Shown: positions 1-64,000 of the stretch, piece after piece
How positions within the stretch are numbered: position 1 is the stretch's first letter
Layout of the letters: each line of letters starts with the position of its first letter
Source: Saccharolobus solfataricus P2
GTDB lineage: Archaea > Thermoproteota > Thermoprotei_A > Sulfolobales > Sulfolobaceae
DNA length: 64,000 nucleotides
Reading direction: 5' to 3' (one strand)
Assembly: GCF_000007005.1 (NCBI RefSeq)
Contig: NC_002754.1
Program-made: the position numbers and the translations under genes
The notes under the pieces: model-generated
Seen by the model: only the letters and a program-made list of their open reading frames with translations
Database searches by the model: none
What the model was told of the DNA's origin: nothing

Positions 1-102
1 GGCACCTAGGGGGAAGGACGTTAACGTTCAAGATGTTGATGTGGGTGATGTGCTGGACTCGTTGTCCCAGTAGGTTTGTTAGAGGCGGAGCATGTAGTGC
101 CT
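1..102 (+). mobile_element. 3' end of IS110-family element (ISC1491-like)
   Basis: Near-identical to 12385-12486 and to the reverse of 53157-53258; ends GTAGTGC-CT. Confidence 0.9.
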
Positions 103-385
103 AATATGAAAAAGACTATATTTTGGTGGGGAAGACCCGGTGTTATCACCTTGTCTTCACCACGTGATAATACCGGGTTCCTCACCTTAAACCTATCTTC
201 AATTAGTTGCGTTCTTGTCAAAGCTATAAATTCTATTATTTTTCAGAATCTGATGTTACCCAACCAAAATTATTTTTTGTAAAACGATTTTGGATCTACC
301 GTTTAGGAGGGGGTAGATCACAGAATTAAATGACTTCATGAGAGCACTTCCAGTTATTGTTAATATTTTGTGATGATATTGTTCT

Positions 386-775
386 TTATTTCCTTATCTT
401 ATTTTTAGCTTCTAATATTTCATTATCAAGGCTCAATATTTCACTATCAAGAATAATGCTAGCGGAGAGGTGAAGTAAATCTAGTGTCTTTAATTTCACT
501 TTACTAGATATTTTAATGGCGAGATCTATCACTTTGCCAAGATCGACTTCTTCAATCTCACATCCGCACTTACTAAGAGTGTAATTAACTATTGCCTCTA
601 ATTCCTCGTCAGTGAGATTTAATTTTCTAGAGTAAACTGAATACATTTCAGCTAAAACTATTTTGCTTATTACTTTCTTACCATCATTAGGATAGGTCTT
701 TAACGCAACCTCATGGTTAGGGTCTTTCTCATTAACTAGTGCTATTGCAAGACTTGTATCAATATAGTATTTCAC
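386..775 (-). CDS. vapC: VapC PIN-domain toxin
   Basis: YYIDTS N-terminus, E, D-LHL..A and SLD acidic PIN residues; overlaps upstream antitoxin. Confidence 0.9.
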   Translation of the reverse strand: MKYYIDTSLAIALVNEKDPNHEVALKTYPNDGKKVISKIVLAEMYSVYSRKLNLTDEELEAIVNYTLSKCGCEIEEVDLGKVIDLAIKISSKVKLKTLDLLHLSASIILDSEILSLDNEILEAKNKIRK

Positions 776-1014
776 TCTCTATCCCTTATTACATCATTTG
801 AGGTTGGCAAATCAAAGAGTAAGCCTTCTTTTAACCACTTCTCTGTTAATTCCTTAACTTTCTTCTTTCTCTCAATCTCTTCCATAGCCTTACTCAAACC
901 ATAAGATATAATCAAGTTAAAAGCCTCATTCTTTGATTTAACTATACCTAACTCAACCATTTGCTCTGCAATACTATAATACTCATCCTTTACCTTTATT
1001 GTTACTATCCTCAT
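772..1014 (-). CDS. vapB: VapB ribbon-helix-helix-type antitoxin
   Basis: 80 aa, IVTIKV strand plus helices, 4-bp overlap with PIN gene. Confidence 0.8.
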   Translation of the reverse strand: MRIVTIKVKDEYYSIAEQMVELGIVKSKNEAFNLIISYGLSKAMEEIERKKKVKELTEKWLKEGLLFDLPTSNDVIRDRE

Positions 1015-1103
1015 ACTATTATATTACTTAAGTAAAAGAATATATAAAGTTAGCGTGTTGCGAGTTACATCAGAATTATACAAAAGTTTATAGTTAATTA
1101 CGT

Positions 1104-2021
1104 CAGTATGGGAATCTCATTTTTCTGATATAAATGATAATATATGTAAGATTGAACCACACCAGTTTTATTCAAATATAACTGCATATATTTTATGAAA
1201 ATGACAGTTAATAAGTCAGTTTTCAATAGCAGAATATAAATATATAGAATTAATTTCACGTAGCTGGAAGGAGGTGCATAGGGTTAGCTGGAGTTTAGGG
1301 GAATGGCGTCTTCACTTCACGGAACGCGCGTCCTTGTTCCACTCTTACCTCCCGATCGAGGAGATTCGAGAGGGAGACCGAGAACTCCCACAACTTTACC
1401 TTCCTCCAAGAGCGGATCAAGAACCAGACATTCAAGAGAAGATAGGAAAGCAGAACGAGAACCAGTTCCTTCCTCACGTCACAAGTCCTAGTCCTGATCC
1501 TGAACTCCTCAAGAGAGCGGAAGGCGTTCTCTATCCCCCACCTCTCCCTGTACATCTCGGCAAGGACTATGGCATCATAAAGATCCATCTCCCTCCTCAC
1601 GAGGAAGGCAATAATCTTGCCGTCTTCCTTCCTCAGGATAATGAGATAAGCTCCACTCCCATATCTCACGCAGAGAAATCCAGTATATCTAACTCCGCCA
1701 AAACTCACATCCACATCCTGCAACATTCCCTTGTACTTCTTGTACATCTGGACCTTGGCAGATATGACGAAGTCCAAGCCCAACTCCAAGAGGTATCTAA
1801 TCACTTCGTTCACTGCGAACTCCTTGTCCGCGAAGACCATGACGAGCCTCAGCTTGTCCTCCTCCAACTCCTTCACGATTACCTCCATCACCGCCTTGAA
1901 ACCTTCAGCTACGTTCTTCACGGTCACTGGGATCACGTCCAGGAAGCTCCTCGTCCTCCCCAGGAGGAAGATCGCGGCTTGAACCAGTCCCCACGACGTC
2001 CCCTTAGTTGGCTTTATCCTA
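1104..2021 (-). mobile_element. ISC1359-like ISH3-family IS, 5' truncated by SM2
   Basis: TIR CAGTATGGGAATCTC preceded by ACGT; transposase fragment 1295-2050 near-identical to 57647-58774. Confidence 0.9.
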
Positions 2022-2022
2022 T

Positions 2023-2206
2023 TAGTAGTTTTAGGATATTCCCTTACCATAAAAAGTCAAAATATTTATCCATGTATTTATAAATATCTTTCATTGTACT
2101 TCTTAATATTATAGCTTATCAATAAGCATTTTTCATCTAACCAGGAAAGATTTACTATATATTTTTAACGTAACGTAAAAGTGTAACGATTTTCCTATAA
2201 ATGCTA
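2023..2206. mobile_element. SM2-like MITE (184 bp)
   Basis: Three near-identical copies (2023, 32135, 33062); TAGTAG..GCTA termini resemble ISC1217 ends. Confidence 0.75.
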
Positions 2207-2339
2207 CTCGTACTTTCTCGGCTTAAGATTTAAATTTCTTAGAATCATAAGTATTAATTGTGCGAGGGTTACGAGGTTCATATTGGTAACCCTCACAAAA
2301 AATCTCGTAACCTATATATAGGTTAATTAGCTGGGGAGA

Positions 2340-2470
2340 GTAATATTCTCCTCAGCTGGGGAAAAATGGTCGAATGGGAAATTGAAGCAAAGTCTTCGGG
2401 CGAGGGCGTGACGAGCCCCTACAGTCGGACTGAACATTGTGAAAATATTCACGAATATAGGTGTGACACA
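2340..2470 (+). ncRNA. Candidate bridge RNA (target- and donor-binding loops)
   Basis: ACTGAAC (2429-2435) equals the right end; ATATAGG (2455-2461) complements the left end CCTATAT; GCGAGGG (2400-2406) complements the target flank CCCTCGC. Boundaries approximate. Confidence 0.8.
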
Positions 2471-3069
2471 AGCGTAGGGGTAATTGGAATAGACGTATCA
2501 AAAGAACACTTGGTAACAAGTAAGGGGAGGGTGAGAAAATTCACAAACAACGAGAAGGGCTACGAAGAAATACTAACCATGAAGCCAAACATCATCGTAA
2601 TAGAACCCACAGGAGTATACTCAACAAGACCTTGCCAATACTTCAAAGAAAGAGGAGTGAAAGTCCTACTAGTCAGCCTTGCTATGGAAAGAAAAGGACG
2701 TAAGGGGAAGAAAACAGATTTTTACGACGCAGAAAAACTTGAAAACATGGTAAATAAGTCTAGAGAATACGTTAACAACCCCTTGAAAGAGTTAGTATCA
2801 CTCTACCTCTTCATGAAGGATGTGCAAACGAAACAAGAGAACAGGTTAAGGAGAGCTCTCTTCCTCGTGAGCGACGAGGAGAAGTTGAGCGAGGAGAGAT
2901 TGGAGAAGTTCTCTAAGGGAGACTTCTCTGACGTAAAACTGTATCAACTGGAATACACTGGTACAGTACTACGTGAGATTCAAGTCCTAGCGAGGACACT
3001 AATTCAAACACGAGAAGAGTTGAAGGAGGTGAGGAAAATGATAGAGGGTAATGTGCCTCAAGACCACGT

Positions 3070-4118
3070 TAGTGTTTCCGAAAAGTTTATAGATTAGTAT
3101 TACCAGATTGAACTATGCAAGATTTGGTTCAAGCTTATAAGGAAGAGAAGAACGCGAGAATTAAGGAGAGGATTCTTGCGGTGAAGCTGCACGTAGTTGA
3201 TGGTAAATCGGAGAAAGAAGTTTCGAAAATGCTTAACAAGGGCTATTCCACGATAAAATTGTGGATTGGCAAGTACAAGAAAGAAGGTCTTGATGGACTA
3301 AAGGACAAGCCCAGATCAGGAAGACCCAGAAAAGTAGAAGAGGAAAAGATAAAACAAATTCTGGAAGATAAGCCCCAAAAATACGGAATACAACAAGAGT
3401 ACTGGACAATGAAAACACTCAAGATAGCACTACAAGAACAAGGAATAGAATACAAGAAATCCAGACTATACGAACTAGTCCACGAACTAGGATACAACCT
3501 AGTAAAACCCAGACCTACCAACATCCAAGCAGAAAAGGACAAGTGGGAAGATTTTAAAAAAAATAAAGAAATTGGAAAGAAAGGCACTATTCTTTCTAGA
3601 CGAGTGTAGGACAGTAATTAGCACGTCAATTAAGAAGGTTCTAGCTAAGGTTGGCAGTAAGCCCGTAATGCGCGTCAATATAGGTTTTTCCTCAATCTAT
3701 GTTATTCTAGCTATAAACGCTTGGACCGGCGAAGTAGTGGTTTCTCTTGCTAAAAGGCCTAACTCTGAATCCGTTAAGTATTTCTTGAGGTACTTTAAGA
3801 GGCGTGTGGGTAGTGGTAGGGTTTACATGGTCATGGATAATTACTCTCCTCACAAGACTAAGGGTACGCTTGAGGTTTGTCGCAGGAAGGGTATTCATCC
3901 CGTGTTTACTCCTCCTTACTCGCCTGAGCTTAATATGGCTGAGGCGGTCTTCAAGTCCCTCAAGAACTACATGAGCAATAAAATATTCTATACGATAGAA
4001 GACGTTAAAAACTGTATTAAACAGTTCTTTGAAGAAAATAAGTATAGATTTAATCTTAATGCAATAACATACCTAGGATTAGATAAAATTGAAGTCTAAG
4101 AACTTTCCGGAAATACTA
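3070..4118 (+). mobile_element. ISC1048-like IS630-family IS
   Basis: 1049 bp, TAGT..ACTA TIRs, GT duplication; HTH ORF 3115-3609 and DDE ORF 3572-4099 joined at an A-run. Confidence 0.9.
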
Positions 4119-4493
4119 GTGTTACTCACGATTTCCGGAATAGGGAAACTGGCAGCTGGGATTATAATTGGGATTGTGGGTGATATTAGGCGCTTCCCAA
4201 GACCTGAATCCTTCGTTGCTTATTGCGGTTTAGACCCGGTAGTTGAGAGGAGTGGTAGGATTGAGGTTAGAAAGGGTATCTCCAAGAGGGGTAACAAGTA
4301 TTTGCGTAGCTTGTTTTATTTCCTTGCCGAGACTCAATATTCGCGTAACCCTACTCTCCTTAAGCTCCACGAAGCTCACAAGGACAAACTGAAGGGTAGG
4401 AAACTGTACACTGCCTTAGCTAGGAAGTTGGCTAGGATAGTGTGGAGTGTTTGGTATAATAATAAGCCTTATGAGGTGAAGTGACCCTCCCCT

Positions 4494-4520
4494 ATCACGC
4501 GGATTGAAAGAGTCCGCGTG
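4494..4520 (+). terminator. Hairpin just after IS110 transposase stop
   Basis: CACGCGGA-loop-TCCGCGTG 8-bp stem; function inferred. Confidence 0.35.
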
Positions 4521-4577
4521 GCAATAGTAGCTGATACTATGCTCAAAATTCGACCGAAAGATTTATTACTGAACGCC

Positions 4578-4722
4578 CTCGCACATAAGCTTTTTCAGAG
4601 GCTGTTTTCATGTTCTAATTCCTTAGCTACATCTCGATCGAAACGATTAATTGTGAAAATTTCTAGTTTAATTTTATTTTACTATATGATATCGAATAAG
4701 ATGACTGCATGAGAACACTCCC
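4578..4722. mobile_element. Part of ~330-bp MITE (GGGAGTGTTCTCA TIR family); left part at ~2250-2310
   Basis: Homologous to 36078-36405; split by the IS110 insertion. Confidence 0.75.
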
Positions 4723-4738
4723 TATAATTTAGAGAGTG

Positions 4739-5338
4739 TTATTTGGAAGTTTGCCTTATATCCTTTAACACATTTTCTATTTCCTTGAATAGTTCGTCAA
4801 TAGCCTTTTCTATGCAGTTATCTTTTATCTTTTTTAACTCCTTTTTATATTCTTGACAGCATCCTCTGCCTCTAAATTCTTTTATCTGCTCATTACAAAT
4901 TTTTAAAATAAAGTCCTCAATACAGCAATAATATCCGAGAAAGACGAAGTACATACGAAATTTTTTACTTCCTACTGAACATGAAAATCTATAAATATCA
5001 TATTCATTGTTAAGCTTTATCACGTCAGATGTGTATATTCCGTAATCTTTTGCAGTTTCCTTTACGCATTCTACATAATCTAAGGTACAGTGTTCCTTAT
5101 CTATAAATATTATGTAGTTCAAGGAGAATCTCTTAACATCGTTTTTAACAAACTTAAGTACACTCTCAATCCCAATACCTATAGGCAAACTTTTACCCTT
5201 AGCACCGCTCTCCGGAATAAACAGTAATAGCTCACAGTATTTATCCTTGTTCTTCTCAAGAGCGTTTCTGACAATCTCCCTATCAAAAGATCCGTCTCCA
5301 AAAACTATTTCGGTTGTAGCATTACTGCTGAATTTCAT
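4739..5338 (-). CDS. TOPRIM-like (DUF3226-like) protein, partner of ABC ATPase
   Basis: IVFGDG-FD, IFIDKE and CCIEDFI motifs; abuts upstream ATPase. Confidence 0.6.
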   Translation of the reverse strand: MKFSSNATTEIVFGDGSFDREIVRNALEKNKDKYCELLLFIPESGAKGKSLPIGIGIESVLKFVKNDVKRFSLNYIIFIDKEHCTLDYVECVKETAKDYGIYTSDVIKLNNEYDIYRFSCSVGSKKFRMYFVFLGYYCCIEDFILKICNEQIKEFRGRGCCQEYKKELKKIKDNCIEKAIDELFKEIENVLKDIRQTSK

Positions 5339-6732
5339 CAGTGTATTTTTAATGCAGTATATCTTAAATCTTCATAGTATAGCCTATCCAAAACCTCCTC
5401 AGATGTAAGAACTTCATATTTATCATCGTTAATTAATATAAACCTAACCTTATCCGACCGCTTTTCAGCTAAATACGCGTAAATATCACTGCTTTGTGTG
5501 GTAATAAGTATTAAGTCAACGTCTATTTTCAGTAGAAGATCATAGAACATCTTAAGCAAATCCGGATGCAATGCGAAGCCCTCCAGATCATCTATCAGAA
5601 TAATTCTCGGCTGGTAAATTACATATAGCAAGATGAAATTCAATAAGCTCTTATAACCATAACCAAGTTCGTTGATTGACACATCAGTTCTGTCATTAAA
5701 AAGCACCCTAAGTTCATTCCCAGAAGATAGATAAACGTAGAATATGTTAGGGTCAAATGAGTTCAATAATTCAGTAACTTTACGTAAACTTGATTTCACG
5801 TAAGGGAGTACCTTATCGTCAATCACAAAGTCAATATCGTGGGAGTATATTAAGAGTACGTTCACATCTGCAGACCTATTAACTTGTGAGTAGGAAAACT
5901 CAGCCTTATAGTAGGTGTAGTTTACAAACAGTTCGGTTTCAGCAATTTCTGTTGAGATATTCCCTCTGAACTTCCTTATCTTATCCTCATTTTTACCTAA
6001 CATTGCTATAGCTTCCAATATGGTTGTCTTCCCTACGTTATTCTTACCCAGAATTACCCCTATTTTAAACTCTGGAAAAATCATCTTGAAATCCCTAAAC
6101 CTTCTAAAATTACTTATCCTAATTCCAATTCCCAGGCTTGACAGTCGTTCCGGTAAGCTTAATATATACTGAGTGTTTACATAAGGAGAGTCGTAAAGCC
6201 TGACAAATGCTCCTTTACCGTATTTGTAAATCCAGGTGGAATAAAGCGTGTAAGGATGGCTCTTTACTATACTTATGGGTATTAACAAGGGATGAGGTTC
6301 AACGGGTCTCCACGAATCTTTAGGATCATATTTTAACATTTCACCCACTATGGAATTTTCACTCTTCTCAGACAGAGGTTTATGTCCCATTACGCTTATA
6401 GGCTTAAAAGGGAAAGGATTTCCCTTACTAAAGAGCTCCTTTTTTATACCATCCTTCTCGATGTAGAAAAAGGGGACATCGCCAGTCCAAATTACAACAC
6501 CTCCTCTTTCCATAAATTTAAATAGCGGGGTCTCATTTACGGGTATTTTAGGATATTCATATAGGGAATATGGAATAACGTCCGTACCGAAAATTAGGAA
6601 AGCCCTCTCTTTTTGAGAGTTAACCCAATCAACTACTGAATTATAATCTACGACTTTTACCTCCTTAAGTGGCTTACTGCAAAGTTCGTTTGCCCAACTG
6701 TATGTTTTACCGCAATAGATTGCCATTTCCAT
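5338..6732 (-). CDS. Unknown N-terminal domain fused to AAA_15/AAA_21 ABC-type ATPase
   Basis: Walker A GKNNVGKTT, LGYGYK signature, LIDDLEG Walker B, TTQS; extra ~200-aa N-terminus with FMERGGVVIWTG. Confidence 0.8.
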   Translation of the reverse strand: MEMAIYCGKTYSWANELCSKPLKEVKVVDYNSVVDWVNSQKERAFLIFGTDVIPYSLYEYPKIPVNETPLFKFMERGGVVIWTGDVPFFYIEKDGIKKELFSKGNPFPFKPISVMGHKPLSEKSENSIVGEMLKYDPKDSWRPVEPHPLLIPISIVKSHPYTLYSTWIYKYGKGAFVRLYDSPYVNTQYILSLPERLSSLGIGIRISNFRRFRDFKMIFPEFKIGVILGKNNVGKTTILEAIAMLGKNEDKIRKFRGNISTEIAETELFVNYTYYKAEFSYSQVNRSADVNVLLIYSHDIDFVIDDKVLPYVKSSLRKVTELLNSFDPNIFYVYLSSGNELRVLFNDRTDVSINELGYGYKSLLNFILLYVIYQPRIILIDDLEGFALHPDLLKMFYDLLLKIDVDLILITTQSSDIYAYLAEKRSDKVRFILINDDKYEVLTSEEVLDRLYYEDLRYTALKIH

Positions 6733-6914
6733 AATCTAGTTTACTCAATTCGGTATAAAAAGGACTCACTTAGTATCAGCGAGATACTCGTTTGTGAAAT
6801 TCTAAGTTAGGTTATAAATTTTTCCTCATCAGCTATGCTGGACCATTCATGTTTACATTTTGAATTCATTATATTTCAAAAATTATAATGAATTCAATTA
6901 AGTGAAAACGGTCA

Positions 6915-7210
6915 AAAGTATTAGTAAAATTAAATTAAACTAGAAATTTTCACAATTAGTCGTTTTAATCGAGATGTAGCTAAGGAATTAGAACGTGAAA
7001 AACGGCCTCTGAAAAGCTCATGTGCGAGGGTTATGAAATCTTTTTGTGGTCGTACTAGAATGAGCCTCGTAAACCCTTTCACATAAGCTTTTCTAAAATA
7101 ATGTCTTTGTTCAAATTTCTATATCTTAAGCGTTAAACAAGAGTTTTTCCATATTACTCCAATATTTTTACAAATATTTTTCGAATTTCATGACTGTTTG
7201 AGAACACTCC
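6915..7210. mobile_element. Inverted copy of ~330-bp MITE
   Basis: Reverse complement of 36078-36405; one TIR kept (GACTGTTTGAGAACACTCC). Confidence 0.75.
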
Positions 7211-7735
7211 ACTCTAACAATTCTTTAATCTTACTCTCATCATAATTAACGTATATTTTGCCATTTTTCTTCTCTATAATTACATATTCCTTCAAAAGAC
7301 CCGCATGAGCTATGAAATTCCTCTTTAACTCCTCTTCCGACAATTGTTTACTTCTTCCTTCCTCATCTTCGCTGTAAATTTCACTATATTGCTTTCTTTC
7401 TCCCTCTTTCAGATCTTTTGCCAAATTATAAATAATATTAATCTCCCTACTTATTAACGGTCCGGCGTTCATAGAAAACTTTTCTAAAATCTTTCCAAAC
7501 TCCTCAATCTCCTCTTTAGTGTTATCCTTAACCTTACTACATACATAATCACATATAACATCAACCCAGGCACGATCTGGGTAAAGTTTCTCATTTATCT
7601 TTATTTCTTTACCTTCAATTTTCACATTATTTAGGAAATACTGATAGTAATCATTATTAAACTCCTTTTTCTCTTTACATAAGCTTACTTTTAAATCTAC
7701 GCTTGATTTCGAATTTAAGTAAAATTGATAATCTT
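7188..7735 (-). pseudogene. csx1: csx1 C-terminal remnant (HEPN only)
   Basis: RNFIAHAG RxxxxH motif typical of Sulfolobus Csx1; frame closed at ~7735, no CARF domain; last codons come from the MITE. Confidence 0.75.
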
Positions 7736-8010
7736 AACAGCTTATTAGTCTAAGGTATTCAAAAAAGTAGCAAAAATTCATATGTGTTCCCCAAACAGCA
7801 AAATGATTAACTTAAAAGGTTGAAAAATACGCTAAAAGCGACTCAAGCATGGTATACTTCTTTATCCGCTTGATAACGTTTAGGCGTTCATCTTTAGCTG
7901 CGGCTTCATCAGATATAATGTTGATTTGAAATAGATATGAATCTTGCTGATAGTCTATAATGATAAAAGATTTAGCAAAATATGATTAAATTAATATTTA
8001 GTGACCCATA

Positions 8011-9351
8011 TTGGTTGACGACACGCATAAGATTTTTCAGAACTGTGATGAGAAGAACGATATATATTATCCAATATGCAACAAACTACAAATACTTTGC
8101 CCACGACTAGTACCAGGTCCTCTATGGAGGCTCAGCATAGCAAATATATCTAGAATGAGTCCACAAGCAGCCCTAGCAATATGCGACTCCTGCTCTGAAA
8201 TCATAGAGAAAATATCTCAATATTGGATGTCTCTAGATAGAAGTGGAAAATGTGAGGTATGCAATAAACTTGGGAGAGAAATAGACGAGGTCTGGCTGTA
8301 CTGTGTAATCGATGAAAACGGGAACATAGTAAGTAATATAACAACAAAAGAAAATTTCACACTAACAGAGTCAAGACTTTATAAGGGCATAGCTTATCTT
8401 CAAAGGCTCGAACTACTATGTGAGAAGTGCCACATAGCGAAGCACCAAGGCTATGCATTAGTTCATGGGAGAAAGCAAGAAGCATTAGAGCAATTGGCTC
8501 AGATACATAAACTAGACCTTAATAAAACAGAAGAACTAGTAAAAGAAGCCTTCTTTATACATGGAAAAATAAGCAAAATAAAAGAGTGGACGATAAAGAT
8601 AGGAGAACTAAATGGGTTAGACAAAGAGCTTAGACTGAGGGTAGAGGAGTTACTAAATATTATGTATAGGAAAGGGTTCTTTGTAGACGGAAGATGGTTA
8701 TATTATCAATACCCTAATTACTACCAAGAGGTAGAACCTAGAATAATACAAGAAACTATGACTGTACTAGCTAAAACTTCGAATAAGGCTGGAACAACTA
8801 ATGTAGCTGATAAATGGATAGAGAGTTTGCTAGAAATTATTAGGGAAGAATTAGAACCAAAAGGTATACGCGTACTACCTCACGAATTCAAGCTATTTAT
8901 TAAATATCTCCTAGAGGATAAGAAACTTAGTAATCTCTTGCAAGGAATGTTTAATTATGCCTTACAGGGCAAGTCAGAACTTTTTGCGACCTATATTTCC
9001 TTATTGGATTATGATGACTTAATAGGTAAATGGATGGTTTTCGTTCCTACTGACCTCTATCCCAAAATATTCCGATATATGCTGGAGGCTTTGGAAAAAG
9101 CTAAGCTAGCATATAGTGCCAAAATAGTGTCTTCAAGAGACCAGTATACCTCTAAAGGAGAGTTACCCATAATAATATATGTTCCGGTATCTTTTGCTAC
9201 TAGCTACATTGCAGAAGTTGCTAAAGTAATGAAAAACACGCTAGAAAATCATCATATAAGTAAAAATATGTTCTTTAAACCAGACCTATTCACAGAGAAA
9301 GGCATATACTCAAGCAATGCAAATTACAGATCGTACATATATATTTACTAG
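8011..9351 (+). CDS. HNH-like Zn nuclease domain fused to DUF1917 (eIF4E-like fold) domain
   Basis: LVPGPLW, CEVC, EIDEVW, LLCEKCHIAKHQG; C-terminal GKWMVF, YSAKIV, FKPDLFTEKGIY. Recognised by motif only. Confidence 0.7.
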   Translation: MVDDTHKIFQNCDEKNDIYYPICNKLQILCPRLVPGPLWRLSIANISRMSPQAALAICDSCSEIIEKISQYWMSLDRSGKCEVCNKLGREIDEVWLYCVIDENGNIVSNITTKENFTLTESRLYKGIAYLQRLELLCEKCHIAKHQGYALVHGRKQEALEQLAQIHKLDLNKTEELVKEAFFIHGKISKIKEWTIKIGELNGLDKELRLRVEELLNIMYRKGFFVDGRWLYYQYPNYYQEVEPRIIQETMTVLAKTSNKAGTTNVADKWIESLLEIIREELEPKGIRVLPHEFKLFIKYLLEDKKLSNLLQGMFNYALQGKSELFATYISLLDYDDLIGKWMVFVPTDLYPKIFRYMLEALEKAKLAYSAKIVSSRDQYTSKGELPIIIYVPVSFATSYIAEVAKVMKNTLENHHISKNMFFKPDLFTEKGIYSSNANYRSYIYIY

Positions 9352-9513
9352 TGGTTCCATGCATAGTTGGTATAATATTAAAGCGCTAGGATTACAGTTT
9401 AATATCGGATTAATTAACAGTAGGAATCTTAATTCTTGCTCCCTTCTAAGGAGGTAATACTTTGTTAATCTTACTTAACGTTTATTAAAGATATTACTTC
9501 AATAATAATTTTT

Positions 9514-9744
9514 ATGGAAAATAAGATGAAGTACAAGAAACTTTTCGTAATTATGCGATTTATGAATAGAGCTACAGGTAATTGCTGTAGTCTGGAGTAC
9601 TTGACAGAGAAGACATCAGTAGATAAGGAAGAGGTGCCAGTGCATTTATACAGGTTAACAGACAGGGATATAATCGGGAGGAAGTGCATAAGGGTAGGAA
9701 AAGAGAGAATGTATTGCTTAAAGTATAAGGAGGAGATGTTATGA
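9514..9744 (+). CDS. Small winged-helix protein
   Basis: SLEYLTEKTSVDKEEV HTH-like segment followed by wing strands. Confidence 0.55.
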   Translation: MENKMKYKKLFVIMRFMNRATGNCCSLEYLTEKTSVDKEEVPVHLYRLTDRDIIGRKCIRVGKERMYCLKYKEEML

Positions 9745-10039
9745 GCGCATACAAGAATTTACTGCAAATTGGAATGCAAGTTTCTAGTGGAGCAAGAGGC
9801 TTTCTTATCTCTTTAGCTTTCAGAAATACGGACCCACAGAACAGTATTGAGATATGGTTTCCTATAGATGGATATCTTGACCTACAAAGAAACGAGAAAG
9901 GATATATAAGGAATGAGTACGTTTGCAGGATTTTAGAAACCAACCCATACGTTGCATCTCCTACGGGGAATTCACGCAAAACTAGAGAACGAGTAAAACC
10001 AAGTATTACAAGAGAAAAACAAATAAGCAAGAAAGAAGA

Positions 10040-10170
10040 AAACAACATAAGCCCAGTCGCAACATGGGGATAAAAACCCCATTAGATGAGGCTGGCTGTG
10101 AAGCCCCTAGAACGATCTAACAAGAGGGGACAAAACCCCGAGTAGGAGTGTGCAAGTAAATTTTTCTAGG
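10040..10170 (+). ncRNA. Candidate bridge RNA of ISC1491-like element
   Basis: Twin GGGGA-AAAA-CCCC hairpins; GTAGGAG (10142-10148) complements left end CTCCTAC. Boundaries approximate. Confidence 0.6.
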
Positions 10171-22133: not shown

Positions 22134-23492
22134 CAGTATGGGAATCTCATTTTTCTTGTAAAAATGATAATATATGTAAGATTGAACCGCACCAGTTTTA
22201 TTCAAATATAACTGCATATATTTTATGAAAATGACAGTTAATAAGTCAGTTTTCAATAGCAGAATATAAATATATAGAATTAATTTCACGTAGCTGGAAG
22301 GAGGTGCATAGGGTTAGCTGGAGTTTAGGGGAATGACGTCTTCACTTCACGGAACGCGCGTCCTTGTTCCACTCTTACCTCCCGATCGAGGAGGTTCGAG
22401 AGGGAGACCGAGAACTCCCACAACTTTACCTTCCTCCAAGAACGGATCAAGAACCAGACATTCAAGAGAAGATAGGAAAGCAGAACGAGAACCAGTTCCT
22501 TCCTCACGTCACAAGTCCTAGTCCTGATCCTGAACTCCTCAAGAGAGCGAAAAGCATTCTCAATCCCCCACCTCTCCCTATACATCTCGGCAAGGACTAT
22601 GGCATCATAAAGATCCATCTCCCTCCTCACGAGGAAGGCAATACTCTTGCCGTCTTCCTTCCTCAGAATAATGAGATAAGCTCCACTCCCATGTCTCACG
22701 CAGAGAAATCCAGTATATCTAACTCCGCCAAAACTCACATCCACATCCTGCAACATCCCCTTGTACTTCTTGTACATCTGGGCCTTGGCAGATATGACGA
22801 AGTCCAAGCCCAACTCCAAGAGGTATCTAATCACTTCGTTCACCGCGAACTCCTTGTCCGCGAAGACCATGACGAGCCTCAGCTTGTCCTCCTCCAACTC
22901 CTTCACGATTACCTCCATCACCGCCTTGAAACCTTCAGCTACGTTCTTCACGGTCACTGGGATCACGTCCAAGAAGCTCCTCGTCCTCCCCAGGAGGAAG
23001 ATCGCAGCTTGAACCAGTCCCCACGACGTCCCCTTAGTTGGCTTTATCCTACTCAAGAAACTCTTGTCAGCGTGATATTGAGGTATGGCATGGAAGTCCA
23101 CTGCTACCCTCCTGTCCCTGACTCCCCTTAACGTCATCCTCCCCATCTTCCTCAACGCATCCCTCACGTCCTCAACTTGAACCGCGTTCAACTTTCTCAA
23201 CGCTCTTCTCCCATCTTTCCCCAACCTGCTCAAGTAGCTCCCACTCGCCTTAAGCAAGGCACTGAGGAGTTCCTCAGGGAAAAGTATTTTAGTGAGGACC
23301 GAGTAAATTATCTTGAGGCGGACCTGGCGAAGTCCCGGTTGAACTTCGCCGGTTTAGTTGTATTCTCATGCTTCATATGTTCAAGTCCGCCCTCGTATAT
23401 ACAAACTTTTCTACAGAAATTCTCATCCTCTCAACTTTTTCTGTATTTCATTCATCTCGTTTTTTTACGAGAAAAAAGAGATTCCCATACTG
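22134..23492 (-). mobile_element. ISC1359-like IS, full length, 1-bp frameshift near 23318
   Basis: Exactly 1359 bp between TIRs; one C missing relative to the 57607 copy. Confidence 0.92.
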
Positions 23493-24229
23493 ACGTGGAT
23501 AGGTCAATTTACAAACCTCAAGATTTTGTCTCAACGAACGTCTTTGGGACTGTAAACGTATTAGAGGCTGCAAGAAGGTATAACTTTAAGTATGTTCATA
23601 TCTCCACTGATGAAGTATACGGAGAGGAGTGCTCAGACGAGAACTCATCCGTAAACCCATCATCTCCTTATAGCGCATCTAAAGCGTCAGCTGATCTATT
23701 CGTAAAATCCTACATTAAGACGTATAATGTTGAGGCTATAATAGTTAGACCTTCCAATAACTATGGACCTAGACAATTTCCAGAGAAATTTATTCCAAAG
23801 GCTATAATTCGTACAATTCTAGGAATTTATGTACCAATTTATGGTAATGGGGAACAAGAGAGGGATTGGATTTACGTAGAGGATACTGCTAGGGTAATTT
23901 TCGATTTGATTCGAAGTGCAGAGTGGAGAGGTGAAGTGTATAATATTCCGGGAGGGTATAGGGTTAAGAACATTCAATTAATAAGACTGTTGGAGAGGGT
24001 AATCAAAAAAGAGATTAAAGTTAAGTACGTTTCGGATAGACCTGGACATGATAGAAGATATTGCATGATAAATACTAAACTAAATTACACTACAACTCCC
24101 CTAGAGGAGGGATTAAGGAAAACGTATGATTGGTACGCTAATAATAATTGGTGGTGGAGTTCGCTAGTTAATGATGAATTTTTCAAATCTGATGAACCCT
24201 GGAGACCTTACGAAGATAAAAAATACTAA
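23493..24229 (+). pseudogene. rfbB: dTDP-glucose 4,6-dehydratase, 5' half lost at IS junction
   Basis: VDRSI, STDEVYG, YSASK, NNYGPRQFPEK, DRPGHDRRY; no GxxGxxG N-terminus. Confidence 0.9.
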
Positions 24230-24383
24230 CGCACACACTTTTGAACCCTTTTAACTTCCCCCTCTCTAACCAAAATAGCAACGGCATTTTTCTGGAGAAT
24301 GTTCTCATGACCTTATTTAAGTTGTTTAAATATGAATTATTATAATTATGATGATAGTTATTCGATTTTACTCAAATTGGATA

Positions 24384-24550
24384 GGGCGATTCGGTTATCG
24401 ATCGCGAATTCATTTTATTTTTAAAAATTGTTACGAAATTAACTAAATGAAGACGAATAACTGGCGGACATACATGATTACTAATGTTAGCATTTTTATA
24501 AACACATTATATTTAGAAATTACAATTCACAAAGAAAATCCGAATCGCCC
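24384..24550. mobile_element. SM4-like MITE
   Basis: GGGCGATTC..GAATCGCCC TIR; seven copies in the window. Confidence 0.7.
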
Positions 24551-24617
24551 TGACTGTATGAAAGTATTCTCCCGACAAATGTTTTACGCTAAATTCTAGA
24601 ATAAGATACAGATTTAG

Positions 24618-25537
24618 CTAACTTACTTCTAATAAAATGAATTTAGCTAACTTACTTCTAATTTTATCCTTCCCAATAATCTTAATTGCTTCATTAACGA
24701 AGATTCTTTGGATATATAAAGTAGACACATTATCTGATAACAAAAAGATTTTCAAATAGAATTTTATCTTTTCTTCTTCACATAAGGATAATTTACCCAT
24801 CTTTCTTTTTTTATACTCTAAAATTTCGTTCAATATCTTTTCTTCTTGTACGCCGGGTAACAGTTCGTTTAATAAAGTCTCGATACAACCCTTATAGTCT
24901 TCATCTCGACCTATAACAATTAGAGTATAACACCTATCATCTTCGCATTTTTTGATATATGGGGGATTTGCTTCCGTTATATTGACTCCTTGGCGTATCA
25001 GTTCTTCTTTAATCTTTTCATAACCTTCTTCGTCTCCATCAATAATTAAGCATACATTACCTTCTTCCTCTGGTACTTTTTCTTTTATAGTTTCAATTAT
25101 ATTACTTTTTCCATTAGAAACTAAAATTTTTTCTTCATCATACCCAATTCCTTTTAATAGCTCTTTTTCAGTTTGACCTTCTACAATTATAGCAGATGGG
25201 GGTCAAAGGGGGCGGAAAACTTCGCCTCTTTGAGGCGGAGATGGATAGCCCCCTTTGTAGAAAAGTTTAAAAATTCTGACATAGATACACTTTTGATGAC
25301 AGTTACTGACGGAGTAAGCGTCACCGAGGCACCTCGGTTAAAGCGAGGGTCTATGAGGTACGCCTCTGCTCCAGACAATGATGGCACAGACGTTAAGTAC
25401 CATGCGGGGTGGGAGCCACCCTTAGTGCCTGTGGAGCTCCACCCTCTACCAGTTCTCTGGCAAGGTGGGGCTGTGAAGCAGGAAGCTCCCTCCTTCAGGA
25501 GGGGGTAGCTCACTTTACTACACTCACTATATATCAT
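24618..25537 (-). pseudogene. TOPRIM (DUF3226-like) gene interrupted by IS605-derived element
   Basis: Excising 25197-25513 gives a 200-aa [26 protein letters not shown]. Confidence 0.8.
25197..25513 (+). mobile_element. Non-autonomous IS200/IS605 derivative (SMN1-like, 317 bp)
   Basis: Left-end hairpin; tnpB-type right end GAAGCTCCCTCCTTCAGGAGGGGGTAGCTCAC; no TSD. Confidence 0.75.
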
Positions 25538-25539
25538 CT

Positions 25540-26487
25540 CTATATGTATCCCACCCAACTTAATGGTTCGTCTATTTCACTTATTTCTGAAAGTTTGTAC
25601 TCCCTTGACGTACCTCTCGTAGATAAATATATTATTTTGGCATTACTATCATCAAAGACTTTCGTCATCATCTTTATAACCTCATTCGAGTGTGTTGTGA
25701 AGACAATTTGTGAATTTTTGCCTTTATCTTTCATTACGTTAAAAATCTCTAAGAGTAAGTCGGGGTGAAGAGAGTTCTCAATCTCGTCTATTAGAAGAAG
25801 ATTAGAATATGTTAGGCTATCAATGATTAACTCCTTTTTTAGTAAACCTCTTCCAATTACATATGCTGGCTTAGTTTCGTTTTCCTTAACATAATGCACT
25901 TTATATAAACCCATCTCATCTGGCAAAATTTCAAAATCTGACTTAACTCCTTTTTTCTTTGCAGAACCTATTATCCTTTCTGGATAGTCATAAAAATCGA
26001 AATAAACTGATAGATACACTGGTAAAAAGTGTTCCATAATTTTATGTCTCTTGATTAACTTAACTTCTGGTACACGTATAGGAACAGAGATTGTTTCCTT
26101 AGCTAGGATTCCACTCGATAAAGATATTGAGGCTATCTTCTCATCTTTTTTAGACTCATCTTTTAATAAATAAATATCAATTTTTTCCTTCTCTTTTCTT
26201 CTGAACGATAATTTAATTCTCTCTCCGCCATGAAGTCCTAATTCAACTTCAGAATCTGTTAACGATAAAAATGCTGAAATCATGTCACCTCTGCTGTTAA
26301 ATGCGTAAATCATTAATGAACTAATATCACTTTCGCTATAGTCAGAGAGGAAAAGCGAGGAGAAAAATAATGCTTCTAAAAATGAAGTTTTTCCGGTTCC
26401 GTTCCTACCTATTATAGCATTAATTCTCCCCAAATTAACATTAAGTTTCAGACCCCTAAAATTGCCAATCGAAATATTTTCAATCAT
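25540..26487 (-). CDS. AAA_15/AAA_21 ABC-type ATPase
   Basis: GRNGTGKT, IGRG, LLIDEIENSLHP, TTHS. Confidence 0.9.
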   Translation of the reverse strand: MIENISIGNFRGLKLNVNLGRINAIIGRNGTGKTSFLEALFFSSLFLSDYSESDISSLMIYAFNSRGDMISAFLSLTDSEVELGLHGGERIKLSFRRKEKEKIDIYLLKDESKKDEKIASISLSSGILAKETISVPIRVPEVKLIKRHKIMEHFLPVYLSVYFDFYDYPERIIGSAKKKGVKSDFEILPDEMGLYKVHYVKENETKPAYVIGRGLLKKELIIDSLTYSNLLLIDEIENSLHPDLLLEIFNVMKDKGKNSQIVFTTHSNEVIKMMTKVFDDSNAKIIYLSTRGTSREYKLSEISEIDEPLSWVGYI

Positions 26488-26531
26488 TACTAATGATTTA
26501 TTTTCTTGCTATAAAAGCATAATGCCTAAAG

Positions 26532-26708
26532 CTGGGGGTCGGACTTTCATTGAGATTTCATGAATTTGTATTCAACCCCTCGTCCTCATACCCCTTATTT
26601 TCCTCCCCATGCCGTCTACGGGACTAACTCCCTTCAAGGACATGAGGAGTTTCATCAGGTACCTTCCTCCCCCTCACATTGCTCACAGAGTTCATTGTGG
26701 CACCCTCT
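26532..26708 (-). mobile_element. Orphan tnpB 3' end / right end (IS607- or IS605-like)
   Basis: GC-rich island ending TGAAAGTCCGACCCCCAG, similar to 28416-28519. Confidence 0.5.
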
Positions 26709-26804
26709 AACTTAATGTTAGCATGAAAGTTTATAAATTTTAATGCTTCTAACATTCATATTAAATGACATGAACTTCACGACTTATCGGAAACTGCTGA
26801 CAAC

Positions 26805-26964
26805 GGCGATTCAAGTCTCTTTTATGTACTGCAATTTCTAGATAATACGTTATAAAAACTTAACGTTAGTAATCGCGTTCCTGCTAGTTAGTCGCCTTCA
26901 TTTAGTTAATTTCGTAACAATATTCGAAATAAAGTGAATTCGCAAAAGAAGCCTGAATTGTCCC
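26805..26964. mobile_element. SM4-like MITE
   Basis: Reverse homolog of 24384-24550. Confidence 0.65.
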
Positions 26965-27009
26965 GAGTCCCTAATATTGCGAGGAGAGGATGTGATAACT
27001 GCAGTTAAT

Positions 27010-27400
27010 TTATTTTACCCAAATCCTTTCTATTCCATTAATTTTATCGAAATCTGAATCCTCACTTACTATCTTTTTTATTGAATTATTTATCATTACA
27101 GCTACGTGGAAAGCATCAGACGGTTTTAAAGTCTTACTTATCATTATCCCCTTTGCTTTTTCATAATCATGAGAGTTGATTGGCAGTATAATTGTATAAG
27201 GAAGTATTATCTTATCTAAGAAATCAATTGTATCCTCAAATTTTACATTATACTTCTTTTTTGATAATGTAAATAACCTCATCTATAATCAAAGGGTCGA
27301 TAGATAACCTATCTTCATTCAATAACTTAAGATAAAATTTCTCCACTTCCTAAACTCCTAAATTTAAGTATATTAAGAAATTAGCATCGAGGAAAATCAA
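27010..27400 (-). pseudogene. vapC: vapC pseudogene
   Basis: MIFLDANF start at 27400, in-frame TAG at codon 17, plus +1 frameshift in an A-run; DAFHVA and SEDSDFD retained. Confidence 0.85.
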
Positions 27401-27657
27401 TTATCGAATTCCTCCTCTAAACTAACGTTAATTAAATCTCCAAGTTTAGCCTTATTTGCATATGAGATTTTAGCACTATGTTCCTCCATCTTCTTTTTTA
27501 AGTCATCAAAACTTACCTTTCTTTCAGGCTCAAGAACAATTTTACCATCTTCGACTCTTAGGATTAATATATCTCCCTCCTTTATTTCAAGAAGATCCCT
27601 AACAGTCTTAGGGATTATTATATATCCTTTCTTTCCAACTTCAATCTTTAGGGTCAA
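27397..27657 (-). CDS. vapB: AbrB/MazE-type VapB antitoxin
   Basis: VGKKGYIIIPKTVRDLLEIKEGD. Confidence 0.9.
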   Translation of the reverse strand: MTLKIEVGKKGYIIIPKTVRDLLEIKEGDILILRVEDGKIVLEPERKVSFDDLKKKMEEHSAKISYANKAKLGDLINVSLEEEFDN

Positions 27658-27869
27658 ACTCTACTCACTTGAGCTAAACTAGCCAAACTAATATATAAAC
27701 TTCTCATTCAATAAGTGTTGTAGGTCAACCCTTGAATTATAAAACTCAGATAGTACTTTACGTAAATTCACCTTAAATCATTTAAACCTTAAATCTAACA
27801 TAGATTCTCTTCAAGAAGATTTAAATAATCGCAAATACTTCAAGCGTATATAGTATAAATATTCCTTAA

Positions 27870-28075
27870 ATAAATCCTACATTGGAAAAATTAAACGTTA
27901 TATATTATACGTTATTCTCAAGAAACTACTACGATAGTGTTTGATGAGTTCTGGACTTACCTTCATGTTAAGCATAGGAAGAGGATGAAGGATTTATGGG
28001 TTTGCTAGATGGGATACTTTTATTGGGTCTGGGGATAGGAATTATAAGACCTTCATAGGGTTTCACAATATATTA
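27870..28075 (+). mobile_element. IS1-family transposase relic
   Basis: Frame reads IVFDEFWTYL..KDLWV..GDRNYKTF. Confidence 0.5.
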
Positions 28076-28166
28076 ATCCTAAGCTCTTAGGCTTCACCAA
28101 AGTGATGGGCAAAAACCATTTATCCTTCTTTGCCCCGTTAGCGGGAAAACCCCAATCGGTGGGTAA

Positions 28167-28271
28167 CCTATATATAGGTTAATTAGCTGGGGAGAGTAAT
28201 ACGCCTCAGCTGGGGAAAATGGTCAAAAAGGTAACTGAAGCCAAGTCTTCGGTCTAGGGCGTGACAAGCCC
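28167..28271 (+). mobile_element. ISC1229-like IS110 left end (target-binding loop only)
   Basis: Homologous to 2311-2419. Confidence 0.85.
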
Positions 28272-28336
28272 CTTATATAAAACATATTAGTCAGATCTGC
28301 GTAATACAGATCTGAATGGGGTGTAGGTGTTACCAC
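28272..28336 (+). mobile_element. ISC1190-like IS110 left-end fragment
   Basis: CTTATATAAAACATATTAGTCAGATCTG matches the reverse of 21718 onward. Confidence 0.85.
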
Positions 28337-28415
28337 TAGTATTTTGGAAAAGTTCTTAGACTATGATCTAGTGGTATATCCTTTGCCTAAAGCTATAAAC
28401 TTTCTGAAAGCACTA
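28337..28415. mobile_element. SM1 MITE (79 bp)
   Basis: ISC1048-like TIRs, AC duplication; second copy at 45805. Confidence 0.85.
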
Positions 28416-28606
28416 ACGCTAATGAGGCGGAGATGGAAGAACGAGTTTATCCGTGACTCTGATGAAGCCCAAGGGCTGAGGATTAAATATCGTGAAATCC
28501 TATGAAGCACAAACCCCAGATTGACAATCTTCAATTGGATAGATTCACTGGCGACTATGAGGTTTTTTGGATGAAAGCTTAAATTGCGGAATTCAAGGTT
28601 TTATAT

Positions 28607-29065
28607 ATGGCAGATGATATATTGTATAGGACTTTGGGGGAGTTATTAAGTAATTACGTTAAAACTTTACTAGAGAAGAGTGGTCAAGGAAAGAGGTTGA
28701 GTGAGCAGGAATACTTGATTTTAATGAACTATTATAATAGTAAGAACATGGATTACGTATTTACAGAGTTAAGAAATATTAGAAACGAGTTGAGAGGAAT
28801 TATGGAAATTATAGATAGGAAATCTAAAGAGGCTATTGACTACGCTGATAAGAGCAGAAAGGAAGCCATGGAGTATGCTGAGAAAAATAAGAAGGAGGTA
28901 ATAGATTACGTAGATAAGACTAAGAAAGAAATGTTGGATTATGTGGATAAGAGATTTGAGGCAATAGATAAAAGATTTGAGGCAATAGATAAAAGATTTG
29001 ACGATTTGAATAATAGAATTGACGATTTAAGGGAATTGATTTTAACGTTGGCTAAGAAGACATAA
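28607..29065 (+). CDS. paREP/DUF1640-like coiled-coil protein
   Basis: Four 11-aa repeats followed by RFEAIDK heptads. Confidence 0.65.
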   Translation: MADDILYRTLGELLSNYVKTLLEKSGQGKRLSEQEYLILMNYYNSKNMDYVFTELRNIRNELRGIMEIIDRKSKEAIDYADKSRKEAMEYAEKNKKEVIDYVDKTKKEMLDYVDKRFEAIDKRFEAIDKRFDDLNNRIDDLRELILTLAKKT

Positions 29066-29304
29066 CTATATTAATTATTATCTAATTACTTCTGACCCCT
29101 CTCCGTCCTAAACGGTTAGACCCAAAATCATCTTACAAATATAAATTCAGCTAGGATTATCATATTATTTCTTCAAATATAAGAAAATTTTCTCTATTTT
29201 TCTTATTATCAATAATCTAAAATTTAATTATATGTATCTGATGATATAAATAAAATTGGATTTCTTTGAATTTAATGTCATTTTTCATATATGTTCATAC
29301 TCAA

Positions 29305-29468
29305 GGGCAATTCACGCTTCTTTTGCGAATTCACTTTATTTCGAATATTGCTACGAAATTAACTAAACGAAGGTGACTAGCTAGCAGAGACGCACGATTA
29401 CCAGTATTAACATTTTTATAAACACATTATTTACAAATCACAATTCGCAAAGGAAACCAGAATCGCCC
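29305..29468. mobile_element. SM4-like MITE with 8-bp TSD
   Basis: ATACTCAA at 29297-29304 and 29469-29476. Confidence 0.8.
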
Positions 29469-29813
29469 ATACTCAATTAACACTTTTTATATTAGCTATT
29501 ATAAAAAATATTACTATAGGATTGAAATTTTCTATAAATTTTGGTATAATTGAGTAAAATAATCATGTAATGCATGATAATTGGTTATTAACGGAAAGCT
29601 ATTATTTTTAATAATACGATTTTGGGTCTACCGATAAGGGGCGAGGCTTGCCTTTCCTTTGTCAGTCTTTCACTTTCTAATCCCGTAATTATATTCAGAT
29701 TAAACGGCTAGTTATAAAAACCTCTAGTCTGATAATATTTTTACTAAAGACTTTTCGAATAAGAAGACTGTATGAGAACAGTCCCCCTTAACCTATATGG
29801 GTTAAAAAAGTAG

Positions 29814-30329
29814 TTATGTATTAACTACAGTGAACTTAGCTAAAGCTTCACTTGAAGGCCCTATGGCTGGAGTATACAACTTTACGTAATATGTACCTGG
29901 TGATAGATGAATTGGTATTAATAGCTGGAACTGTGCCTCACTTCCTAATATCACTACGAAACCGCTATACCAGTTTACATAGTCTTTCTTATTATTGTTC
30001 CATGGTGCTTGTATGACTTTTACTGTGTAGTTTGATATCTGTGAGGAGTTAAGATATATATGCCAACTTGAGTTGTAAATCTCCATTAGAGGAGCTGAAG
30101 CTGGATACGCATCTGGTCCGTCTACATCAGTAATATTTAGTATTAGTAACGTACTAGAATTCTCTGGGGATGCACTTATGTATGTTATTTCAAGTTTTGG
30201 AAGCTTAGAGTTATTAAATAGAGGTCCTACAACGTTTCCATATGCCCACTGCCCAGTACCTAATATCCATCCAATTGTTATAATTGCAAATATAATTCCA
30301 ATAACTATAGTTTTGTCCATTCCAATCAC
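29814..30329 (-). CDS. doxA: Thiosulfate:quinone oxidoreductase subunit DoxA
   Basis: [11 protein letters not shown] and DGPDAYPAS motifs; coupled to doxD. Confidence 0.85.
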
Positions 30330-30877
30330 CAGAACTTTATTAGGTTCAATAACGGTATCTTTTTAGATAAGGACCAATCACCAAACTTCTTATATAAGTA
30401 ATAATCTACTCCCCAAACTCTTCCAGCTGCGGTTAGCATTAGTACTATTGCTCCAGCAGTTAAAAGTGAACCAATTTGCCACTCATCCTCACATGTTGAA
30501 CCTAACCAATACGCAGGTGCCATGCCTATGGCCATTACCGCTGCCCCAAATGCTGAAAGTCTTGTTAAGAACCCTATTATTAAGAATAAACCGACTAAGA
30601 TTTCTACATAGCTGAAGATTGTTAGGAATGTTACATCAAATGTCCTATTTTCTAAAGTCATGAGCAGAAAATCCTTAAATGGACCCGCGTGAGGTAAAAA
30701 GTTCACTAACTTTCCTCCTACAAAGGAACTGGAGTTTGGATCCAGTTTAGCCGGTTTTAATATAGCTTTTCTTATACCTCCATCGAAGAACATCCAACCT
30801 ACTGCGAACCTTATAGGGAACAAGTATTCCTTTCTAGTTAGGTTATCTACGACTTGTTTATTTGCCATCTTTCCCAC
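30326..30877 (-). CDS. doxD: Thiosulfate:quinone oxidoreductase subunit DoxD
   Basis: [12 protein letters not shown] and [12 protein letters not shown]. Confidence 0.9.
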
Positions 30878-31048
30878 CTGTTATATGTATATAATAAAGT
30901 TAAAACTAGTTAAAATATTTTTCGTTAAAACTAGTTAAAGCAGTTTTAAATAATAGGTTTTTATTTAAAGTATAATTAAAATAATCATATTTTATAAATT
31001 AAAATAAAGTATATAACAGAAAGGATTAAAAATTATATCCTATAAGAG

Positions 31049-31085
31049 AGCTTCTGGTATAAAAACCTTTCCATAGAAAATACTT
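31049..31085 (-). mobile_element. ISC1190-like right-end fragment
   Basis: AGCTTCTGGTATAAAAACCTTTCC matches 20534 onward. Confidence 0.7.
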
Positions 31086-31175
31086 TGTTGATTCGTTCAA
31101 TTTGTCTCATTAAAACGATATTGTATAACACTAATTTTTCAGTAATTAATATTTATTTCAACGTTCCTCTCAAGC

Positions 31176-32134
31176 TTACACCCTAATGCCCGGAGCCCTA
31201 CCGACTACAGAATTCGCCAAGTTAACCATCCACGCGTAAGCCCAGAACTTGAGCTTAGCCTCAACTACTTGCCCAGCAAAACTTGTCTAACCGATTCCCC
31301 AAAAGTACGCTTCACAGAGAACAAGGACTCGACCCGCCACCTAACGCCATAACCCTTCTCCTCCCTCCAACGATCATAACCCAACTTCCTAAACTCCCGC
31401 ACAGCCTTACGTCTAGCAAGATGGCGTTTAGTAGAAGCGTTCTTCTTGGGAGGAACTACAACCTCAACTCCGGTCTTGTAAACCTCATTGGCATCATATG
31501 TCTTATCTTCATAAAACTTCTTTCCCTTATCTTGAAGATCCTTAACTGTTTTTACAGCACTTTCAACCTCGTTGCTAGTGACCTCAGCGTTTATCACGTT
31601 GAATTCGTTATTGTCCATTACTATCTCGATCTTGAGGAATTTTGAATCCCTAGTCTTACCCCACTTGGCAACAATGTATTGTCCTCCCGTGTTTGTGCTA
31701 ATGCCGGTAGCGTCTGCAATTACTTCAAGTTCGTCACTTGCCTCGGGGAAGGTTATGTTCATGTTCCTCACTCTCTCCCATATTGTTGAGTAATCGAGGC
31801 TTGTGGGGATGATTTTCAATTGTTCTAAGGCTCTTAATACTCCTTCTATTGCAAGGTAGGAAGATGTGGAGGAAGGCTAGGAAGTCGTTGAACTCCTTCG
31901 GAGCTTTATACTTTGTCCTAGCGTTCCTGTTCTCCTCTGCTAATAAGTCCCACCAATGTTCGAATACGTAGAAGGGGAACATCAACTTATATCTAGTTAT
32001 GACGTTCTCGTCGTACTTGCTCCAGTCCCTCTTGTACTTACTCTTTCCCATAGGTAATACTTAAACGAATAATCTATAAACTTTTTGTACAATTCTGAAG
32101 CAATCCACAAAGCACATAGAAAATCAAGCATGGT
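31176..32134 (-). mobile_element. IS5-family (ISC1058-like) element, frameshifted
   Basis: MGKSKYKRDW.., IADATG, ADKTYD-like and RWRVES motifs spread over several frames. Confidence 0.8.
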
Positions 32135-32317
32135 TAGTAGTTTTAGGAAATTCCCTTATTATAAAAAGTCAAAATATTTATCCATGTATTTATAAATATC
32201 TTTCATTGTACTTCTTAATATTATAGCTTATCAATAAACATTTCTCATCTAACCGGAAAGATTTATTATATATTTTTAATGTAACGTAAAAGTGTAACGA
32301 TTTTCCTATAAACGCTA
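32135..32317. mobile_element. SM2-like MITE
   Basis: Near-identical to 33062-33244. Confidence 0.75.
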
Positions 32318-32390
32318 ATAGTACTTTTTAAATAAGATGACTGCAAGAGATCTTCCTTTGGTCTGTATATCTTTATGAAAAGTTTATAAA

Positions 32391-32645
32391 GTGGGAATAC
32401 AAAATCAACTTATGGGATATATAGTCACAGTTGATGAAAGAGGAAGGATTGTAATACCGAAGGATATTAGAGAGAGGCTTAACTTGAAAGAAGGAAGTAA
32501 AGTTGAGATAAGTGTGGACGAAAAGGGAAGGATTATTATTATTGTAAGGAGGATAAGTGTGGACAATATTTATGGAATTGCAGGAAGGGAAAGAGTTAGT
32601 ATTGAGGAGATTGAGGAGGCTTTAGGATTTGAAGATAATGATTGA
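32391..32645 (+). CDS. vapB: AbrB-type VapB antitoxin
   Basis: VDERGRIVIPKDIRERLNLKEG; true start may be the ATG ~21 nt downstream. Confidence 0.9.
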   Translation: MGIQNQLMGYIVTVDERGRIVIPKDIRERLNLKEGSKVEISVDEKGRIIIIVRRISVDNIYGIAGRERVSIEEIEEALGFEDND

Positions 32646-33024
32646 TTCTAACGTATTTATCTATGTTCTATTTTCTGATCCATCCTATGGGGAAAGAGCT
32701 AAGGAGTTATTAAATAAGGCTGAAAATGAAGATGCTTATTCATCAACTCTCATAATTTCCCAAGTCCTTGCACACTTAGAGAGGAGGAGAAAATCTGAAA
32801 TTATCCCCGTTTTTATAAATTATATTCAACAATCTGGAATAAAAATATTAGAAACCAGGTGGGAAGACGTAATTGAAGCCATAAAGCTTTTGAGGAATAT
32901 GAATCTGAGCTATAATCTTTGGGATGATGCAATAATTTCAGCCCAAATAAAGAGGGAAAAGATAGACATAATTTTCTCTAACGATAAAGATTTCGACATT
33001 CTTCAAGTTAAAAGAGAATTCTAA
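32629..33024 (+). CDS. vapC: VapC PIN toxin
   Basis: MIDSNVF, WDDAII, SNDKDFD. Confidence 0.9.
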   Translation: MKIMIDSNVFIYVLFSDPSYGERAKELLNKAENEDAYSSTLIISQVLAHLERRRKSEIIPVFINYIQQSGIKILETRWEDVIEAIKLLRNMNLSYNLWDDAIISAQIKREKIDIIFSNDKDFDILQVKREF

Positions 33025-33061
33025 GAAAAAGCTGGAAAAATGGGTTAAAATTATTCTCACT

Positions 33062-33244
33062 TAGTAGTTTTAGGAAATTCCCTTATTATAAAAAGTCAAA
33101 ATATTTATCCATGTATTTATAAATATCTTTCATTGTACTTCTTAATATTATAGCTTATCAATAAACATTTCTCATCTAACCGGAAAGATTTATTATATAT
33201 TTTTAATGTAACGTAAAAGTGTAACGATTTTCCTATAAATGCTA
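33062..33244. mobile_element. SM2-like MITE
   Basis: See 32135. Confidence 0.75.
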
Positions 33245-33760
33245 CCTGGAGAGGGCCAGGAAGCTGCTCTCCCTGGGGAGAACCAAGAGGAGGTTCGAGG
33301 GAAGGTGGACCAAGAAGAGAGGGGTCTCGCACTACGGGCTCAAGGCAGTGGCCATGATCTTCGTCTCCCTCTTCGTGAGGTCCATCACGGTGAAGCCAGC
33401 CAACTTCTCGGACAAGAGGTTCAAGTCACCGCTCAAGGGGATTAAGATCGCGGACAAGGGATTCTCTCCCTCCCCGACACAGCTCATAGCGCGGGAGAAG
33501 CCCTTCACTACCCTGAGGGCCCACGTGGAGTTCTTCGGCACCTACCTGAACGCGTTCTGGAGGCCCTACGGGACCACGACCTGGAGGAACGACGTCTTCC
33601 TTCACGTCCTGGGAGTGATCTACAACATCAAGATGTTCCTCGCGATCCAACGGAGGACTCCTCCAGGACGTAGAGCCGTTCAGCTCTGAGACGCGCCTCC
33701 TCGCGATCAGGCAACGCTATGCGCGATAGGTAAATCCTCTCGTCTTGATATTTTTCCATT
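33245..33760 (+). mobile_element. IS5-like transposase 3' fragment
   Basis: GC-rich; YGLKAV, IADKGF and RAHVE motifs. Confidence 0.55.
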
Positions 33761-33892
33761 ATAAAGTTTTTCTCGGTTATCCGGGTTTCACCCTTCTGGC
33801 AATATTAATATTTATCATTCTGTTTATCTATTCGTTCAGATAATTACATTCCGGACACTCTCACGTAAGGGATCTATAGTCTTTTTCTTAAT

Positions 33893-33959
33893 AGGCACTA
33901 CATGCTCCGCCTCTAACAAAGTGACCGTAGCAGATCGGGATTCTCTGCCACCGTAGGAG
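33893..33959 (-). mobile_element. 67-bp miniature IS110 (ISC1491-like ends)
   Basis: CT-CCTACGG left end, 30 unique bp, TTTGTTAGAGGCGGAGCATGTAGTGC-CT right end. Confidence 0.75.
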
Positions 33960-33989
33960 CTGCAAAGGGGACTAGAAGGGATTATCAAA

Positions 33990-36077
33990 CTTAGTGGGGA
34001 GATGCTGGAAAATGGATGTGCTTAGGACACTACTAGTTCAACCCAGCATCTCCCCAAAACATATTAGACAAAAAAAAGAATTATTAAAGATAAATGGATG
34101 TGCTTAGGACACTAAAAAGGAGGATCAGAAAGCTGATCGAAAAGAAGCCCAAGAACCTAAACGAAACCAAAGCAAGAGGAATATTACTATACTTGAAAGG
34201 AATGAACACTAGAAAAATAGCCAAGATACTACAAGTACACTTGAGCACAGTTTACAGATGGATCAACCAATTCGAGAAAGAAGGAGAGAAATGCCTATGC
34301 TACAAGAAGAGAAAAGGAAGAAACAAGAAGGTAGACGAAAAGGAGATAAAAGTAGAAGAACTTCAAGGTAAAAACATATGGGAAGCAAAGGCTTACATAG
34401 AGGAGAAGTTTCACGTTAAATTAAGCTATGTAACAGCTTGGAGAATAGCTAGAAAGAGATTGAAAATCCCCTACATAAAACCATATAACAAGAAGAGGCC
34501 CTTTAACGCAGATAACATCTTGAGGGAGAGGTTAAAGGGTGTTATTATACTTCGTCAGACTTTAAAGGGCAAGAAAACTTCACTCAGTATTGACGTCCAA
34601 AGGTTCACCGCACCTCTTCACACTATACGTAAGGTCATTTACTCTCTTGGATATGGAGCGTAGGAACCTCGTTGCATCCCACATTAAGGTCTCGAAGTCC
34701 GTGTAAATCTTCGAGTAGAGCCTTTTCTTGAGGACTGCCCACGGCCCCTCCGCCGGACTCTTATCCGGAGAGTAAGGCGGCAGATAAACAAACTCCACCC
34801 CATTTTCCTCAAGGAATTCCCTCACTTCATTACCGTGTATTCTAGCATTATCCATCACTATCACGGTCTTCTCGTCCTTTATTACCTTCCTCAAGTAGAG
34901 TATAATATCTTTTGAGTTCAGCGAGGGCTTCTTGTATGTCGAATAGGAGAAAGTTATTCCCTCTTTACTAATCGTTATCCCGCCTACTACTGCAAACCTC
35001 TTCCTCTTAGGGTTGACCTTTATCCCTCCTCCGACCTTCATCCAGCCTTTACCCTTGTTTATGTAGGACACGTACGACTCATCGAAGATGTGTACCTTGT
35101 ACCCTTCTCTTATTTTTTTAAAAGCTTCTCCCCTTGTTCCTTCACCCACCTTTCTACAGCGTTATCGTCTCTAACGTAAGTTCTCTTTCCTTTCTTGTAC
35201 TTGAAGCCTAACTTCTTGAGGACTGGGCTTAAACTCCTCGGGTTGTACTTTATCCCAAATTCCTTGTCAAGTATATACGCTATGAGCTTCAAGGTCCAGA
35301 AATCGTAGTTCAAGCCGAAATCTCTTGGGCTCTTTTCTAAGATTCGGACGAGCTTTTCCTCGTCCTTCAGTTTCGTGGGTCCCTTCCTCGGCTTAGCGCT
35401 CAGGTCACCTTTCCTCAACCACTTGTACACGGTAAAGATGGAGACGTCATACTTCTTGGCAACGTCCTTTATACTCATCCCGTTCCTCACATCTTTTACA
35501 GCGTTAATCCTCCTCTCTTCCTCTTGTTTCTTGTTGAGCCTTATACCGTGCATTCTGGATTTCGGCATAACAATTTAGTATTACTCATGAAATATAAATC
35601 TTGCTCTTTAAAGTCTGACGAAGTATAAGAAGGGTGTTAAGGTGTTTTTCACGGATGAGTCAGGTATTCATCACGATCCTTCCAAGGTTAGGAGATTGGG
35701 GTTGTATAATGTTCCCGTTGATTATCCCAGTAGGAAGCTTAATGTTCTCGCTTCTATTCCCTTGTTTGACGGTGTTCCTTGTTTCATGTTCACCTATTCC
35801 AATGTTAATTCCGAGATCTTTGCTGAGTTTCTTCGCTTGTTTAGGAATTCCGGTCCTATCGTGTTGATTCTTGATAATGCTAAGTTTCACAAGAATGCTT
35901 ATGTTTTCTCCGTTGCTTCTCAGCTCGGCATTACCTTGCTTTTCTTACCTCCGTATTCTCCGGATTTGAATCCGATTGAGTTGGTCTGGAAGGACTTGAA
36001 GCGCTGGGTTAATACTTATTATAATCTTGAGTACACTCTTGATTCGATGGAGGAGGAGTTCTATTATTTGTTTTTGA
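33990..36077 (+). mobile_element. IS630-family element split by a second IS630 and truncated by a MITE
   Basis: HTH ORF from 34094; FTDESG, ILDNAK, YSPDLNPIE ORF 35642-36121. Confidence 0.8.
34545..35628 (-). mobile_element. ISC1078-like IS630
   Basis: TIR TTATACTTCGTCAGACTTTAAAG; ORFs 35110-35568 and 34580-35149 overlapping at an A-run. Confidence 0.85.
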
Positions 36078-36405
36078 GGGAGTGTTCTCAAACAGTCATG
36101 AAATTCAAAAAACGTTTGTAAAAATATTGGAGTAGTATGGAAAAACGCTCGTTTAACGTTTAAGATATAGAAATTTGAACAAAGACATTATTTTAGAAAA
36201 GCTTATATGCAAGGCTTTTCGAGATCCATTCTAGTACTACCACAAAAAGATTTCATAACCCTCGCAAATAAACCTTTTTCAGAGGCCGTTTTTCACGTTC
36301 TAATTCCTTAGCTACATCTCAATTAAAACGATTAATTGTGAAAATTTCTAGTTTAATTTTATTTTACTATATAATATCGAATAAGATGACTGCATGAGAA
36401 CACTC
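36078..36405. mobile_element. 328-bp MITE, GGGAGTGTTCTCA TIRs
   Basis: Both TIRs present; partial copies at 4578, 6915, 29745, 38845, 50802. Confidence 0.75.
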
Positions 36406-36502
36406 CCTCATGTTGTAACCTTATTCTCTAATTTGTAATAAAATTATATCGTATCGACAGTTCTCTCAATTACTTGTTTTTAGAGGTAGCTAATAGAAAT
36501 AA

Positions 36503-36667
36503 GGGCGATTTAAGTCTCCTTTGCGAATTGCAATTTGTGAATAATATAGTTGTAAAAATGTTAATATTGGTAGTCGTGCATCTCTACTAGTTAGTTATCT
36601 TCATTTAGTTTATTTCATAGCAATCTTTAAAATAAAGTGAATTCGCAAAAGAAGCCCGAATCTACCC
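36503..36667. mobile_element. SM4-like MITE
   Basis: Homologous to the other copies. Confidence 0.65.
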
Positions 36668-36720
36668 TTAACTCTGTGTGAAAGTGCAACAGATCCATGA
36701 AGCACAATATTGGACCCAGT

Positions 36721-36990
36721 GACGTTGTCAAAGTTAGGTAGGATCGAATAATTATCATAACTATAATATTTCATATCATACTATTATACGCTAAATTCAA
36801 TCATAAAGAACAATATAATATATAATAAAGATCGAATAGAGATAATTGTACAGATTCACAATAAAATTTGCCGAAATCGTAACTAAACAATTAAACAAAC
36901 CAATCAATAAGCGAAGACCCTAATCCTAGTCAACAAGACCTCAAGGGCATGAAAGAGGTCAAGGAAGAAGACTTATATAGGTGGCTAATA
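36721..36990 (-). mobile_element. Relic of ISC1212-like IS5 end
   Basis: GACGTTGTC terminus; similarity to 49593-49860. Confidence 0.5.
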
Positions 36991-37104
36991 GTAAGCTTAA
37001 GATTCACCGTAAGATTTGGTACCAAACGCACAAATTCTTCCATTTAGTGTAACCTATTTGGATGAGAGTTTGATTTATAAGGTCTTATGTCCATATAAAC
37101 ATAT

Positions 37105-38097
37105 ATGAGTAGTGAAAGATTGATTGACGAGATCTTAAAGAACCCACAGCTTATCTCAGCACTGGCCGATAAAGTTTATGAAAAATTAAAGGACGAGATT
37201 GTAATAAGAAAATTAGAGGAAAACACAAAGAGCATTCAAGCCCTACAAGAGGCTATAAAGAGACATGGGGATGCGATAGTTTCACTCCAAGAGGCTGTAA
37301 AGTCCTTACAAGAGGAGGTGAAGAGACAAGGTGAAGCCATTGTATCACTCCAGAAGACTGTTGAAAAACAAGGTGAAGCCATTGTATCACTCCAAGAAGA
37401 GGTGAAGAGACATGGGGATGCGATAGTTTCACTCCAAGAGGCTGTAAAGTCCTTACAAGAAGAGGTGAAGAGACAAGGTGAAGCCATTGTATCACTCCAG
37501 AAGACTGTTGAAAAACAAGGTGAAGCCATTGTATCACTCCAAGAAGAGGTGAAGAGACATGGGGATGCGATAGTTTCACTCCAAGAGGCTGTAAAGTCCT
37601 TACAAGAAGAGGTGAAGAGACAAGGTGAAGCCATTGTATCACTCCAAGAAGAGGTGAAAAAGCATTCTAAAGCTATTCTTAGGCTTGCTAAGAGTCAAAA
37701 AAGACTTTCGATTGAGTTGGGTAGTTTCACTTCGAGGGCTGGTAAGGGGTTGGAAAGAGCCATGCTAAAACTTTATAAAAAGTCTTTAGAATTGCACGGT
37801 GTAGATCCCAAGAGAGTTAAACATGGCAATATTGTCGATACTGTTGGTATCATAGAGAAGGGTAGGTCCTTTGAGGTTGACTTTTACGAAACTAACGACT
37901 ACATCTACGTTTTCGAGATAAAGAACTTCTCTGATAAGGACGTTATTGACCAAGTTTTCGTAAGGAAGAAGTTGTTCTCGGTCTTGTATAACAAGCCTCT
38001 AAAAGTATTTGTTGTTACTAATTACATAGAGAGGGATGTTAAGGAGAAGCTTGAAAAGGAGGGAGTAGAGATTATTGCCTCCCACGTTATTGACTAA
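37105..38097 (+). CDS. Coiled-coil PD-(D/E)XK nuclease (DUF3782/DUF1626-like)
   Basis: Heptad stalk followed by EVDFY..YVFEIKN. Confidence 0.8.
   Translation: MSSERLIDEILKNPQLISALADKVYEKLKDEIVIRKLEENTKSIQALQEAIKRHGDAIVSLQEAVKSLQEEVKRQGEAIVSLQKTVEKQGEAIVSLQEEVKRHGDAIVSLQEAVKSLQEEVKRQGEAIVSLQKTVEKQGEAIVSLQEEVKRHGDAIVSLQEAVKSLQEEVKRQGEAIVSLQEEVKKHSKAILRLAKSQKRLSIELGSFTSRAGKGLERAMLKLYKKSLELHGVDPKRVKHGNIVDTVGIIEKGRSFEVDFYETNDYIYVFEIKNFSDKDVIDQVFVRKKLFSVLYNKPLKVFVVTNYIERDVKEKLEKEGVEIIASHVID
37261..37655 (+). repeat. 147-bp (49-aa, 7-heptad) tandem repeat, about 2.7 copies
   Basis: AGACATGGGGATGCG at 37261, 37408 and 37555. Confidence 0.95.
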
Positions 38098-38600
38098 TTT
38101 TTGTTGTAAATTATGAGGGAGAATGTTAATACTAAAGATTTAAAGAATAGGTCGAATTACTATTTCCATTAAGTTTATAGTCTAGTATTACTATGTAAAA
38201 ACAATATGAAAATTACGTCTATTGCAATGACCTAATAAAGCATATGGATCCTACAACTAATCATTCAATTTTCTTTTTAATCTAAGCTTATAAGTAACTT
38301 ATTGATGGATGATGAGGTATAATAATTTTCTGGAAACACTACGGTCTCCCTTAAGTAATACTCTCCAGTTTTACTTCAAGAGAAAATTCAAAATTTCTTG
38401 GTATCTTATCTTTTTTAATTTTTGAATAATTTTCTATAGACTCGTCCATAGATTCATTCAATTATTTGCACTTGGAACACTCTTTCTAGTGAAGAAGTGC
38501 ATGAGGGATTTGAGCAAATACTATGAGAACTCAATAGCGGGATATGAGTTAATGTTTGTTTCTACGTCATATTTATAGTATACTATCCATAGTATACTAC

Positions 38601-38830
38601 ATGAGTGAACTAATCTCCGTTAGGTTAAAAAAGGAAATAGTAAAGGAAATTGATGAGATAGTATCTAGAGGGATTTTTCCATCCAGAAATGAAGCGCTAA
38701 ACTTTCTAATGATACTAAGGTTTAAATGAAGTTAATAAATGGAAAAACGTTGTAAAAAATCTAAGGAGGTTAAATTCCCAACAATTGAAAAAAGCTTGGA
38801 AGACTTCCTTTCAGAAAGGGATAGGTATTG
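38601..38830 (+). pseudogene. Frameshifted RHH antitoxin relic (paralog of 772-1014); toxin replaced by MITE
   Basis: MSELISVRLKKEIVKEIDEIVSRGIFPSRNEALN. Confidence 0.6.
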
Positions 38831-39035
38831 AAATATAGGGAAAACTTGATGTAATTTTACTATATGACATCGAATAAGATGACTGCATGAGAACACTCCC
38901 CACTCTTTAACTGAGAAATTTGAATCAGAACACAAATGAGTTGGGGGCAACATTTTCATTCATTTGAAACCTAGTTTAAATCCCCTTATATCGCTTTCGC
39001 CAAATATTTTAATTGTGTAGTGTTGATATATATTA

Positions 39036-39734
39036 TTATATCCCTATATTGAAACTTGGACCACCTTGTTGACCTTGAGGTAAGTATGGCCTTAATGACG
39101 CTGCCAACTGTTCAACTGTCAATGTGTGTAACCATACTTTCCCTGGCCCTTCGATATCTACGAAGAACAGGCCTTCTCCAGAGAATAATATGGACTTTAT
39201 TCCTCCAACCCGCTGAATGCCATATCTCATACCTTCTTCAAATGCCATTAAATGAGCAGCTTCAACTTGCAACCTCTCTCCGGGGTCAAGGTATCTCTCA
39301 ATTAAGCCTCCGTAGGCGTGTAGGAATACATTCCCAGTTCCCCTAAACTTGGCCAAAAATATACCTTCTCCTCCCAACCATCCTACACTTAGCTTATTTA
39401 AGGTAGCATCATAATTTACACCGTTTTCCGCACATAAGAAAGAATGGGACTCCGCTAAAATTCCATTACCTTGTAGTTGTATTTGGACTATTGGGCCCGG
39501 GAAGACACCAGATAAGTATACTTCTCCTGGACCATAAAGTTCAGTTACAAAGAACGATCCGCCAGTTATCTCCCTCTTTAACGCACCGAAAAATCCGCCT
39601 CTCATAGTCGTCTTCATTGTTACTGAACTTTGTTTTGCGATCATGTGCCCAGCATCCACGTAAATTGCTTCACCTTCACCTAACATTACTTTTAAGTACT
39701 GTAAATCTTTTCCAAGAATTTCATACTGTGGCAT
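39036..39734 (-). CDS. TIGR00266/AIM24-family protein
   Basis: AGHM..MKT, GGEGIFLAKF, SGEGLF. Confidence 0.9.
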   Translation of the reverse strand: MPQYEILGKDLQYLKVMLGEGEAIYVDAGHMIAKQSSVTMKTTMRGGFFGALKREITGGSFFVTELYGPGEVYLSGVFPGPIVQIQLQGNGILAESHSFLCAENGVNYDATLNKLSVGWLGGEGIFLAKFRGTGNVFLHAYGGLIERYLDPGERLQVEAAHLMAFEEGMRYGIQRVGGIKSILFSGEGLFFVDIEGPGKVWLHTLTVEQLAASLRPYLPQGQQGGPSFNIGI

Positions 39735-39897
39735 GATCTCTACTCATATTAATAGTATATAAATTTTGATGAATCAACGATTTTTATCTCCTATTTTAGA
39801 AGTGAATAAACTCTTTAAACTACTTACATATAGTAAGTCTTATTTTTCCCGGTAATACCGAAGATCTTAAAAATTATTACTATAATTCCATTCTCCA

Positions 39898-40060
39898 GGA
39901 GGATTCAGACATCCATTGCGAATTCACTTTATTTCAAAAATTTCTACGAAATTAACTAAATGAAGACAACTAATTAGTAGAGAAACACGATTATCAATAC
40001 TAACATTTTTACAACGTATTATTTACAAATTACAATTCTCAAAGGAGACTTGAATCGCCC
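39898..40060. mobile_element. SM4-like MITE
   Basis: Flanks ATTCTCCA / TTTCTCCA (7 of 8 TSD). Confidence 0.7.
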
Positions 40061-40344
40061 TTTCTCCAAGAGTTTGGGTAAAATCAAGTATTACAGTATT
40101 TTGAAAAGATGTGGGAAGAAAGCTGAATGGAAATTTGAAGTTCCTCTTATGTAGTGTTAATCGTAATCACAAGCTGCTTAGTTGGTCTATTGAATTTTTT
40201 TCACTCAACAACTATATTATCTTTATTTCAGTTAATGTTAAATGTTTAAGTTGGGTTTGTAAAGAGTCTTAAAACCCGCAAAAATTCAGTAAGTTTAGGA
40301 AACAATCATAAACTAAAAACCTATAAGTTACTAAAAATGAAGAA

Positions 40345-41355
40345 TCATTCCAACAGTTCCTTTACCTCTCGAAATGTAGAGGGATTTCCTAAAACTACTA
40401 GTTGCTCTCCAATATTTAACTCTGTTTCCTTAGTGAAGAATGGATCTATCCTATTTCCTCTTATTATGGCTAAGGGTACTACGCCATCTGGTAAGTCCTT
40501 AATTCTCCTCTTTTTCGTAACGTGGAATATCCCTATAATCATGTCTCCAGATCTTTCTGGAAATATCAAACCTGCTATGTTTGTAGAGACTGCTGCACTT
40601 GCAGCTATTCTCCCAATTATATCTTCTCTGGATATTACTAAATCAGCCCCTGCCGTATTAAACAAATCCCTTAACGAGTCATCCCTAATTGCGACAATAA
40701 CTTGCAATGGTGGATTAAGTTTTTGTAATTTAAGCGTAACCAATAACGCTTCCATATCGTCTTCTAGCATGACTATTGCATTCTTAGCTTCTTTTACACC
40801 AGCACTTAGTAGGGTATTATCATCCTTGGGATCCCCTAATATTACGTTATCCCCTTTAATTTTATCTGCAATATCTTTAGACGTGGTCAAAACGATGTAA
40901 TCTATACTTAATCTATTTAATCTTCTTACGGCACTTAATAATTCACTGCCATTCCCTATTAGAATTGTATGCCCTTTCATATGTTTTCCCCTCCATCTTG
41001 CTTTTACATCATTCCATGTGGATCTGCTTATAAGTGTAGCTATTATACTTTGAACAATACTAGTATATAATCCCACGGCTAGAATAATCGTTAACGTTAG
41101 TATTATCTTCTCGTTTGAGGGCATTTGATATATATTTGGAGAGTATAGTCCTACAGTAGTTACAACGTTAACACCAGCGTAAATTGCTGAAATCCAATCT
41201 AAATGTTGATAAGTTATGAAAACTACAGCATTTATGAGGACTGCAACCCCTAAAAGGATGATTTGAACGTAAATCCTTCTAACAACAGAATACGGTGCGA
41301 CTAAATTTTCTAAAAGGGGTATTATAATCCTATTCCAAACTCTCTCCTTGTTCAT
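40345..41355 (-). CDS. 2-TM potassium channel-like protein with RCK/TrkA domains
   Basis: Pore helix ending TTVGLY, ILIGNG, ILGDPKD..LLSAGVKEA. Confidence 0.85.
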   Translation of the reverse strand: MNKERVWNRIIIPLLENLVAPYSVVRRIYVQIILLGVAVLINAVVFITYQHLDWISAIYAGVNVVTTVGLYSPNIYQMPSNEKIILTLTIILAVGLYTSIVQSIIATLISRSTWNDVKARWRGKHMKGHTILIGNGSELLSAVRRLNRLSIDYIVLTTSKDIADKIKGDNVILGDPKDDNTLLSAGVKEAKNAIVMLEDDMEALLVTLKLQKLNPPLQVIVAIRDDSLRDLFNTAGADLVISREDIIGRIAASAAVSTNIAGLIFPERSGDMIIGIFHVTKKRRIKDLPDGVVPLAIIRGNRIDPFFTKETELNIGEQLVVLGNPSTFREVKELLE

Positions 41356-41719
41356 AGCATACTTCCTCTAGCAGAAAGTGATATGCAAGTAGGAAAGATT
41401 TTTGAGAAAGAGCGAGAACCACTCTTTTTATGCATAAAACCTCTAAGGTATTCTAAACTAAAAAAATTTTAGGTACTAATCGTTTAAATGTCTAAGCGTA
41501 GATAACAAGTTCATTTATTTAAAATTAATTTAAACTCCTCTAGTATCGCCTTAGCTAAACGCATTAATTTTAATGAAATTTTGAAAAAGGATTTTAAAAT
41601 TACTACATCTTCTCCTCGTTAAAGCTAACCTATCGTTTAATTGAAAATTAACTAATACTTTATATGATTTATACTACATTAACAAAATTGTTGCCCTCAT
41701 CCTTTGCATTTATGGGTAA

Positions 41720-42130
41720 TTATTACTACGTTCGGACTATTAGGGGTGTTGTGACTATGATTATTCCTTTCTTCACGATAGCTTGAGGAATGGTTTTCAC
41801 GTATTAATAGTCCTGTTAACACGAGCGGTGTTGAGGAGATTGCGAGTAGGTACTTTAGAAGTAGGGTAGTTTATTTGCACGATGGTTTACCAGTTTACAA
41901 TGCCTTTGACTGGTTTAATGTTTGGCATAAGAGGGTTACGTTTGGATATAACGCTGAACAAGGATTTAGGACCTTAAAGCTTAGGCTCACCTCAATGACC
42001 TTTCCTTTGGAGTTCCAATAGGTTAACCAATTTGCTCAGACCTTCTTCCTAATCTACAACCTTCTTTACTCTCAAGTGTATTTAGTGGATAATGGAGTAA
42101 TAATAAATAAAATATTTCAAATGAATGAAA
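41720..42130 (+). mobile_element. IS6-like transposase relic
   Basis: YLHDGLPVYNAF and AEQGFRTLKLR motifs. Confidence 0.5.
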
Positions 42131-42169
42131 TTGTTGACTACACTCCTGCATACTTTAAAATATTGAGGA

Positions 42170-42445
42170 ACGAATCAATAAGGTGTGGGGAACATTAGAA
42201 TGGCGTAGGGTTGCTGAAGTGTCCCCGTACTATCTACATATCCTCGAGTTCTATAAAGGCGGGGGTGAGGAAATCACAGAGGGATAGGTAGGGGGGAATT
42301 GGACTGAAGATCAAGCCCGTGGTCTACTACTGGATGAATGGAGCGGAGTGGGTTAATCTCAATAGCTATGAAGTGATGAAGATGAAGGTAAACGCCAAAC
42401 CTGTGACCCATCCTAAGGGAATCCTTTAGGGTGGGGAAGAAATCA
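42170..42445 (+). mobile_element. tnpB: tnpB C-terminal remnant with IS605 right end
   Basis: GLKIKPVVYYWMNG..EVMKMK; ends TTTAGGGTGGGGAAGAAATCA. Confidence 0.65.
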
Positions 42446-42484
42446 ATACAATGATAGACACTGAATACTTCTGTTAATAAGACG

Positions 42485-43184
42485 TTAATCGACAACATAT
42501 GAGGCTATAATCTCAACTCCCTCCTTCTCAAGCTTCTCTTTAACTTCCCTTTCTATATAGTTAGTAACTACAAATACTTTTAAAGGTTTGCTGTAAAGTG
42601 CTGAGAATAACTTCTTCCTTATGAAAACTTGATCAATAACGCCCTTATCTGAGAAGTTCTTTATCTCGAAGACGTAGATATAATCATCAGTCTCATAGAA
42701 GACGACCTCAAATGACCTGCCTTTCTCTATGATACCAACAGTATCAACGATCGTACCGTGTTCAACCCTCTTAGGATCTACACCATGAAGTTCTAAAGCT
42801 TTCCTATAAAGTTTTAACATTGTCCTTTCAAACCCTTTACCGGCCCTAGAAGTAAAACTACCTAACTCAACTGAAAACTTCTTTTGACTCCTAACTAGTC
42901 TAAGAATGATCCTGGAATGTCTTTCAATTCCTTTTTGGGAGAGAGACTATTGCTTCTCCTTGCTTTTTGACTTCTTGCTGTAATGACGTAATAGCCTCAC
43001 TGTGCCTCTTAACCTCTTCTTGCAAGGATCTTATTGTCTCTTGTAAAAGCTGAATGCTTTTAGTATTTTCTTCCAATCTCTTTATCACTATTTCATCCTT
43101 TAATTTTTCATAAACTTTATCAGCTATTGCAGAAATTAGATGTGGGTTTCTAAGGATTTCATCAACGACCTTCTCACTACTCAT
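42485..43184 (-). pseudogene. Coiled-coil PD-(D/E)XK nuclease paralog, +1 frameshift at ~42935
   Basis: Both halves align to 37105-38097. Confidence 0.9.
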
Positions 43185-43297
43185 ATATTTTTGTATATGT
43201 AAAAGAGTTTAAAAATCAATCTTTGACAAATGAGTATTACTAGTAGTTTCTTGAAAACAGTGCGTAACATATATACCATTTTTTATACTAGTCATCA

Positions 43298-43347
43298 GTG
43301 AGCTACCCTGCCCTCACGGAAGGGGACTTTCGCCCCCTTAACCCCCA
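43298..43347 (-). mobile_element. 50-bp IS605 mini-element
   Basis: TGGGGGTTAAGGGGGCG..GGGTAGCTCAC, same ends as 25197-25513; preceded by CTTAA. Confidence 0.6.
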
Positions 43348-43365
43348 TTAAGATAAAAGTATCTT

Positions 43366-43782
43366 ATGAGTAACGAAGAGATAATTGATACTATAATTAA
43401 GAGCCCCCAACTAATATCAGCGTTAGCTGAGAAAGTTTATGAAAAACTTAAGGATGAAATAGTGATAAAAAGCTTGAAGAGAACACTCAAGCAATAAAAC
43501 AATTACAAATAACAGTAGTTGAATCGCAAAAAATATTAATGAACACAATAGGGTTTTAGGAGAATATTCGAAAGCTATACAAGAATTGCAGAAAGCGGTA
43601 AATGAGCATTCTGAGGCAATAAGAGGTTTACAGAATGCAGTTATTGAGCATTCGAAAGTAATACAAGAACTAGTTTACGAACATAGGAAGCTCTCGGTAG
43701 AAATAGGAGTTTTACTAATAGGGCTGGTAGAAATATGGAGAAGACTATACTAATGCTCTATAAGAAGGCTCTAGAACTACAC
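43366..43782 (+). pseudogene. Third coiled-coil nuclease paralog, frameshifted and truncated
   Basis: MSNEEIIDTIIKSPQLISALAEKVYEKLKDEIVIK. Confidence 0.8.
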
Positions 43783-44042
43783 TACTGTTTCCAGAAATTT
43801 GTTATACTTTATAATTCATCAATAAGTTTCTTATAAATAGTGATAACAAGGAATCAATTAATCAAGTTGATAAGCTTTATGTATTCATTAAGGCAAATAC
43901 AATGGAATTATTTTCAATAATATTTTATAAAATAATACTAGACTATAGACTTACTAGAAGTAGTAACGCTAAACTCCGTTAAATAACTTCTCGTAAGGCT
44001 TATCTTAGCTAATCTTATTTCGAATGAAAAGTTTAATATCCT

Positions 44043-45182
44043 ATGAAGTTGGTAGTTGCGACAAATTTTGATGATTCCTTGTTAGAAGGATTAAAGAGGT
44101 ACCCGGATGTTAAATATATTTTCGGTAGTTTTAAGAGGACTATAACAGGACATGGTAGGGCTGGTTTTATTGTACCCCATATTAAGGAAGAACAATTCGA
44201 GACTCATATTAGTTTAGCGCACTCCTATGGTATAAAATTTCTTTACACAATGAATACTAACACGTTATTAGGCAAGGAATATGATACGGAATTTATTGGT
44301 AAAGTAATGAAAGAGGTTGACAAGTTAGTAAATTTCGGAGTTGATGGTTTTATAGTTGCATTGCCGTTTCTGATAAGACTTATAAGAACTGAATACCCTG
44401 ACTTGGAAGTTTCTGCGTCTTCCTTTTCTAGAATTCGGAACGTAAGGGAAGTTGAGGAGTATACGAATTTAGGCGTTAACACTATAATTATGCATGAGGA
44501 TGCAAATAGGGATTTCAAATTACTGAAAGAAGTGGCTGCATTATCAAGAGCTAATAGATTTGAAATAGAATTAATACTTAATAATTCTTGTCTTTATGGA
44601 TGTCCATTTAGACTTACACATGATAATATTTCCTCAGTCACTTCAATGGTAAACGGAGTAAATGACGTTTGGTTTGAGTACCCCGTACTGTTATGTGCAA
44701 CCGATGTTTTAAACGACCCAGCGAATTTGATAAGGAGTAGGTGGATTAGACCAGAGGATATAAAATACTATGAGGAGATAGGGATAAATAGATTTAAAAT
44801 TGCAGGTAGAAATAAAAAGACGGATTGGATATTAAGAGTAGTAAAAGCTTATGCTGAGAGGAAGTACGAAGGAGATCTCTTAGATCTCGTTAGCTATCCT
44901 CAAGGGAGAGCAGCTACTAAGGCAGTTCAGATGGTTAATGGACCTTCATCCTACTTTATACTGACTTCGGTAAGGATAGATAATACTAAGTTCCCTAAGG
45001 GATGGATAAAGTTCTTTTTCACTAACGATTGTGATACGAGAAGCTGTAAGGAATGTAAATATTGCGATATCGTAGCTGAAAGAGTAATGACTGTAAATGG
45101 AGAACCGTTTAAGAGCAGTGAATGGAGCATAAGGCAACCTTATCCGATCAATATAATACCGAAATTTAAAGAAAGAAAATAA
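44043..45182 (+). CDS. Peptidase U32-family (Fe-S) protein
   Basis: [22 protein letters not shown]-terminal [12 protein letters not shown]. Confidence 0.88.
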
Positions 45183-45236
45183 TAGTTTTTCCCTTTTAAA
45201 TAAAAAAGAACAACAATAATTAGTTATCCTCTAAGA

Positions 45237-45479
45237 TTATTTCACTCTTTTTATTAATATTCTTGTTACTCCTCCTTGTTGTTGTATATCTACTATTTGG
45301 TTTCCAGTCCTTCTAGCCCAAGCCTCAATATCTGGCTTAGCTGCTGGATCAGTAGCCAATATCTCCAAAACCTCACCAACATTTATTTGTTTAATTGCCT
45401 TAGCTGTCTCCAAAACTGGACCAGGGCAATACATACCCCTAGCATCTAACGTTTTCGCAATCCTAACCTCTTGAGACAT
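45237..45479 (-). CDS. tusA: TusA/SirA sulfur carrier
   Basis: LDARGMYCPGPV. Confidence 0.9.
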   Translation of the reverse strand: MSQEVRIAKTLDARGMYCPGPVLETAKAIKQINVGEVLEILATDPAAKPDIEAWARRTGNQIVDIQQQGGVTRILIKRVK

Positions 45480-45633
45480 AATATAGAGTACTTCTTAAGG
45501 TTTATAAAACTTGTCATATATGCAATTTTTTCCATTTTATACCTATTATCCCACTACTCAAGCTCTCCTCTGCTTTCTTTAACAAGGGAAAGACAAGTCT
45601 AGCGTTTTAACGATAGAAAAGTGTCTTATACGA

Positions 45634-45804
45634 GACGTTGTCCGATTTGAGCAAAATTAAAAACCATTATAATTACAGCATTTCAGATTACACTATTCTT
45701 CATTATATTCAGCCATAAAGAATAATATAATATGTATTAATAAGGGAAAATACAGATAATTGTACAGTTTTGCAATAAAATTTACCATAACAACAAGTAA
45801 ACAC
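45634..45804. mobile_element. ISC1212-like end fragment
   Basis: Near-identical to 49593-49765. Confidence 0.75.
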
Positions 45805-45883
45805 TAGTGCTTTCAGAAAGTTTATAGCTTTAGGCAAAGGATATACCACTAGATCATAGTCTAAGAACTTTTCCAAAATACTA
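45805..45883. mobile_element. SM1 MITE (79 bp)
   Basis: Inverted copy of 28337-28415, AC duplication. Confidence 0.85.
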
Positions 45884-45910
45884 ACGTACTCTTTCCCTGG
45901 TTGGAATGAC

Positions 45911-46495
45911 TTAAGCCTTAAGTTCTTCAACACATTTCTTCACCTTTTCGTATTCATGACTTCTCATACCATACAGTTTCCCACTGAACAAGACTAGTAT
46001 TGAGACTAAGTCTTCAACCAATTCTTCTTCCGGTGTCTTGTCCTCTTGGTTTATTACTACTATTTCACAGTTGTGTGATTTGCACACTTCCTCTAGGATT
46101 TCGAAGCCGAATCTAACAAGTCTGTCTGGGTAAGCAATAACTACGCGTGATACTTCGTTGTTTAATATCATTCTCAACAACTTCAAGAACCCCTTTCTCT
46201 TCATGTTTAACCCGGAACCTATGTCTGTGATAACTTGGTCGTATTCTTTGACTTGTTCCTCTAGGTACTTCACTTGGTTTACTAGATCGTCTTTTTGCGT
46301 GGAAGATGATACTCTGGCGTAAAGTACCACCTTTCTCCTTTTCACTATTCCCATTAATTTCTCTACGTCTTCTTCTCTGAATCTCCATTTTCCGCTCTGT
46401 AGTATAACTGGTTTTATGTATCCTTTCTTAACGTATTCTCTAAGTGTTGCATAGGATATTCCTAGTCTTTGGCATGCTTCCTTAGGTCTTAGCAT
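45911..46495 (-). CDS. tnpA: IS607-family serine recombinase TnpA (ISC1904/1913-like); tnpB cut after 16 codons
   Basis: MerR HTH, YARVSS, DIGSG, DRLVRFG. Confidence 0.92.
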   Translation of the reverse strand: MLRPKEACQRLGISYATLREYVKKGYIKPVILQSGKWRFREEDVEKLMGIVKRRKVVLYARVSSSTQKDDLVNQVKYLEEQVKEYDQVITDIGSGLNMKRKGFLKLLRMILNNEVSRVVIAYPDRLVRFGFEILEEVCKSHNCEIVVINQEDKTPEEELVEDLVSILVLFSGKLYGMRSHEYEKVKKCVEELKA

Positions 46496-46568
46496 TGTAT
46501 AAGAGTTTGTGGCAAAATAATATAAACTTTACGGTTTATCGGAAACTGTTGGCAAAGGCGTGAGGAAG

Positions 46569-47291
46569 TCAGATTGGGAATACTATTGAGAACGTATAGG
46601 TTATAGCTAATAGTGCCACAAAGAGCATATCCCTCTTTGAGCCTCTCTTACCTAAATCCTTTATTTCCTTAGTGGATTTCAACTTTTCTCCCGGTATTAG
46701 ATATCTGGTTGACGGCTCTAGTAACGTTATTAGGGTGATTGGATTCTTTAAACTTAACACTATTAGCGAAACTAATGAGATGATCCAACTTATCTGTACG
46801 ATTCTTTTATTTAGCCTTCTAAACGGTATCTTGTATTCCACGTACAATGCCCCAACAAAGATGTATAGTAACCAGTATATTGAGGGTATGAGGAATAGGA
46901 AGTTATGGACGAATAATCCCCATACTATCGATATGGATGCTTCAAACGCAGTACCTATTACGTTTCCCCACATGGTATATTTTGCAAGATATAACGTGAA
47001 TGTAAGTAACATTAGTGCTAATGGTATTAAAATGTAAATTGATTGCTCATTATACGGAAGGAACACATAGGGAATAATTGGAGGTATCATTAGTAGTATG
47101 TCCTTATATCCTATCTTTAGGGACATGACTTTTGGTTGTAAATATTCCATTATTGGTAGAGTATAAATTATTATTGGAGCAAGTATTAATGTTCTCACTA
47201 GATTAACAGTAAGGAATGGTATTAGAGCAACTACGTAAGTGAGGACTCCTAAAAAATACAGCGCGTGATTTCTAACCTTACCTCTGTTCAT
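46569..47291 (-). CDS. Polytopic membrane protein, unknown function
   Basis: Multiple hydrophobic helices; 4-bp overlap with upstream gene. Confidence 0.7.
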   Translation of the reverse strand: MNRGKVRNHALYFLGVLTYVVALIPFLTVNLVRTLILAPIIIYTLPIMEYLQPKVMSLKIGYKDILLMIPPIIPYVFLPYNEQSIYILIPLALMLLTFTLYLAKYTMWGNVIGTAFEASISIVWGLFVHNFLFLIPSIYWLLYIFVGALYVEYKIPFRRLNKRIVQISWIISLVSLIVLSLKNPITLITLLEPSTRYLIPGEKLKSTKEIKDLGKRGSKRDMLFVALLAITYTFSIVFPI

Positions 47292-48331
47292 TTAGCCATC
47301 ACCACTTGTTTAAGTGTTAGTGCGAAAAATGAGAGTATTCCAATTCCTTGTAACGGGGCAGACAATAAAAGGATTGGTATTGACAACCCAAAATCGTACA
47401 AAAACCTCATTATTAAGCCGAGGTTTACTAGGACGAAAGGAACATAAGATGGCTTAATACGTACCCTTCTTTCAAAGGCATTAACAAACAAGTCCATCAA
47501 TACTACATCTACTCCAAATACCGTGTTAAAGAGGAAACCGACTGCCAATGCGTGAATATATACGTCATAATTGAAAATGAATATTGACGCAAGTAAAAGG
47601 TATATCCACGCAGTTGTTAGGTGGAGAATTGGATATTTTCTCCCCTTAAATCTGTATAACCCAGAAGCGTGAAACGACAAGATCCAAGCTATAATCATTA
47701 AAATACTGCCATTAGGATAAACCCCCATCCCTATGACTAATAATATGAAGGCTAAAACGTTTTCCCAATGTCTAGCTATCTTTATTCCAGTAACAAGCGC
47801 TACATCCCTATCCATTACAGCCAAAATCATACTAGCTGGGAATATTAGATTTACATAAGGTATTGCATATCCTAATCCCAGTTGAAGTGCCACTATTGCA
47901 GTTGATATCATAATTGAGTAAAACAGTAGCCAGTTGTAAGTTGTAGGTTGTAAGCCTAACCTTGAAGTTCCCAAATATTCTCGTGAATAATAAAGAAGGA
48001 TTGCCATTCCTAATAAGGTAAAAATAAATCCCAACTGTTGGCTAATGAAAAGAAATGAGATTGAGGCTAAAATTATAGACAATAAATAGATTACTATTAA
48101 CTTATTATCAGCAGTTTTTCCACTCCATTCGACACTTAGAGCTACCAGTATCTCGTTTCCTATCAAGGCACCGAAGAATCCGTAAATCATTATAAACCAG
48201 TGTGCTGGAAATAGGGAGGCTGTAGGATCTAAGAAGAACCCTTGCATGTCCATGAATTCAAATACTGCCGGTATACCTCCAAGTAGTAATAATAGTATTC
48301 CAACGATCATTAGTAAAAGTGGTAATCTCAT
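47288..48331 (-). CDS. Polytopic membrane protein (possibly NnrS-like)
   Basis: About 11 TM segments; HWFIMIYGFFG..E motif. Family call tentative. Confidence 0.5.
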   Translation of the reverse strand: MRLPLLLMIVGILLLLLGGIPAVFEFMDMQGFFLDPTASLFPAHWFIMIYGFFGALIGNEILVALSVEWSGKTADNKLIVIYLLSIILASISFLFISQQLGFIFTLLGMAILLYYSREYLGTSRLGLQPTTYNWLLFYSIMISTAIVALQLGLGYAIPYVNLIFPASMILAVMDRDVALVTGIKIARHWENVLAFILLVIGMGVYPNGSILMIIAWILSFHASGLYRFKGRKYPILHLTTAWIYLLLASIFIFNYDVYIHALAVGFLFNTVFGVDVVLMDLFVNAFERRVRIKPSYVPFVLVNLGLIMRFLYDFGLSIPILLLSAPLQGIGILSFFALTLKQVVMAK

Positions 48332-48377
48332 ATGCTTTTTCCCTTAAAATAAGGATTTATATGAAGCACCTAAGGTA

Positions 48378-48818
48378 TTAGGTAATTGCGTGGCATTTCC
48401 AATCTCTTGGAGGTTCTGCTAATGCTATGTCTTCCAAGATTAGCCTAGCTTGTTCCTCATCTGATAGAGACTCTAAAAACTGATATATACTTCCCTCCTC
48501 AGCACCATCATGCTCCAAAAGTACTCTCATGAACTCGCGTATTTTCTCCCTTGCTCCTTCAATCTCATTAGATCTTAATAGCTCCTCTGTTTGTTTTAGT
48601 AGTATCCACATACTTCCATGTTCAGTCTCCAAACCTCTTATAATGGCAAGTAAAGATGTGTCTGTAACCCTTTTAAATAGAATTTCCTCTTCCCAATAAA
48701 TGTGATTTTTATATGCTTTCCATATTACGCCGTAAAGAGAAAGATTGGGATTTGCCAATAATTCATCTATTAAACCCTCAAGTCTTCTGTGGTCTAATGT
48801 TAAAACAAGTGATAGCAT
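48378..48818 (-). CDS. Hemerythrin/HHE domain protein
   Basis: DH, HIYWEEE, EH, HDGAEE. Confidence 0.85.
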   Translation of the reverse strand: MLSLVLTLDHRRLEGLIDELLANPNLSLYGVIWKAYKNHIYWEEEILFKRVTDTSLLAIIRGLETEHGSMWILLKQTEELLRSNEIEGAREKIREFMRVLLEHDGAEEGSIYQFLESLSDEEQARLILEDIALAEPPRDWKCHAIT

Positions 48819-48846
48819 ATTATCACTAATACGAGCACCCTAATTA

Positions 48847-49287
48847 TTATTTATACTGCTTATAGTAAGGTATTATCTCCACTATACCGTTTCTCTTTCC
48901 GTCTGGAAGGTAAAGGTTGTAATAGAATCCTATCTCTATGATATCCCCAATTAGAACGTAAAATTTCCTCTTCTCAATATTTTTCTTCTCATCTAATCCC
49001 AGTTGAATGTCATCAATCTTGGACACGGTTTTGCTAATTACCTTAGCTAACTCTATGGTTTGATTTACGAACTCCTTCGTTAAGTCTTTCAACATGAGTA
49101 GTTCGGGTTCCCAATAGCTTGACCCGTTTATGTAGATTATTCCACTTATTTCACTAACGTATACCATTGGATTGTCTGGAATATCAAAATAAAACATGGA
49201 ACCGCCAATGGGTAACTCAATCGTCTTAGCTATTCCTAATTTTTTCTTTGCTTCTTCCTCTTCCCTTATCTGCTGAGGGGTTATCAT
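48847..49287 (-). CDS. Hypothetical protein
   Basis: 146-aa ORF with host-like composition. Confidence 0.55.
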   Translation of the reverse strand: MITPQQIREEEEAKKKLGIAKTIELPIGGSMFYFDIPDNPMVYVSEISGIIYINGSSYWEPELLMLKDLTKEFVNQTIELAKVISKTVSKIDDIQLGLDEKKNIEKRKFYVLIGDIIEIGFYYNLYLPDGKRNGIVEIIPYYKQYK

Positions 49288-49432
49288 TTTTCTCGCTATG
49301 GTTATACTTGTTTACCATCAAAATAAGACATAGCCCTTACATTTTAGTCAAAAAATAACCAAGTCATTAAAAATACCTAAAACATTAGGTGAGTTCTATT
49401 TTAGCAGTTTACAATACAATGTAACTTGGTGA

Positions 49433-49592
<160 letters not shown>

Positions 49593-50801
49593 GACGTTGT
49601 CCGATTTGAGCAAAATTAAAAACCATTATAATTACAACATCTCAGATTATACTATTCTTCATTATATTCAGCCATAAAAAATAATATAATATATATTAAT
49701 GAGGGAAAATACAGATAATTGTACAATCTTGCAATAAAATTTGCCATAACAATAAGTAAACACGTAAACGAACCTCGTTAATTAACGAGTACCTTCGTCC
49801 TAATCCTCGTCGAAAGAATTTCGAGATCACGATAGAAGTTAAGGAAGAATACCTCCATAACCACTCCCCTTAAGGTTGTAGACGAAGCCTTACCTTCCCT
49901 AATCTCAACACCACTACCCTCAACCGGAAGCCTAGCACTACCAACACCCTTAACTAAGACGTCCTTCCTAGAAATCCAAGCCCTATCAGCCATTAACTTA
50001 ACGTTATCAAATGAAAAGGCTAGATCACTCAAATTAGCCAATCCAACCTTGAAGTCCCTAACGAAATTAGTCCTCCTTTCCACAAGATTACAGACCTTAA
50101 ACCCGAAGTAGGACTTACCGTGCTTCCTACCCCAACCCTTATACTTCCTAAAGGCTGTGAAGCTCTTGAGCTTGGAAGTAGTATAACCCATGAGGAGAAA
50201 AACGTCATTGAACCCCATCTCCTTAAGGTCAAGTGAGATCTTCTCAAGACCGTTTTGAAGACTCCTCTTTCCTGGGTAGGCTTCACGGAAGAATGTGTCA
50301 ATTATGTGGTAGTCCTCGAACCTATCGTTTTTTCTCTCCCAACTTCAAGTTCAAAGCCCTTTTCCCTATACTCGCTGATCGCCTTGTCCAAAGCCTTGTT
50401 TAACTCATCCATCAGTGTTGTTCTCATCGTCTCGCCCTCTTGAATAACTGTTTGTTGTAGTTTCTTGTAGAAGGAGAATACTGTGCTCTTTGGTGGAATT
50501 TTCCCGCCCAAGAAGTCCATAAACATCTTACTGTCCCTAATTTCTCCCTCCAAGTTATTCCAAGAGATGTCGAAAATGAGCTTGATTAGGAGGAGTTTGA
50601 GGAGTGAGATGACGTTCCACTTAGGCTTCTTGGAGTAAAGGGACTTAAGCTTACTCCTAAACGTTTCTCAAGGGAAGGATTTATCTACCTTGAGCAAGAG
50701 GTCCTTTTCAGTTGAAATTGCCTTTACCATAATATTATCTCATCCTAATTTCTTATTAATATTACTCATGAATTGCCATTTTAATCAACTTGGATAACGT
50801 C
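49593..50801 (-). mobile_element. IS5-family (ISC1212-like) element, inactivated
   Basis: 1209 bp, GACGTT(G/A)TCC TIRs; stop and frameshifts in transposase. Confidence 0.75.
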
Positions 50802-51030
50802 ACGATCGAAACGACTAATTGTGAAAATTTCTAGCCTGATTCAATTTTACTAATACTTTTCGAATAAGATGACTGCATGAGAACACTCCCTAATAAAAAG
50901 AGTTTATTTTAGCTAACTTATAATATGAAACATAGTTATTTATCATTATAAACTAAACTTTTGGTCTAAGATGACTTTTTAGGCTTTATGACAGTTAAAA
51001 AAAACTGGTTAGTACTATATACTTACTTGA

Positions 51031-51933
51031 GTGAAAATGTGGGTTGAACTAGATTTAAATCCTATACTCGATAAAGATCTTGATTTAAAGAGACAAGTTA
51101 AAGAAGAAATACAAAAGGAAAAAATAGATTCGACCATAACTATAGATCTTATACGGTCACTGAATAAAGATATACTTGATGTAAACGCTCTTGGCCTAGA
51201 AGATAGAGATTATAATTTATATATATGGTCTCTCATAGATTCATATTTTGTTACTGGAAATAATAAGTCGTATGAGCTAGTTAACGAATTGTTATCAAAG
51301 AGAAAAACATTACATTCATCTCTCTTTCAGTTAAAAGTATATGATATTACTAAAGACAAGTCAATCCTTACAAGCGTATCCGATACGATATTTAAATTAG
51401 ATGAATATTGGGGAGAGGACTTATTGGCCTTAGCTAAATTATCATATATAACGCAAGATCTCAAAATTGTTAAAAGATCTACGGAAATAATGCTAAATAA
51501 ACTAGAGGAGATAGAGAGACAAGGTGGAATAAAAAGTGAAATAGATGTGGAAATGGGTATGGGAGCACTAAAAGGGCTTTCTTTAATAAATATTAATTAT
51601 AGTAAATATCCAGACATATTAGAGAAAATTAAATATTATGATGATAAATATTTTGTCCCTATGTTTGAATTCATAGGTAATAAACCTAATATTCCAGAGT
51701 ACTTGGATTCACTTCAAGTTATTCCAATGCTAGCCTCATCTAAAGAGTTCACTGTGTTTGCTGCTACAAAAGATATAAAGTATTTGAAAGGTACTATAAA
51801 ATTATATAAATATTATCAAGAGTATTTAAATACTATAGGGATTACTAAAACCTCGTTAAGGCAAAAATTGTGGGGATTGATTGCTCTTAGCAGAATAGTA
51901 TATTTCATTGAAAAAGGAAAGATTTTAGATTAA
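51031..51933 (+). CDS. Hypothetical all-alpha protein
   Basis: 300-aa ORF; repeated ..TQD/TKD.K(Y/I)L helical hairpin-like segments. Confidence 0.6.
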   Translation: MKMWVELDLNPILDKDLDLKRQVKEEIQKEKIDSTITIDLIRSLNKDILDVNALGLEDRDYNLYIWSLIDSYFVTGNNKSYELVNELLSKRKTLHSSLFQLKVYDITKDKSILTSVSDTIFKLDEYWGEDLLALAKLSYITQDLKIVKRSTEIMLNKLEEIERQGGIKSEIDVEMGMGALKGLSLININYSKYPDILEKIKYYDDKYFVPMFEFIGNKPNIPEYLDSLQVIPMLASSKEFTVFAATKDIKYLKGTIKLYKYYQEYLNTIGITKTSLRQKLWGLIALSRIVYFIEKGKILD

Positions 51934-51949
51934 AGTACTGTAAACTAAT

Positions 51950-53074
51950 TTGGTGATACAAAAAATGAAAAGAACTGAAAGAGAAATTTATTTTTTATTG
52001 GTCTTAGTCTCAATTGCTTCATCACAACAATTTTACATTCCAGTATATTTCGAAAGAATATATGGTGATGCTGAACTGGCTTTCATACTTTTCACTATTG
52101 CAGTAGCGTTAAGAGCATTTTTAGCACCTTTCATAGCTCAAATATTAAAAAATTTTATTAAACTGAATATAATTGTAGCGTTCTCCTTCCAAAGTTTATT
52201 CTATATACTTCTATATTTAAAGATACCCATCAATTTTAAACTAGCATTTATTTTAGGTGCATTTTACGGTATAGCATCTTCCCTAATTCTATTTCTTAAT
52301 GCGGTTTACTTTTCATATTCTGAACCTACATTTAGTTCTAGATATAAAAGCGCCAACTTTTTCATATCCTCTAAATTTATCGGTTATACAATAGGAAGCA
52401 CAATATCAGCCATCATACTTTTCTTCTATAACTTAGCAGATATACTTATAATAGCTTCTATATTTTGGTTGTCTTCAATTCCGTTAGTTTTCACTCTAAA
52501 CGTAGAGAAAACAGAAGTTAAGAAGCCAAGTCTAGGGAAAGTGAAAGAGTCTCTCTTCTTGGTTCCTCTACCTCTCCTTATATCATTTGTATTTAGTATG
52601 TCATTAGCGTCTGTAGGAGGAATAATTGAACCTTTAATTTTCAACAAGATTAATGCTGGTTGGTTTAGCATATCCTTTATCTTAGCTAATATTGCAAGTT
52701 CTCTAGTTCCCATTTATTTCCCTAAAAATAAAATAAAATTATCCTTAGCATTAGGCACTTTTCTAGCAGTTATTACTGAATTTCTCTTTCCTTTAACTCC
52801 GTTCCTCTATCTTCTCATAATTTACGGAATATTATCTCAAGTAGGTAACTCGTTAGTGTGGCCAGTGGCAATAGGCAAGATAGTTTCTAAGTCTAAATTC
52901 CCAGTAGTAGAGAGTGGCGTTTTAATTACTTTAACTGATATATCGTCCTTGATCGCTGATGGTTATGTTTCCTTATCCTTCCCCCTAATTAACGTTTTAT
53001 CTCTTAGCCTATTCTCTATAATAGATTTATTTTCATGGTTACCTCTGCTGTTAAGCAAAATAGATGTCCAATAG
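51950..53074 (+). CDS. MFS transporter
   Basis: About 12 TM segments in 6+6 arrangement. Confidence 0.75.
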   Translation: MVIQKMKRTEREIYFLLVLVSIASSQQFYIPVYFERIYGDAELAFILFTIAVALRAFLAPFIAQILKNFIKLNIIVAFSFQSLFYILLYLKIPINFKLAFILGAFYGIASSLILFLNAVYFSYSEPTFSSRYKSANFFISSKFIGYTIGSTISAIILFFYNLADILIIASIFWLSSIPLVFTLNVEKTEVKKPSLGKVKESLFLVPLPLLISFVFSMSLASVGGIIEPLIFNKINAGWFSISFILANIASSLVPIYFPKNKIKLSLALGTFLAVITEFLFPLTPFLYLLIIYGILSQVGNSLVWPVAIGKIVSKSKFPVVESGVLITLTDISSLIADGYVSLSFPLINVLSLSLFSIIDLFSWLPLLLSKIDVQ

Positions 53075-53156
53075 TTAGCTAAAAATAAACTAACTGCGTC
53101 ACTATTGAGTTAAATACTCAGAGATTCATAAGTGTTGTTATAGTCTTTTTCTTAAT

Positions 53157-54629
53157 AGGCACTACATGCTCCGCCTCTAACAAACCTACTGGGACAACGA
53201 GTCCAGCACATCACCCACATCAACATCTTGAACGTTAACGTCCTTCCCCCTAGGTGCCCTAAAACTCTTCTTAACATCGCCCTTGTAAACACCATCCTTT
53301 ATAACGTGATAACAAATACAAGCAAGCTTCCCACCAAGAGCACAAGTTTAGTAGCACTCTTCCACCTGGAGACAAGCCTATCGTAATACTCCTTAAAACG
53401 TTCAGACTTCCTAGCAACCCTAGCAACCAAGAAAAAAGCCCTACGCAAATACTTATTACCCCTAATCATACCAGAGTGAGACTCGCTCCCACCACTCTGC
53501 TTAGTCCTGGGAGCAAAACCAGCATAAGCCCTAGCCTTAGAACTGGAAAAACGAGAAACATCACCGAACTCAGCGTAAATGGTTGCAGCACTAATCAAAC
53601 CAACTCCCGGCTCAACTCGACCACAGGCTGAGGAATCTTAGAAATTATCATGTCCTCAACTTCCTTAACCATAGCCTCCAAGCTCTTCAGTAAGTCTACC
53701 AGCTGCTTCAAAGCTAGCTTCTCAGCATCATTCAAACTTCTCCCTAACTTCTCCTTCAACTCGTCCCTTTCCTCCTTGCTCAGCCCTTCTCCCCTACTTA
53801 ACTTCTCCAGCAACGCCATTCCCCTCTTATCAAAGGGCTCTATCTTGTATCCCGCCATTTCTAGAAACTTCCTTATCTCGTTCTTTACTTGTGTTATCTT
53901 CCTCATCAAGCTCTCCCTATACCTCGTTAACTCCCTCAATTCCCTTATTTCCCCGGTCGGTATGTATGACCCCTTAACTGCTCCCAGGATGAAGGCTTTT
54001 GCCAGTCTTTGCGCGTCTAGCTTGTCGGTCTTCTTTCCGAATACTTCCTTCAAGTGTAAGGGATTTATTAATGTTACCTTATATCCCTTTTCTGTTAGTT
54101 CTTCGTGTAGGTAGAAGAAGTACGGTCCGGTTGACTCCATTATCCCTTCCTTATATTCGCCAAGGAATTTGATTAGTTCTTCTATTCCCTCGTTGTCGTA
54201 CTTGAATTCCCTCACCTCGTTGACCTCTACTTCCCTTTTCTCTTGCGTTATTACAAGTTCAGCTTTCGCTACCGTCAACTTGTCCCTTGAAACGTCTATT
54301 GCGAAACCCCTTGTCTTAATCTCACTTTCCATGATAGAATATTGCTCGTGTATGCGAGATATTCTTTACTATCATAATACCACGTTTTTCTCGCATAATA
54401 TTAACTACCTTCAGCCCCTAGAAAAATTTACTTGCGCACTCCTACTCGGGGTTTTGTCCCCTCTTGTTAGATCGTTCTAGGGGCTTCACAGCCAGCCTAT
54501 TATCTGGGGTTTTTATCCCCATGTTGCGACTGGGCTTATGTTGTTTTTCTCCTTCCTTGCTTATTTGTTTTTCTCTTGTAATACTTGGTTTTACTAGTTC
54601 TCTAGTTTTGCGTGAATTCCCCGTAGGAG
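53157..54629 (-). mobile_element. ISC1491-like IS110, full length, frameshifted
   Basis: 1473 bp between CT cores; ORFs 53595-54332 and 53299-53598. Confidence 0.9.
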
Positions 54630-54785
54630 TTGTAAAGAAGTAAAAAGGACTATTAACTGAGGGAATGCTAGGAATTGCTGAGTTAAGGATTTAACTGGCT
54701 ATATTTTGTATTGACAAAAGCTAATTCTCTTCGCATCTACTAAGAAAAAGACTATATAAATAAATATCATAATTAGAACTACGTT

Positions 54786-54949
54786 GGGTCATTCACGTAT
54801 CCTTTGCGAATTCAGCTTATTTAAAGAACCGTAATGAATTTAATTAAATAACATTGCACTGACTAAGTGAAGATCCACGCTCAGCTGTTTACTTTATTAG
54901 ATCCATCTTATTCATAAATTACAATTCACAAAGGAGACCTAAATCGTCC
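54786..54949. mobile_element. SM4-like MITE
   Basis: Diverged homolog of the other copies. Confidence 0.6.
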
Positions 54950-54962
54950 ACTACGTCGGTAT

Positions 54963-64000: not shown

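Follow-up and report, generated by a model that had tools for sequence, protein, structure and literature searches.

The window, a stretch of 64,000 nucleotides from Saccharolobus solfataricus P2 (NC_002754.1), holds at positions 2311-4577 a copy of ISC1229, an element of the IS110 family and IS110 subgroup, with the dinucleotide CC at each junction (Table 1). The element starts as CC-TATATATAGG (2311-2322), and its right terminus reads ...ACTGAACG-CC (4568-4577) or, in longer form, ...TTATTACTGAACG-CC. The span is 2,267 bp because an IS630-family insert is nested in a 1,216-bp ISC1229 copy. This insert, which measures 1,051 bp including a 2-bp duplication, interrupts the recombinase gene, and its removal in silico restored a recombinase ORF of 355 aa. 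The bounds given in a preliminary description of this DNA were correct, while the element length that they imply is inflated by the nested insert. Since its gene is split by another IS, the window copy is unable to make the recombinase and is a broken relic. A second copy of the IS630-family (ISC1048-like) element lies at 10479-11535, in the opposite orientation to the copy at 3070-4120; the two are 98-99% identical.

The restored recombinase has an N-terminal DEDD RuvC-like domain and a C-terminal Tnp domain with a conserved serine. It scored 178 bits against NCBIfam NF033542 ('IS110 family RNA-guided transposase'; cutoff 140), and a phmmer search of the PDB returned IS621 and ISCro4 at E-values of 1e-11 to 1e-12, the best match being ISCro4 (9T56) at 4.8e-12. 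Residues D43, E80, D118, D121 and S279 are invariant in 12 homologues. A protein search gave Sulfolobales homologues of 68-99% identity, the closest from S. solfataricus, some of which already carry the name 'IS110 family RNA-guided transposase'.

The window also has two paralogous empty sites, at 7034-7023 (minus strand) and 36255-36266. Both read ...GATTTCATAA-CC-CTCGCA (...ATAA-CC-CTCGCA), with CC once only, and are collinear with both flanks of the insertion. An empty site of another guide class, in L042, reads GAGGGAAAC-A-CC-ACTACCC and similarly has one CC. From the empty-site comparison it follows that the insertion consists of TATATATAGG...ACTGAACG plus one extra CC, without inverted repeats. 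A short core that is present once in empty sites and twice in occupied ones, combined with the absence of terminal inverted repeats, is the insertion pattern of IS110. The CC cores proposed in the preliminary description at 2311-2312 and 4576-4577 are borne out by the letters and by the single CC of the two empty paralogues. A core made of the last two letters of the left guide, instead of CC, was considered and rejected, since empty sites share and duplicate CC alone.

ISC1229 has inserted into one arm of a perfect 15-bp palindrome, in which TGCGAGGGTTACGAG (2261-2275) pairs with CTCGTAACC followed by CTCGCA, an arm that the element has split (2304-2312 and 4578-4583). From exactly position 4576, the right flank is part of a repeat that recurs in the window. 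This repeat of about 250 bp is present in at least four copies (2200-2312 plus 4576-4730; 7150-6880 on the minus strand; 36150-36416; about 50773-50899) and holds the palindrome targeted by ISC1229. Inverted copies of the repeat at 4576-4684 and 6922-7030 flank two ORFs (4739-6732, minus strand), one of 199 aa without a Pfam match and one encoding a 464-aa AAA_15/AAA_21 ATPase; the region looks like a small cassette with inverted-repeat borders. Elsewhere in the window, a 147-nt unit is repeated in three tandem copies with 84-100% identity (37233-37673), and an Rfam match to the Sulfolobus sRNA Sso133 lies at 26603-26665 on the minus strand (56.5 bits; gathering score 44).

Table 1. Positions of the ISC1229 copy, its predicted RNA features and related fragments in the window.
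Feature	Position	Strand	Remark
Left flank, target left half	2261-2310	+	Collinear with unoccupied paralogous repeats 7150-6880(-) and 36150-36416
Left-target 9-mer	2301-2309 (register 0) or 2303-2311 (ISC1229-lineage register)	+	
CC core, left junction	2311-2312	+	Once in empty sites, at both junctions when occupied
Right-donor sequence CC+TATAT	2311-2317	+	Complementary to right donor guide (RDG)
Left-end terminus TATATATAGG	2313-2322	+	Invariant columns
5' hairpin P1 (AGCTGGGGAG / CTCCTCAGCT)	2329-2357	+	Fold and compensatory changes
Recombinase gene, 5' part, DEDD/RuvC-like domain	2366-3069	+	Pfam PF01548 DEDD_Tnp_IS110
Target-binding loop	2369-2412	+	Closing stem GUCG (2369-2372) / UGAC (2409-2412)
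Left target guide (LTG) ATGGGAAAT	2374-2382	+	
Target-loop hairpin	2383-2398	+	
Right target guide (RTG) GGGCGAGGG	2398-2406	+	
Donor-binding loop	2416-2480	+	Outer stem CCCCUAC (2416-2422) / GUAGGGG (2474-2480)
Donor-loop closing stem GUCG / UGAC	2424-2427 / 2464-2467	+	
Left donor guide ACUGAAC	2429-2435	+	
Donor-loop hairpin	2437-2454	+	GTGAA/TTCAC at 2439-2443 / 2448-2452
Right donor guide AUAUAGG (RDG)	2455-2461	+	
First catalytic Asp, in IGIDVSK	about 2483-2503	+	
IS630-family (ISC1048-like) insertion, HTH and DDE_3 ORFs	3070-4120	+	By comparison with intact orthologous copy
Recombinase gene, 3' part, Transposase_20 / Tnp domain	4121-4484	+	PF02371; conserved ERSG serine
Right end	4485-4575	+	Near-invariant in 69 right ends
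Right-end hairpin CACGCGGA...TCCGCGTG, loop ATTGAAAG	4496-4520	+	
BRE/TATA-like motif CGAAAGATTTATTA	4555-4568	+	Conserved; 9 nt from right end
Left-donor sequence ACTGAAC	4568-4574	+	Followed by spacer G at 4575
CC core, right junction (4576-4577), then right target CTCGCAC	4576-4584	+	RTG match 8/9
Third ISC1229 left-end fragment, P1 and target loop only	28167-28274	+	LTG AAAGGTAAC, RTG GGTCTAGGG
Second ISC1229 left-end fragment	57427-57606	+	Donor loop same, target loop different: LTG GCCTTTGAC, RTG GGTAAGAGG

Relatives of the element were collected in a census of 120 loci, in which nhmmer found 58 left ends and 69 right ends. The comparative power comes mostly from the metagenome scan and from single look-ups (one place each), because the scan of genome contigs by protein alignment gave few loci (4 of 28 were Sulfolobales-like). 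Viral contigs, scanned for exact patterns, and plasmids, searched by blastn, gave no matches. In the window itself, the left-end fragment at 57427-57606 is cut off after 180 nt by an IS with a 375-aa DDE_Tnp_1 transposase, copies of which lie at 57607 to about 58968, 1095-2021 and 22132-23465. Non-autonomous derivatives have lost the recombinase gene and retain both ends, including the bridge RNA of the left one. The copies of a 560-575-bp form (L093:1448-2021, L094:1448-2013 and L096:1447-2004) have the same two internal deletions but occupy different sites, and their target loops match their own flanks at 7-9 of 9 positions. A shorter form of 329-334 bp (L102, L103 and L114; minus strand) lies inside a different IS110-family gene. 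In S. shibatae (L116:873-1143), a full copy begins about 270 bp past the point where an older partial left end with another target loop starts; from the sequence, this is a nested insertion of one ISC1229 copy into another.

Folding of 2311-2480, a check named in the preliminary description, predicted in silico a structured left-end RNA (minimum free energy -55.2 kcal/mol, z = -4.3) with a 5' hairpin and two internal loops, each of which encloses a hairpin (GAAGC...GUCUUC in the target loop, UGUGA...UCACG in the donor loop). The two loops are alike in build, and each runs through GUCG, a guide, a hairpin with a bulged U, a second guide and (C/U)GUGAC. The structure was named by hand on an alignment of 39 left ends and its pairs were counted over the 38 distinct sequences, where 94.2% of cells were paired as against 37-45% with slid partners. 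Compensatory changes were found in the left-end alignment at eight pairs and in 50 cells, compared with 12 in shuffles. In P1, four pairs show such changes, for example CG in 15 rows, UA in 14 and UG in nine. When RNAalifold was run on the raw MAFFT alignment, indels in the loops caused it to miss the 5' hairpin. Rfam has no family for the ISC1229 left-end RNA, and the below-threshold matches were at chance level only.

The two guides of the donor loop correspond to the two ends of the element. On the 5' side, ACTGAAC (2429-2435) equals the right end at 4568-4574; on the 3' side, ATATAGG (2455-2461) is the reverse complement of 2311-2317, i.e. of the core plus left end. Both had been placed at these positions, around a GTGAA/TTCAC stem, in the preliminary description, which had also read GCGAGGG (2400-2406) in the other loop as the reverse complement of CC-CTCGC in the right flank (4576-4582); all three readings proved exact. 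In 200,000 shuffles of the left-end interior, the three 7-mers occurred at frequencies of 0.008, 0.020 and 0.020 singly and of 5e-6 jointly, and they are placed at structurally equivalent spots of two similar loops. Over the 38 distinct left ends, both donor guides stay invariant. The 69 right ends likewise show almost no variation, either in ACTGAAC or elsewhere through ...TTTATTACTGAACGCC. The few variant right ends (L073, L104) have no compensating change in the donor guide. The predicted pairing of the donor loop is supported by complementarity and joint invariance.

The target loop behaves differently. Mean column entropy is 0.00 bits for ACTGAAC, 0.04 bits for ATATAGG and 0.00 bits for the closing stems, against 1.45 bits for the LTG (2374-2382), 1.39 bits for the non-core part of the RTG (2399-2404) and 0.36 bits for the whole left end. 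Across about 60 related left ends, the target-guide columns are the sole hypervariable ones. These entropies and the invariance of the right ends indicate that donor loop and ends are kept constant as a set and that the target loop can change freely. Invariant internal copies of ACTGAAC and ATATAGG might also be expected if they were subterminal transposase-binding sites in DNA, as in classical IS, rather than RNA guides, and the terminal CCTATATATAGG is palindromic. Such binding sites would leave unexplained both the variation of the other loop, with its match to the flanks of each copy, and the compensatory maintenance of the surrounding stems. Moreover, solved members of this protein family read DNA through such RNA. 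Binding sites of this kind are therefore considered an extremely unlikely explanation.

The loop of the right-end hairpin carries ATTGAAAG, which is the conserved 3' end of Sulfolobales CRISPR repeats. In Sulfolobus promoters, the TATA centre lies about 26-27 nt upstream of the start. The BRE/TATA-like motif would be a promoter that drives RNA from the circle junction, and on the circle its predicted start falls near 2326, just before P1 and about 2-3 nt from the 5' hairpin. A Cbp1 ChIP study found strong binding in the ISC1229 3' flank (PMC10883916), and the hairpin at 4496-4520 is situated directly upstream of the motif at 4555-4568. Two loci show the ends of the element in succession. In L037:1800-1830, a right end plus CC runs straight into 12 nt from the start of a left end, and in L040:1100-1125 a left end comes after the 10 terminal nt of a variant right end. 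These arrangements look like tandem or circle-junction remnants and agree with the predicted order of right end, CC and left end.

The target guides were compared with the flanking DNA over the ISC1229-like copies, as had also been suggested in the preliminary description. The 9 nt that precede UGAAG served as the left guide and the 9 nt that precede CGUGAC as the right guide, and duplicates were collapsed. On the left, 20 of 34 distinct guide/flank pairs matched at 7/9 or better, where permuted pairing expects 3.2; on the right, 11 of 28 did so, where permuted pairing expects 2.7. On either side, 0 of 10,000 permutations reached as high a count. About 40% of the left pairs and about 60% of the right pairs have no match to their own flank. 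The left guide has the sense of the top strand and would pair with the bottom strand, and the right guide is complementary to the top strand. The same sense of guide matches (5' to the bottom strand, 3' to the top strand) is described for IS621 (PMC11208160).

All 11 right matches fall in one register, with the 3' GG of the guide opposite the CC core. A single register was sought for the left guides as well and none fits, the good matches being at offset 0 in 11 cases, +1 in five, +2 in three and +3 in one. Left guides mostly end 1 nt before CC, as in target GAGGGAAAC-A-CC and donor ACTGAAC-G-CC, and the next RNA letters do not match; some lineages have a left guide that extends over one C of the core. 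Core complementarity of the IS621 type was found for the right guides, which end in GG opposite CC, and not on the left side, where the core appears to be unpaired.

Guides and targets also change together. Guides GAGGGAAAC and GGGTAGTGG match the site GAGGGAAAC-A-CC-ACTACCC at 9/9 each. Paired changes include GGGTATTGG with CCAATACCC (L096) and GGGTAGTGG with CCACTACCC, as well as GACATTATC with GACATTATG (L120) in comparison with GACACTATC with GACACTATG (L081). In L030, L116 and L117, the guides match the flanks on both sides. Causality could in principle run the other way, if the target loop were rewritten from the flank after insertion, by repair or conversion, instead of selecting the site. 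Guide regions do change by short patches, and chimeric copies exist (L064, L043). Against rewriting, identical target loops occur at several independent copies of a repeated target, including those of the short non-autonomous L093, L094 and L096. Further, one guide is complementary and the other identical to its flank, which copying does not predict, and we know of no mechanism for such rewriting. Site selection by the loop is preferred, and rewriting from the flank is regarded as scarcely credible.

The region had been called a 5' non-coding end, which is not correct, as an annotated ORF from ATG 2366 covers it. This ORF is open and in frame in 33 of the 39 left ends. Ahead of the first catalytic Asp, the frame has just two canonical starts, ATG 2366 and GTG 2408, and both fall inside the guide region. 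In the database ORFs of the ISC1229 family (355-357 aa), the first ~38 codons are bridge-RNA sequence, and the variable 'residues' 3-6 and 12-13 are the target guides. Insertions of 1 nt put the ATG out of frame in the L003 and L073 groups.

Because the ORF runs through the guide region in most copies, sequence conservation there could be partly protein-coding. In its full form, a coding interpretation would make the region either the 5' part of the gene, coding for the N-terminal extension MVEWEIEAKSS..., or a leader in the recombinase mRNA, with the guide matches coincidental in an AT-rich, repeat-rich genome. The widely retained frame, the lack of a canonical start codon from the donor loop to the first catalytic Asp, and the annotation of database proteins from ATG 2366 agree with it. 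In contrast, the NF033542 profile and the IS621 alignment begin only at residue 39, and variability is concentrated in two short blocks that track the flanking DNA and not third codon positions. The stems carry compensatory changes, lineages frameshifted in the guide stretch are still present at several sites, and the three 7-mers are jointly rare in shuffles. A purely coding origin is very unlikely on these grounds. Coding and guide functions may overlap, so that the coding interpretation is a partial rival only.

The preferred interpretation, which we consider very probable, is that 2311-2480 is the ISC1229 left end encoding a bridge RNA with a 5' hairpin, a target-binding loop and a donor-binding loop. 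The basis for this is the anatomy, the boundaries, the complementarity, the co-variation of guides with flanks, the covariation of the stems and the protein homology. By homology to IS621, the DEDD/serine recombinase would use the bridge RNA to pair the circular element with a genomic target, and strand exchange would take place at the CC common to circle and target. Circle formation, RNA production and RNA-protein binding are all steps that we infer. The circle junction is predicted to read ...ACTGAAC-G-CC-TATAT, i.e. ...TTACTGAACG-CC-TATATATAGG; its bottom strand would be read by ACUGAAC and its top strand by AUAUAGG. A target would have the form LT(9)-N-CC-RT(7), the 5' guide reading the bottom strand and the 3' guide the top strand including the core.

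The two-loop bridge-RNA design put forward in the preliminary description is supported by the hypervariable target columns, flank matching, stem changes and protein homology. Its logic had been called complete; both loops, the donor guides and the right target guide can be read in the window copy, while the left target guide is mismatched. Similarly, a thermophilic archaeal guide has support at the level of the family, and the word 'programmable' would rest on natural guide/target covariation and on homology.

The window copy deserves separate comment as regards its target loop, whose agreement with the flanks, found at the family level, is half retained. Its RTG GGGCGAGGG matches CCCTCGCAC at 8/9. 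For its LTG ATGGGAAAT, the match to the left flank is 1/9 in the register most common in the family and no more than 4/9 at any offset; a weak left guide had been noted earlier, and in the register used then the match is 3/9. A copy at the same insertion site in another S. solfataricus strain (L029; CP033235.1) has an intact recombinase gene. It differs from the window copy at 5 of 1,216 nt, all within 2402-2448 and three of them within the right guide. The difference is a short patch confined to the guide region, the elements being otherwise identical.

Another S. solfataricus copy, L115, has a left guide CCTCGTAAC that matches the left flank of the window copy, TCTCGTAAC, at 8/9, and for this reason the left guide of the window copy looks swapped. 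The L115 left guide also matches the opposite arm of the palindrome at 9/9, and its right guide matches its own right flank at 7/9. Chimeric copies, or sites that fit the loop of another copy, were found in L064, L043 and L034/L066 (compared with L039). The likeliest explanation for the left mismatch is guide exchange between copies, guidance in trans by the RNA of another copy, or both. Excision of IS621 uses the same RNA across both junctions, according to 2026 work (PMC13626964). By analogy, the window copy would be hard to excise by its own RNA, because its left guide no longer reads the left flank. Among the predicted targets of its own loop in the 64-kb window, the best matches at 15/18 (minus strand, about 14924); these are moderate candidates.

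These observations can be extended into a broader proposal, offered tentatively and regarded as possible but rather doubtful, that ISC1229-like elements in Sulfolobales form a shared guide pool. Short-patch conversion would exchange target-loop halves between copies, any circle with the common ends could be served in trans by bridge RNAs, and miniatures would spread with their own guides. One and the same sequence would serve as guide and as the N-terminus of a thermostable recombinase, with left guides that do not pair with the core.

RNA guidance of this kind is not a new principle. It is to be expected in an IS110 element, and at NCBI the protein family already bears the name 'RNA-guided transposase'. 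Large IS110 surveys included archaeal genomes. ISC1229 is catalogued in ISfinder, and in S. solfataricus P2 it has been reported as one intact and several decayed copies (PMC10883916). [quoted passage not shown] In the literature searched, ISC1229 was found only as an IS110-family transposon with sites bound by Cbp1, notably in the 3' flank, and no paper on a Sulfolobales or thermophilic bridge RNA was found.

Bridge recombinases are under development as programmable tools for genome rearrangement. To our knowledge, all characterised bridge recombinases are mesophilic and bacterial. ISC1229 offers a natural orthologue from an organism growing near 80 C, which might serve as a thermostable scaffold, together with a compact predicted RNA of about 150-170 nt. 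It also offers more than 15 natural target loops with cognate sites, and non-autonomous derivatives that carry the RNA and ends only. The family would be a test bed for how far the left guide must reach the core, as well as an entry to archaeal RNA-guided recombination that bears on the proposed evolutionary link between IS110 and Nop5. Its practical and mechanistic value lies in guide diversity, mosaic loops, miniature derivatives, left-guide geometry and thermostable origin. For annotation, the first ~38 codons of many Sulfolobales 'IS110 family transposase' ORFs would be mostly guide RNA.

ISC1229 shares with IS621 of E. coli (Durrant et al. 2024, PMC11208160; structures 8WT6-8WT9) a DEDD RuvC-like domain joined to a serine Tnp domain, a 2-nt core at both junctions and the lack of terminal inverted repeats. 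Both have the RNA, predicted in the case of ISC1229, in the left end before the gene, where a 5' stem-loop precedes the target and donor loops; in both, the 3' side is complementary to the top strand including the core, and the targets are repeated palindromic sequences. The two differ in the core itself, which is CC in ISC1229 and CT in IS621. In the published IS621 model, all four interactions include pairing of the core (PMC11208160). Unlike that model, ISC1229 has right guides of 7-9 nt and left guides that usually stop 1 nt short of the core in a variable register. Its guide region, unlike that of IS621, overlaps the sole canonical in-frame starts. The host is a thermoacidophilic archaeon with a putative BRE/TATA promoter, in contrast to the sigma-70 promoter of IS621, and protein identity to IS621 is low (E about 1e-11), the best aligned stretch being the C-terminal domain.

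Among the other members of this recombinase family, IS1111-group elements with seekRNA share the dual-guide principle, although their RNA lies in the right end. An IS1111/seekRNA assignment of ISC1229 was rejected, as the variable guide blocks are in the left end and the 93-nt right end is nearly invariant, lacking any variable block that resembles a guide. ISCro4, reportedly a mesophilic bacterial orthologue among the bridge recombinases, is said to have been engineered for human cells. Its recombinase (PDB 9T56) has the same domain order as the ISC1229 protein and is the best PDB match to it. On the strength of its sequence and predicted RNA, ISC1229 is best regarded as a thermophilic archaeal member of this known class of RNA-guided recombinases.

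Follow-up and report, generated by a model that had tools for sequence, protein, structure and literature searches.

The 64,000-nt stretch of DNA analysed here (the window) comes from Saccharolobus solfataricus P2 and carries, at 8011-9351 on the + strand, an intact open frame of 446 codons plus stop. The same 446-aa product has been called by NCBI in S. solfataricus P2 (AE006641.1, 1558011-1559351), and it is a three-part protein in which a Zn HNH-like module is followed by a helical middle and a BLES03/eIF4E-like domain. As the original prediction had it, the gene is intact with decayed neighbours, lies between csx1, here truncated, and the cmr genes, and is part of what can rightly be called a defence island, the region being genuinely rich in defence genes and IS elements. 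The features of the locus are the following:

7188..7625, - strand: csx1 remnant, HEPN third only (model positions 267-392 of 396)
7681..8010, + strand: upstream region kept with the gene, from comparison with the sister strain
8011..9351, + strand: whole gene; TTG start, preceded directly by an in-frame ATA (ATG in the closest relative)
8011..8622, + strand: N-terminal module, residues 1-204; predicted Zn-stabilised beta-beta-alpha (HNH-like) core and helical tail; the homology takes in the entire stand-alone phrog_5200 protein
8095..8127, + strand: LCPRLVPGPLW, residues 29-39; family-invariant, with ELVPxxxW as its counterpart in the stand-alone relatives
8251..8262, + strand: first CxxC (C81-E-V-C84); invariant, presumed Cys4 zinc site
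8284..8301, + strand: D92-E93-V94-W95-L96-Y97, with Asp92 at the HNH general-base His position
8416..8445, + strand: L136-C137-E-K-C140-H141-I-A-K144-H145; second CxxC and helix His residues (HNH metal-binding position)
8623..9015, + strand: middle region, residues 205-335 (~130 residues); mostly helical with a small hairpin
9016..9348, + strand: C-terminal BLES03/eIF4E-like domain, residues 336-446, from Foldseek, Pfam PF08939 and alignment to 1ztp
9028-9030, 9121-9123, 9178-9180 and 9277-9279, + strand: conserved K340, K371, Y390 and K423, respectively, from the alignment to 1ztp
9514..9744, + strand: plrA-type plasmid regulator gene (PF05584)
10479..11535, - strand: IS630-like element, inverted twin (98-99%) of a copy at 3067-4122
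13182-20360, right of the gene: cmr module

The two IS630-like copies bracket the segment that holds the gene, and the adjoining plrA-type gene is a plasmid-derived remnant, because its DNA is 70-73% identical to that of Sulfolobus/Saccharolobus conjugative plasmids. Compared to its closest relative, the 446-aa gene is under moderate constraint only (dN/dS 0.43 overall); the value is 0.29 for the N-module and 0.86 for the middle region, which is the least constrained part of the protein. Two candidate observations were dropped. The change from ATG to ATA was considered as a sign of decay specific to P2, but the sister strain (L112), which still holds the partner gene described below, has ATA too; strain-specific presence, suggested by absence from the species-representative genome, was given up since the genome collection may mask the window itself.

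The motifs of the N-terminal and C-terminal halves were found where the original prediction had placed them and are invariant or nearly so across 46 homologues (35-89% identity); judging by this conservation, they are not due to chance. In the family alignment C81, C84, C137, C140 and H145 are invariant and H141 is nearly so. Residues 27-202 align with phrog_5200 (hhalign 99.95%, E 9.8e-38, 137 columns), the relationship being collinear over the full length and comprising both the motifs and the C-terminal helices. The AF2 model of the module (pLDDT 92.8) predicts two strands (90-100 and 125-136) followed by a helix (138-144), as in a beta-beta-alpha core, and the CxxC...CxxC pattern with a metal-ligand position (His/Asn) in the helix would place it in the Zn-finger subclass of the HNH/His-Me finger superfamily. 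The link to HNH is transitive: hmmscan leads from the protein to phrog_5200 (E 4.9e-10) and members of the latter lead on to other HNH PHROGs (2e-10), with weak matches to Pfam HNH, Endonuclease_7 and the IscB HNH domain, while Pfam HNH on the P2 protein itself gives E 0.42 and reaches 2.5e-5 in 2 of 31 family members. NCBIfam has no match for the P2 protein. Foldseek of the N-module returned no significant PDB match, HNH included (best E 2.6), and one viral model in BFVD (E 0.036), so that the HNH assignment rests on sequence profiles. A fold search on each half, suggested earlier as a check, thus came out positive for the C-terminal half (1ztp, eIF4E) and negative for the N-terminal one, which the profiles do place. 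Altogether, the proposed pairing of a putative HNH-superfamily Zn module with a BLES03/eIF4E-like fold was borne out, by profiles for the former and by fold search for the latter.

That DE stands where HE is expected had been read correctly. D92-E93 falls on the invariant H-E of the stand-alone relatives in the profile-profile alignment, and each of the 34 archaeal lineages with a readable sequence has D-E-x-W-x-Y. The general-base His of the superfamily is therefore replaced by Asp92, and nuclease activity is not assured; the replacement would give an acidic D-E-(D/E) cluster, with H141 and H145 retained. The phrog_5200 proteins, annotated as HNH endonuclease, are stand-alone proteins of ~150-190 aa from Vequintavirinae, Nickievirus, Campylobacter phages, Pseudomonas and other plasmids, and bacteria; relatives of the N-module were found in 145 phage and 28 plasmid records. 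They have in common with the archaeal module (E)LVPxxxW, CxxC, xE-W-Y, LCxxCHxxKHxG, the helical tail and the last W, and modules of this type likewise combine with exonuclease domains or genes, as in P0134, a fusion of the N-module with an RNase_H_2 domain. In contrast, the stand-alone proteins have an invariant His in place of Asp92, and the archaeal module has two insertions (about residues 48-60 and 101-125) and is fused to two further domains. With canonical Zn-finger HNH domains (PF01844, T4 endonuclease VII PF02945, the HNH of IscB/Cas9) the module shares a predicted beta-beta-alpha core, CxxC...CxxC and a His directly after the second CxxC, and its relatives give weak profile matches to them; it differs in the general-base His (Asp) and in a middle Asn that is not conserved. 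Literature searches yielded no biochemical characterisation of the phrog_5200 family and nothing on the archaeal family, in keeping with the earlier statement that none was known.

The DUF1917/BLES03 signal noticed in the C-terminal half is real, though weak in the P2 protein, where PF08939 (DUF1917/Bles03) scores 20.3 bits (E 5.7e-4) and does not reach the gathering cut-off of 23.1 bits; the same model matches 17 of 31 family members at E<=0.01 (best 1e-7). The fold search confirms it. For the C-domain of the AF2 models (pLDDT 92-93) the best three Foldseek matches are chains of 1ztp (E 1.3e-3, probability 1.0), followed by eIF4E/4EHP structures (E about 1e-2), and a BLES03-like (eIF4E-like) fold is thus predicted; when the protein and the family profiles were searched directly against PDB sequences, 1ztp at E=2 had been the sole match and the N-module had none. 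With BLES03/C11orf68 (PF08939, formerly DUF1917; 1ztp, 2q4k) the domain shares GKW (G339-K340-W341), KPDxFTxxGIY (F-K423-P-D-L-F427-T) and a Lys/Lys/Tyr/Lys set, the match being limited to the C-terminal ~90-110 residues (profile positions 163-253 of 255). The curved beta-sheet-plus-helices fold predicted for it is also that of eIF4E/4EHP (Foldseek probability ~1.0, TM ~0.4-0.48 on target), a likeness of fold alone, as identity is 9-20% and family-level sequence signal is absent. To our knowledge, m7G caps are absent from Archaea. We know of no BLES03-family protein with a known ligand, and of no BLES03/DUF1917-family protein, human or microbial, with a demonstrated biochemical function. Our literature searches found no mention of DUF1917 and a single relevant paper on BLES03, which is computational and predicts a phosphothreonine lyase, the only function proposed (PMC4159009). 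The residues listed there, K128, K159, Y175 and K204, correspond to K340, K371, Y390 and K423, all of which are conserved.

The family is small, with 61 full-length proteins in one search and 41 clusters at E<1e-30 in another, and is confined to thermophilic Thermoproteota (Acidilobaceae, Desulfurococcales, Stygiolobus and other Thermoprotei). Two bacterial-type proteins, P0136 (318 aa) and P0159 (343 aa), have both modules fused in the same order (hhalign 99.3%), with a Bles03 match of up to 1e-16. They differ from the archaeal proteins in that the His is intact (ECHELW, DAHERW), the middle domain is missing and the neighbouring genes are others, e.g. CoiA_N.

A survey of gene neighbourhoods, which had been proposed for the CRISPR connection, brought out no specific tie to CRISPR; what recurs instead is a DEDD 3'-5' exonuclease of the RNase_H_2/PolB-exo type, a neighbour in 17 of ~44 lineages. 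Among 43 dereplicated lineages it adjoins the gene in 16, the arrangement being one of three, and it does so in the sister strain besides. Counting against an explanation based on this partner, ~60% of lineages have no exonuclease beside the gene, several of them with long flanks. Other neighbours of the homologues are type I restriction-modification genes (6 lineages), toxin-antitoxin genes, plasmid remnants and IS elements. Searches of PADLOC-DB 2.0 gave no match for the P2 protein, the exonuclease partner or the upstream 190-aa and 70-aa proteins.

In P2 the exonuclease has been lost. The sister strain, with an identical gene, has a divergent DEDD exonuclease gene to the left of the equivalent of position 7681, where P2 has the csx1 fragment; this difference sets the breakpoint at 7680/7681 and identifies the csx1 juxtaposition as a P2 rearrangement, of IS era, that left the gene orphaned. 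In tblastn searches of the 64-kb window none of the conserved neighbours (exonuclease, 190-aa and 70-aa proteins) was present, and the window holds no evident replacement for the partner. The position within a type III-B locus is incidental, because the rearrangement removed the exonuclease and put the gene beside a truncated csx1.

Most likely, the protein is a module, borne by accessory DNA, that either degrades nucleic acids or processes their ends. The N-module would have descended from the stand-alone phrog_5200 family, with the general-base His becoming an invariant Asp. The BLES03-like domain, which has the conserved Lys/Lys/Tyr/Lys surface on its beta-strands, may bind a ligand that carries phosphate, the likeliest being a nucleotide or the end of a nucleic acid, and this binding could gate the HNH-like module or position it on nucleic acid; the separately encoded exonuclease would then take over the product. 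The gene and the exonuclease behave as an accessory pair in variable regions that also hold type I restriction-modification and toxin-antitoxin genes, plasmid remnants and IS elements, a pattern consistent with the processing of foreign DNA or with conflict against it. Taken as a whole, a conserved three-part protein paired with an exonuclease in an accessory nucleic-acid module, with ligand binding, cleavage, hand-over and a defence role all included, this account is one we hold tentatively, as somewhat short of probable. The recurrent fusion of a BLES03-like fold to an HNH-type module, and the DEDD exonuclease linked to it, suggest a role connected with nucleic acids, and the P2 protein is a tractable thermostable candidate for finding a BLES03-type ligand.

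The same His to Asp exchange can be read differently, since it affects the general-base position family-wide: the HNH-like module would be catalytically dead, a Zn-dependent binder of nucleic acid or protein, and the BLES03-like domain would be the enzyme, e.g. of a Lys-dependent beta-elimination/phospho-lyase type. The proposed BLES03 lyase site is conserved here, Foldseek weakly matches the C-domain to 4rsx, a Pseudomonas syringae pv. tomato DC3000 effector protein, and one family member weakly matches Pfam HopA1. However, D92, E93, W95, Y97, H141 and H145 show little or no variation, which argues for a live site and not a relic, the bacterial fusions keep the His, the lyase idea is itself computational only, and the loci examined showed neither kinase nor lanthipeptide-like neighbours. 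We consider a dead module unlikely; if the site is active, a Zn-HNH site that is strictly conserved except for an invariant Asp at the general-base position would merit mechanistic attention.

An accessory nature is itself called into question by two lineages with diverged homologues, which have a common housekeeping neighbourhood (Topo VI, eIF1A, RIO1). This synteny, the exonuclease nature of the partner and the placement of phage phrog_5200 genes among replication/recombination genes (exonuclease, RuvC-like, endonuclease VII) would all suit a chromosomal repair/recombination factor of hyperthermophiles that, for instance, cleans damaged or blocked DNA ends together with the 3'-5' exonuclease and belongs to no conflict system. 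Such a factor is rather doubtful, given that searches of very large databases brought up few families, that contexts vary widely and often include restriction-modification, toxin-antitoxin, IS and plasmid genes, and that P2 has lost the partner and shows no substitute. Equally doubtful is the most far-reaching version of the preferred accessory-module reading, in which the protein and the DEDD exonuclease would constitute a previously undescribed two-gene archaeal system against viruses or plasmids: the eIF4E-fold reader would recognise a feature of the invader (for instance an alarm nucleotide, a modified nucleotide or a particular 5' end) and license an Asp-type ββα-metal nuclease, the products of which the exonuclease would degrade.

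Variable genomic positions, the plrA remnant and IS elements beside the P2 copy, and the annotation of stand-alone relatives in phages as HNH/homing endonucleases could also speak for a selfish or plasmid-borne gene, with a homing-type endonuclease or a conjugative-plasmid function, that is mobile and of no benefit to the host. This is improbable: sequenced Sulfolobus plasmids and a scan of the IMG/VR viral contigs yielded no copy, the gene is not inserted within host genes, and the protein is still under purifying selection even though the catalytic His is lost.

Finally, the original prediction had treated the csx1-cmr position as functionally meaningful, and a CRISPR type III sensor-nuclease, an ancillary effector of Cmr whose HNH is switched on when the eIF4E-like domain detects cyclic oligoadenylate, NAD or the 5' end of an RNA, would draw on that position, on cmr4/cmr5 genes ~6 kb from the gene in one other lineage (L054) and on a predicted eIF4E-like fold, which suits nucleotide binding, but it is very improbable, as the P2 window and L054 are the only 2 of ~44 lineages with cmr genes nearby, neither a cOA sensor domain (no CARF/SAVED domain by Pfam, NCBIfam or PADLOC) nor recurrent type III linkage was found, PADLOC lacks a match, the general-base His is absent, some homologues sit in housekeeping synteny, and the juxtaposition was made by the rearrangement, the sister strain having the DEDD exonuclease and not csx1 on the left of an identical gene. 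In a genome as rich in IS elements as that of S. solfataricus P2, location within a cas locus does not by itself make a gene CRISPR-associated.

The gene under study is an unbroken open frame of 446 codons (window 8011-9351, + strand) in AT-rich, Sulfolobales-type DNA, and its product exactly matches the NCBI protein at 1558011-1559351 of AE006641.1 from Saccharolobus solfataricus P2, also 446 aa. The start codon is TTG and the in-frame codon just before it is ATA, versus ATG in the closest relative, whose gene is 92.5% identical at the DNA level. Comparison with this relative gave a dN/dS of 0.43 (dS 0.117), with values of 0.29 for the N-terminal module (residues 1-204), 0.86 for the middle region (205-335) and 0.46 for the C-terminal domain; purifying selection on the gene is moderate. 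The motifs named in the original prediction were all found where it had placed them, and their residues are invariant or near-invariant in alignments of 31 and 46 family members:

LCPRLVPGPLW, residues 29-39
C81xxC84
D92-E93-V-W95-x-Y97
L136-C137xxC140-H141-xx-K144-H145
G339-K340-W341
K423-P-D-x-F427-T

Searching 5.8 billion proteins by word index returned 61 full-length relatives (32-88% identity), and an exhaustive HMMER search of 1.84 billion cluster representatives only 117 matches, 41 of them at E<1e-30. Judged on sequence, the protein belongs to a genuine conserved family. Its range in genome and metagenome scans is thermophilic Thermoproteota (Acidilobaceae, Desulfurococcales, Stygiolobus, other Thermoprotei and hot-spring metagenomes), and no member was found on a viral contig in these scans.

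Pfam HNH alone gives an unconvincing match (E 0.42). Residues ~20-205 have more distant relatives that stand alone as proteins of 150-190 aa, with the pattern ELVPxxxW ... CExCG ... xHExWxY ... LCxxCHxxKHxG ... helices ... W; these form the PHROG family phrog_5200 ("HNH endonuclease"), matched by our protein at E 4.9e-10. Members of phrog_5200 match several further HNH PHROGs (best 2e-10) and, weakly, Pfam HNH, Endonuclease_7 and the HNH region of IscB. Using tblastn, genes of this type were detected in 145 phage genomes, including Vequintavirinae, Nickievirus and Campylobacter phages, and in 28 plasmids, where they are usually annotated as "HNH endonuclease" or "hypothetical". Profile-profile alignment of the archaeal module with the stand-alone family covers residues 27-202 (99.95% probability, E 9.8e-38), and the first 200 residues therefore constitute one inherited module with two insertions. 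In this alignment Asp92 falls on the invariant His of the stand-alone family, itself the first H of Pfam HNH as aligned in the related protein P0131, which bears out the earlier remark that DE stands where HE is expected. D-E-x-W-x-Y is present in 34 of the 34 readable archaeal lineages, and H-E is kept in P0122, a distant archaeal-like protein, and in bacterial fusions. The AF2 model of residues 1-204 (pLDDT 92.8) displays, as expected, the CxxCH helix after two long strands; Foldseek found no significant match to it in the PDB (best E 2.6), the sole viral-model match being unnamed (E 0.036). By its sequence signature the module is thus assigned to the HNH superfamily, but without the canonical general base. 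D92, E93, W95, Y97, the four cysteines, H141 and H145 are strictly conserved, which speaks for a functional site; it may be one for cleavage. The phrog_5200 module also occurs fused to HhH and RNase_H_2 (P0134, 713 aa), twice in tandem (P0165, 547 aa) and combined with DUF5710 (P0157). In Vequintavirinae phages its gene directly precedes that of a 373-aa exonuclease (phrog_107), as in Salmonella phage vB_SEnST11_KE22 (L108, 2884-4451), within a block that also has RuvC-like, endonuclease VII and DNA-polymerase exonuclease genes.

The C-terminal half was predicted to have a BLES03/eIF4E-like fold, and Foldseek agreed: in the PDB the full-length AF2 model (pLDDT 92.4, pTM 0.91) comes closest to human BLES03/C11orf68 (1ztp, all three chains; E 1.3e-3, probability 1.0), after which come dozens of eIF4E and 4EHP structures aligned over ~100-140 residues. 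Pfam PF08939 (Bles03, formerly DUF1917) scores slightly under its cut-off on residues 338-429 (20.3 bits) and matches 17 of 31 family members (best 1e-7). In the HMM alignment with 1ztp, GKW lies over GKW and FKPDxFTxKGIY over YKPDVYTYLGIY. BLES03 has been predicted computationally to be a phosphothreonine lyase with site residues K128, K159, Y175 and K204 (PMC4159009); these map to K340, K371, Y390 and K423, all conserved. In the literature we found no functional proposal for BLES03 beyond that prediction, no paper mentioning DUF1917 and none giving a biochemical function for C11orf68. A main rival reading holds that the HNH is dead and that the chemistry sits in the BLES03-like domain; the substituted general base and the conserved residues of the predicted lyase site are to be set beside the strictly conserved N-terminal site.

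Two bacterial proteins, P0136 (318 aa) and P0159 (343 aa), carry a His-intact phrog_5200 module followed directly by a Bles03 domain (Pfam match 1e-16), and hhalign aligned the archaeal family with P0136 at both ends (99.3%). The recurrence of both modules together supports their functional coupling. These fusions are devoid of the middle region, which is mainly helical and the least constrained part. The architecture is an uncharacterised variant assembled from known folds. In the best-supported reading it is an accessory nucleic-acid-processing module, in which the BLES03-fold domain would bind a phosphate-bearing ligand or end, coupled to the Zn-HNH-like module, and would normally team up with a 3'-5' exonuclease of the DEDD type; all of this, from ligand and substrate to catalysis and biological role, is inferred.

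Around 118 loci were surveyed, with the target dereplicated at 85% identity into 43 lineages. The sole widely recurrent neighbour is a ~200-aa RNase_H_2/PolB-exo family protein with DxE, FD and HxxxD motifs, whose gene adjoins the target in 16 of the 43 lineages, usually within 100 bp. It is found on the target's strand, either upstream or downstream of it, or else downstream and convergent. Directly upstream in six lineages (L001, L003, L010, L016, L033, L084) are ~70-aa and ~190-aa proteins matching no family (8973-9185 and 9197-9763 in L016), which may be further module components. In six lineages the target has type I restriction-modification genes (HsdR/M/S, YgjP) on one side or the other; toxin-antitoxin genes, an SNF2 helicase and metabolic genes occur elsewhere, and two diverged lineages share a conserved Topo VI/eIF1A/RIO1 housekeeping block. 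The setting is often one of defence or mobile DNA, and PADLOC has no models for the protein or its partners. A repair role is another main rival, to be read with the exonuclease neighbour on one side and the defence settings on the other.

In P2 the surroundings are battered:

2366-4484, IS110 element interrupted by an IS630-like one
4739-6732 (-), AriA/AbiLi/PtuA-like ATPase and 199-aa partner, with 109-nt inverted repeats either side
7188-7625 (-), csx1 remnant limited to the HEPN third at the C-terminus (model positions 267-392 of 396), without the CARF part
8011-9351 (+), the target gene
9514-9744 (+), plrA-type plasmid regulator gene (PF05584)
10479-11535, IS630-like element, inverted twin
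~11586-12457, IS110-like remnant
13182-20360, cmr7b-like, cmr4, cmr5, ISC1217, cmr2, cmr3

The target frame is whole amid decaying neighbours, as originally noted. The IS630-like copies (3067-4122 and 10479-11535; HTH and DDE_3 ORFs, 98-99% identical, inverted) enclose a 6.4-kb segment with the ATPase pair, csx1 fragment, target and plrA, the left copy being inserted in an IS110 element (halves 2366-3097 and 4089-4484). DNA at 9438-9747 is 70-73% identical to Sulfolobus/Saccharolobus conjugative plasmids, and plrA, directly downstream of the target, is what is left of plasmid DNA that had integrated. A further main rival, that the gene is selfish or plasmid-borne, is to be weighed with this remnant and with the purifying selection.

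Over cmr7b-cmr5, P2 is matched at 100% identity by a sister strain (Logan SRR10258013). Its locus L114 matches fully to window 15353 and then continues with a 440-aa gene and a 294-aa RAMP gene, which from the usual cmr order should be cmr1 and cmr6. In P2, ISC1217 (15347-16493) follows cmr5 and cmr2 comes next directly; both genes are missing from the entire 64-kb window, and the Cmr module here is therefore incomplete. Contig L112 of the same sample is 100% identical to window 7681-9983, while to the left it has, in the place of csx1, a 223-aa DEDD exonuclease gene of the RNase_H_2/PolB-exo family (2-670, -; HMM E 8.6e-48), transcribed divergently from the target. P2 has therefore lost the normal partner, and a rearrangement that broke at 7680/7681 brought csx1 next to the target. 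The final 34 nt of L112 match a short repeat also found at 1100-1137 and 20362-20399. Among the surveyed lineages, L054 is the only one besides the window where cmr genes lie near the target. The observations behind the original prediction were confirmed, and its interpretation held in part: the CRISPR association read from the csx1 and cmr positions did not stand, and these neighbourhoods make it unlikely that the protein is a sensor-nuclease for cOA or 5' ends linked to type III CRISPR, the last of the main rivals.

Within the enclosed segment, AriA, AbiLi, PtuA and GajA models match the ATPase, an ABC-type protein of 464 aa (best 2.8e-17); no match was obtained for the 199-aa partner whose gene overlaps it, and the inverted repeats (4576-4684 and 6922-7030, 109 nt) are 87% complementary; the pair with its repeats may be a mobile defence cassette. 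A further AbiLi/AriA-like ATPase gene lies ~16 kb from the target (25540-26487, -; best PADLOC E 4.8e-23), and Rfam matches Sulfolobus sRNA133 (Sso133) at 26603-26665 (-; 56.5 bits).

Follow-up and report, generated by a model that had tools for sequence, protein, structure and literature searches.

The sequence at positions 33893..33959 on the minus strand of a 64,000-nucleotide stretch of the Saccharolobus solfataricus P2 genome (AE006641.1 1,550,001-1,614,000; hereafter the window) raises the question of whether an insertion sequence pared down to its two ends can have moved as a unit. A sequence-only reading had described these 67 bp as a non-autonomous IS110 miniature mobilised in trans. 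We compared the miniature with its parent element, with the repeats that host it and with a second copy at another site. The comparison indicates that its 65-bp unit is probably a non-autonomous derivative of the RNA-guided IS110-family element ISC1491, mobilised in trans.

On the minus strand, the miniature reads CTCCTACGG-TGGCAGAGAATCCCGATCTGCTACGGTCAC-TTTGTTAGAGGCGGAGCATGTAGTGCCT and consists of 63 bp with a CT core on each side, corresponding to a mobile unit of 65 bp. Its layout is CT-CCTACGG / TGGCAGAGAATCCCGATCTGCTACGGTCAC / TTTGTTAGAGGCGGAGCATGTAGTGC-CT. The left end (33951..33959, minus strand) comprises the CT core and CCTACGG and is identical at 9/9 positions to ISC1491 copies A and C. 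The 9-mer CTCCTACGG occurs three times in the 64 kb, every time as an ISC1491 left end. The right end (33893..33920, minus strand) is made up of the last 26 bp of ISC1491 and the CT core, with 28/28 matches to copies A, B and C. This agrees with the earlier description of 9 bp of left end, 30 bp of other sequence and 28 bp of right end between CT cores. When the two ends are combined into a gapped pattern, the miniature is the sole match in the window, with 0 matches expected from shuffled sequences. Similarity at the right end begins 1 base past the stop codon of the transposase, and the miniature thus retains nearly all of the non-coding right end but none of the coding sequence.

The 30 bases in the middle (33921..33950, minus strand) do not derive from any known ISC1491 sequence. 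A search for their source in the window, in five ISC1491 relatives and in one ISC1190-like element returned no match above shuffles. They had been called a unique hairpin, but the hairpin does not rise above shuffled sequence. As DNA, the whole element folds with a z-score of -0.7 and the 30-mer with one of -1.1; 49/200 and 33/200 shuffles, respectively, fold equally well or better. Within the 30-mer, a second, imperfect left terminus with its own CT (CTGCTACGGT, 33924..33933, minus strand) is present. Its sequence CTGCTACGG matches CTCCTACGG at 8/9 positions, a score reached by 0.4% of shuffles (p ~0.004). The termini of the miniature, CTCCTACGG... and ...GTAGTGCCT, form no inverted repeats. 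At the Rfam gathering score nothing was detected in the miniature, and the 30 bases between its end boxes contain no sRNA gene. As previously read, neither a transposase gene nor a guide RNA is encoded: the miniature measures 67 bp, whereas the two-loop RNA region of ISC1491 alone spans ~130 nt. Without room for either component, any movement of the miniature had to be in trans.

The parent element ISC1491 is represented in the window by a full-length copy A (53157..54629, minus strand; 1473 bp with both cores), by copy C (9958..12486, plus strand), which is split by a 1050-bp ISC1048-like IS at 10483..11532, and by the right end of copy B (1..102, plus strand), which is cut by the window edge. 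One source names the product 'First ORF in transposon ISC1491', and we found no mention of ISC1491 in the literature searched. A conserved stretch of 18 bp follows each copy on its right; the sum of 1473+18 = 1491 bp may be the origin of the element's name.

Structurally, the 297-nt left end of ISC1491 folds far below shuffled sequences (z = -3.8). Two stem-loops with large internal loops are conserved in relatives from S. shibatae, S. islandicus, S. tokodaii, S. tengchongensis and metagenomes. In copy A, the target-binding stem-loop is located at 54490..54536 (minus strand), with the loop strands AGUCGCAACAU and AGAUAAUAGG, and the donor-binding stem-loop at 54414..54484 (minus strand), with the 3' strand GAGUAGGAG. 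Both strands of the target loop vary between variants, together with the flanks. The reverse complements of the 3' strand read CTATTA, CTTTTG, CTATAT, CTCGTGA, CTTGTAC and CTTAT in six variants, and each of them matches the core and right flank of its own variant. The 5' strand matches the left flank and core, as exemplified by UGUCCUCC versus TGTCCTCC. The bridge RNA of IS621 has the same target-loop arrangement (PMC11208160). The donor-loop 3' strand, in turn, covaries with the left end of the element, pairing GUAGGAG with CTCCTAC and, in S. tokodaii, GUGGGAG with CTCCCAC. At the level of sequence, the covariation of the loops with flanks and left end across six variants establishes ISC1491 as a bridge-RNA element. 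The left end of the miniature retains CT+CCTAC, the partner of the donor-loop 3' strand (GUAGGAG).

A 5'-strand donor guide of the IS621 type for the right terminus was not found in the ISC1491 RNA, where CGAUCUAACAAGA shows no match to GTAGTGC-CT. The donor-loop 5' strand UCUAACAA is complementary to TTGTTAGA, which lies 19-26 nt inside the right end, and is not same-sense to the terminus. The right-end block of the miniature begins 1 base ahead of TTGTTAGA. In relatives whose donor loop and right end are intact, with protein identities as low as 54%, neither UCUAACAA nor TTGTTAGA varies, and covariation therefore cannot test this pairing. The location of TTTGTTAGA is also that expected of the archaeal TATA box of a junction promoter.

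The 3' target-loop strand of copy C, AUUAGAUGAGG (10080..10100), differs from that of copy A, AGAUAAUAGG (54496..54505), and has no match to copy C's own right flank; either copy C was inserted by the RNA of another copy, or its loop drifted after insertion. Compared to its sister copies, S. shibatae copy 2 (L007 7593..7615) has three additional bases, CCT, where the guide-matching left flank meets the left end. The same extra CCT is present in one S. tokodaii copy (L010 2700..2715, compared to L011), which suggests slippage among CCT/CT repeats at the crossover.

All insertions of the P2 type follow the consensus T(T/C)(G/A)CA(A/G/T)-CT-A(T/A/C)TA(A/T)(G/C)AAAAA(G/C)A(C/-)TA(T/G)A. This consensus extends further than the guides account for and corresponds to the terminal inverted repeat of an ISC1395-like element of the IS630 family. 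An intact IS630-family element of S. islandicus (L009) possesses the repeat pair CTATAGTCTTTTTCATAATAGCTTCAACGG / CCGTTGCAGATATTATGAAAAAGACTATAG, and its transposase has a relative (P0037; 86% identity) that bears the annotation ISC1395. No P2 copies were among the results of a search for transposases of this type, and when the ISC1395-like ORF and ISC1491 ORF2 were looked up, the window's own locus was the only match.

The host of the miniature is a decayed ISC1395-like IS630-family element at 33875..36170 (plus strand; right end approximate), whose left repeat the miniature occupies. The two halves of the host gene (34094..34663 and 35642..36121, plus strand) are separated by a second IS630-type element, whose repeats lie at 34542..34574 and 35599..35631, and the host ORF at 34094..34663 shares 65% identity with the IS630-family transposase of S. 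islandicus. The left half of the target, TTTGCAG (33960..33966, minus strand), belongs to the inner part of the host repeat and partially matches the loop 5' strand UCGCAAC. The right half, ATTAAGAAAAAGACTATA (33875..33892, minus strand), constitutes the outer 18 bp of the repeat, within which CTATTA matches the loop 3' strand. The flanks are as previously assigned, reading TTTGCAG-CT on one side and CT-ATTAAG on the other. The same 18 bp also flank copy A, which occupies one repeat of a ~145-bp MITE of ISC1395 type (53139..53156 + 54630..54756). The other repeat of this MITE contains an unoccupied target, TTCGCAT-CT-ACTAAGAAAAAGACTATA (54730..54756, plus strand), and a homologous, uninterrupted repeat is present in S. 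islandicus L009. The miniature is oriented relative to the host repeat as copies A, B and C are.

On the question of other copies, which the sequence-only reading had proposed as a check, the analysis yielded a second site. An exact copy (67/67) is located at ~2,318,733 of the 98/2-lineage genome CP033235.1 (18121..18187 of L021, the stretch CP033235.1 2,300,613-2,321,578). The same genome also holds site 1 at ~2,352,583 (L024), ~34 kb from site 2. Site 2 recurs in the 98/2 draft assembly, and contigs built from independent runs contain it too. Several of these contigs end exactly 30 bases into the miniature, probably at the point where a 31-mer assembly graph met more than one left context. 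With a second copy at a different site, the miniature is not the single-copy sequence that an in situ deletion had been said to explain better.

At both sites, an ISC1395-like IS630 element hosts the miniature in its terminal inverted repeat; the orientation is that of full-length ISC1491, and the arrangement is flank-CT-element-CT-flank with no further target duplication. When the two sites are aligned, 95/132 positions match in the inner host sequence, 16/18 in the outer repeat and 67/67 in the miniature. The host flanks together are 111/150 = 74% identical, and past the repeat terminus the two sites share no similarity. At a flank identity of 74%, the probability of 67 consecutive matches is ~2e-9. 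Nearest to the cores, the flanks diverge at the -1 position of the left side (G versus A) and at positions +2 and +5 of the right side. Site 1 (TTGCAGC) agrees with the 5' strand of the target loop at 5/7 positions and site 2 (TTGCAAC) at 6/7, the best fit, and the right halves CTATTA and CTA-TAT match the 3' strand. At site 2, a full-length ISC1491 follows 271 bp downstream of the miniature in the same orientation; the two elements reside in different host repeats, and neither shares its CT cores or target halves with the other.

The distribution of the two sites was assessed in stretches of S. solfataricus genomes rather than in a whole-genome census, and in this sample two sites are known. 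The orthologous regions of four further S. solfataricus genomes were reached via neighbouring proteins, and in P1, CP033235.1, CP160827.2 and CP050869.1 site 1 is occupied as in P2, with identical flanks. No empty orthologous allele was seen, as all five genomes carry the miniature at site 1 and the region of site 2 is specific to the 98/2 lineage. The stand-ins for an empty site are paralogous, uninterrupted repeats only. These contain a single dinucleotide, which is CT at 54730..54756 of the window and at L009 1487..1516, and AT at L009 2664..2693. Exact-pattern scans of species-representative genomes with a unique 25-mer and with the right end gave no match; the right end occurs 4x in the window yet is unmatched there, so this collection holds no P2-type ISC1491 and the scan is uninformative. 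No match to the 25-mer or to the gapped two-end pattern was found in metagenomes, and no copy was detected in viral contigs (pattern scan) or in plasmids and phages (blastn). As these collections likewise hold no P2-type ISC1491, their negative results are weak evidence; the ISC1491 relatives in JGI data reach at most 76% identity.

Several routes could have led to the same 67 bp at two sites. We considered whether the miniature was inserted once into an ISC1395-like element or MITE, which then transposed or was duplicated with its passenger. Both copies do sit at the same position of the same type of host repeat, and the host family is itself mobile. Set against this are the 74% identity of the host sequence (111/150) beside the 67/67 of the miniature, and differences that start 1 base from the left core and 2 bases from the right core. 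The 63-bp insert may otherwise have been copied between host repeats by gene conversion or by ectopic homologous repair, without the IS110 machinery, and the homologous host repeats would have offered a template. Such copying would need both tract ends to fall within 1-2 bp of the CT cores, in flanks that offer 72% homology with gaps on one side and only 18 bp on the other. The abrupt step from 100% to 74% identity at the cores argues against both hitch-hiking with the host, which is disfavoured and in our view very unlikely, and gene conversion, to which we give just as little credence.

The miniature may alternatively be an immobile relic of a full-length ISC1491 that was inserted at site 1 and suffered an internal deletion in situ. 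Its fixation at site 1 in all five S. solfataricus genomes and the lack of a further copy in metagenomes, viral contigs, plasmids and phages would suit such a relic, although the negative searches covered collections without any P2-type ISC1491. The same 30 foreign bases and the same breakpoints recur at two sites, which this explanation does not account for and which excludes independent in situ deletions. Site 2 thereby refutes the relic as a full account, which we deem highly improbable; it must still describe the origin of the first copy. In a further scenario, the miniature never moved alone and was carried in a larger composite circle, for example with its left end joined to the right end of a neighbouring full-length ISC1491, to be trimmed later. 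The full-length ISC1491 271 bp downstream at site 2, in the same orientation, and the ability of ISPpu9 to form circles from mixed end combinations speak in its favour. A composite circle of this kind is nevertheless not favoured and seems very unlikely, because the two site-2 elements lie in separate host repeats with their own pairs of CT cores and target halves. Moreover, trimming to an identical 67 bp is not expected, and site 1 has the miniature without a full-length copy nearby.

Mobilisation in trans, the claim that the exact second copy within diverged flanks supports, thus appears to be the best reading. Judged from the aligned sites, the unit appears to have been inserted at least twice, or once after having arisen at the other site, through core-to-core recombination of the ISC1491 type. 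We postulate that the miniature arose once, by loss of the sequence between left-end base 9 and the non-coding right end, with 30 foreign bases filling the gap. It would then have moved at least once as a unit, by means of the recombinase and bridge RNA of a full-length ISC1491 elsewhere. We infer that RNA and enzyme must have been supplied by a full-length element of the copy A type. The donor loop of the ISC1491 RNA would still read the ends of the miniature, and the target loop would direct it, like the full-length copies, to the terminal inverted repeats of ISC1395-like IS630 elements, where the exchange would take place at the CT core.

Along the likeliest route, the donor loop would guide the release of a small single-stranded circle, which the target loop would then direct into a repeat of ISC1395 type. 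A duplex circle of 65 bp is mechanically very unfavourable, in contrast to a single-stranded circle of 65 nt. Synapsis of both ends is likewise difficult for duplex DNA as short as this. The implausibility of the 65-bp double-stranded circle makes a single-stranded circle the likelier intermediate. When an IS110 element is excised, its two ends become linked at the CT core, and on insertion strands are exchanged at the target CT (PMC13626964). IS621 needs no more than recognition of its donor arms to be excised, and a cell-free system yields mainly a single-stranded circle (bioRxiv 10.64898/2026.08.31.748434). The ends of the IS110 element ISPpu9 are usable in mixed combinations, and a gene-poor module uses its transposase in trans (PMC12288879). 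More tentatively, it is conceivable that bridge recombinases of archaea, as well as IS621 of E. coli, can transpose via a single-stranded circle of at most 65 nt or by another non-duplex route.

The present state of the presumed helper bears on whether the miniature can still move. Copies A and C and the ISC1491 copy of 98/2, the three copies sampled, share a 7-bp deletion (CAAGATT) that splits the ORF. It is located at 53603..53618 in copy A, at 12021..12036 in copy C and at ~19560 of L021 in the 98/2 copy. The reference for this deletion is the intact transposase gene of S. shibatae, which encodes 385 aa. A protein search found no intact ISC1491 transposase of S. solfataricus. The three frameshifted copies occupy three different sites, which leaves two options: the split form is functional, or the copies too were mobilised in trans. 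With the local ISC1491 copies frameshifted, the miniature is probably now immobile and stranded. MITEs of other types lie close by: one of ISC1395 type hosts copy A, and one of ISC1048 type, 79 bp in length (L021 18984..19062), interrupts the 98/2 ISC1491. The repeats of the latter resemble those of the 1050-bp IS in copy C, and both insertions interrupt the transposase gene at an identical position.

The Sulfolobus MITEs SM1-SM4 and SMN1 were reportedly described by Redder et al. in 2001. To our knowledge, the Sulfolobus MITEs all derive from families other than that of ISC1491. SM1-SM4 and SMN1, which are cited in PMC3718332, resemble the miniature in being short, gene-less derivatives of IS elements from the same genomes that use a transposase in trans. 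In contrast to the miniature, which has CT cores and no inverted repeats, they have terminal inverted repeats and target duplications. Furthermore, they originate from DDE families such as ISC1048, ISC1058, ISC1217, ISC1173 and ISC1733, whereas the miniature originates from an RNA-guided IS110 element. The miniature is thus MITE-like, being tiny and non-autonomous, but not a strict MITE, as it lacks inverted repeats and a target duplication of the DDE type.

The closest precedent is MITEPpu9, the ssr9 module of the IS110 element ISPpu9 in Pseudomonas putida KT2440 (PMC12288879). Like the miniature, MITEPpu9 is bounded by the left and right end boxes of its parent and has a conserved core dinucleotide; it likewise exists in several copies, uses a repeated genomic target and depends on the parent's transposase (PMC12288879). 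It differs in carrying an sRNA gene with its own promoter, in being far larger and in forming circles that were observed experimentally (PMC12288879). The miniature, in comparison, measures 65 bp, is gene-less and archaeal, occurs at two sites only and was read from sequence alone. Non-autonomous derivatives of RNA-guided IS110 elements are barely described, and MITEPpu9, with its sRNA gene, is the only one that we found. We know of no archaeal non-autonomous IS110 derivative.

The choice of target has a parallel in IS4321 and IS5075 of the IS1111 group, which target the inverted repeats of Tn21-family transposons. They share with ISC1491 and its miniature the use of one fixed position and orientation within the terminal inverted repeats of a foreign transposon family, but belong to a different subgroup and host domain and have a different target family. 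We are aware of no miniature derivative of IS4321 or IS5075. ISC1491 and its miniature, at home in the repeat of another transposon family, make up a layered parasite-on-parasite arrangement in the IS-rich genome of S. solfataricus.

With respect to its ends, the miniature resembles the minimal donors of IS621, for which few bases on each side of the CT core suffice (PMC11208160, PMC11208158). The donor-loop 3' strand of IS621 pairs with the core and 2-5 left-end bases, corresponding here to CT+CCTAC (PMC11208160, PMC11208158). Unlike IS621, ISC1491 shows no canonical 5'-strand guide for the right terminus. Furthermore, the IS621 minimal donors are laboratory plasmid constructs, whereas the miniature is a natural element reduced to its recognition ends. 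Pared to the bases read by the bridge RNA and a short right end, it sets natural upper bounds for a working donor, namely 7 bp next to the left core and 26 bp next to the right core. The expectation that it would define the minimal donor ends is thereby borne out for these upper bounds (<=7 bp left, <=26 bp right) and not for the true minimum. The length of the miniature also bears on the live question of whether IS110-type elements exit as double- or single-stranded circles. If the 65-base unit truly transposes, it would place a natural constraint on the IS110 intermediate and would be the smallest natural donor for this class of enzyme.

Beyond the ISC1491 copies, the window contains two further IS110-family elements, both distant, at 20400..21800 (minus strand) and 2366..4330, with transposases that are 36% and 28% identical, respectively. 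The former is intact (316 aa), and one of its relatives abuts the truncated right end of an ISC1491-like element in S. islandicus. A type III Cmr module with RAMP and Cas10/Cmr2 proteins spans 13917..20360 and includes an ORF with a DDE_Tnp_2 transposase domain. Between a VapBC pair (32391..33024) and the miniature, a G+C-rich region with overlapping ORFs on both strands extends over 33100..33760; atypical for a genome of 37% G+C, it may be a decayed foreign gene. The sole match in the window at the Rfam gathering score is the sRNA Sso133 at 26603..26665. Downstream of the host element, 37105..38097 encodes a coiled-coil protein of long tandem repeats. Its length is 330 aa in P2, compared to 323 aa in both P1 and the 98/2 lineage.
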